From: the human T2T-CHM13v2.0 reference genome, Homo sapiens
NCBI RefSeq assembly: GCF_009914755.1
Contig: NC_060934.1
Strand: one strand, 5' to 3'
Length of the DNA stretch: 64,000 nucleotides
Position 1 is the first letter of the stretch, and each line of letters opens with the position of its first letter. A program made the translations under genes and the position numbers. This document shows positions 1-64,000 of this stretch, one piece after another. The notes beneath the pieces were generated by a model, which saw only the letters and a list, made by a program, of their open reading frames with translations, was not told the DNA's origin and made no database searches.

Positions 1-100
1 ACAAATATTATGTATCAATAAAAATATTCAAAATTAAGATACAATTTGCAGTAAGATTAGTATTCAAATGTATAGGTATTGGGTTCCTATACACTTCCTA

Positions 101-410
<310 letters not shown>

Positions 411-468
411 AGGGAATTACTTTGATTCCAAGGGTTTTTTTAGCAGCCAAGTCAAAGAGGGAAGCTAG

Positions 469-533
469 AGATGATGATAGTGGTGGTGGTGGTAGTGATG
501 ATGATGATGATGATGAAGATGATAATGATGATG
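469..533 (+). repeat. Compound (GGT)n/(GAT)n microsatellite
   Basis: Trinucleotide runs read directly. Confidence 0.85.
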
Positions 534-1268
534 GAGAGGAGACAGAGGGGGAAGAGAAGGAGGAGAATCCCGTAGGGCATCTGTGGTGGTCGTGTTAGCC
601 AGTTAGATTTACTATTTTTTTGAGACTTTGTTTTGGCATTCCTGCAGGAGACAAAAGAAAGGGAAGTTTCTCCTCAGACTTTCGGTAGCCTTGTGGTAAG
701 AAGGCAGCTGGGCCACCCAGACTTACATATTTGAGGCAATAAACAGTGATCAAAGCAGTATGATTTCAGGGGAACAAAACTCTTCCACTCCATATACCTC
801 CCTCTTTATTTCTCAATAAATGCACATTGGTTTCCTTTGTAAGAAGGCTACATTAAGATGCAATTTGACATCTGAAAAAGTTATACAATAAGCTATTTCC
901 CACCATAAAAACTCTAACTGAAATTGGTTCGTAAATTTTATTCCAATCATTTAACAAAACCTAAGAGGAGGAAATACAGGACTGGACTATTTTCAAAGGG
1001 AAAAGTGAACTAGAAAAGTCACAATGATTGTGAATGGGGTAAGGGATGCTTCTAGGAAGTTTAGGAGACTTTTGAGCACCAAATGAGAGCTTGAGGCTTC
1101 AGATGGCCTGGAGTGAGCTTATAAAGAGCTATTGAAAGTGAGATATGTAATAGCAAGAAATGAAAATGAACTTTGCACTAAATGATAAGTACTAAAGATA
1201 TGTTATAACAAAGCCAGTAATAGTGTTTAAAGTAAGAAGCGAGAGTTCCCCACCAATCAAACCCTCAT

Positions 1269-1271
<3 letters not shown>

Positions 1272-1299
<28 letters not shown>
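1272..1299 (+). repeat. (CA)n microsatellite
   Basis: Read directly. Confidence 0.95.
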
Positions 1300-1479
1300 T
1301 TGTATTTCATTGATTCTAGGACCCATGTTTTGCAGTTTAACATCTCTGAAACTGGAATGCGTTTGATAATCAATGGTGTGTCATGGTTAGTTGGCAGCAT
1401 TTTTTTTTCTTTACTAGTGATACATAAAGAAATGGTGCATATTAAAATCTATGGTGTCTTCAATTTGAAGTGTGTATGA
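1300..1479 (+). mobile_element. MER104-like Tc2 DNA transposon MITE
   Basis: Begins tgtatttcattgattctagg and contains ttaacatctctgaaa...ttggcagcattttt...tacataaa, resembling the remembered MER104 consensus. About 180 bp. Confidence 0.6.
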
Positions 1480-1962
1480 GAGAGAAGGGGGAAATACTGT
1501 CTTGTCATAGGAAATGTCTGGAAGTAAATTTTGATTACTTATACTATTTACCTTCCTAGTTTCTATTGTCTTCTCATTTATTCTTTTTCTTAATTTGAAA
1601 AAGGACCTTAGAGATGACTGAACTCAAAGTCTTCATTCTACTAAGGAGAAGATGGGCCTGAGGTGGTAGGTGACTGGTCCCCATCACAGGTGTTTGGGGT
1701 GTGGTGGGCCTGTGAGTATATTCAGAGCATATCTATATGTTCATTCTTTCCCAGAAATGATTTACAAATTACAGAGGGTTGGGAGCCCCAAGTGACAGGA
1801 TCTGTTTGGAACTAGAAGGACCAAGAGTGATGAGGACAGAGTACTGCCCTTTGAAATGTGCTCCTTGATAACACCAACCCCAGAAAGGGAGGATGAGGGA
1901 ACTGATCCTGGCCTGGGACAGCCAGTCAGTATTAGTGTGGTTTAGTTTTCCTGACTAGACGT

Positions 1963-2350
1963 CCTCCTTCCCTCTCTTTCCCTCCCCTCCCCTTCCCTTT
2001 CCTTCTCTTCCCTTCCCTCCCCTTCCCTTTTCTTCTCTTCCTTTCCCTCCCCTTCCTCACCTTCACTTCCCTTCCCTCTCTCACCTTCCTTTCCCTCCCT
2101 TTCTTCCTCCCCTCCTCATCCCCTCCCTTCCTCCCTCCCCTTGCCTTCCTTTCCCTCTCCTCCCTCCCCTTCTCTACCCTCTACTATTCTCTCCTCTCCT
2201 CCCCTCCCCTCCCCTCCCTTTCCCTTCCCTCACCGTCCCTCCCTACCTCTCCCCTCTCCTTCCCTCCTCTGCCTTCTTCTTCTCTTTCCTTTCCTTCCTT
2301 CCACACTTTCTTCCTTCCTTCCCTTCCTCCCTCCTTCTTTCCACCTTTCA
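1963..2350 (+). repeat. CT-rich polypyrimidine low-complexity tract (~390 bp)
   Basis: Almost pure C/T with CCTT/CCCTT units. Confidence 0.95.
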
Positions 2351-2504
2351 ACTTTAAATGTTTGTGAGGCATGATAAGAGAGTGAATTTAATTATCCTAT
2401 TGAGTGAGGAGGGTGCCCTGGCCTTCTTGGCAACAAAAAAGACACCTGTTGCCCTCTGTTCTCCCCCTACACATATGGAAATGAGTCAGAGCTGCATTAT
2501 TATT

Positions 2505-2876
2505 TGCTACGGTTTGAACTCCTCCTCCAAAGTTTATGTGTTGAAAACTTAATCCCCAAGGCAATAGTTTTGGGAGGCAGGGCCTAATAAGAAGTGATTA
2601 AGACGTAAGGGTTCTGCCTTCATGAATGGATTAATGTCGTTATCACAGGAGTGGCTTAGTTATTTGGAGGGTGGGTTTGTTATAAAAGTGAATTCTGCCT
2701 TCTCTCTTCCTCTTGCCTTCTGCCGTGGGATGGTATAGCAAGAAGGCCCTCGCCAGATGCTGGCATGTTGGTATTGGACTTCTCAGCCTCCAGAACTATG
2801 AGAAATAATTTTCTTTTCTTCATAAATTACATAGTCTGTGGTATTGTGTTATAGCAGCATTAAACAGACTAAGACA
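2505..2876 (+). mobile_element. MaLR solo LTR (MSTD/MLT1A-like)
   Basis: tgctacggtttgaa...acagactaagaca termini; near-TSD ttatt/gtatt. Confidence 0.82.
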
Positions 2877-5215
2877 GTATTTAAGTATAGAATTGGGTTC
2901 TAGAGGGCCTGGATGAGGCACAGTGGTTACACTTTTCCCTCCTGAAAGTCCAGAAATTGTCCTGCCTCATTTTTTTTGCTCCCTTCTAACCTCCCTTCTC
3001 TACAGTTTTCTTCTATTAAATGATAGCCTGATGATTGATCCTAAGGTCAGACTGAAATGCAGCTAAAAATGTCCTCGCAATCTCTTCTCCAGTGACTCTC
3101 TTTTTTGAATGTTAGAGGGGCCATTTTAGCTGTGTGACCTTGGGAATCTCAAAATACAGTTTGCTCATCACACATAGGCACATTGAGAAGATTAAATGTG
3201 GTAATTCATGCAAAGTCTTTCCATTTCTTACTGTCAGACAAAAAACAGATATAAAAAATGTCAGCTATTTTTATTATTTTCTTGGAGTAGCACCTCTTCC
3301 CCTTTAGCAAGCATTGAATTACAATTCTTTCACCTTGATAACAAAATTTATTCTTAGAAATACTTTAATATTAGTTAATTACTGGTATTTGTGTGAATTT
3401 ATGTTAACTGATATTCTCTCAATATTGTTTGCATTCCTCCATTTATTTTTGCAAAGTGTAAAGCCACTTCTCATATTGAAGGAAGTTTAATGAAGTCATT
3501 TTTTTGGGCAAATTGGTGGGGGGTAGGAAGGAGGGTCTTTTTATCCACTTTCTTTCCTACTTCCATCTTTATTTAAGGTTAATCCTATTGGCTACACAGG
3601 GATTTTTCCTGGTTCTAAGTGCTACTCTTGTGATAATCCCAGTCTTGTACACACTGATTCTACCCCTTGTTTTTCCAAAGTCTGCTCCCATTTAACTTCT
3701 CTGTTCCATTCTTGGCCTTTTTCTATTATCACCTTCTTCCTTTCCCTGGTGATAACACCCTAGCCAAGCTGCCACTCAGCTATTTCCACAGCAGACAACT
3801 CTCTCACATGCCTCAAATCCTCTTTAGTTCTCCATCCATTCAACTCTGCACATGAAAGTACACTCTTCCTTCTACTTGTGAATTCAAAAATGACTTTCAT
3901 CATACAGGAGACTGTGGCAAGACAACAGTATCCAGGAGAAGGAAGCCGTAGAGTTTTTTGTATTTTTATTGCTTTTATTCTGATTATAAAAGTAATACAT
4001 ACTATCTTAAAAAGTTTGAACAGTATAAAAATATACAAATGAGAAAGAGAGTCAGTCTCATGCAATCTCACTTGCAAGAGGCAACCACTAATAATAGTTT
4101 GGGACACATTGGCCCAAACTTTTATTTCCTAATGGTGTTAAATGTTGAGGTATAATTAGGCATAACGGAGAAGAGTTGGTTTCCCGAAACTCTTAAAAAG
4201 TCTTTGAAAATAACCAGATCTGCTTCTAGGAATCAGCATAATACTTCCAATAAAATGTGTTCTTCCTCAAGCCAAACATTCACAATACATGAAACGAGTT
4301 CTTAATTCAATGCACTGTTTTGTTTAATAGCTACCATTGCTACAGTATTGTATCACACTATTTTCTTAATAAATAATGTGGGCTTCAGATTCTTGATAAG
4401 TCAAGCAGGTATTTGTGGCCTAATCTTGAAATTCAACTACCATTAAAAACATTATTTCTGTAAGGAAATACATACTGACAAAGTCCAGCAACGGAACTTG
4501 GAAACAGCCAATACTTACTTTCAAGTGAATGCAGCTTTCATGTAGATTTAGAGCAGATTTCACTTTCTTAGGCGGTAAAGAAAACCTGGTTGAGGACCCA
4601 GCGCTACCTCAGTTGGTTAAAACTTTCAGTAAATCATTGAACTTCATTTGGTTGCCTGGAGCTTCCTATGTAATATTATAGCAGATATCATCTCTATGCA
4701 TGAACATTACATTGTAGCTAAAAATGAACACAAAAAATAATGACTTGAGAATGGAAAATGGGTCTATTGTTTTTAAAAATCCACTCAAGTTATTAAAACA
4801 AAAAGTTGATTTTAGGGCTAAAACTGGCAAAAGGAGGCACATTAAGTATAGCTGAGTTGAAAAGGCAGTGAAACTGAAAAACTGGGACCTGAGACTGTTC
4901 CACCTTGTGGTTCTTTCAAAGAACCACACAGCCTGCATCTGCATTCTCTGCATGTTGACTATCCCTGGGGTTCATAACTTTGACTGACACATGATGATTT
5001 TGGCCAGGAGCTTTACACTGATCCTGACTTTAATGTCTCTGATATTCAGCTTCCCCAGCAAATTGAGCCAGAATTTCAAATTCTCAGGATGAAAAAAATC
5101 TGATTGGCCCAGATGGTGTCAAATATCTACCTGTTGTCCAATCAACTGTGATTAGGGATGCAGAAGAGACTGTAGGTGGGAGTAGATTCTCCTAGAAAAA
5201 GCAGTGGCAGTAATG

Positions 5216-5648
<433 letters not shown>

Positions 5649-6689
5649 TTAATTCAATTCAACAAAACTCAAATCTCTTCAATTCTAAGACATACTTTTT
5701 CATAATTTAATGTGTCTGATATCTAGTTCTGCCTCATAATCAATGTGTTCATTTAATGATTTAATGTGGTAGTATTTCTTCTTCCCTCCTTCCCCTACAG
5801 CCAAAAACTATTATTAAACTGGTGAGGTTTTAAGACAGAGGAAATATGGTATGTATTATCAACAGGCATCAATTGCTTTCCATGGAGGATATAATTAAGG
5901 AGCCACTAGATATGGGGGTTGGTTGAAAGACAGGGAAATGTTCCAACATCTTTTTCCTACCACCCCTTAAATCGTGAACCAAAAGAAAAAGGAGGCTACA
6001 TTCCTCTTCGCTTTAAAAGATGAAGTCCATTAAAGATTGTAAGGTGGTCTCAGGATTTATAGCCCTGAGAAGCAAATATTTATTTTATAGAATAATAACT
6101 ATCAGTGCTGACTGAGCAGGAAGTCAACACCAGAGCATGTGTGGGCACAAAATGTAGCTTCATATGCAACCAAATTCCAGGCAATTGCCTCGTCTAATTC
6201 ACTCAGAATTTTTTAAAAAGAATGCTTCCTTTGAAACTGAAGTTCTTTCTACTTGGTTTCAGCCCAAAGGTGAGCATTTTTTTGAGAAGGTTAAATCTTT
6301 TCAGATGTTTTTGAGGTGCACAAAGAGGAAAAACTAAACCATTCTCTATTATGCATACTTCTAGCTTCACATTACCCAAATGGATTTGAGCTTTACTATT
6401 TTTATTCAATTTTGAGAGTCCAATGATCTGCGCAGAAAACTAGCTGATGGAAAAAAATTCATGTCAAATTAGTTCTGAAAATAGCTACTTTTATACTTGC
6501 TTAGAAGAGTAAACTTTTCAAACTATGTGAGAGGTACACTTAAGATAAGGCCTATATATAGAAACCCATCAGTTGGAAAACTGGCAGATAGAGTCTGTTA
6601 AAGTTCCAGAGAAAACTTGAATCAAGTTTAAGGAAATAGTTAACCTTTAAAGTATCAGTGGATTGGAAAAATAGAACATTTAAACTAGT

Positions 6690-6915
6690 AATTGAGGCTG
6701 CATAATGTATTGGTTGAGCTTTGACACTTGTATCAAGGACCAGTATGTCCTTGGTTATGTTGCTTCCCCTTTCTGTGTCTCAGATTTTATTTATAAGGTG
6801 GTCATGATAGAAGAACCTGCTTCCAAAGTCGGGGTGAGCATCAACTCAGGAATACAAATAAGACACTTAGAACCATGAATGGCACACTGTAAGCTATCAA
6901 TGAATGTTTTCCACT
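6690..6915 (+). mobile_element. MIR SINE, degenerate
   Basis: Core-like tctgtgtctcagatttt and 3' ggcacactgtaagctatcaatgaatg. Confidence 0.5.
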
Positions 6916-7883
6916 AATTACATTGAAAACCACCTTTCAATAAAGACAAATATCATTTAATTTAGAAATAAACATTGCCATTTTAATGATCACTCCATTT
7001 TTAAACTCATTATTTTCAAACACAGTGGAACTGGTTTTCTTATTTTAGTGATTTCAAGTAATACATCAAGTCTTTCTTTGCAGCTGTTGCACATTCTCCC
7101 TGTCAAATTGGACAGACTGGACCATTTGGAAATGGGATAGTTTCTGAGTATGAGCTATTCAAAATGCGTAGTAAAAATTCCATGCTACTTATTAGATCAC
7201 ACATTTGGAGATATTCTCCTGACACTTGCAATGACTAAATAAAAGATGACTCATGTAAAAACTGTAGACTCTGTTGGCTCCAAGCAGCCCCAACTGGGCC
7301 CATCCATACCCCACCACCCCCACTGTTAGCCTTGCCTAAGAACCATAAAACATGGGTATCCTTGATGCTACAAGCAATTTTAAATAGCTTTATACATTTA
7401 TTTTGTATGATGCTAATAATACATTCTGGGGTTTTCATTTTAAGACTGACTAGGCCATAGCTCCATGCTTATCATAAGTGACAATTTTGCAAAGTGCCTT
7501 GAAACATGGTAAACATTCAATTTGTTCAGTGTCTTAATAAAAATGAAGGGCAAATTTATACTATGAACAAATATTGATTTCCATATTATATGTGTTCCTA
7601 AAAATCATACTGTAGACTAATTTTTTATAAATAAAATATGTGTTATATTGGCTTTTCATATACTTACATTAGTATTTCTGATACTCTTCTACTTGTCTAC
7701 AGACATTTAACACTTAAGGTTTAGGTGTTTCTTCCATCTTCCTATTTCACCACCTGCCAATACCTACTTCCTCCTCCAAGTCTCTGTCAAGTAGTTTATG
7801 ATATGGAGACATCCCTTTTGAATTACAATAATCAGCCCTTACTCACAATTTACCCTTTGCAATTTTTTTAATTGAGAAAAAAA

Positions 7884-8137
7884 TTTTTTTGAGACAGAGT
7901 CTCACTGTGTCACGCAGGCTGGAGTGCAGTGGTGCCATCTTAGCTCACTGCAACCTCCCACCTCCCACGCTCAAGTGATCCTCCCACTTCAGTCTCCCAT
8001 GAAACTGGGACCACAGATGTGCACCACCACACCCAGATAATTTTTTATTTTTTTTGTAGAGACGGAATTTCACCGTGTTACCCAGGCTGGTCTTTATCTG
8101 CTTGCTTTGGCCTCCCAAAGTCCTAGAATTACAGGGG
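7884..8137 (-). mobile_element. AluJ, internally deleted
   Basis: T-run followed by gagacagagtctcactgtgtc...ctcaagtgatcctcccac...ggcctcccaaag. Confidence 0.88.
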
Positions 8138-9554
8138 CCTCTTGCACATTTTAATTTCCATGTGACAGATTGTCTTTAAGTAGGAATGTACTTATAAATA
8201 CATTTATTTCAACACCAAAATATAAATAGAAAAATAGAAAATAAATTTTAAAGATAAGTAATATCCCAAATGTTATAACCCCAGACTTAGTGATTTGCAA
8301 CAATATCAATCCTAAGAGAAAAATTTGGGTTAAATCTCTTAAACGTAACAAGAAACCTTGTTATATTTATGACACAAAAACCAAGGTATCCATTTTCCCT
8401 TAGCACAAATAATGTGTTGGCTAGCTAAGAAGGGATGTAATTATGTGGTATACAATAAAGGGTTCCATTGATGCCAAAAACAGAAAAATGAGTGAACCCG
8501 ACCAGAAATCATGTATTGGGTAAACAGCTTCCCAGACAAATGAATTTAGCTGATTTTTAAAAAAGCGTTTTGTTTTGTTTTAAATTTTCAGTTTTATGAT
8601 CTTTATGGATAGATCTGAACTCTATATACATATATTTTTAATTGAAGTACATGGTTCAATATTACATATTTAATTCCATGAAATAATGTAGTTGCATGCT
8701 TGACGGAATAAATAGACGTACTTTGGGATACTACTTTCAGGACTTTACCAAGCAACTTAAAGCTAACCTTCATACTTTTTGTAAATAGGTGTTAGGGGCT
8801 GGTTGGATGACTCGTCATGAATTATGTAATTGATATCTTTAGTTTTCTTTTTTTAACTTCTCAGGAAGGAGAAAAATGTAATTTTCTTTGGTAGGAAGAT
8901 GCATAATAGTTATAATTTTTAAAAATGTCTGTCTGATCATTTGGGATTATATATATGTGTGTGTGTGTGTGTGCTTAAAATTTTAAATTTAAGATAATTT
9001 ACATTTTCTTAAAAGATAAAATAGAAAATACAGAGAAGCCAAAATTGTTTTAAATTTATAATCTAATCCACTCAGAGATAATCACTGTTAATTTTAATAC
9101 ATATACATCCAACCTCTTGCTTCCTCACATTTTTGCAATCAAGATTTTTAAAAACGGCATGTATTTATGACATAATAACATAAATATATTTCTGATAGCT
9201 GCTTCTCCAACCTACCAGTATATGGTATGGATATTTTCCCACATCACTTTATGGAAGCTTTGCCATTTCCTTTTATGGTAGGACCCAGTGAGTCACAGAA
9301 AATTGGCAGCTTTGGAGGCATCCAATTATTGTACTCCTGACGTAGACATTAGAATTGAGATGTTTTCAAAGCAGTTTTGTAAGAAGTGGATATGGATAAA
9401 TGGGAGCTGGAATAGTACATTGTGCTTATAGACTAATAATGAATTGTTCTTATAGACTAATGTATGAGAAGATATAATTTTGTCTTTCAAAGGACCTTTT
9501 GAGATGGTACTAAATTCTTGCTTTAGCAGGTGAGGATGTGTTCGGTTAAATATA

Positions 9555-10380
9555 AATGTGAATTTCCTGTAGATAGTATGTAGTTTGGGTCTTATTTTTT
9601 AAATTCATTCAGCCACTGTACGTCTCTTGATTGGAGAGATTAATTCATTTACCTTTAAAGTAATTATGAATAGGGAAAAATTTACTATTGCCATTTTGTT
9701 GTTTTCTGTTAGTCTTGTAGTTCTTCTGTTAGTCTTTTCCTCTCTTTGTGTCTTTCTTTGAGTTTTCTAGATTTGCTTCCTTTTGTGCGATTTCTATAGG
9801 TATTCTTTGTATGTGGTTATCTTGGAGTCTATATAAAATACAGTCACAACAGTCTATGTTAAACTGATAACAACTTAAATTCAATTATAAACAAAAACTA
9901 ACTTCTCTGCCCCCTACACATTTTACAACATAACATTATTGTTGTTACAGGTTTTATTTATTCATATTATGTACCTTTTAATGCATTTTTATTGTCATTT
10001 TTAATACTTTTGTCTTTTAACTTTTATACTAAAATTAAAAGTCACTTACCTACCACCATTATAGTATTATAATATTCCGTATTTATGTATTTATCTTTAT
10101 CAAAGAATTTCATATTTTCTTACTATTGTGTTGCTGTTCAGCATTTTTTCATTTCAACTTGAAGAACTTTTAGCGTTTCTCATAAAGCAGCTCTAGTGGT
10201 AATTAACTCCCTCAGTTCTTGTTTTTCTGGGAAAGTCTTTATTTTTCCTTCCTTTTTGAAGGTCTGGTTTGCCAAGCATAGCACTCTTGGCAGTTTTTTC
10301 TCTCATTATTTTGAATATTAATATCTCATTGCCTTCTGGCTGGCAAGTTCTGTGCTAAAAAATCACTGATAATCTTATAG
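9555..10380 (-). mobile_element. Old L1M fragment (ORF1 end, inter-ORF, ORF2 start)
   Basis: Reverse-strand attcattcagccactg...ttgattggagag...tttaaagtaatta typical of the L1 endonuclease start. Confidence 0.75.
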
Positions 10381-11847
10381 CCAATTCAATTTTCAGAAAG
10401 AAAAACAAAGCTGAACATGTTGCCCTTCCTGATTTCAAAGTACATTACAAAGCTACGGTAATGAAAACGCTATGGTACTAGCATAAAGACAGATATATAG
10501 ACCAATGGAATGGAAGAGAGAGCCCAGAAATAAATCTATGCATATATGATCACCTAATCTTCAGTAAGGGTGCCAAGAGTACATAATGGGGAAAAGATAA
10601 TTTATTCAATGTTGGGGAAACAGAATATCCACATGCAAAAGAAAAGAAGAAAATTATACTCTATTATATCATACTCGAAAATAAATTTAATATACCTAAA
10701 GACTTAAATATTAGACTTGAAGCTGTAAGATTCCTAGCACATGAGGAAAGCCTCATGGCATTGGCCTTGGCAATTATTTTTTGGGTAGGACAAAATACCC
10801 AAAAGCACAGGACAGGCAACAAAAGCAAAAATAAACAGTGGTACTACATCAAACTAAAATGCTTCTGGACAGTAAAGGGAACAATCAATACAGTGAAAAG
10901 ACAAACTATAGAATGGGAGAAAATATTTACATAACAAATATCTGATAAGGGGTTACTCTAAAAAAAATAAGGAACTCCTATAAGTTAATAGCAAAAAAAT
11001 CTAATTACCCGATTAAAAAATAGACTAAGGACTTGAATAGACATTTCTCCAAAGAAGACATGCAAATAGCTAACAGTTATATGGAAAAATGCTCACTGTC
11101 ACTAATCATTAGAGGAATTCACATCAAAACCAGAATGAGATATCGCTTTACACCAGTCAGGATGGCTATTACATATATAAAAAAGACAACTAATGTTTGT
11201 GAGGATGTGGAGAAATTAAAACCCTTGTATGCTGTTTGTGGGTATGCAAATGGTACAGTTGCTATGGAAAACAGTGTGGAAATTCTTCAAAAAAGTAAAA
11301 ATGGAGCTAGCATATGATCCAGCAATCCCACTTCTGAATAGTCATCCAAAATAATTAAAATTGGGATCTTGAAGAGATATTAGCACTCCCATGTTGATTT
11401 CAGGACTATTTATAATAGATGTGGAAGCAACCTAAATATTCATTGTCAGATAAATGTTTAAAGAAAATATGGTATATAGATAGAATAAAGTATGATTCAG
11501 ACAAAGTAATAAAGGAAATTCTACAATATATGACTACGTGGATGAACCCAGGGGACATTAAGCTAAGTCACAGAATAAGTCACAGAATAAGTCACAGAAA
11601 TATAATTACTGCATGTTTCTACTTATGTGAGGTACATAAAATAGTCAAATTTGTAGAATCAGAGTGGGATGGTGGTTGCCAGGGGCTGGCAGGAGGGGGA
11701 AATGGGAAGTTACTAATCAATGGGCATCAGGTTTCAGTTAAGTCAAGATGAATAAGTTCTAGAGATCTGCTGTACAACTTTGTACCCATCAATGACAATA
11801 CTGTATTGTCACGAGAAATTTTGTTAAGGTGGTAGATCTCATGTTAT
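10381..11847 (+). mobile_element. L1MA(8-10)-like 3' end (ORF2 C-terminus and 3'UTR)
   Basis: ORF remnants [10 protein letters not shown] and MWKQPK; 3'UTR aagatgaataagttctagagatctgctgtacaac. Confidence 0.85.
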
Positions 11848-13692
11848 CACACACACACACAGTATTTTTTTTTTTACAGATAAAACCCCTCAATTCTCCC
11901 AACTATAAATATGGTCCCCATTTGCTATTATAGTTTGCTAAAGCTGGACCAGCATTCTTCTATCCCTATGTATGATTTATACATTGACAAATCAAACAAG
12001 GCACCAGGGTCCAGTTATGAGAACAAAAACCACACTAGTTATTTTTAAAAGAAAGAATTTAATAAATGAAATTGATCAAACAGTATGACAAAAAGGGAAC
12101 ATTATGGTAATACATATAGATACATTCAGAGAGCAATTATGCCACCCATGATTGGGGGAACAAAGGAAAGAGGTAGATTATTAAAACCTGCAAGCTTGGG
12201 GGGGTCCTGTGAAGCTGGGAATAAAACCTCCCAGCGGTGGTGGTACCATCTTCTGAGGGCATGTGATGAGGCTGGTTCTGGCAGTGATGGAATAAGTGGG
12301 AAACCAGAAGTAGACTTTGTCACTGGGTTGAAAGGACATTGCTGGGCAGCAATGACAAGAATGGGAAGCACAAGGAAAAGAGCAAGTCCCTTCTTCCTCC
12401 TCTAATCTTCCTGTCTCTCTCTATTGAATCAATTTATAGAACCTAACAGAAGCTGCTCTCACAAAAGAGAAATGGCATTTGCAAAGCCCCAGTCCCAGTA
12501 TCATAGTCCCAGTATATAAAAGGGTGGCTTGTAGCTGAGAGTCAAGAGCTTAATCCAGCACTAGTCTGCTTGGATATAAATGCAATTCCCATTTTGTACT
12601 CACAGGATGCTAAGAGAGACCTGGACATTTTTGTTTCTCTGGTTATAAGTTATTCAAAACCACAAGCAAAGAAGCCTATGAAAAAGACAAGTTGTCTAAG
12701 TAAGCATAAGTTTATGATATGCTATGTAAATGGAACATCAAAGCCTGGACAACAGCACATTCGTTTACAGCGTGGTTTTAAGCTCACTGTTGAGATCTGC
12801 TGCTCAAAATAAAAGATTCCTTTCCAAATGGTAACTGAATTATCCACTGATCTATACTTAATAAGTAAATTCAGGTGATTTGTCATAGACAAAGAGAAGT
12901 TATTTCCAAAGTTATTTTAAAAATCTTTTTGAAAAATAACTTAAAATTGAAGGACTTAATATGTAAATCCAATATTTCTAAAGCAATTGGGAAAAGGTCA
13001 CATTATTTGATTTAATAATTTGAACACTTACTCTAACTCTGCATTCCACTGGACATATTTAGAACCAGCAGTAAGATGATAGTAAATGGCTGCAAAATGT
13101 GAACAGGCACCATACAACGAGGCCTATTTCTCTTTTTCTGCTTCTGTTATTTGATTCCTTTCTTGAAGTGCCTCTCCTTTTAAAGACTGTCAAAATAATG
13201 ATATTAAAACCCTGAAAAAAATAATATGGTTTTGAAAAAATAAGAGAAAAGAAAAAATAAGATAAAAATTCTATTGGTTACAGGCATACTTTGTTTTATT
13301 GTTCTTTATTTTTTGCACATCAAAGATAACACATTTTTTAAAAATTGAAGATTTGTGGCAACCCTGTGCTGAGCTAGTCTATCGGCACCATTTTTCCCCC
13401 AGCATGTGCTCACTTCTTGTCTCTGTGTCACGTTTTGGGAAATCTCATAATATTTCATTATTGTTACATCTGTTGTGATGATCTGTGATCAGTAATGTTT
13501 GATGTGACTATCGTGATTGTTATGGAGCACCACAAACTGCAGCCATATAAGACAGAGAGCTTAATCAGTGAATGTTGTGTGTGTGTTTTCACTGCTCTGC
13601 TTACTGATTGTTCCTTTTCTCTCCCTCTCCTTGGGTGTCCCTGTTCCCTGCAATACAACAATATTGAAATTAGGCTAATTAGTAACCCCTCA

Positions 13693-15827
13693 ATGGCCTC
13701 TAAATGTTCAAGTTGAAGGAATAGTCGTATGTCTCTCACTTTAAATCAAAAGCTAGAAATAGCTAAGCTTAGCTATTTCGTGTCAATAGCTAGGATAGGC
13801 CTAAAGCGAGGCCTCCTACACCAAACAGTTAGCCAAGTTGTGAATGCAAAGAAAACGTTCTTGAAGGAAATTAAAAGTGCTACTCTAGTGAAAGTACAAA
13901 TGATAAGGAAGCAAGATAGCCTAATTGCTGATAGGGAGAAAGTATCAGTGGTCTGGATATAAGACCACACCAGCCACAACATTCTCTTAACCCAAAGCCT
14001 AATACAGAGTTAAGGCCCTAACTCTCTTCAAATCTTTAAAGGCTGGGAGAGGTGAGGAAGCTGCAGAAGAAAGTTTGAAGCTAGCAGAGGTTGGTTGATG
14101 AGGTTTAAGGAAAGAAGCTGTCTCTGTAACATAAAAATGCAAGATGAAACAGCAAGTGCTGATGTAGAAGCTGCAGCCAGTGATCCAGAAGATCCAGCTA
14201 AAATCATTGGTGAATGTGACTATACTAAAGAGATTTTCAATGTAGATAAAACAGTCTTCTATTGGAAGTATATGCCATCTATGACTTTCCTAGCTAGAGA
14301 AGAGAAGTTGGTGCGTGGCTTCAAAGTTTCAAGGGATAGGCAGTCTCTCTTGTTAGAGGCTAATGCAGCTGATGACTTAAAGTTGAAGCCAATGCTCATT
14401 TACTAATCCCAGGGCCCTTAAGAATTATGCAGAATCTACTCTGCCTGTGCTGTATAAATGGAACAATAAAGCCTTCATGACAGCACATCTGTCTCTAGTA
14501 TGGTTTACTGAATATTTTAAGCCCACAGTTGAGACCTTGGACTAGTCCCTTCTCATACTGATATAAAGAAATGCCTGAAACTGGGTAATTTATAAAGAAA
14601 AGAGGTTTAATGGGTTCACAGTTCCACAGGCTATACACGAAACATGGCAGGGGAGGCCTCAGGAAACTTTCAATCCTGGTAGAAGGGGAAGCAGGCATGT
14701 CTTACGTGGCAGGAGCAGGAAGAAGAGAGAGAAGGGGGAGATGCTACACACTTTTAAACAATTAGATCTCATGAGAACTCACTCCTATTACAAGGAGAGC
14801 AAGAGGGAAATCTGCCCCCATGATCCAATCACCTCCCACCAGGCCCCTCTTCTAACACTGGGGATTACAATTCGACATGACATTAGGTAAGGACACAAAT
14901 CCAAACCATATCAGACCTACTACTCAGAAAAAAAGATTCCTTTCAAAATATTATTGTACATTGAAGATGGCACCTGGTCACTCAAGAGTACTGAGGGAGA
15001 TATACAAGGAGATTAATAATGTTTTCATGACTGCAAACAACATTCATTCTGTAGTCCATGGATCAATGAGTAATTTTGACTTTCAAGTTTTAACACTTAA
15101 GAAATACATTTTGTAGGGCTAGTTGCCATAGATTGTAATTCCTCTGATGAAGCTGGGCAAAGTAAGTTGAAAGCCTTCTGGAAAGGATTTGCCATTCTAG
15201 ATGCTGTTAGGAATATTCGTGATTCATGAGAGAAGGTAAAAATATCAACACTAACAGGAATTTGGAAGAAATTGATTCCAACCCTTATGGATGACTTTGA
15301 GAAGTTCAAGACTTTAGCAGAGGAGCAGATATGGTGGAAACAGCAAGAGAACTAGAATTAGAAGTGGAGCCTGAAGATGTGACTGAATTGTTGCAGTCTC
15401 GTGATAAAACTTGAACAAATGAGGAGATGCTTCTTATGGATGAGCAAATGAAGTGGTTTCATGAGATGAAATTTATTCCTGTTGAAGATTCTGTGAACAT
15501 TGTTGAAATAACAACAAAAATTAAGAATATTACATAAACTTACTTGATAAAGTAGCAGTAGGATTTGAGAAGACTGATTCCAATTTTTAAAGAAGTTCTA
15601 TCGGTAAAATGCTACCAAACAATATCACATGCCACATAAAAATATTTCCCGAAAGGAAGAGTCAGTCAATGCAGTAAACTTCATTGTTGTCTTATTTTCA
15701 GAAATTCCCACAGCCACCCCAACTTGTAGCAACCACCACCCTGATCAGTCAGCAGCCATTAACACTGAGGTAAGACCCTCCACCTGCAAAGAGATTGGGA
15801 CTCACTAAAGGCTCAGATGATCATTAG
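13693..15827 (+). pseudogene. Decayed Tigger1 transposase (TIGD1-like) with frameshifts, stops and an LTR insertion
   Basis: Fragments [48 protein letters not shown]. Confidence 0.88.
14538..14913 (-). mobile_element. MST(A/B) MaLR solo LTR nested in Tigger1
   Basis: Ends ccaaaccatatca. Perfect 5-bp TSD GACCT at 14533-14537 and 14914-14918. The transposase frame (VET|YYSEKKI) rejoins across it. Confidence 0.92.
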
Positions 15828-16109
15828 CATTTTTTGGCAATAAAGGATTTTTTAACTAGGGTATGTAAATTTTACAAAACTGAATGCCACTTCACACTTA
15901 ATATACTACAGTATAGTGTAGGCACAACTTCTGTATGCACTGGGAAACCAAAAAATGTGTGTGACTCACTTTATTGTGACATTCCCTTTATTGAGGTGCT
16001 CTGGAACCAAACCCCCAATATCTCCAAGCTATCCCTATATTTTGTACTTGAGCAGAATTCTTGATTGTTTTTTATTTTCACATTTTATTCAGCTTTGTTG
16101 GCAAGGAGA

Positions 16110-16420
16110 ACATTAATTCATTCACTTTATTTAGTGCCTTCAGTGTGCCAACTTTGTTAAGTGCTGGGGATATAAAGATAAAGATAAATGGGATAGACCT
16201 TGCTCTAAAGGGATGTGTGATCTGATAGATGAAGATGGGTATGTATACAATAACTAAATTGTCAGAGGGGCCATGATACAATCAGGTAGACATATCGTTA
16301 ATACATTAGGGAAGTGGTTAATTATGCCTTTGAGATAGGAATTGGTAGGAAAGTCTCCACTGAGGAAGTGCATCTTGTTGAGTCTTAAAAACGAGAAAAT
16401 TTCTACCAAGTAGGGAGTAT
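16110..16420 (-). mobile_element. L2 3' fragment
   Basis: attcattca...atttagtgcc...gtgcca...gtgctggggata pattern. Confidence 0.6.
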
Positions 16421-16466
16421 GCATACATAAATAGCCTCCACTGATGATTCTTCTTTCCACTACCTC

Positions 16467-16828
16467 TGATATGGTTTGGTTCTGTGTCCCCACCCAAATG
16501 TCACCTTGTAACTCCCATAATTCCCACATATTGTAGGAGGAACCCGGTGGGAGATGATTGAATTGTGAGGGCGAGTCTTTCCCATGCTTTTCTTGTGATA
16601 GTGAATGGGTCTCATGAGATCTGATGGTTTTAAAAATGGGAGTTGCCCTGCACAAGCTCTCTCTTTGCCTGCTGCCATCCACATAAGATGTGACCTGCTC
16701 CTCCTTGCCTTCTGCCATGATTGTGAGGCCTCCCCAGCCATGTGGAACTGTAATGCCAATTAAACCTCTTTCTTTTGTGCCCAGTCTTGGGTATGTTTTA
16801 ATCAGCAGTGTGAAAACAGACTAATACA
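16467..16828 (+). mobile_element. THE1(B/C) MaLR solo LTR
   Basis: tgatatggtttggttctgtgtccccacccaaat...gaaaacagactaataca; TSD acctc/ccctc. Confidence 0.92.
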
Positions 16829-17769
16829 CCCTCCCTTTTTTTGAGGTTCAGATATTGTATGTGGAAATGTCATAGATATTGCCTCCATTTAAGAGTAAGA
16901 ACAAAACTACTGGATATCAAAGCCAAAAGAAAGAAGAAAACATTCAGAAATATGAAGATCTTTGCCAAGAAGAGCAAATTTTTATATTGTTGGTTTGAGC
17001 AATTTACTGTACTCAATTTCTTGGCATTGAAAAAAAAATAGTCAAAGACAGGCTAAGCTTATGTCTGGCTTTGAGATTTTGTAATGTATCATTTCCTCTT
17101 CAGTTTAGCCAATCACAGGCTCCTGTTGAATGTTATTTTAGCCATTTTGCCTTTGGCCTTATAAAATGCAAATTATACTATGCAAAAGCAATTTTAATAT
17201 AGGACTTAAATCCAGATTCCATTTGTTTTCACCAAGTACCCGCTGTAACCAGATAATATTGAACTGTGTGACTGTTGGTAGAATTTTAGCTAGGAATTAA
17301 AATGTGGCAGTAACTGAAAGATATTTAAAGAAGAAATTGAATCACAAATAATGTTGGATTTGGGTAGTGTGGATTTTTGAACGATTTCCTTGAGCATGTA
17401 TTGAAAGATGGGTCTTGGAGTTTTCCTATTGATTTTCAAAAAGAAAATATCAAAGGATTTAATTTTCCTTTTTAATAAAAAAGAAGTATGTAATTTGATA
17501 CCTTATTATTTTAATGAAAGACATATTACAGGTACTAATTATATTCCATTACAACTTGAGCTCCAACTAGCAAGACCTGGCTTTAGAGAAAGGGATTATA
17601 TCTAGATGTTGAGATATGTTATGTTGGACTAAGAATTTAGAATAGTGATTTTTGAATAATGCTGGGCCTTCTGGAAAACATGATAATATATAGATTCTCA
17701 ACAGTTTCTTTCCATCTCCCACCATAAGACTCAGATTCAACTGGTTTGAAAAGAGTCCTGGAAATGTGC

Positions 17770-18063
17770 TTTTTTAAAAAATTAAAACGATATTTGGTAG
17801 ACAGGGTCTTGCTCTGTCATCCAGCCTGGAGTGCAGTGGCATGATCATAGTAGCCTCAAACTCCTGGGCTCAAGTGATCTGGCTGCCTCTGTCTCCCAAG
17901 TAGCTGGGACTACAGGCATGCACAACCATACCTGGCTAATTTTTTAGTACAGACAAAGTCTTGCCATGTTGCCTAGGCTGTTGTCAATTTCCTGGGCTCG
18001 AATGATCCTCCTGCTTCAGCCTCCCAAAGTGTTAGGATTATAGGCATGAGCCACTGCACCAAG
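17770..18063 (-). mobile_element. AluJ (Jo-like)
   Basis: agacagggtcttgctctgtc...ctcctgggctcaagtgatc...gagccactgcacc. Confidence 0.88.
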
Positions 18064-18162
18064 CTGACTTCTGACCTTTAGAACTGCTAAAAAATAAATT
18101 TCTGTTGTTTGAAGTCACCAAATTTCTGGTTATTTGTTACAGCAGCCACAGGAAACTAATAC
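18064..18162 (+). mobile_element. MLT1 LTR 3' fragment
   Basis: gacttctgacc..agaactg..aataaatttctgttgttt..ttgttacagcagccacaggaaactaatac. Confidence 0.78.
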
Positions 18163-18538
18163 TACCTGGTTACCTCCCAAGGCAAAGAAAAAGCTAAACA
18201 ATGTACGAGTGCTTTGTGAACTAAACTGTTATACAAATACGACATCTCTTTATTGGTCACTTTCCACAGGGATTTCTAATACCATGCACACAGCTGTTGT
18301 CATGGATCAGTCTTCATGGAAAAGACTTCAGGGGAGTTCCTGGAGCTTTCCTGTCTGATTGCATACCCTTCTCACTAATCCTTCTCTTTCCAAAACATTT
18401 TCAGTAGTGGTGTGGATATTGCTGACTGTAGCAACCCCAAAGAAAATGAGTTAGAACTACCTTAGCCAGTCTCTTCAATCTGGCAAGGAATTACTCTTCT
18501 CTTTATTACAAGATCCTATGTTAGTTCAGGATATAGAG

Positions 18539-18770
18539 CAGGTATTCTCAACAGCAGCAAGACTGATGTTTGGGACTGGACAATTCTTTGCTATGGGGGT
18601 GACTCTGCACATTGTATGTGTAGCAGCATCCTTGTCCTCTACCCACTAGATGCCAGTAGTACCCTCCCCAGTCATGACAATCATATATTTATCAGAATAA
18701 TGCCAATTTTTCTGAGAAGCAAACTTGTCTGCCCTTCTCCCTTCTAACCAGTTCAAGAATCCCTGATTTA
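18539..18770 (+). mobile_element. MER20 hAT MITE
   Basis: ttctcaac...gacaattctttg...agcagcatcc...ctctacccactagatgccagtag. Confidence 0.78.
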
Positions 18771-18816
18771 GAGGATGACAGGACGTGACTGGCCAAAGAT
18801 TTATCTCGTGTGACTG

Positions 18817-19373
18817 TGTTAGGGAAGCAGGAGTCTAGGAGATCCAGAGTGACACCATTTTAAAATCAACTTCATCTTAATACTGACAAGGCATATTCCT
18901 TCCTGGTCTTGATCAATAGTCCTGACTAGGTCATGACTATGTTTACAGCTAAGGAGAGAGTTGAAAGACACCGGCAAGGAGAAATTTCTACAACAGAAAG
19001 TCCAGGTGTCCCAACACCCATAATAATATATGCTTTCAAGATAATTATAGTTATGCTTTGATGTACTTACACACTAAGATGTCAAGGATAGATTTCTTTA
19101 AATTGATGAAGTACTAAATTTTGTCATGCTATCTGTCCATCCACCTGCAGGCACAGCTTAGTTTAGTCTTTACATAGACAAGATCCCTATATAAGAAAAA
19201 CTTAAAGACAGTCCATTCCTCCTCTTGCTTTCTGAGGACGCCCTACTCTGTAATTAAGTAGCTTTCAATAAATATCCTTTCTCACTGCACTTTGCCATTT
19301 GCCTTGAATTCTTTCCTGTGCAAGATTCAAGCCTCTCTTGGGGTCTGGATCAAGACCCCTCTTTCCGGTAACA
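18817..19373 (+). mobile_element. MER41-family ERV1 solo LTR (MER41D-like)
   Basis: tgttagggaagcagg start, TATAA at ~19189, AATAAA at ~19267, ctcttggggtctggatc...tttccggtaaca end. About 557 bp. Confidence 0.72.
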
Positions 19374-20489
19374 GCTCTCCTCCTGGTAGATAACCCCAGT
19401 CTCCATTCATTCATTAAAATTTGTCCTAGACGTCAACAGAGGACATACTTCCTAGTAGCCTGCTGATTCATCATGAAATTGGTCTTTTTGATAGTTTCAT
19501 CAGTGTTTCTTAAATTACGATCAATATTCCATTTGTGGCAGAATCACTTGAGCTTCTTGTTGACCTGCTGAAAGAGATATCCAGGAATTTCCATTTTACA
19601 TGTTTTGCAGATGATTCTTTTTTTAACTTTCTTTGATAAACACTAGTTTTGATTAACTTCAGATGCCAGGTAGAAGACGTTATGTATTCTACTCTCCTGG
19701 TTCTGAAAACTGATCCCAGTTCTCCCTGACAAAGTCCTCCTTCACACTTGCTGTCAGTTGAACATCTGATTCTGGAGACCCCAGCCTAACTTCTGCCCTC
19801 ATTGATATCTCAGGTTGTCTATCCTCACAGTACTGATGTTTCATCCTTCTCTCCCGTAGCATTGATGTCCTTGGATGTAAGCTCTGATTTCTGTGGATGC
19901 ATTCAGAGCTCTTATGTTTGTCTCTACACAAATGAAACCTTGGCTATTCCTAATGTAGTAACTCTATCAACTCTTCCAGCTTTAACATATTTTTGTGTAC
20001 ATGCCTGCATCCTAAATCTTGGCCTTGTCCTACCTCTTGAGCCCCGGATACAATAGCCTAGAGGGACCAGAAATCTACAGGTATAGGCAGAGAAATGATC
20101 AACTCGAAGGAATTCAGCTCCTTCTTCAACATTCCCCATCTTGGCTGCTCAAAGAAATGTAAACATAATCTTTTCTATCTTTTTCTGCCTTGTCTCTCAC
20201 ACTCTATCAATTATCAAGTCCTGTGGAGTCAACCTCTTAAATATCTCTTGAATCAACCTAATTCTCTCCATCCCAACATGAGGTAATTGAATGTGCTGTT
20301 TCTCCTGCCTTTCAACAAATATGAAATACTATTAGTTGCATAATAGCCCCTCTCACTGGTAGGTTAGCCCGCAATCATGCTTCAATATTTTGTACAGAGA
20401 AAATTTATAATCTGCCATATGCAAGTTAATATGAAGATGCCGTTGATGACACAGAATACTAGAAGCTAGTATACAAAAGCACCAACTTT

Positions 20490-21055
20490 AACTACAGATC
20501 CAACATAATCCCTATCAAAACCCAGCTGGGTTCTTTAAAGACATTGATAAGCTGATCCTAAAATTCATATGAAAATAAAAGAGATCCAGAATAGCCAAAA
20601 TAACTTCAAAAAAAGTTGGAGATCTCATATTTCCAATTACAAAACTTACTACAAACTACAGGAATTGAGACAGTGTGATACTGGCAATAAAGATGACATA
20701 TAAATCAATGTAATGGAATTGAGACTTCAGATGTAAACACATATATCTGTGATCAATTGATTTTTCACAAGGGTGTCAGGATAATTCAGTAAAGAATAAT
20801 CTTTTCAACAAATGGTGCTAGGACAACGGATATCCACAAATGAAAGAATGAAGCTGGACACCTATCTCACACCATACACAAACATTAACTTGAAATGCAT
20901 TACAGACATCCATCAAAGAGCTAAAACTATACTTAGAAGAAAACACAGGAGGTAAATCTTCATAAACTTAGGTTTTACAATGGGTTCAGATATGACACCA
21001 AAAGGACAAGCAACAAAACAAAACAGATAAACTGGATATCATCAAAATTAAAACT
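20490..21055 (+). mobile_element. L1M ORF2 3' fragment
   Basis: ctaaaattcatatg...ttttcaacaaatggtgc...atcaaaattaaaactt. Confidence 0.8.
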
Positions 21056-21240
21056 TTTTTCTTTTCTTTTCTTTTTTTTATGGAGACAGGGTCTCGCTCT
21101 GTCACCCAGGCTGAAGTGCAGTGGTGCAGTCTTGGCTCACTGCAACCTCCACTTTCCAGGTTCAAGTGATTCTTGTGCCTCAGCCTCCTGAGTAGCTGGG
21201 GTTACAGGCATGCACCACTATGCCCAGCTAATTTTTGTAA
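21056..21240 (-). mobile_element. Alu right monomer only
   Basis: T-rich tail followed by gagacagggtctcgctctg...cagctaatttttgta, then the match stops. Confidence 0.85.
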
Positions 21241-21532
21241 ATTTTGTTTTCCTATTTTCTTTCTTGCACATCTTAGTTTTCTTCCTCTCGAATAACTTAA
21301 GTGTATTATTTCTGTGTCTTCTGGCATAAGTTTTGCTGCTGAAAAGCTAATGACAGTCTTATTATTTTTCCTTATAAGTGAGTTGATCTTCTTGCCTGGT
21401 AGCCCAAATAAGTCCTCTTTTTATTTAAAATACAATACTTTTGACTGGAACATGATTCAGGGTTGGCTATTCTGGGTTGATTTTCCTAGTATACAGATTT
21501 ATGTCATCTTTTATTTCATTAAAGTTTTGTTC

Positions 21533-21655
21533 TTTTTTTTTGGTGAGACAGGGTCTCACTCTGTCACCCAGGCTGGAGTGCAACGGCACGATCAGAGCTC
21601 ACTGCAGTCTCAGCCTCCTGGGCTTAAGTGATCATCACACCTCAGCCTCCTGAAT
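21533..21655 (-). mobile_element. Partial AluJ/FLAM-like fragment
   Basis: gagacagggtctcactctgtcacccaggctgg...ctcagcctcctga. Confidence 0.8.
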
Positions 21656-22686
21656 AGAAATTTTTCTTAAGTTACAGTTTTTAGTGTTTGCTCTGTCCCA
21701 TTGCTTTGATTTTCTTTGTCAGGGACTACTATTATACAGAAGCATCCCCACTCCCATGTTCTGTATCTACTATTTTCTCTCAAATCTTTTAAAAAAATCT
21801 TTAATTTCCTTTTCATTGAAAATATTTTTCCTCTTTCCATCTTTTACTTAAGACAGTATCCATTGTGTTTATTTGCTCTTTTGTTTCTTCCAATTTAGTG
21901 TTAATTTATTAATTTAAACTAGTTTAATTCTTTCCTGAGAAAGAATTCTTTATCCTTTCTTTCAAATCTTCATACTTTCCACTCAGATCAGACTATCCAA
22001 TCCTGACTTATTTATTCTTTTATAGCTTCTATCATTAAAAAATGTCTTTTTATTTGTTTGGAAATTTAAGTTACAATTTTAATCTGTTTGGAGGGCATGC
22101 CTTTCTGTCATGTTTTTATTATCTCTAGGGATATCTCCTCCATTATTCAATTTCTTGTTCCCTTTTTTTCATAATTCAACCTCAATCCATTTCTGTTGCT
22201 CGTTTTTAAGTAAAAGTAGATTTCTTTACCAAAGAAATAAAACAAGATGGGCCTATGCTTCTAAGATTTGCTTCTCCCCTTCTTCCTCTTGTGTCTTGGC
22301 CTTCTTCTACTTTTGCCCCTATTTCTTTATCCTCCTTGATTTTATCCTATTGCCAGAAGTTTCTCCTCAATAAAGATTTGACCCAGAAGAGAGCTTTGGC
22401 CTTTTAGTTTTGAGTGTTCACAGGGTCCAGATTGTTTCAGCAACAACAGTCAGAACTTATTGTCATCCATTGCACTTACCTACAAATTGGGTCCTGCAGG
22501 ACTCCCACCTATTTTCAGCCGCTGTTGTCAGATTAGTTTTTTGTGCTTTCCAATGAATATCTGATGGCAAATTTGGGATTCTCCTGGATGCTGTCACCAC
22601 TAGCTTCTATTCCGGAATTTGTACAGATACCTAGTTGTCTAATTTTCTTATGTATATTGTCTATGTGTTTTTGGTTTTGCAATCTA

Positions 22687-22767
22687 TTAGGTTGGTACAA
22701 AAGTAATTGCTGTTTTTGCCATTAAAAGTAAGTGTCAAAAACTGCAATTATTTTTACATCAACCTAA
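22687..22767. mobile_element. MADE1 (Hsmar1 MITE), 81-bp imperfect palindrome
   Basis: TA|ttaggttggtacaaaagtaattgc...gcaattatttttacatcaacctaa|TA. Confidence 0.92.
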
Positions 22768-23110
22768 TAATCGTTCTGTCTGTTTTTTTGAGAGAATGGG
22801 CCAGGATTCAGGGATTTTCATAAAATACACTGCCAAACCTACCGCCACCTTCCATTATTTTTCTTTTTAGGTATATGAATATGTCTTCTTTCCTCGAGCA
22901 GATTTCTTAATTTTTCTAGTTAAGCACAAAACAGTTATTAAAAATAATAACCATTATTGAGTGCTTGCTTCAATAACCATTGTTGAGTGCTGAATGGATT
23001 AAATGTTTCATAAAATGTTCGTTAATCTTTACAAGAACTTTTGGATATAGCTATTTTATACCCATTTAAAAATAAACTGAGGTTTAGAGAAGTAAAATAA
23101 TTGGTTCCAG

Positions 23111-23707
23111 TTTGGAGTAAGCAGATTCTAAAATGGCACCAATAATTCTTGCCTCCTAGTATTCACAGCCTTGTGTAATCCCTTCCCCTCCACTGTGGGC
23201 TGTACCCAGTTACTTACTTCTAATGAGTAGAGTATGGAAAGTGTATGTTATGTCACTTCTGAGATTAGTTCACAAAAAGAATGCAAGTTGGGTACTCACT
23301 CTCTCTTGCTTTCTTGCCAGCTCACTCTGATGGAAGCCAGCTGCTATGTTGTGTGTTGCTCTATGGAGAGACTCAGGTAGAAGGAATTGAAGGAGGCTTT
23401 CGGCCAGCAGTCAGCAAGGTACTGAGGCTTTCAGTCCAAGAGCCTATAAGGAACTGAATCCTACCAGCAACCAAGCAAGTGGCTTGAAAATGGACCCTCT
23501 CTCAGCTGAGTCTTTGAATAAGATCACAGCTCTTATTCAATATGACACCTTGATTGTAGTCTTGTTAGAGATCTTGAGCCAGTGGCACCCAGCTAAGCTG
23601 TACCTGTATTCCTGACCCATAAAACCCCACAGATAATAAATGTTTGTCATTTTAAACTGTGAATTCTTGCAGGTAATTTGTTATGGGGAAAGAGATAACA
23701 AATACAC
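23111..23707 (+). mobile_element. MLT1F-like LTR inserted into a minus-strand MIR (~22950-23790)
   Basis: gcagattctaaaatggc...ttgtgtaatccc...agataataaatgtttg...gataacaaataca. MIR core aaactgaggtttagaga on the left resumes on the right. Confidence 0.75.
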
Positions 23708-25600
23708 AGATCATATAAATAAAGTGGCTCAGTTGGCCTGGAACTCAGGGGATCTGATTCCAGGGTCTGTATTCTTTATCTCTGTGCAATGAAGACTTTG
23801 ATTAGCCTGCACTTTTATAAGCTACTATTTCCACCACGTTGAATTTGATAGTCTTTCAGTTCTTCTTTGATTCTATTTGTTCTTCTTTGAAAGAACCTTT
23901 TCTAACCAGAAACAACCTGTTGCTGAAATGAGGTATTATTTTCCAAGTAGGCAATTTCTTTGAGTCATGGAAATTTAGGGTTAGAAGGAACTTAAAAATT
24001 CACATAGTCCAAATCAACCTTTTCCCAATTTTTACAGATGGGAAATTAGACCCAACAAAATTAAGAGCCTGGTCTAAAGTTACACAATTAGTGAAAGAAT
24101 GAAGATTAAAATTCAGGTCTTCTAATATCCAGTTTAGAACCGATTGACAGCTCTACATGGCCCTAGCTCACTACCACATTGTGGACCTGGAGTAGCTTCA
24201 ATTTGATTCCTATTCATTTTAGCTGTACAAAAACATAAGAATCTTGAAGGGAACAGCTGACCAGGATATTTATTTCCTTTGCTCTGAGGCTCACCTGCCC
24301 TGAAAAGAAGGGTCAACAGCCTGTGTCCAGTTGAATGACTGTTCATCTTCCAGTCCCTTAACCACAGCTCAGGATCCAACATGGCAATGAAGTTTCATAT
24401 TGAGAGCCAACTCCAAATGATTTGTCTTGGCTGTTTGGACTGCTTATTGAGAAGCATTTCCTGAGCTGGAATGGAAGAGAGCTGTGATCAGCTAGTAATG
24501 TCAGCCATAAGAGGAGGTTGGGGGTGTGGTGGAGTGCATGCCATATATTTGCCCACTGGGATTTCTGTGGATTTTGGTCCGACTCCTTCCTTTGATGACC
24601 CACTCTCTTCCTGTTATGACCCATTCTTCCCACACAAGTTGCCCAGGAAGGCTCACTCTCAAGGCTCCCTTGGCCCTAATTTCTGGAATCTTTTTCTCAT
24701 TTGATGTGAGATTTAGCACACAAGTGGCATTGGTGGAATTTACCTTGTAACTGAGTGTGGTGTTAGAAACAGAGCCAGTTCTCAAATCCTTGTGTGTTGG
24801 ATGCTTGTATGGCTTTGTAGTCTTTGTTTCTGGCTAGACCCAAAAATCACATTGCCAGCAGACTGTCAGTACATCAAATAAATAAATAAATAAATAATGC
24901 AGGGAGGTACAACTTTGCACATGCTTACTCTGTTGTCTTTTACAAAAACATTCCATCTTTCTCAGTCCCAGGGGGTCATGAGAATAAATTTACATGTGAG
25001 TGTTAGTCCAGAAGTAAAAGACAGGGTAAAATGCTGATGCTGTAGATCAAAAGCACAATTAACATGTACCTTGAAATCTGGACAACTGAAAGAGCTATGG
25101 GGGGGTGGGGGGCTCAAATATCTCCATGGGTGGTAATTTCAACATTGTAGTATTGTTGTCTTTTTACCCTCTTTTTGGCAGAGTTCTATGTTAGGCAATG
25201 TTAGAATTCAAATAAGTGACTGGAAAGTGTTCATTTCCTTCTTTTATTCTTCTGCCTGCTTTTCAACTTTCTTCTTCCATATTCATCCATTTTATTTTCT
25301 TTTAGATGACCCAAATATTCCTCTATTATTACTTTTCAGCATTGAAGTGCTGAAGACCTCAATGAAAATGTTTCACTTTTCACAATATTTTTAATCAGAA
25401 GCTTATTTTATTGAAATAGTAAGAGAATTCAAGAACCCCCTCTGTTATCTAAATTTTCTTGCCCTTGCCTTCTGGAAAACACAAAACCCCTCCTCTTTTA
25501 ATGGGAAAGCAACACAAACCTGAACATGACTTGATGCTTTGAGCTGTGTAATTTGAATAAGTCACTGTCTCTATATGCCTCATTTGTACCCCAGGGATAA

Positions 25601-25604
<4 letters not shown>

Positions 25605-25652
<48 letters not shown>

Positions 25653-25688
25653 CAGACAGAGAGAGAAAGAAAGAGAGAAAGAGAGAGT
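25605..25688 (+). repeat. (TG)n followed by a GA-rich compound microsatellite
   Basis: About 23 TG units, then gacagacagagagagaaagaaagagag. Confidence 0.95.
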
Positions 25689-25961
25689 GGAATGAGATCA
25701 GCAGTTTGAGCCCCTTTGAAACCCTGAGATTATGGGAAGGAGAAGATGAGCTAGTGAGAATTCCCCATCCTTCTTCAACCAGAGCCACTGTTACTAGTTT
25801 TGTGTAACGGCTTTCTGCGTTAGAGTTAATTTGAAAGACAGTTTCTATTTTTTAAATGTGAAAACTACGTGAATCCATGAGCCTTAGGTTCCTTCTACCT
25901 CTAACATTTTACACTACCTACATGTAATCAGATGGTTCCAGGTTTACGAATGTTGTCTCTT

Positions 25962-26221
25962 CCTGTGTGCATGTGTTCTCATTGTTCAGTTCCCACCTAT
26001 GAGTGAGAACATGTGGTGTTTGGTTTTTTGTCCTTGCGATAGTTTGCTGAGAATGATGGTTTCCAGCTTCAGAGGGGGGAGGGATAGCATTAGGAGATAT
26101 ACCTAATGCTAAATGATGAGTTAATGGGTGCAGCACACCAACATGGCACATGTATACATATGTAACAAACCTTCACGTTGTGCACATGTACCCTAAAACT
26201 TAAAGTATAATATAAAAAAAA
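25962..26221 (+). mobile_element. Short 5'-inverted L1PA(3/4-like) 3'-end insertion
   Basis: Inverted part 25962-26070, sense part 26071-26221 with A-tail. 14-bp TSD gaatgttgtctctt at 25948-25961 and 26222-26235. Confidence 0.92.
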
Positions 26222-29200
26222 GAATGTTGTCTCTTTCAGATGTCTCTGTGTTTGACTTAGAACCATTACCATACTGCAGGTCTTCAGGCAAGTTATCCTC
26301 TCAAGGCCTTAGCTCTTCTCTTCTCTAAAATGGAGACAAGAGTTGTACCAACTTCAAAAGATTGTGGTGAAAACCAAATGAGACAACTCATAGTGTCCAG
26401 CAAATTATAAATGCTCAGTAAGTGTTAGTCCTTATTATTAGTCTGAAGAAATGCTTGAATTACACATGGTAGGTTCACCTTCCTTTATTAATTTGACTTA
26501 TGCTTATTTCAAATAAGCCTTCTTCTAGAACAAACTCCAAGGTCATTAAAATAGAATATCTTATACTTTGCTTCTGTTTTAACTTGACATTGCAGGGAAA
26601 ATTTATTTATATGATTTTAGAGTATTCACTTAAGAGTAAAGTGATATCCAAAACATACTGCATCATATCATGGCTATGTAGATTTCTTCCCAGAAACCTT
26701 CAGTTAAAAGTTAAAATGAAAAAAATAAAGTTGAGATGAAATGAATTGTTTCTGTGGGTGATACTGTGCTGAATATCAGCTTTTTCATAAATTTTAAGCT
26801 TATATTTGCAAGATTTTATTTTTTATTTCGGTCTTTGGGTCTCAGTTTCCCGATCTGTGTAAGTCAAGGAACTGGACCAATAACTGCAGATTCAACGTTG
26901 ATGATTCAAAGTTTATTTCAAGTACTGTGGCACTCTAATCAATTTGTCTCATTTCTCTGGACCTGTTTCCTTAGCTGCAAACTGAGGAGAAAATGTTCTT
27001 ACCTATCAGCTGCTTTTAATTATAATATTGGAGTTTTAACTCTTCTTTTCCTGCTCTTCCTCAACTAAGTTAGTATATGGTTATCTAATCATCCCAATTA
27101 TAATGTATCACAAATTAATTTCTAATGTTTCCAGGTGCACAGTTAAAAGCTTGTCAACATATACTAGGCAACTGCTGGGTGCTAGAGACACAGTAATGAA
27201 AAGCCATGCTTCCTGCCTTCAGGAACTGGGACATCAGACATAGAATGATGATGATGATAAGGATGAGGATGATGATAATGACAGAGATAATAAATGTAAA
27301 GATAATTGCTTTAATAGGAATAAGTACAATATTCACTGGAGACAAAAGATCTAGAGAACCTAAATCAGCCTGGTGGCTGGGTGTTTGTGAAGGCTAGGGG
27401 AAAAAATGAGAGAGAATATTCCAAGCTGGAGGAATACTGTGTGCAAAGAGCTCAAGATGAAAAGACAGGACTAGACCAGAAATTACAAATAGTTTGGAAC
27501 TGTTGAAATATGAAATGCAAAAAGAGGAGGTGGGAGAGACAAATGGGCCTAAGAGCTTTGTAAGCCATTTAATTGATTAATATCTGGACATATGTTGAGA
27601 TTTTTCAAACATAATTGTAATGTTAAGGTTTTAAATTCAAATAGAAAAGCAGTTTTAATATAAGCTTCTGAAAGTATTACAAAAATACAAAAATTCAAGA
27701 TCAATATTTTTGTAGGTAGCCTTAGAAGAAACAAATTCAGGGAAATGAAGAGTGCTTGGGAAAGAACACCAAACCATCTTGCTTTGAAGTGTATCCTGAG
27801 GAGTTTTTCTGTCAGATGACCACTGATTAAGGTTAGACATCTAAGGTAGATGTCAGATAACTAATCTTGTTTTGCTAAAAATCTCTTTTGGGTTTTCATA
27901 TTTTGTGAACTTGAAGATTTGCTGTGATCTTAGTTATTTAAATTTTCTCAGTGATTTTTTTGTTTGAGAGCCTTACTCCATTAAAGAAAATCTATACAAT
28001 TGATTACTTGGCATCTGATCTGTTCCTAGACTTCGAATGGATTGAAAAGTATTCTTTTCTTGAATGAAGTGGAAAGATAAAGACAAACAGATATATATAT
28101 ATGTATGCTCTATAAAAACAAAAAGATTGGTAAATATTCTAATTCTGGTTTGATTTTTGTAGAAAGAGCACCTGACTCAGAAGTCATGAATTCAAGGTTC
28201 TGCTATTTATTTATTATTCATTAATGATAATGATATTTATCATTATTAATAATGGTGTAATAAGCATGTATTACTTCATTTGCATTTCCAAAATTAAAGT
28301 TATACACCCATCAAATTGTTCTAGAAGACTTGAATAAAAACCAGAAGTACTGTATGCCTTCCCCCCATTTCCCATTTCCTACAGCAATGACTTCCAAAAC
28401 GTTTAGCTTGATATTACTTTTGCCACTGTGTCTCCAAATAATATGCTTACATTTCTTCCTCCTGATTTTTGAAACATTTTAGCTATTATCTATTGATGTT
28501 TCCTTAAAGCAGATGAGGTTCATTTTTTTTCACCACTTCCTCCCCTTACACAAAGCCTCCACTACACACAGGCACATTTCCCAATCCCTCAAATTCCTAT
28601 TCCAGATATGTCATAATTTAGGTTAGATCAATATGCATGGTTTACATTATTACAACTAAACAAATGCTAGTTACGACTCAGCCACATTGCATACTCTGAT
28701 TATTCTGAATTTTTCTGCATGTTTTGTTATACTTGGAGTTAATAATTGTCTTCTTTTTGGTACCACAGTTTTCTATGAACTGATTACTAATTTAACCACA
28801 GAGTCTTCATGAGTTGTCTCAGTATCCTCTATGTTCTTCCATTCCAAGAATTCCATTTAATCTAGAAGAAATCTCAACCCTGAGTTTTCTGACCTACTCC
28901 AATTTGAGTTCTCTTTTCATTATCATCTTGAGGAACTCTTTTGCCTCTATCATGTGCTAGCTTGCTTGTTTTCTATATTCTACATTTTCTCCTTATCTTG
29001 ATTTAATCTTGTTTTGGTGGCAAGCAATCTTCAGTAGCTACCTCAGACAGGGCATAAATAAATAAAACTTTTTTTTTTTTTTGAGAATGGATTTTAGCCT
29101 TATGTTTGGTTGATAGTTTTGCGGGGTATAAACTTCTACCATGGAAATTATTTTCCACTGGGCATTGCTGCATTGCCATTTGGCTCTTGATGCTGCATCC

Positions 29201-29299
29201 ATTTGGCAGGAGTCCTGTGTTTTCTCTGTGCCTGCATTCAAGAAGCTGAGTACTGTTGGAGAAAGTCATAGGACAAATTATAAATTTATGATTATCATT

Positions 29300-31445
29300 A
29301 TAATTTTATAAAGTTATGATTACCAACATCAACTGGCCTCTCAACAGTGCCAACTCATCCTTTTACAGATGCAAAGGCTATATAAAAACCTCCCAACTAC
29401 CAAAAGCAAACCCTACTCTCTTCAAACCTATGACTGCTCTCTTTCCCTCCTACTCTTCATAGATAACCTTGACTTTTACTCTTTTGGGAAAATACAATCC
29501 ATCATATGGGAATTCATTCCTGTTGTAAAAATGCAACCTACAAACTGACCTATATTTGTACCTATCTTGTTTACTTTCTGATGAGCTATTTGTCCTCTTA
29601 TTATCTCTTGTAATCTATTCTGTTCATGCTCTCAAAACCTGATAATATTAATTCTTCTCCTTTTTGTTGAATACTCAATTTCTGCCACCTGAATCTTTTC
29701 CAGTCACTTTTAAACATGCTCAAACCTGGCAAACCATTAAAACAACCATCTAACCAACCAAACTACCAAACAACCAATGCCCACTTTATCCTTCAGCTAT
29801 TGCTCCTTCCTCCCTTTCTCAGCCAAACCTTTTCCAAAGAGTTGTTGTTACTTCTCATTTCATTAGCTATACCCAGTCCTCAACCACTCCATTATGGCTT
29901 TCTTGCCAAGGTCTCAGCAATCTCATAAAAAAAATGTTGACTTCCCTTAGTAAACAAAGATGATCACACTTTCCTTTTTGTAATAGTCTTTTTCTGAGTT
30001 TACATGACACAGCTTTGTTTCTTCATTCTTCTTTCACTGCTGCTTCTATATCCTTTCACATTACACTGTCCTCTACTTGACCACTGTCAGAATTTTAAAA
30101 AGTCACGTTCCTTGGTTCCCTTTTCTTCTAAGTCTCTTCTTTTTCCCTAGACAATCTGACCCAGGTAGATTGCTAGAATTGTTACCTATAAACAAGTAAC
30201 ACATTTTAATCTCTAGCCAAGATTCCTTTACTGAATTCCAGACCTATTCAATTGCTAACACAACATCTCTTCTTGGAGATCTCAACATCATTTCAAACTC
30301 AAAATGCCGAATTCAACTTCATGAACTTTCTTCCATTGTGATTTTCTTTCAATATTCCCAGTTTCAGTTAATGACACCTATCTCTCTCTTATTATGTTAG
30401 CCAGAACCCTGGAGATATTCTCAACATTTCTCTTCCCATCACACTATTTCTAATTCATCACCAATCTACTTGGTGATACTTACTGTTTAAATATTTCTCA
30501 AATCCTCTCATGTCTCTCATCTTCACCACCTATGTAAGCTAGCAGCATTTATTATCTAAACTTCCCATATAGTCTCTTAATTGGTCCAACTGCTTCTATC
30601 TATCCTTGTCCCTCAGTCTGTTCTCCACACTAGAGCCATAGTCAACTTTTTAAAATGCAAATCTAAGCACATCTTGCTTTACTTACAGCCTCTATATGAT
30701 TTCCTTTTATTCTAAGGATAAAGACAAAAACTCCTTAATTTGACCTATGCTGCTTACATATGCCCCCTCTTACTTATAACTCCTGCCCCAGTGAGTCCTA
30801 ATTCCTTGTTTCCTTGTACCAGCTACGCTGGCCTTCTTTTAGTTCATCCAATGGGGGAATGCATACTGCCCCCTTCTGCTACAGTGTCTTTACTTGTGCT
30901 AATCTTATTGAGAGCCAATATAACTTATTGGCTAAGCATAAAGCACCTGAAGCCTAATTTTCAAGAGACTGCCTGGGTTCAAATTCTTATTCTTCAACTT
31001 AGTCGTGCAACCTTGAGCAAGTCATTTTACCTTTTGTGCCTCAGTTTCCTCAACTCTAAAATGAGGATAATTGTAGTATCTACCTTCAGGGATGTTACTA
31101 TGATCAGATGATCATTTGCAGGGATGGCTCTTCCTTCCCTTGCCTAGTTAACTTCTCTTCCAACGTCTGTTCTGAGTTAGAGTCACTGTTTCGAGAAGCC
31201 TTCACTGACCTCTCTGACTGAATCCAATTACTCTATCATAGGTTTTCTCATATCTTGAGTCTCTTGTTTGTAATGCTTACTGCGGGCATGATTTTATATT
31301 TGTGATTTATTTTTTGGTCAGTATTCCTTCTCATTAGAATTTCAGCTCCAGGAGGGAGTACAGGGATGTGTCTGTCTTTGCTTACTATTCCTTGGGCTTA
31401 ACAGTGCCAAGTACATAGTAGGGTCCCAATAAATATTTGTTGATA
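29300..31445 (+). mobile_element. Long degenerate L2 with a nested MIR (~30915-31110)
   Basis: L2 3' end acatagtagg..caataaatatttgttga; MIR core gcctcagtttcctcaactctaaaatgaggataat. Confidence 0.65.
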
Positions 31446-32961
31446 GAAAAACACAGTAAATGTCCCTGATGGAAAACAGTGGGAATGCTCCTACATAAAC
31501 CCTTTGGGTGCTGAAACTAGTGCCTTGGATAGAAATTAACAGTAATTAACAAGTTTATAAAAGGAACACATGGTGGTGAATCAGAGCAGTTAAGTGTGCA
31601 GATGCTCTCAGTTCTTCAGGAGGTGACTCTGGGCAGGAGGGGTCTCCGCTCAAAAAGGTAAGACTTTATATAAAGACCCACAGACCTGGGTCTGATTAAT
31701 TGGCTGTATTATCTGCTGCTGGACAACCTTAGTCAAGTTACTTTATTTCCCACGGTCTCAGTTTCCTCATCTGTACCCATCACAGGGACAATTCCTGTTA
31801 ACTAGGCAGCTGAACCTGAAATAATTTTGATTTACCTTCAGCATATTCCATGATTATCCAGAGGCCTGTGCCAGTGATATGGCTCTTCCTACATGTGAGC
31901 CAGGCAGCCTCCTTCTGTGGCGCAGTGACAAACTGCTATCCCCATCGTTCCTCCCCGCAAGTCTTTGTACTTTGGGTCATAAAATAATAGGCTATGAATC
32001 TGTGTGAACTGGGAAAACAGAGTTCCAAGGGCACACCCAGTACGAGCGAGTCTCCTCTTCCCCCGCGCTTCATATCCAAGCTTGACAGAGGCCGTGGGTG
32101 GGCTGGCCCTCGGCAGTGAGGCTCAGAGGTTACTGGCCGTCATCTGTCAGAGACTGACCTTGAAAACAGAGAAAAGCCCTCAGTCCCTGACAAGACAGCC
32201 CTGCCCACGTGCCAGCTGGATCCAGCTCGCCAACACAGCAATCTCCGAGCCCCTTTTCTACATTAAAAAAAAAAAAAAGTCTGCTGAGTCCATTCCTTGA
32301 GAATCACAGAGAAAACAATTCCTTCCTTACTCCATTCAAGAAAAAAAAATTCCCCTTCTCAGAATAAAAAGAGTAAGCCTCTTGTCCACCTCTCGTGCAG
32401 CAGGCCACTTTGCTGGGAGGAGAGGAGGTGTCTGGGTTTGAGCCCTTCCTGGAGGTATGAACTACATGCGAGCCACGTCCATGGCGATGCCTGCGAAAGA
32501 CGGGCATGATTTCTTCTCCAAGCCTTCTTTTTCCTCTTCCTCACGTTCGAGCTTGTGGAACCAACTGGGGCTGTGAGTTTCAGGGTGTAGGGTATGTATG
32601 TAAACAGCGGAATTGTGTATGCACTTAGTGTGCGTTCAGGACTCTGCTGTGCTTGAACTTGGTGTGTTTGTGTTTGTGTGTTTGGAGGATTATGAGAGCA
32701 TGTAGGGGGAAGAGATTTGTATGTGTAAGTGCAGAAAAGTAGTAGTGTGTGTGATGTGTGTGTGTAGACAGGAATTACGTGGACACTCCATGTGCGTTCA
32801 GGAGTGTGTGTGTTTGAGGAGCTATGAAAGTGCATGTATGGAAAGGATTTATACGTGTAAGTGCAGAAAGTGGCAGTGTGTACGTGGTGTGTGTGTGCGC
32901 GCGCGAGTGTGTGAGCGCCAGGGGCCGCCCGCCCGCCGCGGCTCCCCGTGGGCTGGCCGGG

Positions 32962-33051
32962 CCAATGAGCGCGCGGCTGTAGGGGCGGCGGGCGGGGAGG
33001 GGGCGCCGAGCCCTGCGGATGGAGGCGCGGGCAGCGCGGCGCGCTCATTCC
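32962..33051 (+). promoter_or_regulatory. TATA-less core promoter: CCAAT box 32962-32966, GC boxes 32982-32997, Inr-like TCATTCC 33045-33051 (candidate +1 = A33047)
   Basis: Motifs read directly. CCAAT sits about 85 bp upstream of the Inr, which is the canonical NF-Y spacing. TSS position is inferred. Confidence 0.62.
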
Positions 33052-33148
33052 GCGCGGGCGTTGCTGGCGGGGGGCGGCGCAGCCACTGGACCCGGACCGG
33101 GGCCGCGACCCGGGGTGGCGGGCGGCGTGGGCGGCGCCCGGGGCTGGG

Positions 33149-33217
33149 ATGCGCCGGGGGCTCAGTGGCGGCGGCGGCGTTGGCGGTGGCGTCGGCGGCT
33201 GCAGGGGGACGAGCTAG
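33149..33217 (+). other. uORF of 22 aa (MRRGLSGGGGVGGGVGGCRGTS) across an interrupted GGC repeat, out of frame with BICC1
   Basis: ATG at 33149 (G at -3) and TAG at 33215-33217, translated by hand. Actual translation unproven. Confidence 0.55.
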
Positions 33218-33318
33218 CGCCGCGGCGCTGGGAGCCAGTTGAGCCCGGCCGGCGAGCGGAGGCGGCAGCGCAGGCAGAGCGGCGGCGGCAGCGGGAGCCC
33301 GAGCGCTGCGCGCCCACC

Positions 33319-33508
33319 ATGGCCGCCCAGGGAGAGCCCGGCTACCTGGCGGCGCAGTCGGACCCCGGCTCCAACAGCGAGCGCAGCACCGACTCCCCAG
33401 TGCCCGGCTCCGAGGACGACTTGGTCGCCGGGGCGACCCTGCACAGCCCGGAGTGGAGCGAGGAGCGCTTCCGCGTGGACAGGAAGAAACTTGAGGCCAT
33501 GTTACAAG
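33319..33508 (+). CDS. BICC1: BICC1 first coding exon (190 nt, MAAQGEPGYLAAQSDPGSNSERSTDSPVPGSEDDLVAGATLHSPEWSEERFRVDRKKLEAMLQ), RNA-binding KH/SAM protein; remaining exons lie outside the window
   Basis: Translation matches the recognised N-terminus of human BICC1. Strong Kozak context cccaccATGg at 33319. Donor CAAG|GTAGGC at 33508/33509 (phase 1). Lies in a CpG island. Confidence 0.96.
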
Positions 33509-35420
33509 GTAGGCATCCCTCGTGTTCTCGGACTCCCCGACTGAGCCTCTAACTCCTTTTCGGACATCCACACCGCGCGCTCCGGCGCCCGCTACTCCAG
33601 CCTACGGCCGGTTTAGCTCCAGGCCCGCTCCCCCGCGGAGCCGGAGGACACCCAGGGACTGGAGACTTCGCGGGACTCCCCACCCTTCCACGCCTCTCAG
33701 ATTTCCAGGCGCTGGGGGCCCTGTGCGAACTTGACTGGCTTCAGAAAAGCCGAAGGCCGAGTTTGTACTGGCGCGCCCAAGTTGCGTTCTGGACTTTGGA
33801 GATGCCAACTTTAGCCCGGACACCTGGGCTGTGCCATCCGAACCACTCGGGCCGCACAGAGTATGCGTGACCCTCCCCATTCCCTGGCAGCCTCGAGTTC
33901 TGTCTCTCTCCGTCTGTTTCACTCTCTCCCCTTGTCAGTATCCACTTCCTCCAGCTGAGGGGCCTTGTCTCACTATTGGGAAACGCTCTGCAGATGTCAA
34001 GGCTTAAGACAGGAGCTCCCGCCCCCACCCCTGTGGTCAAGGAGGGCCAGGATCGGGGTGAGCAGCCAAAGCGAGGGGGGAGTGTGGAGGCAGTGCTGCT
34101 GTGTTTGAGGACAGTGTTCATCTCTTGACAGGCTTATAAAACACATCTTGAGTTACATTCAGTCCATAAAAATCTTCCTATGCTATGGGTGTCTGACTTT
34201 GTCTTTCACAACTTAGAATTATTTTTAACTCTTTAATTTCTTTGGGACTTTCCCAGGTAGAAAATCTTCAACCATACTGGACCGAAAACAGATTCTGATT
34301 TATAATACAAGTGTTGGAGTGAACGTCAAAACGTCCAAGGTCATTTTGACCTTTCTTAAAACAGATAATTACTAGCCTACCTGTAGCTACCGATGTGGCT
34401 CATTTCCCACATCCAAAGAGAGAAATGAGTTAGTTTGAATGACTGTTATTCTTAAAATAAGTGTACGGGACCAGGCGTTAGTCTCACTTAGGGCGCTGGT
34501 GAAGATTCATTCAGTAGCTAGTGTTCTTTTATCATGGAGGAGTTTGGAGTTTTTCAAACGTTATTTGTGGCTTTATGCATAACTTACTTTGATTTTATCA
34601 GTCAATGCATCGCAGTATGGGAACGATTTAGCCCTCTGTGGAAATGCAGTGGCTTTTTAGAACAATTAAGCAGGTTATTTTAAGAGAGAACAACATGTTT
34701 TCCAAAACAATAACTTGGTGGAAACAAATAGCAAGAGTGTTTGGCAGACGTTTTTTGGATGTGCTACAGGCTTTCCTCCCTTGTTGCTTATTTTTATTGA
34801 CAAACATCCCTAATGTGTGTCATGTCTTTCTCTGTCTCTCCCCTTCCCTCTTTTTTTCTCAAATTATGTAACTTTTGAGGACAGTTACTTCTGTGATAAA
34901 CTCTTCAAGTAAGACCGTTATAAGATAGATTTGGAAATTAAAGCCCCAGTTGCATTTCAGTAACTCATTTCAGTTATTTCGTCTGTTCTGTGGTTCTTTT
35001 TGCCTAGTTTATGACTATAAAACAAAATATTAAATTTATGTCAGGCATATATTGTGAGATCGTTTGGAATGAACTGATAGTAGCACATACTCATCCTTTT
35101 CAACCAGCTTTCAGTTTTCTACATTAGTTTGGAGTGATATGAAAGAATGATCTGTTTCACCTGCGCACAAACAAGTAAGGACAGTGATGTTAGCTTCTGG
35201 GAAGTTCAAGTGTATAACCTGAGCTTTAGAAGTGAATTTCCTTTTTTGATTTAATTCATTTTCACTTCGAATAAAATGAAATTTTGAGGAGACTTTTTGA
35301 AAATTTGAAGGCTCTTTTGTATTAATAGATGTGATATTACGATCTGAGATGGTTTGAAATTGCTTTGCAGTAATAGTTGCTTTTACAGAAAGTCTTAACA
35401 TCTCTTGAACAACCGATATA

Positions 35421-35810
35421 CAGTCATGCAGTCCATGCTTAAGGACTACGACTGGGATACCTTGTTAGAAATGTGTCCTTAGGCATTTTCATTGTGCAAA
35501 CATCATGGAGTGTAGTTACACAAACCTAGGTTGTGTAGCCTGCTACACCTACTACCTAGGCTATATGGTATAGTCTATTGCTCCTAGGCTACAAATAATG
35601 TTACTAGGCTACAAGGCGTGTTACTATACCCAATACTGTAGACAGTTGTGGCACAGTGGTATTTGTGTATCTAAATATATCTAAACATTGGAAAGGTAAT
35701 GTGTTATGTTACTATGGCTATGACATCACTAGGCGATAGGAATTTTTCAGCTTCTTTATAATCTTACGGGACCATTGTAGTGTATGTGGTTAGTTGTTGA
35801 CCAAAACACA
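35421..35810 (+). mobile_element. Tigger3a/MER7-like DNA transposon derivative, followed by a MIR (~35815-36030)
   Basis: TA|cagtcatgc start; tacacaaaccta..tagcct..ctaggctatatggtatag; tataatcttacgggacca. Confidence 0.75.
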
Positions 35811-38741
35811 AGTGTGAGCACTGGGATCACTAATACCTGGGTTCAAAACTCTGTAGGATCTCAGGAAAGTTGCTAGGCCTCTCTTTGCCTTCAGTTTGCC
35901 CATCTGTAAAATGGAGCTGATACTAGGACCTTTTAGGTTTTGGGAGAATCGAAAGAGATAATGCCTAACAAGCTAACATTTGCCCACAGTGTTTGGTCAA
36001 TGATAAGAACTTAATGAATATCTGTTGTTATTATTAATAATAAATATTGCATCATGGATTAAAAGGATTTCCAGTGCCTACCACAATGTATGAAATATAG
36101 TATATACTTAATAAATAGTTGGGGAACAAAATAATTTTGCAGGTTCATAATTGCAGAAGTAAAATAGAAACTAAAGAAGTAAGTCTATCAAGTCAATAAG
36201 CATTCTAATATTGTTAGATATTCTTGGGTGGAAAGCTTTTTATTTGAAAAGTGCCAAGTAAGTAAAGTCTGTATTTGAGTTTTCAATTATTGTGAATTTG
36301 GGTGTGCTATTTTTCTATTTACAATTGACTTAAAATAGGTACAGGTTTCCAATTTAAATCAGGATAAATAAGATTATCTGCCTTTAAGTATTCAGAGTGC
36401 AAATTGGTGATTATAATGCTTGGAATTTGTTTCCAGAGAGACTGTCCTGGGGGCAAGTTAATCTTTAATGAGTTGTGTTTTTATTAGTAGAGAAATTCTT
36501 CTACGCAATGGACCAAAAATTCAGTGAGGTTAATATATGGGCAATAGGGTAGTAGTCAAATAAATGAAATACCATTCTTAGATGATCATTGAAACTTAAA
36601 AGAATTGTTGCAGATAAAAACCACCAGGCCAACAATGTAGGGAAATATCACTCTTTTTTCATGGTTTTTTTACTGGCAGGTTGGGGTCTAATTACTACTT
36701 TGAAACAACCATGCAGAGTATCTGATGTTTTTGCTGTAAGTGAAGATTATCAGTTTTATTAGTTTACAGTTTTATAAACGGAAATTTATTTTCAAGTTTA
36801 GGTTTTTGATGGGTGTGGTAAGTCTTGGAATGAATACCATAGACAGCATTTTTAATGATAAAGAAAATCCTTATATAATTTCTTTATTTAATACTGATCT
36901 TCAAATGTAAATTTCATGCATCATGTGAAATAATAGTATTGATTTATGTAAGCCAATTAAATTTTAGTTAAATTAACTCAAAGTTATAAGTTACATATCA
37001 TAACTCACATTAACTCAACTGAGTTATCAGGGAGGAAAGGGAGGAGAGTGTTATAGCAGGAAGTCTGGGAGAAAGTAAGAAATAATTGAGTCAAGAGAAT
37101 CAGAGATACAGTCTTGGTGTTTGCCAGAGTACTGAGGCAATCACAGGATTCCTATATTAATACTTTTCTTTTTTAAAGTATTTTTCTTTGTAAAAACATA
37201 TATGTGTACTATAAAATTAAAAATTCCCATATATAACATAGCACTTCAAATTATTATTTAAAAAAAATTTCCCATATAAAATTCAGAAGCATAGGTATTT
37301 TCAAAGTTTGGGAATTCCTTCTTTTAGTAGAGAAAATGGTAAGTGTTAAAAAGTGGGACCTGTGGTGGGGAGGAATGGCCTATTTTCATGAAAGGAGATT
37401 GACATCTGGTGGGATTTTATGATACTGCTGCCAAAGACTTTAAGAACCATGTTGCATTTTTGCAATGATAGGCAGAACTGGGGTCATTTGCTACTGCTTG
37501 GTTGAGTAGCAGAGTTAGCCACTGAAACAGAGGTTGTTGTACATCATTGATTAACAGTAGGAGCAGCAACTATGTTATCTCTTTAATTCAGCAAACTTTA
37601 GTGGATTTTTAAAATGATTTGATGAACAGATAATAATTTAGACTTTTTTCATGAGAGCAGGAAGAAATATGAAGCCAAAAATGTGTGAAAATGGGGGAGT
37701 ACTGAAAGTGAAGATAAAGAGTAAAGCTTAAATAAACAGAGTTTTCTAGCTAATGCTTGATCAAGGCTAATAAACAGCAAAAACAAATCAAATACATTTA
37801 TGAGCTTAGAGATTAATAGCACAGGGCTGTGGGCCAAATCTAGATTTGAATCTTGATGCTACATTTTAATAGGGAGCTTGGGAGAATCCATCACTTGGTG
37901 ACCTCATTTCTCAAATGGGGCAGTTAATGGTAGTACTTACCTCCTGAGGTAGTTTTGACAATGAAGAGGAAAAAGGTGTATGTAAGTCATCCCAGTGCTG
38001 GCAACATAGGAAGTGCTGAATAAGCTAATAACAATATTCACAGTAAATCATTATGTATAAAATGCACTTTCTTATATTGATCATGAAAATCAAGTATATT
38101 GGAAACTTTAGTTTGGTCTTAAATTATCTTACGATTAATGAACATGCACAGCTATCTAAATATTATTGGCCTCCCTGGTAGCTTGCCATGTGTTGAGTAT
38201 ACTTGTAAAGGTGGGTGGGTAAATACTAAGTAAAGCTCCATTAGACATGAGTGTGGAGTTCTAGATTTTGCTCAGGACGAGAGGGCTTTTCACCCTTTTT
38301 AGTTGTAAATTGTTCTTGCTTTGAGTATTTTTCATTATTTGACTGGTCCTGAGCCATTCATTTCTAGTATGGTTTACTAAAGACTAGCAGCGAAATCAGT
38401 TAATCTCTCTTCTGGTTGTAAGTTGCTCTGAATTTGAGTCATTCATTGGTGTGTAGAAAGAAGGTTTTTTGAAGAAAATACTCTGCCTGGGTTAACATGT
38501 TTCATTTGCTCACCTGTAAAATGGGGATAATAATAGTCCTACTTTATGGTGATATTGTGAATGCTGAGTGTGAGAATGTATGTAATATGCTTAGTTCAGT
38601 GCCAGGTTGATGGTGCTTAATAAACATCAGTTCAGATGCAGCAGTACTGTCTCACATGATGAATAAAGATTTCAAAACACTAGAAAGCAAATACTTGCCA
38701 AGTCTTTTTTTCTTTTTTCTTCTAATTGCATGTGAATCCTT

Positions 38742-38775
38742 TGTGTGTGTGTGTGTGTTGGGGGGGGGGGGTGTG
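38742..38775 (+). repeat. (TG)n followed by a poly-G run
   Basis: Read directly. Confidence 0.85.
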
Positions 38776-39139
38776 TTTGATGTGTTTTAGTGAAAGTCTT
38801 CCTCAAAAAATTAGAAAAGTTTGTTATGACAATTTATTTGATCCAGAGAGCATAGTTGCAATTAAAATTGCTTTATAGATTAAGTGAAAAAACATATCAG
38901 AGGTTGTATAGCTTGGCAGTAAAGAGCCCAGGAGCTGCTTTCAGACTAACTTGGATTGAGGAGGTCCTCACTTTGCTTCTTGTAGAGTTCCGTGAGGATG
39001 CACTGAGAGGGGCAGTAAAACCTCACGCTCACGGGCATGGAGCAAGCACTCTCAGTCACTTATCTCTATGAAGACTTGGAGGGTTTTGGTGAAGTTGATC
39101 ATTGATAAATACATAGCTAGAGAGGTTTGTTATACCAAT

Positions 39140-39600
39140 GACTTTTACAGGCAAGAATGTATTTGGCTGCGACTAACAGGAAACCTGACACAGAGTGGCT
39201 TAAACAAGCCAGGGGTTTGTCCTTCTCACCTAATGAGAAGTCTGGGGCTAAGCAGTCCAGGCTCCAAGAGCTGCTCAAGGGCATCAGGAGCCCCGTGTCT
39301 TCCCTCTTCCCTGCCTCCACCATCTTCAGCCTGTGGCTTTTTGCCTTATTTTTGCACTGTGGCTGTGGCTGTGTCTTGAGGTGTGTCTGGTTTATGCAGG
39401 AAAAAGGCGGAAGAAGAAAAATTATTTTCTCTTAGAGATTTTGCATTTTTATGTGACAAAGAATTCTCTCTCCTGGAACTTCTGTCTGTACTTCTTTGGC
39501 CACCTTTTGCTGCAAAAGACTCTGGGAATGTATCTTCTTTTTCCAGCCTCACTAGTGGAAGTAGGCAAAGAAGAAGGGGGTCAGAATGGATGCTGAATGT
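39140..39600 (-). mobile_element. Old MLT1 (K/L/M-like) LTR
   Basis: tttggctgcgactaacaggaaacc...agtggcttaaacaag resembles reverse-strand late MLT1 ends. Confidence 0.45.
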
Positions 39601-39771
39601 TTTACCCCATATTTTCCTCACAGTGGGCAAAGTGGAGGAGCATTAGGACTCAAAATTGCAAATTGTGACTGAAGTCAAAGCTTACCTGTATTGGAGACTT
39701 TGGACTGTGCTGATAATCTGTAGGAACTTATATTATTCAGTAACATTATATATCAGTAGAATTTCTTTCTT

Positions 39772-39841
39772 TCCTTTTTTTAAATTATAATTTTTTTTCA
39801 TCAGGCAGCCCCTGAACCAGAATAGGTTCTGAGAGGCTCCC
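39772..39841 (-). mobile_element. 70-bp retroposed insertion: 43-nt hairpin body plus degenerate poly(A)
   Basis: Perfect 15-bp TSD tagaatttctttctt at 39757-39771 and 39842-39856; T-rich tail 39772-39798. Confidence 0.85.
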
Positions 39842-41882
39842 TAGAATTTCTTTCTTGGCATAGTCCAGAAGTAAACCTAAATACCAAAGAGGAAACCAAC
39901 TCTGATCATCTAAAGCTCTTCTCATCTTGTTACTCCTTTTATGAACAGAATCTAGGACCACTGAGTACTGGAACTATCTCTAAAAATTCTCCATTGTTTT
40001 CTCCATGTCAAATGTTTTTTTTTCCATAGAAAATTACATGGCACAATAAAAATGCTTATTTCACTTTTTATTATCTTAAGATATCTTTTCTGTCCTCCCT
40101 CCTCCCACCGTCCACACATGTCAGATTTGGTTTAGAATTGACAGGTTCAATGTAGTTCATGCCTCGCCCTTTTGGCTTTTCATAGATTGGTCACTTAGGT
40201 ATAATCTGGCCAACAAAGCCAGAATTTGTTCAGAACCATTTTGGAGACAGTTTGATAGAATTATCATCCCATGTTTTGTTGTCTGAAATTGTCCAAAATA
40301 GTGAGCTAATAAAATAAACCAGTTGACTCATTCTTAGTTCGTTTTAAGATACTGTTCTTACTTAAAAAATACATAGGGTAATAGTGACCACATATATTCC
40401 TTTATATGAAATATTTAATAAACTACCAGGAATGAGGCGCAATTTTATTGCTAATTTATAGTGGTTTTGGTGTGTGGGGATGATCTTGGCAAGAAAATCT
40501 TGTTATGCTGCAAAAGCCACCAAATTCAATGTCTAATCCTTATCGTACTACCATCTAGGGAAGTCTCCAGAGAGCACAAAACCATCATAGAAGCATTGTG
40601 GGTGCTATACATTTGTAAATCCTTTTCCTACCTATCAGGCTACTAATAGCTGTGGATGATGAAAATGTTTGTATTTGTAACAAGTATTAAATCTTGTTCC
40701 CATTTATGATGCTGGCATATAAAAAGATAATACTTTCTAGGTATCAGGTGGTTTCCCTGTTATAGTGAGAATGATAAACCACATATTAGTCTGCATATTG
40801 AGTTGATCTGGAGCTTAACTGTATCTCTTATATAGGAAGGTGATTAAACATAGGATTTGAAAATTAGCCATTGCTGTTTTTTCCCCCTCGATTTTAAAAG
40901 TAATACAAACCTATATAGAATACTTGAAAGTATAAACATAAGTAAAAAAGAAAAACCAAGTCATCCCTAACTCCAGAATCCAGCAATAACCACTGATGAT
41001 ATTTTAGGAATTTTTTTCCTGGTCTTTTGAAAATATGCCCACACAATTTATTTTTGCCATGCATTTTGAGTTTGTACCATATGTCAGGTGCAGTGTTGAG
41101 CTTTGGGGATGCAGATGAAACCAAAAGAGTTACTGGCCCTACCCTTCTGTGACTTAAATTCTACACTGGGATCATACCTCCTATCTTTTTCACTTAGCGT
41201 TGAATCATAAGTATTTTCTGTTTCATTAAAGGTTCTTGAAGAACATGGTTTCCGGTGTCTGTATAATTCTTTTGTTGTAGTATACTTTGTTTAAACACTA
41301 CAACATTTTAGAATATGTTTAGGTGGCTAGACAGTGGAATGAGTCCAGTGTTTCTACTCAAACTGCCCGGGATTCAGATCCTGATTATTAGCCATGTGGC
41401 CTGGGACAAATTAATAACTCATTTGGCTTCTCATCTCTAAAATGGAGATAAAAAGTATCTATCTTCTAGGTTGTGAGGATTAGAAATACTGTATCTACAA
41501 GTGCCAGGTGCGGAGCAGGTACTCAAGATATGGCAGATGATAAATATTTAGCCCGCTGTCCCAACCACTTCTGCCTAAAAGCCTTTTATGCATTTTTTAT
41601 TATTCTCATAGGAAAAACCTTATTAGTGAAATTTTGGGGAGCAAAGGACATGGAAATTTTAAGGTTCCTGATTAATTTTGCAAAATTATTTTCTGGGAAG
41701 TTTTGCAGGTTAGGCAGAAGAGACAACAAATCTGCAGGGTAATCTGCTCCTTATACCTGTGGTTCCCACAGTCCATTATTAGAAAGCAATTGAATTACCA
41801 ATATAGAGTTAGATCTCCGTTTTGCCTTTTTTGCTGAAAAATTGAAGTGAATTTTATCTTACCTGCTTAGCATGTTTGTGGA

Positions 41883-42091
41883 TCAGTATTTTTTAAAAGT
41901 TGTGGGCATGAAAATCAGCCGGGGAATGTGGTGTGTTTTTTTTTTTTTTTTGAGGGAGTACACTTTGGGCTTCCCTCTCAGATTCCAACTTTGTAGGTTT
42001 AAGAGTGGTGTTGGCAGGATTGGCATTTTGGAAAGAATCTTTTGTGAGTCTAATGGAGATGGTCCCAGGATCACACTTTGAGAAACATTGC
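41883..42091. mobile_element. MER5A-like hAT MITE
   Basis: Ends ggtcccagga tcacactttgagaaacattg; degenerate cagt..tt..aaa start. Confidence 0.55.
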
Positions 42092-42456
42092 AAGGTGGTT
42101 AGAGGATGGTGAAATCATTGAAGTTAAGAATCAGACTCTTTTCTTTCTTTGATTTCCTTTACCCTTGAAGCTAGTACTTTTTCCACATTATTAAACCATC
42201 TTGAAGCATTTTAGTCTGGGAACATAATTTATAACTGGTATGTTGTTTATAGTGGCTTGTTGTAAGGGACTTGGGGGAGGAGCACAAATCTATATATTCT
42301 TGCGGAGGGCAATATTGTCATATTGCACAGTAGGCTCACAATGCATTTGGTTTTCCTGCAGACTCCCATTAAGTTAGGCATAATAGATACCTATGTAATA
42401 TATTATGAAATAATTTAAAAACACACTTTTCATTGTAGAAATTTTTAAAGCAATAC

Positions 42457-45860
<3,404 letters not shown>

Positions 45861-46534
45861 AATTTTTTAAAACAATACAAGGAAGCTTTTTAAAAAGAAA
45901 AATAATCGTCAGTAATCTCACCATCCTAACAACCATTTTCATTTTTCTGCCTTGAATTAGAGTTTATGTAGTTGCTGGTATAGTATTTACTGCTTTGTAT
46001 TCAGTATTTTAATCTATTAAATGTTTTCTGTATTTCTAAGCAGTTTTCAGAATTCTGTGGTTGAATAATAGTACATTTGGTTGAAAAAAATTTTTTATAG
46101 TTATGAACTACCTAATAACGAATGTGATTACATGGCTTTTTTTTCTTCGTGACTGTATTCTGAGGAAGAAATTTGAGGAATCTGAGTACTGAAGAATGAT
46201 GGTAGTTGCAAAAGCAGCAGCCAATTTGTATTATCTCTTACTTTGTGTGGGACATTGTCTTTGGTGATTTATGCCTGTGCGGTCATCTCAGCTTCTCAGC
46301 AACAACTCATGACATACAGATGCCCATTGGGATCTGTACTTTACAGAGAAAAAAAAAAGCTGTAAACACTTTAAATTTGGAGCCCTGATTTCTTTTTGGA
46401 ATTCCAAGTAGACCTAGACACTAGTTTTCCAATTAGGGTTGTTGTAAGGTCTAGAGTTTTGTATGTTGTGGAGATGTATCATAGCTGAGTTTAGGATGAC
46501 AAACCACCCTCCCGAATAGGTTACATTGTTTCTT

Positions 46535-47929
<1,395 letters not shown>

Positions 47930-50900
47930 TACATTGCTTCTTGAGTGCCCTGCTGAAATGCAGAGGAGCTTGGTGTCAGGCTCGGGTGGGTTAGAATTCT
48001 CAGTGAGAATGCAGGTGTTGCAAAGCTCTGCCTTCTACTAGCTTTGGTTATGCTTTCTCAGTTTCTCCCTTTACAAAACAGAATAATAATATGTCTCATG
48101 TAGGGTTATGATAACATTTGTAAGGCTGGCACACAATTGGTGCCCTGTAAATAGTTGGTATTTTTCAAATTCATATTCTGTTCCTCTGTGGCATCTGGCC
48201 CAGAGCTGTGAAAATATCTGGACTGTGTTTATAGAATAAATGACCCATGATGGATCTGGATTAAAAAGTTTGTTCATTTTGGGCTAGCGGACCTGGCATT
48301 GACCTCATGGAATGGAGCTTTAAAGCAAAGTCACGTGCTTGGCCTTAGGAAGTGCCAAACAGTTCTGCCTTACCCAAGTAAGGCAGAGCAGTTCTCCATA
48401 TGCAAGATGATCTGTCTTCACCCTCAATCTAGGCCGTATGTAGAATGTTTTACTGTTAGTGATAGAACATTAGTGTGGAGTTTTGAATGAGGATATGCAA
48501 AACTTAATTCAAGCGAGGTTAATGTTAATTATATTTGTATCTAATCTGGATTAGTTTTATAAATCGAAATTTGTCAAGGTTAATATAATTTCAGTTTATT
48601 TCATTGCCGACACTGAATTATCTTGTTCTTAGAATAATATATCTCTAGATACTTGTTTAAATGTGATTTCAAATCTTCTCAGATAAGAGATAATCCATTC
48701 TCAAAATTAAGAATAACCTTTTATGTTAGCTTGCTCACTGCACTAAAATTATCATTGAGTTATTTTGAGTTAGAGGGAAATAAACCACTTCTCCCCACAA
48801 AATGTTGATTAGGAATTAGGTGCCCTGAGTTCATGACCCAGTCTTGCCACTGACTTCGCCACCTTGGACAGCCTCTCAGGGTTTTGGATTAGATGCCCCT
48901 TAAAATCTCTTTCAGTTCCAGTATTCCGGGTCTTCTGCACAGTAAACAATACAAACCCAATGGTACTTTGAACGTGGTGTTAGAAGCTGAGTTGGTTCTC
49001 CATACATGAGTAGCTTTGGTAGGGATTTGCCTTGATCTTTACCACACCTGAGCATTCACAGCAAATGGGAAATGTGGTAGAAAGAGAGGATAGTTAAAGT
49101 GTCTCGGCTTTGGAGAAGCAAGTACTTGTCAGAGAGCTAACCACAAGCTTTGTTTTCTAACATCTTGGCAGTCAAATTTGCAACACCCTGAATTCTGTGG
49201 GCTAGAGCTTAGCTAATTTAAGATTTTCTATGGTAATTGAGCAGAGATTACAGTGTAAATCATAGTTGAGACTTGTTGGTGTTAACATACTTGTCTAGGT
49301 GAACAACAGATTTTATGCGTCTTCAAGTAGGATCTTTTTGTCACATTTTCCTTTTCCTCTGCTAATATGTCCAGCTATCAAGCTTCATGTGCCAGTATTG
49401 ATATCTAGCATCTAAACCACTAGAGTTGCAGGGCAGGAAAATGTAATGTTGTGCCTTAGGGTAAAATTTCAATAAAAAATACATCTGTATCTGTCCAGAT
49501 TTCAAGTATTTTCAGAATTGTTTTAATTGCTTGTTGATTATTGAGAACTAACACAGTATTTCTCTTATTCTGCGCAGAAGACCACTAAATCTTGTATTAT
49601 CTATGTTCTGAGTTGATCCCTTTATCATGAGCTTTTTCTTTTGTTTGTTAAAAGCATCACTTAAAGCAAAGGCAATGTTTTGGTAAGATTTTATCTTTTT
49701 TAGTTATTTCATATAATGATTTAACTTCAAGCCAGAGAAATGTGTGTTTGGCTTGAGTCTTGCAGGAGGAATCATGTAAAGACATGTTTATTTTAATCTG
49801 GGGGGAATTTTTTTTAATTAGAACTTTTTATATGGGAAAAGAAAACCTGAGATTGTTATAGATCTATAGCGTTTTTCTTCAGGGATCTATAATTTACTAA
49901 AACATTGTTGGCACTTATTACCTACACAGAAAGATCACCTTCAAAAATATATTTACTATCAGTAAATGGATATCTGAGATGCATTATCTAAATAGAGCAT
50001 ATTTGACCAAGTCTAAAAACTGGGCTTTAGCAACAAAACATTATAAAAATGGATCTGGATTTTAAAAGTTTTGCATAAATGATTAGCTTTCAAGCTTGTG
50101 AAAGTTTTTTTTTTTCATTTTAAATCATTTGGGACTAGTGAGGCCATCTACAATGGGAAATTGTTGCATGTATTGGACAAAAATCATGAGTGCATATTAT
50201 GGGACTGCAGAATTAAATGAGGCCCTTTACCTTTAAAAGGAATATAATCTAGTGGAAGAGAGGAAACGTATCTGTATTTTTTAACAGAAAACAAAAGGAG
50301 ATCACGTAGAGTAAGGCCCTGATTAATGTACATCATAGCCTGGGTCACGTACCTCCACCCCACAAGACCAAGAAGTGAAATGAGGGAATTGAAGAATCAA
50401 ATAGAAAAAGGCAAAGCCAATACAATGATGCACTATCTAGTTTGTTACTTCTGAGGATGACTACTACTTCTGGTGAGGCCCAGAAGCTATATCCCTAAAT
50501 TGTCCACCTAAGGAATTAAAAAGAGAGGCATTGGTCTGTCAGCTTCTGTTCCCTCCTTGAGGAGAGTCAAGGGTTGCCTTCTGGGGCCTGCCTTTCCTGC
50601 GATTCTGTGTTAATACACTTAAGACTTAGACGTATAGATATCTAACAAGCTCCTAGGGAAGTAATAAAGAAGTATGTTTAGTGTAAGATTGAGATGAGAC
50701 ATTGTTACCCCAAAGTGGGTTGATACCTATGCCGAACTGTTTACTGTAGCCTCGCTGGAATCAGAGATGAAGGTGAGATGGTATATAAGATTGTGTGTCC
50801 AGTACAATGTCTTTATATACTTTAAATGCAAAAAAAAAAAAAAAAAGAAAATCAGAAAGGGAGAGGCGGAAATGGACGTTTAAGATATTTCATACCTTTG

Positions 50901-52406
50901 TTCTAAATCAAAGAAACTTCCTTACTGTAAATTCTTCATGTAGAGAATGCTTTATGAGATTACAAAAATAAGCCTGTCTGCAGTCAGCAAGATGGAGGAA
51001 TAGGGAGCACCAGACTTCTACCCCTACAGAAATACTGACTTAACAATATGTGGTCCAATAAAGCCTTTATGAGAAGGCCAGAAATCACTTATGAAGTCAC
51101 AGAACTCCAGTTTAAAACCAAGAACCATGGTTTTGAAACAGGTAAGAAAAGCTGTTTCATTTCATCTGAGTCGGCCCCTTCCCCAAGCCACCACAGCTAA
51201 TGATGAGGAAAAAAAGTCCAGTGACTGGTTTCTCCCTTGGGAGAAAAAGAGTAAAATGGAATTATGTCCAATGTGCTGGCTTTTTGAGACTACTCAAGTG
51301 ACTGGTTTCTGCCTTGCTTGACTTGGAGTGCTGATGAGGAATAGGCATACTTTGATTGCCTGGGGACTGCTGAGAACAAGAGAGCTCAGCGGTTGGTGGC
51401 AGTACCAAAATACCCGTAGTACTGCAAACAGACACCAGAGGGTGCAAGAGACTGTAGACTCCTGAAAAAGAAACCAGAAAACTTTGTCTGGTTGTGAAAT
51501 TACACACATAGGCTCAGAAAAAATTCATCTCTGTAAAAGGTTTGAGAGACCGCCAGAATCTCTAGCTGGGCTGATTGGTGAAGATCTTTTTCCATCCAAA
51601 ACCAGTCTGTAAAGACTGGAAGAGGTGACCGTTTATTCAAATACAAAAATTACAACAAAATATAAGGCACACAAACAGGGAAAATATGGTCCAATCAGAA
51701 GAACAAAATAACTGTCCGTAAACTGACCCAAAAGAAATGGAGATCTATGAATTACCTGACAAATAGTTTAAAAGGAACATTTTAAATTAGTGCACTACAA
51801 GAAAACATATACAATGAAACTGTGAATAAAATGAGAATATCAATTAAGAGATGGAAACTGTAAAGATCCAAACAGGAATTCTAAATAACTAAACAGGAAT
51901 TCTGAAGCTGAAGAATACAGTAACTGATTTGAAAAAAAAAATTATAGGGGATCAACAGCAGACTTTATTAAGCAAGAGAAAGAATCAGCAAACTCAAAGA
52001 CAGGTCATTTGAAATTATTGAGTCAGAGGAACAAAAAGAAAAAGGAAAAATGAAGAAAGCCTAAGGGACTTATGGGGCGCCATCAAGTGAATCAATATAT
52101 GCATTACATGAATTTCAGAAGAGGAATATAGAGGAAATGAGGGACAGAATATTTTTCAAACTACAATAGCCAAAACCTTCCAAATGTGAAAAAGGAAATA
52201 GATATCCAAATATAAGAAGCTCAAAGGACTACAGTCATGATGAAACTAAAGAAATTCACACTAAGACACATTCTAATCAACTTTCCAAAAACAAAAATCT
52301 TAAGGGCAACAGGAGAAAGGCAATGTGGTATATACAGAGACTTTCCATAAGAATATCACACATTTCTCAGTGGAAGCATCGCAGGACAGAGTGGAATGAG
52401 ATTATA

Positions 52407-53676
52407 TGAGGGATCTTCAAAAAGTTTGTGGACGGTATGTATTATGAAAAAAAAAACTATGCATGGATTTCAAACTTTTTTTTGGCACTAAAATAAATTC
52501 CTGCTGATTTGGGTAAGACATCAATTTGAAAAGAGTCCCTATCCAGAGCAACATGTATTCTGCTATTACTGAGGCAAGAACAAATACCAAATTTATGGTG
52601 AAGCATGGTGGAAGAATGGTGAAATTATTGATACTTTACAAAAAATTTATGGGAATAGTACACCAAAGAAATCAGCTGCTTCCAAATGGATAATTCATTT
52701 TAAGAAGGGACGAGATGACGATGAAGATGAGGCCCATGGCAGCAGACCATCCACATCAATTTATGAGAAAAAAATTCATCTTATTCATGCCTAACTGAAG
52801 AGGGCCAACAATTCACAGAAGAAGCAATGGCCAAACACCATAGGCATCTCAGTTGGTTTAGCTTACACAATTCTGACTAAAAAATCAAAGTTGAACAAAT
52901 TTTCCACTCAATGGGTGCCAAAACTGTTGTGCTAAGATTAGCTGCACACAAGAGCTTTCAGTGAAAAATTCAAACAATTGGCATTGAGATCCTAAAGCAT
53001 TTCTCGAAAGAATTGTAACAGCAGATGAAACATGGTTTTGCCAGTACAATCCTGAAGACAAAGCACAATCAAAGCAATGGCTACCAAGAGGGGCACATGG
53101 TGAAGAGCAAAAGTCATGGCAATAGTTTTATGAGATATTCAAGGCATTTTGCTTGTTAACTTTCTGGAGGGTCAAAAGAAAATAACATCTGCCTCCGTCC
53201 CAAAAAGAAAAATAAAAAAGAAAATAACATCTGGTTATTATGAGAGTGTTTTGAGAAACCCAAAGCTTTAGAAGAAAAACGTCTGGGAAAGCTTCATCAG
53301 CGAGTTGTTCTCTGCCATGGCAGTGCTTCTGCTCGTTCCTCTCATCAAACAAGGACAAATTTTAAATAATTTCCATGGGGAATCATTAGGCATCCACCTT
53401 ACAATTGTGATTTATTCCTTTTGACTTCTTTTTGTCTTCTAATTTAAAAACATCTTTAAAGGGTATCCATTTTTCTTCACTTAATAATGTAAAAAAGACT
53501 GCATTGACATGGCTAAGTTCCTAGGACCCCCACTTTTTTAGTGATGTACTAAATGGTTGATACAATCACTTACAAGAGTACTGGAACTTTTTGGAGCTTA
53601 TGACAAGAAATAAAGTTCATATTTTTAATTTTTATCTTTTAATTCAATTTTCCATGAAAGTTTTGATGTCCCCTCA
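52407..53676 (+). mobile_element. Hsmar2 mariner transposon, near full length, with decayed transposase starting at 52553
   Basis: TIRs tgagggatcttcaaaaagttt / ttttccatgaaagttttgatgtcccctca; TA on the left. Peptides EARTNTKFMVK, WVPK and IVTADETW. Confidence 0.9.
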
Positions 53677-54324
53677 TCCATACAGAGTGCTGAAGGAAAA
53701 AAAAACCTGACAATCAAGAATAGTATATATGGCAAGACTTTTAAAAGTGAAGAATAAATAAAGACCTTTCTGGATAAACAAAAGGCGAGGAATTAATTAC
53801 CATTATGCCTGCCTTATAAGAATTGTTAAAGGGAGTTTTTCAGGTTGAAACAAAGGGATACTAAACAGTAACATGAAAGGATATGGAAATATAAAGCTCT
53901 CTGGTGAAATACCCATGGTAGATGCACCAGAAAAAATGAGAAAGAAAGAAAAGCATGTCACTACAGAAGAATCAATGAAATAGAAAGGCAGCAAGAGCCG
54001 CAAAGGGGGACAAAATTACTACTAGCCATACAGAACACAATTAAATGATAATAGTAAGTTCTTACCTATCAGTAATTACTTTAAATGTAAATTGATTAAA
54101 TTCCCCAGTCAAAAGACATACAGTGGCTGAATGGATTAAAAAAGAACAAGATCCAACTATATGCTGTCTACAAGACACTTTAGATATAAGGACATACTCG
54201 GGCTGAAAGTAAAAGGAGGGAAAAAAGATATTCCATGCAAATGGTAACCCAAAGAGATCAGAGGTGTTCATGTTTATATCAGACAAAAATAGACTTTATA
54301 GAAAATAGGTAAAGGAGGGCATTA

Positions 54325-57300
54325 AGTCTCCCCTTACCCAAGATAGCAGATTGGAGGTATTGCTAGCATGCCTCTCCCACTTAGACAAAGTAGTGTGTAG
54401 AAATTAATGCTCTGAACTTTTTTTTCAAGAAGCAACATAGGAACTAAACAGAAAAACTGAAAGGAACTACAGACCCTTTGAAAGAAGCAGTGGGCGGCAG
54501 CCTATACTGTGAACCAGACTGAAAACCCCCACAGGAAACACTGAACCTGCTCAACACCAAGCATATCACTACTACAACGAGCATCTGAGAAAAACATCAC
54601 ACAAAGATTCTCTATAACCAAGAAACTTATACAGAGTCTTCACCACTGAAAGCACCTAGAGCCAAAGCTAGGTGACAATAAATTATAAACATTAAAGTCA
54701 TACCCTCAAGGGGAATAAAAGAAATAAAAACCCCAGTTAAATGAAAAATAAATTCAAAAATAATGAGAAGAAATAGTCTACCCAAATGAGAAGGAACCAG
54801 AAAAATAATTCTGGCAATATGAAAAAACAGGGTTCTGTAACACCTCCCAAAAAACACACTAACTCTCCAGCAGTGGATTCAAACCAAGATTAAATCTTTG
54901 AAACACCAGATAAAAATTCAAAAGGTTGATTATTAATTTACTCAAGGAGATACAAGATAAAGGTAAAAACCAACACAAATTAAAAAAAAATTAGGATATC
55001 AATGAAAAATTTTTTTTTAAAGAGATAGATTTTTAAAAGAAAACCAATCAGAACTTCCAGAAATGAAAGACACACTTAGGGTACTACAAAATGCAGTGGA
55101 AAGTGTTAATAATACACTAGATTAAGTAGAAGAAACAATTTCAGAGCTTGAAGACAAGGCTTTCAAATTAACCCAATCAGACAAAAATAAAGAAAAAAGA
55201 TTTAGAAGAAACAAAGTCTCCAAGAAATATGGGATTATGCAAAACAGACAAAGAATTATAGGTTTTCCTGAGGGAGAGGAAAAAACAAAAAATTTGGAAA
55301 ACCTATTTGAGGGAATAATTGAGGAAAACTTCCCTGTCCTTGCTAAAAATTTAGACATCCAAATAAAAGAAGCTCAAAGAAGTCCTGGAAGACTCATTAC
55401 AAAAAGGACGTCACCAAAGAACATAGTCATCAGATTATCTAAAGTCAATGTGAAGGAAATAATTCTAAGAACAGCGAGACAAAAGCATCAGGTAACCTAT
55501 TAAGGAAAACCTAGCAGACTAACAGCAGACTTCTCAGCAGAACAAACCAGAAGAGATTGGGGTCATTTTTTAGTCTTCTTAAACAGAATAACTGTCAGGC
55601 AAGAATTTTGTATCCAGCAAAACTAAGTTTCATAAATGAAGGAGAAATAACGTCTTTCTCAGACAAGCAAATGCTGAGGGAATTTGTCAATACTAGACCA
55701 ATGTTACAAGAAATGCTAAAAGGAGTTCTAAATCTTGAAAGAAAAGATTGATACACACCAGGATAGAAACCTCTGAAAACATAAAATTCACACGGCTTAT
55801 AAAACAATAACACAGTGAAGAAAAGAAAGTATCTAGGTAACAATCAACATTATGACTGGAATAGTATCTCACAATACTAACATTGAATGGAGATGGTCTA
55901 AGTGCTCCATTAAAAGATACAGATTGGCAAAATGAATAAAATCGTCACAAACCAAATATCTGCTGTCTTCAGGAGACACATCTAACACAAGGATTCTTAT
56001 AGACCCAAGGGAAAAGGGTGGAAAAAGATATTTCATGCAATCAGAAACCAAAAGCAAGCAGGAGGAACTATTCTTATATCAGATAAAACAGACATTAAGG
56101 CAACAATAGTAAAAAAAAAAAAGACAAGGTCATTATACAATGATAAAAGGATCCAATTCATGAAGAAGATAAAATAATTCTAAATATATATGCACCTAAC
56201 TCCAGAGCTCCCAGATTCGTAAAGCAACTACCACTAGACCTAAGAACAGAGATAGACAGAAACACAATAATAGTAGAGGGCTTTCACTCCACTGGCAGCA
56301 CTAGACAGAGCACTGAGGCAGAAAGTCAACAAAGAAATACTGGACTCTAGAACAAACTGACCTAAGAGATATTTACAGAACATTCTACTCAAGAACTACC
56401 CAAGAACTGCAGAATATACATTCTTCTTATCAGCACATGGAACATTCTCCAAAATAGATCATATGTAAGCTGCAAAACAAATCTCAATAAATTTTTTAAA
56501 AATTGAAATCACATCAACCATATTCTCAGACCACAGCAGAATAAAATCAATTCCAAGAGTAATCCTCAAAACTGTATAAATACATGGAAGTTAATCTGTT
56601 CCTGAGTGATTTTTGGGTTAACAATGAAATCAAGATGAAAATTGAAAAATTTCTGAAATGATTGATAACAATGACACAAGTTCTCAGAACCTCTAGGACA
56701 CAGCAAAAGCAGTGTTAAGAGGCGTTTATAGCACTAAATACCTACATCAAAAAATCTGCAAGGTTACAAATTGACAAGCTAATGTCATGCCTCAGGGAAC
56801 TAGAAAAAGAACAAACCAAACTCAAAGCTAGCAGAAGAAAAATAACAAAGATCAGGGCAGAATGAAATGAAATTGAAAAGACAGTACAAAAATCAATGAA
56901 ACAAAAGCTAGTTATTTGGAAAGATAAACAAAACTGATACACTACTAGCTAGATTAACCAAGAAAAGAAGAGAAAAGATTCAGATAAGCTCAATTAGAAG
57001 TGAAAATGGAGACATTACAACTGACACCTCAGAAATATAAAAGACTATTTGAGATTACTATGAGCACCTCTATGCACACAAGCTAGAAAATCTAGCGGAA
57101 ATGGATAAATTCCCGGAAACATACGACACCCTAGCTTGAGTCAGGAAGAAATAGAAATCCTAAACAGACCAATAACAGGCTGTCAGATTGAATCAGGTAA
57201 ACAAACAAACAAACCAAAAAAACAAACCTGTCAACAAAAAAAGCCCAGGGCAGATGGATTCAAGCCGAATTCTACTAGACATTAAAAGCAGAACTGGAAT

Positions 57301-59692
57301 CAATTCTACTGAACTATTCCACAAGATTGAGAAGGAGGGAAACCTCCCTACCTCATTCGACCCAGTCAGTATCATCCTGATACCAAAGCCAAGAAAGAAC
57401 CTAGCAAAATAAGAAAACTACAGACCAATATCCCTGTTGTATATAGATGCAAAAATCCTCAACAAAATACTAGAAATGGAATGAACTAGAACAAAAAAAA
57501 AAATCATGATGAAGTGGGTTTTATTCCGACTTTTTCTTTCTCAATAGGTGCAGAAAAAGCATTTGATAAAATCTGGTATCCCTTTATGATAAAAATTCTC
57601 AACAAACTAGTTATAGATGAAACATACCTCAAAATAATAAAAGCCATCTATGACAGATTCACAGCTAACATAATACTGAAAGGGGAGAACTTGAAAGAAT
57701 TCCCCCTAAGAATGGGAACAAGACAAGGATGCCCACTTTCACCACTTCTATTCAGTATAATACCGGAAGTCCTAGCCAGAGCAATCAGGCAAGAGAAATA
57801 AAGGGCATCCAAACTGGAAAAGAGGAAGTCAAACTTATGTCTATTTGCTGATGATGTGATCATATACCTAGAAAACCCTGACTCCTCCAAAGAATCCTAG
57901 ATCTGATAAATGAATCCAGTAAAGTCTCAGGTTACAAAATTAATATACATAAATCAGTGGCAATGCTATATGCACTGAGAACCAAGCTGAGTATGAAATT
58001 GAGAACTCAATTCCTTTTACAATAGTTATACAAAAATATTTAGGAACATATATAACCAAGGAAGTGAAACATCTGTACAAGGAGAACTACAAAATACTGC
58101 TAAATAAATCACAGGTGACACAAACAAATGGAAATACACCTTATGCTCATGGATTGGAAGAATCAATATCGTGAAAATGACCATACTGCCCAAAGCAATT
58201 TACAGATTCAATGTAATTCCTATCAAAATAACCAACATCGTTTTTTCAGATAATTAGAAAAAAAATCATAAAATTCACATGGAACCAAAATAGAGCCCAA
58301 ATAGCCAAAGCAATCCTAAGCAAAAAGAACAAATCTGAAGGTGACATCACATTACCTAACTTCAAAATACACTACAGGGCTATAGTTACCAAAACAGTAT
58401 GGTACTGGTAAAAAAGTAGTTACATAGACCGTGGAACAAAATAGAGAACCAAGAAATAAAGCCGAATACTTACAACCAACTGATCTTTGGCAAAGCGTAC
58501 AAAAACATAAATTGGGGAAAGGACATCCCATTAAATAAATGGTGATGGGAAAATTGAATAGCCACATGTAGAAGAATGAAACTGGATTCCTACCTGTCAC
58601 CATATACAAAAATTAAGATAGATTAAAGACTTAAATCTAAGACCTGAAACCATGAAAATTCTAGAAGAAAAACTTTTCTGGACATTGGCCTAAGCAAAGA
58701 ATTTATGAATAAGACATCAAAAGCAAATGCAGCAAAAGCAAAAATAAATAAATGGGACCTAATTAAACAAAAGCTTCTGCACAGCAAAAGAAATAACCAT
58801 TAAATAGACAACCTACAGAATGAGAGAAAAAATCTGCGAATTTTGCATCTGACAACATACACGGAACTCAAATCACTAAGAAAAAACAAATAATCCCATT
58901 AAAGAGTGGGCAAAGGACATGAATAGACAGTTTTCAAAGGATGATTTGCAAATGGCCAACAAACATGCAGAAATGCTCAACATCACTAATCATCAGGGAA
59001 ATGCAAGTTAAAACGCAACAAGATACTACTGTACCCCAGCCAGAATGACCATTATTAAAAATTCAAATAACAATAGATGTTGGCATGGACAGGGTGAAAA
59101 AGGAACACTTATACACTGCTGGTTGGAATGTAAATTAGTATAACTTCTATAGAATACAGTATGGAGATTTGATCCATGAATTCCACTACTGAGTATCTAC
59201 CCAATGGAAAGGAAATCAATATATAAAAAAGACATATTTATCACAGCACAGTTCACAATTGTAATGATACGGAATCAACCTAAATACCCATCAACCAAAG
59301 AGTAGATAAAGAAAATGTGGCATATGTATATTGTAGAATACTACTCAGCCATAAAAAAGAATGAAATAATGTCTTTTGCAGCAACTGGGATGGAACTGGA
59401 GGCTATTATTCTAAGTGAAGTAATTCTGGAATCAAAATCTAAATCCAACATGTTCTCATTTACAGGTGGTTTCTAAGCTTATGGATATGCAAGGGCATAC
59501 AGAGTGGTATAATGTACATTGGAGACTCAGAAGGCTGGCAAGCAGGAGAGAGGTGAGAGATGAAAAAGTACCTATTGGATATAGTGTTCAGGTGGTGGGT
59601 GCACTAAAATTCTAGACTTCTCCATGGTACCGTTCATCCATGTAACCAAAAAATCACTCATACCCCTAAAGCTACTGAAATAAAAAAAAATT
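54325..59692 (+). mobile_element. L1PB(3/4-like), 5.4 kb, retaining 5' end, ORF1, ORF2 and 3'UTR, all decayed
   Basis: 5' caagatagcagattggagg..ctagcatgcctctcccactt; ORF1 peptide ARILYPAKLSF; ORF2 peptide [13 protein letters not shown]; 3' catccatgtaaccaaaaa..cccctaaagctactgaaat plus A-tail; flanks gggcatta/gtacatta. Confidence 0.88.
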
Positions 59693-62009
59693 TTTGAAGT
59701 ACATTATGTAATGATGAAAGGGCCAATTCACCAGGAAGGTATGACAATGATAAATGTACATGTACTTTACAGCAGAACACAAAAAATATATAAGGCAAAC
59801 ATGGACAAAATTGAAGGGAGAAATAGTAACATAATAATAATAGAATATTTCAGTGCCCCACTTTTAATAACCAGACAGAATATTAGTAGAGAAACAGAGC
59901 ACTTGAATAATGCTATAGACCAATTGGACCTAACAGATACATACAGAACACTGCACACCAAAACAGCAGAATAGATAGTCTTTTCAAGTGCACTAGGAGC
60001 ATTCTTCAGGATATATCACATGGTAGGCCACAAAACTAGTATTAAGAGAAGATTGAAGTCATATCAAGTATCTTTTTAGACCATATTGTAATAAAACTAG
60101 AAATCAGTAGCACAAGAAAAACTAGAAAATTCACAAATATGTGGAAATTAAACAACACACTCTTGAATAATCAGTGGATCAAAGATGAAATCATGGGAAA
60201 TTAGAAAATATATTGAAAAATGAATATGAAAACACAACATAGCACAACACATAAGATGCAGCAAAAGCAGTAGTAAGAGGGAAGTTTATAGCAGTAAACA
60301 TCCATATTAAGAAAATCTCCAATCAACAACCTAACTTTATACTTAAGGGGACTAGAAAAGGAAGAACAAGCTAAACCCAAAGTTAGCAGAAGGAAGGGAG
60401 GAATAAAAATTAGAGTCCAAATAAATGAAATAGATAATAGAAAAAGAGTAAAAAAAAAAGGCTATGAAACTAAGAGTTGGTTTCTTAAAAAGATCAACAA
60501 AATCAACAGTTCCATATTTAGCTAGAATAAGAAGAAAACAAAGACTCAAATAACAAAAATCAGAAAAGAAAGAAGAGACATTACAACTGATGCCACAGAA
60601 ATGTAAAGTATCATAATAGAGTACTATGAACAATTATACACCAACAAATTATATAACCTTGAAGAAATGCATACATTTCCAGAAATGTACAATCAAGACC
60701 AAATTATGAAGAAATAAAATATCTGAGTGGACATATACTGGTAAGGAGATTGAATCAGCAATCAGAAGCCTCCTGACAAAAGCCCAGGACCAGATGGCTT
60801 CACTGGAGAATGCTTCTAAACAATTAAATAAGAATTAACACCAGTCCTTCTCAAACTCTTCCAGAAAACTGTAGAGGAGGAAACGCTTGCAAACTCATTC
60901 TACAAGGTCAACATTACTCTGATACCAAAACCAGGATATGCAAAAATCCTCAACAAAATTTTAGCAAACTGAATTCAACACCACATTGAAAGAGTGGTGC
61001 ATTATGACCAAGTGGGATTTATTACTGAAATGCAAGTATGGTCCAGCATATAAAAATCAAGGTAATACTGATATGTTAACAGAATGAAGGAAATGTAACA
61101 CATGATCATCTCAATTGATGCAGAAGAAGCATTTGAGAAAGTCATACACCCTTTCATGACAAAACACTAACCAAACAAGGAATAGAAGGAAATTACCTCA
61201 ATGAAATAAAGGGCCATGTGTGAAAAGCCCACAACTGACATCATACTCAGTGGTGAAAACTGAATCCTTTCTCTTTAAGATGATGCACAAGGGAAGGATT
61301 CCTTTTCTCACCACTTCTATTCAACATTGTATTAAAAATTTTACCCAGACCAAGCAGGCAAGAAAAACAAAAAGCATCCAAATAGGAAAGGAATAAATAT
61401 AATGATCTTTTCATAGGTGACATGATCTTGTACGTAGAAAACCCTAATGATTCCACACACACACATAAAACTGCTAGAACTAATAAACAAATTTAGCAAA
61501 GTTGCAGGACACAAAATCAACACACAAAAGTCAGTTACATTTCTATACTCAGCAATGACCAATCTGAAAAGGCAGTTGAGGAAACAATCACATTTACAGT
61601 AGCATCAAAAAGAATAAAATACTTAGGAATAAACTTTACCAATGAGGCGAAACACTTCTACACTGAAAACTACAAAACTTTGCAGAAAAAATTGCAGAAA
61701 ACACAACTAAATGGAAAGACCTTCTGTGTTCATGGTTTGGAATCCTTAATATTTTGTTAAAGTATCTCTATTACCCAAACCAATCTACAGATTCAATATA
61801 AGCCCTATTGAAATAGCAGTGTTATTTTTTGCAGAAATAGAAAAAAAAATTCTAAAATTCATATGGAATCTCAGAGGACCCAGAAAAGCCAAAAAAGTCT
61901 TGAGAAAAGAAAAACAAAGCTCGAAACCTCGTATGTCCTGACTTAAAAACATATTACAAATCCATAGCAATCAAAATATTATGGTAGTGGAATAAAGACA
62001 GACATATAA

Positions 62010-62333
<324 letters not shown>

Positions 62334-63662
62334 CTAGTGGAACAGAATAGAGAATCGAGAAATAAATCCTCGCCTATATAGTCAAATGATTTTTGACAAA
62401 GATGCCAAGGCTACTAGTAGGGAAAGGACAATCTCTTCAACAGATGATGTTGGAAAAACTGGATATTGGCATGCAGAAGAATGGTATAACCTTATACCAG
62501 ATTAAAAAAAATTAAATGGATTAAGACCTAAATGTAATACCTGAAATTATTAAGCTCCTAGAAGAAAACAGGGGAAAAGCTTCATGACATTGGGTTTGGC
62601 AATGATTTTGTGGATTTAACACAAAAAGCACAGGCACCAGAAGCAAAAATAGACAAATAGGACATCAGACCTAAAAACTTTTGTGCAGCAAAGGAAAATC
62701 AACAGAGTGAAAAGGCAGTCTACGTAATGGGAGAAAATAATTGCAAACCATATATCTCATAACGGGTACATAACCAATATATGTAAAGAACTTCTGTAAC
62801 TCAATAACAAACATCAAAATTTAAAAATGGGCAAAGGACTCGAATATATCAAAGAAGATATACAGTTAGCCAACAAACATGAAAATATAAACATCGGCAT
62901 GAAAAGATCAACATCAAGTAATTGTTAAGGAAATGTAACTCAAAACCACAAGAGGTATCACCTTGCACTCATTAGGATGGCCATTATTAAAAAAAAAACA
63001 AACTGAAAAAAACAAGTGTTGGTTAGGATCTGGAGAAATTGCAATCCTTTTGCACTGTTGGTGGGAATGTAAAGTGATGCCACTAGGGAAAATGATATAG
63101 AGGCTCCTCAAAAAATTAAAACCAAAATTACCGTATAATTCAGCAATCTCACTTCTGGGTTTATATACAAGGAATTGAAAACAGGACCCCATGGAGATAT
63201 GTGCACACCCATTTGCATTGCAGCATTATTTCCAGTAGCTAAGAGGTGGAAACAACCTAAATGTTAATCAGCAGAGACAGGGATAAAAAAATGTGATATA
63301 GACATACAATGGAATATTGCTCAGGATTAAAAAAAGGAAATCCTGTCATATGCTACAACATAGATAAACCTGGAGGTCATCATGCTAACTTAAATAAACC
63401 AGTCACAGACACATACCACATGATTCCACTTACATGAGGTATCTAAAATAGCCATACTCTTAGAAACAGAAAGTAGAATGGGTAGTTACCAAGGGATAGG
63501 GATGAAGAAAGGGAGAGTTGTTTAGTGGTTATAGAGTTTTGGTTTTGCAAGATAAGGAAGTTCTGTGTTTCTTTTTTACAACAATGTGCATGTAGTCAAC
63601 ACTATTGTAATGTACACTGAAAAATGGTTAAAATGGTAAATTTTGTTACTCCTCCCATCCCA

Positions 63663-63950
63663 CTTTTTTAGACAGGGTCTGGCTCCTGTCACCTAGGCTA
63701 GAGTGCAGTGGTGTGATCATAGCTCACTGCAACCTTGAACTCCTGGGCTCAAGCAGTACTCCTGCCTAAGCCTCCCCAATAGCTAGGACTATGGTTATGT
63801 GCCACTAGGCTCAGCTAATTTTTTTAGGTTTTGTAGAGACAGTCTTGCCATGTTGCCCAGGCTAGTGTTGAACTTCTGGCCTCAAGCGATCCTCCTGTCT
63901 CGGCCTCTCAAAGCACTGGGATTACAGGGTGTGAACCACTATGCCTGGCC
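63663..63950 (-). mobile_element. AluJ inserted into the host L1 3'UTR
   Basis: agacagggtct...ctcctgggctcaagc...gaaccactatgcctggcc. Confidence 0.9.
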
Positions 63951-64000
63951 TATGTTTTTTTTTTTAACCATAATTAAAAAAAAAAAAAAAAAGAAACCAC

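What the first reader, a model, noticed from the sequence alone, without database searches (positions are those of the whole stretch)
39757..39856. Retroposed 43-nt hairpin RNA with TAR-like geometry, probably from an ERV1 LTR: fossil of a short polyadenylated LTR transcript
Seen: a perfect 15-bp direct repeat (tagaatttctttctt) brackets a 70-bp insert. On the minus strand it reads GGGAGCCTCTCAGAACCTATTCTGGTTCAGGGGCTGCCTGATG followed by an A-rich tail, and the TSD begins AAGAAAG on that strand. The body folds by hand into a lower stem AGCCUCU/AGGGGCU (7 bp, one G-U), a 2-nt CA bulge, an upper stem GAACC/GGUUC and a 6-nt loop. The insert covers essentially just this hairpin. Established: TSD plus poly(A) at an A-rich target marks L1 target-primed reverse transcription. 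HIV-1 TAR is a bulged, 6-nt-loop hairpin at the start of the LTR R region that accumulates as short abortive transcripts. Inference: from memory the body resembles the post-TATA segment of MER4-group ERV1 LTRs, but it is tailed before the usual LTR poly(A) signal. It may record a class of short promoter-proximal LTR hairpin RNAs that were adenylated and mobilised in trans by L1, in effect a micro-SINE family.
Basis: partly seen in the sequence, partly recalled or inferred. Interest (0 to 1): 0.8.

Follow-up and report, generated by a model that had tools for sequence, protein, structure and literature searches.

The report
Retrocopied start-of-LTR hairpin RNA family
This 70-base insert is one of at least 34 LINE-1-made copies of a tiny 43-base hairpin RNA that began at the start site of an ancient retroviral LTR promoter and ended well before its normal poly(A) signal, so the genome preserves a fossil of very short promoter-proximal transcripts.

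Summary
A perfect 15-bp direct repeat (39757-71, 39842-56) brackets a 70-bp insert. On the minus strand this is a 43-nt hairpin body plus a 27-nt A-rich tail.

A 29-nt core of the body has 114 hits in this genome and 0 for the reversed control. I examined 106 copies:
- 72 lie inside a ~400-bp solo LTR or its fragments. It has TGT...ACA ends and 4-bp target duplications, so it is ERV1-type.
- In those LTRs the hairpin starts 27-30 nt after an ATAAA/ATATA box and about 63 nt before ATTAAA/AATAAA.
- 34 are isolated ~43-nt units in unrelated flanks.

Among the 34 isolated units:
- 30 carry an A-rich tail starting at unit position 38-49, against 0 of 69 LTR-embedded copies.
- 22 have target-site duplications, against 6 of 102 shifted controls.
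- 23 begin with G, against 8 of 62 LTRs, as expected if the cap was reverse-transcribed.
- None contains U3 sequence, and none clearly ends at the canonical poly(A) site.

The best reading is dead-on-arrival LINE-1 retrocopies of a short, capped, A-tailed LTR transcript. It is not a self-propagating SINE. How the tail arose is inferred. The "MER4" name and the empty orthologous site could not be tested. Five literature searches found no description of such a family.

The parts
39842..39856 (-). Target-site duplication, copy upstream of the insert in its sense (minus) orientation; reads AAGAAAGAAATTCTA on the minus strand
   Evidence: 15/15 identical to 39757-39771. It begins A-rich, like 16 of the 20 family members that have both a tail and a duplication.
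39799..39841 (-). 43-nt body: retrocopy of the first ~43 nt transcribed from an ERV1-type LTR (start of R). Hairpin spans nt 1-38, followed by a 5-nt 3' overhang.
   Evidence: Fold -22.6 kcal/mol, z -3.85. The body is homologous to the post-TATA segment of about 70 LTR copies and to 33 other isolated units.
39814..39829 (-). Top of the hairpin: upper stem GAACC/GGUUC and 6-nt loop UAUUCU
   Evidence: The upper stem is kept in 55 of 62 LTR copies and 33 of 34 isolated units.
39772..39798 (-). Degenerate A-rich tail (27 nt, 19 A by my count) directly after unit position 43
   Evidence: The same placement of an A-rich tail occurs in 30 of 34 isolated units and 0 of 69 LTR-embedded copies.
39757..39771 (-). 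Target-site duplication, copy downstream of the tail

Best explanation
The insert is a LINE-1-made retrocopy (target-primed reverse transcription) of a very short RNA. RNA polymerase II began this RNA at the transcription start site of an ERV1-type LTR. It consisted of little more than the first stem-loop of the R region (about 38 nt) plus about 5 nt, and it carried an A tail about 20 nt upstream of the LTR's own poly(A) hexamer.

The window copy is one of at least 34 such copies. They come from more than one source LTR variant and carry no promoter, so they are dead on arrival.

Shown here:
- the family exists;
- its 5' and 3' ends coincide;
- tails and target duplications are present;
- the unit sits just after the TATA-like box in the LTR;
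- the copies contain no U3 sequence and no poly(A) hexamer;
- the first base is enriched for G.

Inferred:
- The 5' end is the capped start site. The extra G would come from reverse transcription of the cap.
- The 3' end arose by promoter-proximal pausing or premature termination, or by trimming back to the hairpin, as for short HIV-1 TAR RNAs.
- The tail was added to the RNA by nuclear surveillance-type or other non-canonical adenylation, which let L1 ORF2p use it.
For: Copy number: 114 genomic hits to the 29-nt core, 0 for the reversed control. I examined 106 non-redundant copies.

Classification against eight natural LTR copies (the 106th copy, L123, by eye):
- 62 near-full LTRs, plus L123;
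- 7 5'-truncated LTRs;
- 2 LTR 3' parts (L055, L007);
- 34 units whose homology starts at -39..+8 and mostly ends at +35..+66.

LINE-1 marks:
- A tail of >=7 A in 10 nt starts at unit position 38-49 in 30 of 34 units, against 0 of 69 LTR-embedded copies.
- Target-duplication score is >=8 in 22 of 34, against 6 of 102 shifted-anchor controls.
- Both marks are present in 20 of 34, and 16 of those 20 duplications begin with A.
- The 5' duplication ends within -5..+2 of the unit start in all 22, and within +/-2 in 18.

Position in the LTR:
- ATAAA/ATATA lies at -24 to -31 (26 of 35 at -30 or -27) in 35 of 62 LTRs.
- ATTAAA/AATAAA lies at +63 in 34 of 62.
- 0 of 34 units hold either poly(A) hexamer.

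First base: G in 23 of 34 units against 8 of 62 LTRs, Fisher p = 1e-7. [quoted passage not shown]

Source diversity: unit position 6 is C/T at 15/13 in units and 25/29 in LTRs, so there was more than one source variant.

LTR type: 4-bp target duplications (6 exact among 13 copies with clean ends by my reading) and TGT...ACA termini.

Published analogy:
- Short capped ~60-nt TAR RNAs arise from pausing and premature termination just after the hairpin (PMC4872094, passages).
- Exosome/Integrator-coupled decay controls many ERVs, and short non-adenylated transcripts can become polyadenylated (PMC10842741, passages).
Against: - No RNA data were available. The start site, the cap and the A-tailed 43-nt species are inferred from DNA fossils only.
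- There is no poly(A) hexamer in the unit, so canonical cleavage and polyadenylation does not explain the tail.
- 12 of 34 units have no target duplication scoring >=8. Four lack a clear tail, and two (L076, L099) lack both.
- The TATA-like motif is intact in only 35 of 62 LTRs.
- 8 of 62 LTRs have G at the first unit position, so a templated G from particular sources is not excluded.
- The census is a lower bound and is ascertained on <=3 mismatches to one 29-mer. 14 hits were not listed and not examined.
- The age and the empty site of the window copy were not tested.
Confidence: 0.75

Rival explanations
1. The same short LTR-initiated RNA was the template, but it was not adenylated. L1 ORF2p began on the poly(A) of an L1 or Alu RNA at the nicked target and switched template to the 3' end of the small hairpin RNA. 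The A tail would then come from the first template.
For: The unit has no poly(A) hexamer (0 of 34). Non-adenylated small RNAs (U6, Y RNAs and others) are known to be retrocopied by L1, partly as chimeras. I saw this only in search listings and abstracts (PMC13174262, PMC6789731, PMC4476161). The 3' ends scatter over about 11 nt.
Against: By eye, none of the 34 units shows L1 or Alu 3' sequence between the tail and the unit. Three have an Alu after the tail in the same orientation (L003, L015, L092), which looks like a later insertion into an A-rich tail. This rival differs from the best explanation only in where the tail came from. DNA alone cannot separate the two.
Confidence: 0.15
2. The units come from one dedicated small-RNA master gene: an exapted LTR fragment, transcribed by Pol III or processed from a longer transcript like a pre-miRNA. 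On this view it is a true small-RNA or SINE-like source, not a general property of the LTR promoter.
For: G at unit position 1 in 23 of 34 units could be templated by a source with G there, since 8 of 62 LTRs have G. Units show CA at positions 28-29 more often than LTRs. Retrocopies of whole pre-miRNA hairpins have been described (PMC7692494, passages).
Against: Both C and T variants at unit position 6 occur in the units in about the same proportion as in LTRs, and G-starts occur with both. That argues for several sources. There is no run of T at the unit's 3' end beyond the two T also present in LTRs. The 5' end falls 27-30 nt after the TATA-like box, as expected for Pol II initiation. The 38-nt hairpin is short for Drosha or Dicer substrates (my knowledge).
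Confidence: 0.07
3. Ordinary 5'-truncated retrocopies of longer polyadenylated LTR or proviral transcripts. On this view the window insert is just a very short truncated copy, like the 24-nt Alu-tail insert at 53192-53215.
For: Very short 5'-truncated L1-mediated inserts do occur, even in this window.
Against: Truncation points would scatter, but here 5' ends coincide within a few nt. None of the 34 tailed copies holds U3 sequence, and 0 of 69 LTR-embedded copies has a tail at +38..49. The tail lies about 20 nt before the LTR's poly(A) hexamer, so no known longer transcript ends there.
Confidence: 0.03

Closest known systems
HERV-W (LTR17) processed pseudogenes made by LINE-1
   Same: ERV transcripts that start at R are copied by L1, giving a poly(A) tail and long target duplications. 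The review abstract calls HERV-W the sole HERV group specifically mobilised by L1 (PMC5537654, abstract seen in the listing).
   Different: Those are kilobase-long R-U5-...-U3-R copies that end at the canonical poly(A) site. Here the copy is about 43 nt, holds only the start of R, and is tailed before the poly(A) hexamer. It also comes from a different, older ERV1-type LTR.
Short non-processive HIV-1 TAR RNAs and cellular capped promoter-proximal hairpin RNAs (capped pre-miRNAs, TSS-miRNAs)
   Same: A capped RNA that starts at +1, folds into one hairpin and ends a few nt after the stem, through Pol II pausing or premature termination (PMC4872094, passages).
   Different: No Tat-like system is known or implied. 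The hairpin is 38 nt rather than 59. Nothing here shows Dicer processing. And TAR short RNAs are not known to me as retrocopied.
Stem-loop at the start of R in retroviral LTRs, including the gammaretroviral R-region stem-loop
   Same: A stem-loop directly after the start site is described as a conserved feature of LTRs, gamma-type included (PMC2664473, passages). That paper cites Cupelli et al. 1998, which I did not read.
   Different: That literature concerns the element within the LTR and its effect on expression. It does not concern free-standing genomic retrocopies of the stem-loop.
L1-mediated retropseudogenes of small RNAs and of pre-miRNA hairpins
   Same: Short structured RNAs are copied with an A tail and target duplications. 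Whole pre-miRNA retrocopies have been reported for mir-373 and mir-498 (PMC7692494, passages). Y RNA and U6 retropseudogenes were seen in listings only.
   Different: The source here is a Pol II promoter-proximal transcript of a retroviral LTR, not a stable cellular small RNA gene or a Drosha product. About 43 nt is also shorter than those.
SINE-R / SVA (HERV-K-derived retroposed LTR sequence)
   Same: LTR-derived sequence spread by L1 (PMC3287187, passages; the origin of SINE-R is from my own knowledge).
   Different: SINE-R holds env-U3-R ending at the canonical site and became part of a composite element that keeps amplifying. The units here have no promoter and show no sign of secondary amplification.

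Membership tests
L1-mediated retrocopy (processed retropseudogene) | Target-site duplication of roughly 7-20 bp flanking the insert | tested here: met
   The window copy has 15/15. In the family, score >=8 in 22 of 34 units against 6 of 102 controls.
L1-mediated retrocopy (processed retropseudogene) | 3' A-rich tail directly after the copied RNA | tested here: met
   The window copy has a 27-nt tail with 19 A (my count). In the family, 30 of 34 units against 0 of 69 LTR-embedded copies.
L1-mediated retrocopy (processed retropseudogene) | Insertion at an A-rich (TT/AAAA-like) endonuclease site | tested here: met
   16 of 20 well-defined duplications begin with A, and the window's begins AAGAAAG. 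The bases before the nick are less regular, so only the A-rich start is claimed.
L1-mediated retrocopy (processed retropseudogene) | Full-length copies end at the RNA 5' end, often with an untemplated G from the cap | tested here: met
   5' ends lie within -5..+2 nt. G is at the first position in 23 of 34 units against 8 of 62 LTRs. The cap interpretation comes from PMC3287187.
SINE | Own internal promoter, so that copies can themselves be transcribed and amplify | tested here: not met
   Units start at the LTR start site and contain nothing upstream of it. By eye there is no Pol III A/B box or T-run terminator. C and T source variants are both represented as in LTRs, which points to many parental LTRs rather than copy-of-copy amplification.
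SINE | Mobilised in trans by a LINE, with a tail the LINE recognises | tested here: met
   A tails and L1-type duplications are present.
ERV1 (gammaretrovirus-like) LTR, as source | TG...CA termini and a 4-bp target duplication | tested here: met
   13 copies with clean ends start TGT and end (A/T)CA. By my reading, 6 have exact 4-bp duplications and several more match at 3 of 4.
ERV1 (gammaretrovirus-like) LTR, as source | U3-R-U5 layout: TATA-like box, start site, poly(A) hexamer followed by a T-rich stretch, and a primer-binding site after the LTR in proviral copies | tested here: met
   ATAAA/ATATA lies at -24..-31 in 35 of 62 LTRs and ATTAAA/AATAAA at +63 in 34 of 62. L043 has a TGG-initiated primer-binding-like 18-mer 2 nt after the LTR, and its internal sequence is shared with L007 and L090.
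   No Dfam, Repbase or RepeatMasker is on hand. The hub's mask list gives no family names and omits stretches under 100 bp.
HIV-1 TAR-type element | Hairpin formed by the first nucleotides of R | tested here: met
   The hairpin spans unit nt 1-38. The upper stem is kept in 55 of 62 LTRs and 33 of 34 units.
HIV-1 TAR-type element | Binds a viral transactivator at the bulge and loop, and controls elongation | not testable with these tools
   No protein or RNA assays are available. The CA bulge is private to the window copy.
HIV-1 TAR-type element | Accumulates as short capped transcripts that end just after the hairpin | tested here: inconclusive
   Only indirect evidence exists: 34 retrocopies end 0-11 nt after the stem and show 5' G enrichment. 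No RNA data.

The most novel reading that the evidence does not exclude
An extinct gammaretrovirus-like LTR produced, in the germline or early embryo of our ancestors, abundant capped ~43-nt 'TAR-like' abortive transcripts. These were A-tailed by nuclear RNA surveillance and repeatedly captured by LINE-1.

The resulting copies would be the shortest Pol II-derived retrocopy family known to me. They would also be a DNA fossil record, at single-nucleotide resolution, of the start site and promoter-proximal termination point of an ancient retroviral promoter.

If other LTR families show the same pattern, retrocopies could be used to map start and pause sites of long-dead retroviruses. HERV-W would then no longer be the only ERV group mobilised by L1.
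Probability: 0.45. Interest if true: 0.75.

Novelty: new variant of a known kind. Interest (0 to 1): 0.6.

Why it matters
L1 retrocopies are usually read as fossils of mature mRNAs or stable small RNAs. Here the fossil is of a class of RNA normally thought too short-lived to matter: a promoter-proximal, hairpin-only transcript of a retroviral LTR.

If the reading holds, it does three things:
- It fixes the start site of an ancient ERV promoter from DNA alone.
- It shows that TAR-like short transcripts are not peculiar to lentiviruses.
- It shows that such RNAs reached the L1 machinery with an A tail often enough to leave dozens of germline insertions.

It also warns annotators that 40-50-bp "LTR fragments" followed by A-rich sequence may be discrete insertions. 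At this locus (BICC1 intron 1, antisense) nothing suggests a function.

Tried and rejected
- Rfam scan of 39400-40200 at E<=10: nothing over the insert.
- Exact 43-mer with <=3 mismatches: only the window copy. Family members differ by more than that over the full length.
- A covariance model of the unit was built, but this genome cannot be searched with a model. The census therefore rests on one BLAST query and one 29-nt pattern. It is a lower bound, and 14 pattern hits were not listed or examined.
- I looked for a processed-pseudogene signature at L007, where LTR homology begins exactly at the unit start and runs into internal proviral sequence. No A run of >=10 and no copy of the 5' flank turned up in the 10 kb downstream. 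L007 therefore cannot be used as independent evidence for the start site.
- I looked for tailed copies that run from the start site to the canonical poly(A) site (about +85). None is clear. L016, L028, L030 and L066 show BLAST extensions to +61..+92 that are A/T-rich, and where a duplication is seen they are contradicted by its position. L030 remains ambiguous.
- An all-against-all comparison of flanks was swamped by Alu matches. Only the L007/L043/L090 and L055/L112/L116/L121 relations were useful.
- Earlier scan findings were not open.
- Literature: five searches and passages of PMC11727581 and PMC13174262 gave no description of retrocopies of an LTR's first stem-loop. PMC11727581 says many of its retrocopies map to ERVs (its Figure S2A and tables). 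I did not see its supplements, and they may list such loci.
- Dating from target-duplication identity was rejected as biased, because detection favours intact duplications.
Full report
**What is at the site**

On the + strand, TAGAATTTCTTTCTT occurs twice without a mismatch (39757-39771 and 39842-39856). The two copies enclose 70 bp. Read on the minus strand, the insert is a 43-nt body (39841 down to 39799) followed by a 27-nt A-rich tail.

It has a 7-bp lower stem with one G-U, a 2-nt CA bulge, a 5-bp upper stem, a 6-nt loop, and two further G-C pairs at the base. The energy is -22.6 kcal/mol, z = -3.85, and none of 200 shuffles folds as well.

In the whole window only 13 families of direct repeats of >=14 bp lie within 400 bp of each other. 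By position, several of the others bracket retro-insertions. No Rfam family matches the insert.

**Is it a lone copy?**

The full 43-mer with up to 3 mismatches is unique in this genome. A 60-nt BLAST query, however, gave 37 matches at 83-95% identity. A 29-nt core allowing 3 mismatches gave 114 matches, against 0 for the reversed control.

I fetched the flanks of all 100 listed core matches and added 5 BLAST-only copies that carry small indels. This made 106 non-redundant copies. Fourteen core matches were not listed and were not examined, so all counts are lower bounds.

**Two kinds of copy**

I compared each copy with eight natural LTR copies. The 106th copy, L123, was judged LTR-embedded by eye. 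The result:
- 62 copies, plus L123, lie inside a near-complete element of about 400 bp.
- 7 lie inside 5'-truncated versions of it.
- 2 (L055, L007) are 3' parts of it.
- 34 are isolated. Their homology begins at about the first base of the unit and mostly ends 35-66 nt later, in flanks unrelated to each other. L012 and L020 are one unit inside a segmental duplication.

**The source element**

The element has TGT...ACA termini. Among the 13 copies whose ends aligned cleanly, 6 have exact 4-bp target duplications and several more match at 3 of 4. This is the ERV1 (gammaretrovirus-like) pattern.

In the LTR, the unit begins 24-31 nt (mostly 27 or 30 nt) after an ATAAA/ATATA motif, which is intact in 35 of 62 copies. 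An ATTAAA/AATAAA hexamer follows at +63 in 34 of 62 copies (39 of 62 within +110). After that comes a T-rich stretch, and the LTR ends near +108.

In L043 the LTR is followed after 2 nt by a TGG-initiated primer-binding-like sequence. The internal sequence of L043 is shared with L090 and L007.

The name "MER4" could not be checked with these tools.

**The isolated units are LINE-1 insertions of one defined RNA**

- An A-rich tail (>=7 A in 10 nt) starts at unit position 38-49 in 30 of 34 units. This is seen in none of 69 LTR-embedded copies.
- A target duplication scoring >=8 abuts the unit in 22 of 34, against 6 of 102 controls in which the anchor was moved 60-140 nt upstream.
- 20 of 34 have both marks, and 16 of those 20 duplications begin with A.
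- Three units that have a tail but no detected duplication (L003, L015, L092) have an Alu directly behind the tail. That would push the downstream duplication beyond the 110-nt search range.
- The 5' duplication ends within -5..+2 nt of the nominal unit start in all 22, and within +/-2 nt in 18.
- None of the 34 contains U3 sequence. The few BLAST extensions to -10..-39 are contradicted by the position of the duplications.
- None clearly runs on to the region after the poly(A) hexamer. L030 is ambiguous.
- None contains AATAAA or ATTAAA.

Random 5' truncation of longer transcripts would not give this pattern.

**The 5' end**

The first unit position is G in 23 of 34 isolated units but in only 8 of 62 LTRs, where it is mostly T or C (Fisher p = 1e-7). 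G-starts occur in units with either the C or the T variant at unit position 6. Those variants are about as frequent in units (15/13) as in LTRs (25/29).

This fits an untemplated G added when L1 reverse transcriptase copies the cap of a full-length RNA, as described for L1 and SVA (PMC3287187, passages). It also fits several parental LTRs better than one master gene. Together with the distance from the TATA-like box, it places the Pol II start site at the second base of the unit. That placement is an inference; no RNA data were available.

**The 3' end and the tail**

The hairpin occupies nt 1-38 to 1-40 in nearly all copies. The upper stem is kept in 55 of 62 LTRs and 33 of 34 units. Mean fold energy is -15.2 and -18.4 kcal/mol, against about -8 for shuffles. 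The tails begin 0-11 nt after it.

The closest documented parallel is HIV-1. There, Pol II pauses once TAR has formed, and premature termination releases capped ~60-nt TAR RNAs whose 3' ends coincide with the pause site (PMC4872094, passages). A stem-loop directly after the start site is described as a general feature of retroviral LTRs, gamma-type included (PMC2664473, passages).

Nuclear exosome and Integrator-coupled decay acts on many ERV transcripts, and short non-adenylated transcripts can become polyadenylated (PMC10842741, passages). I therefore favour a prematurely terminated or trimmed, hairpin-protected RNA that received a non-canonical A tail and was then used by L1.

An alternative cannot be excluded from DNA. 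The RNA may have been untailed, and L1 may have switched template from the poly(A) of another RNA.

**What it is not**

- It is not a SINE in the strict sense. The copies carry nothing upstream of the start site, and there is no sign of copy-of-copy amplification.
- It is not evidence of a Tat-like system. The CA bulge that gives the window copy its TAR-like look is due to a private change at unit position 12.
- Nothing suggests a function at this locus. By the hub's gene table the insert lies in BICC1 intron 1, antisense to the gene.

**Age**

LTR copies are about 70-83% identical to each other over their length. Core identity among units (0.88) is close to that among LTRs (0.86), although both sets were ascertained on similarity to one 29-mer. 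The tails are degenerate. The units are therefore old and roughly contemporary with the LTR family. I could not date the window copy or test its empty site, because no other primate genome was on hand.

**Novelty**

I ran five full-text searches and read passages of two retrocopy surveys. None describes retrocopies that consist only of an LTR's first stem-loop.

A review abstract calls HERV-W the sole HERV group specifically mobilised by L1 (PMC5537654, listing). Retrocopies of whole pre-miRNA hairpins are known (PMC7692494, passages).

The supplements of PMC11727581 were not seen. That paper reports many retrocopies mapping to ERVs, and its supplements may contain such loci. Repeat-library notes could not be consulted.

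I rate this a new variant of a known kind. The known kind is the L1-mediated retropseudogene. The unusual part is the template: a promoter-proximal LTR transcript tailed ahead of its poly(A) signal.

Noticed in passing
window 53174-53233: A perfect 18-bp direct repeat (AAAAGAAAATAACATCTG) brackets a 24-nt insert, CCTCCGTCCC plus an A-rich run. By recall it looks like the last ~10 nt of an Alu plus its tail, which would make it an extremely 5'-truncated L1-mediated insertion.
   Followed up: partly
window 100-119/405-424 and 25948-25961/26222-26235: Direct repeats of 20 nt (95%) and 14 nt (100%) sit at the edges of masked repeats 113-421 and 25958-26232. By position they look like target duplications of Alu-sized insertions.
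   Followed up: no
L007 (G000:C6:87677393-87680433; unit at about 1500) and L122: LTR homology begins exactly at the unit's first base and runs through U5 into internal sequence shared with the regions downstream of L043 and L090. This could be a processed-pseudogene-like copy of the proviral RNA or a deletion. No A run and no flank duplication was found within 10 kb.
   Followed up: partly
L043 (G000:C8:125489886-125492914), just after the LTR end: A TGG-initiated 18-20-nt primer-binding-like sequence lies 2 nt after the LTR. By recall it resembles a tRNA-Leu-type primer-binding site, which would be unusual for an element with 4-bp target duplications. Not checked against tRNA genes.
   Followed up: no
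L006 (G000:C8:117578162-117581202), after the unit: The ATTAAA-containing segment of this LTR copy is tandemly expanded several times and is then followed by an A run.
   Followed up: no
L012 and L020 (G000:C15:42.73 and 42.77 Mb): The same isolated unit, with the same flanks, is present twice in opposite orientation about 35 kb apart. The unit lies inside an inverted segmental duplication.
   Followed up: no
L003, L015, L092 (downstream of the unit tails): An Alu in the same orientation starts directly after the unit's A tail. This fits later Alu insertion into an A-rich tail.
   Followed up: no
window 1951-2341: A long CT-rich low-complexity tract gives 20 overlapping 'repeat' copies.
   Followed up: no
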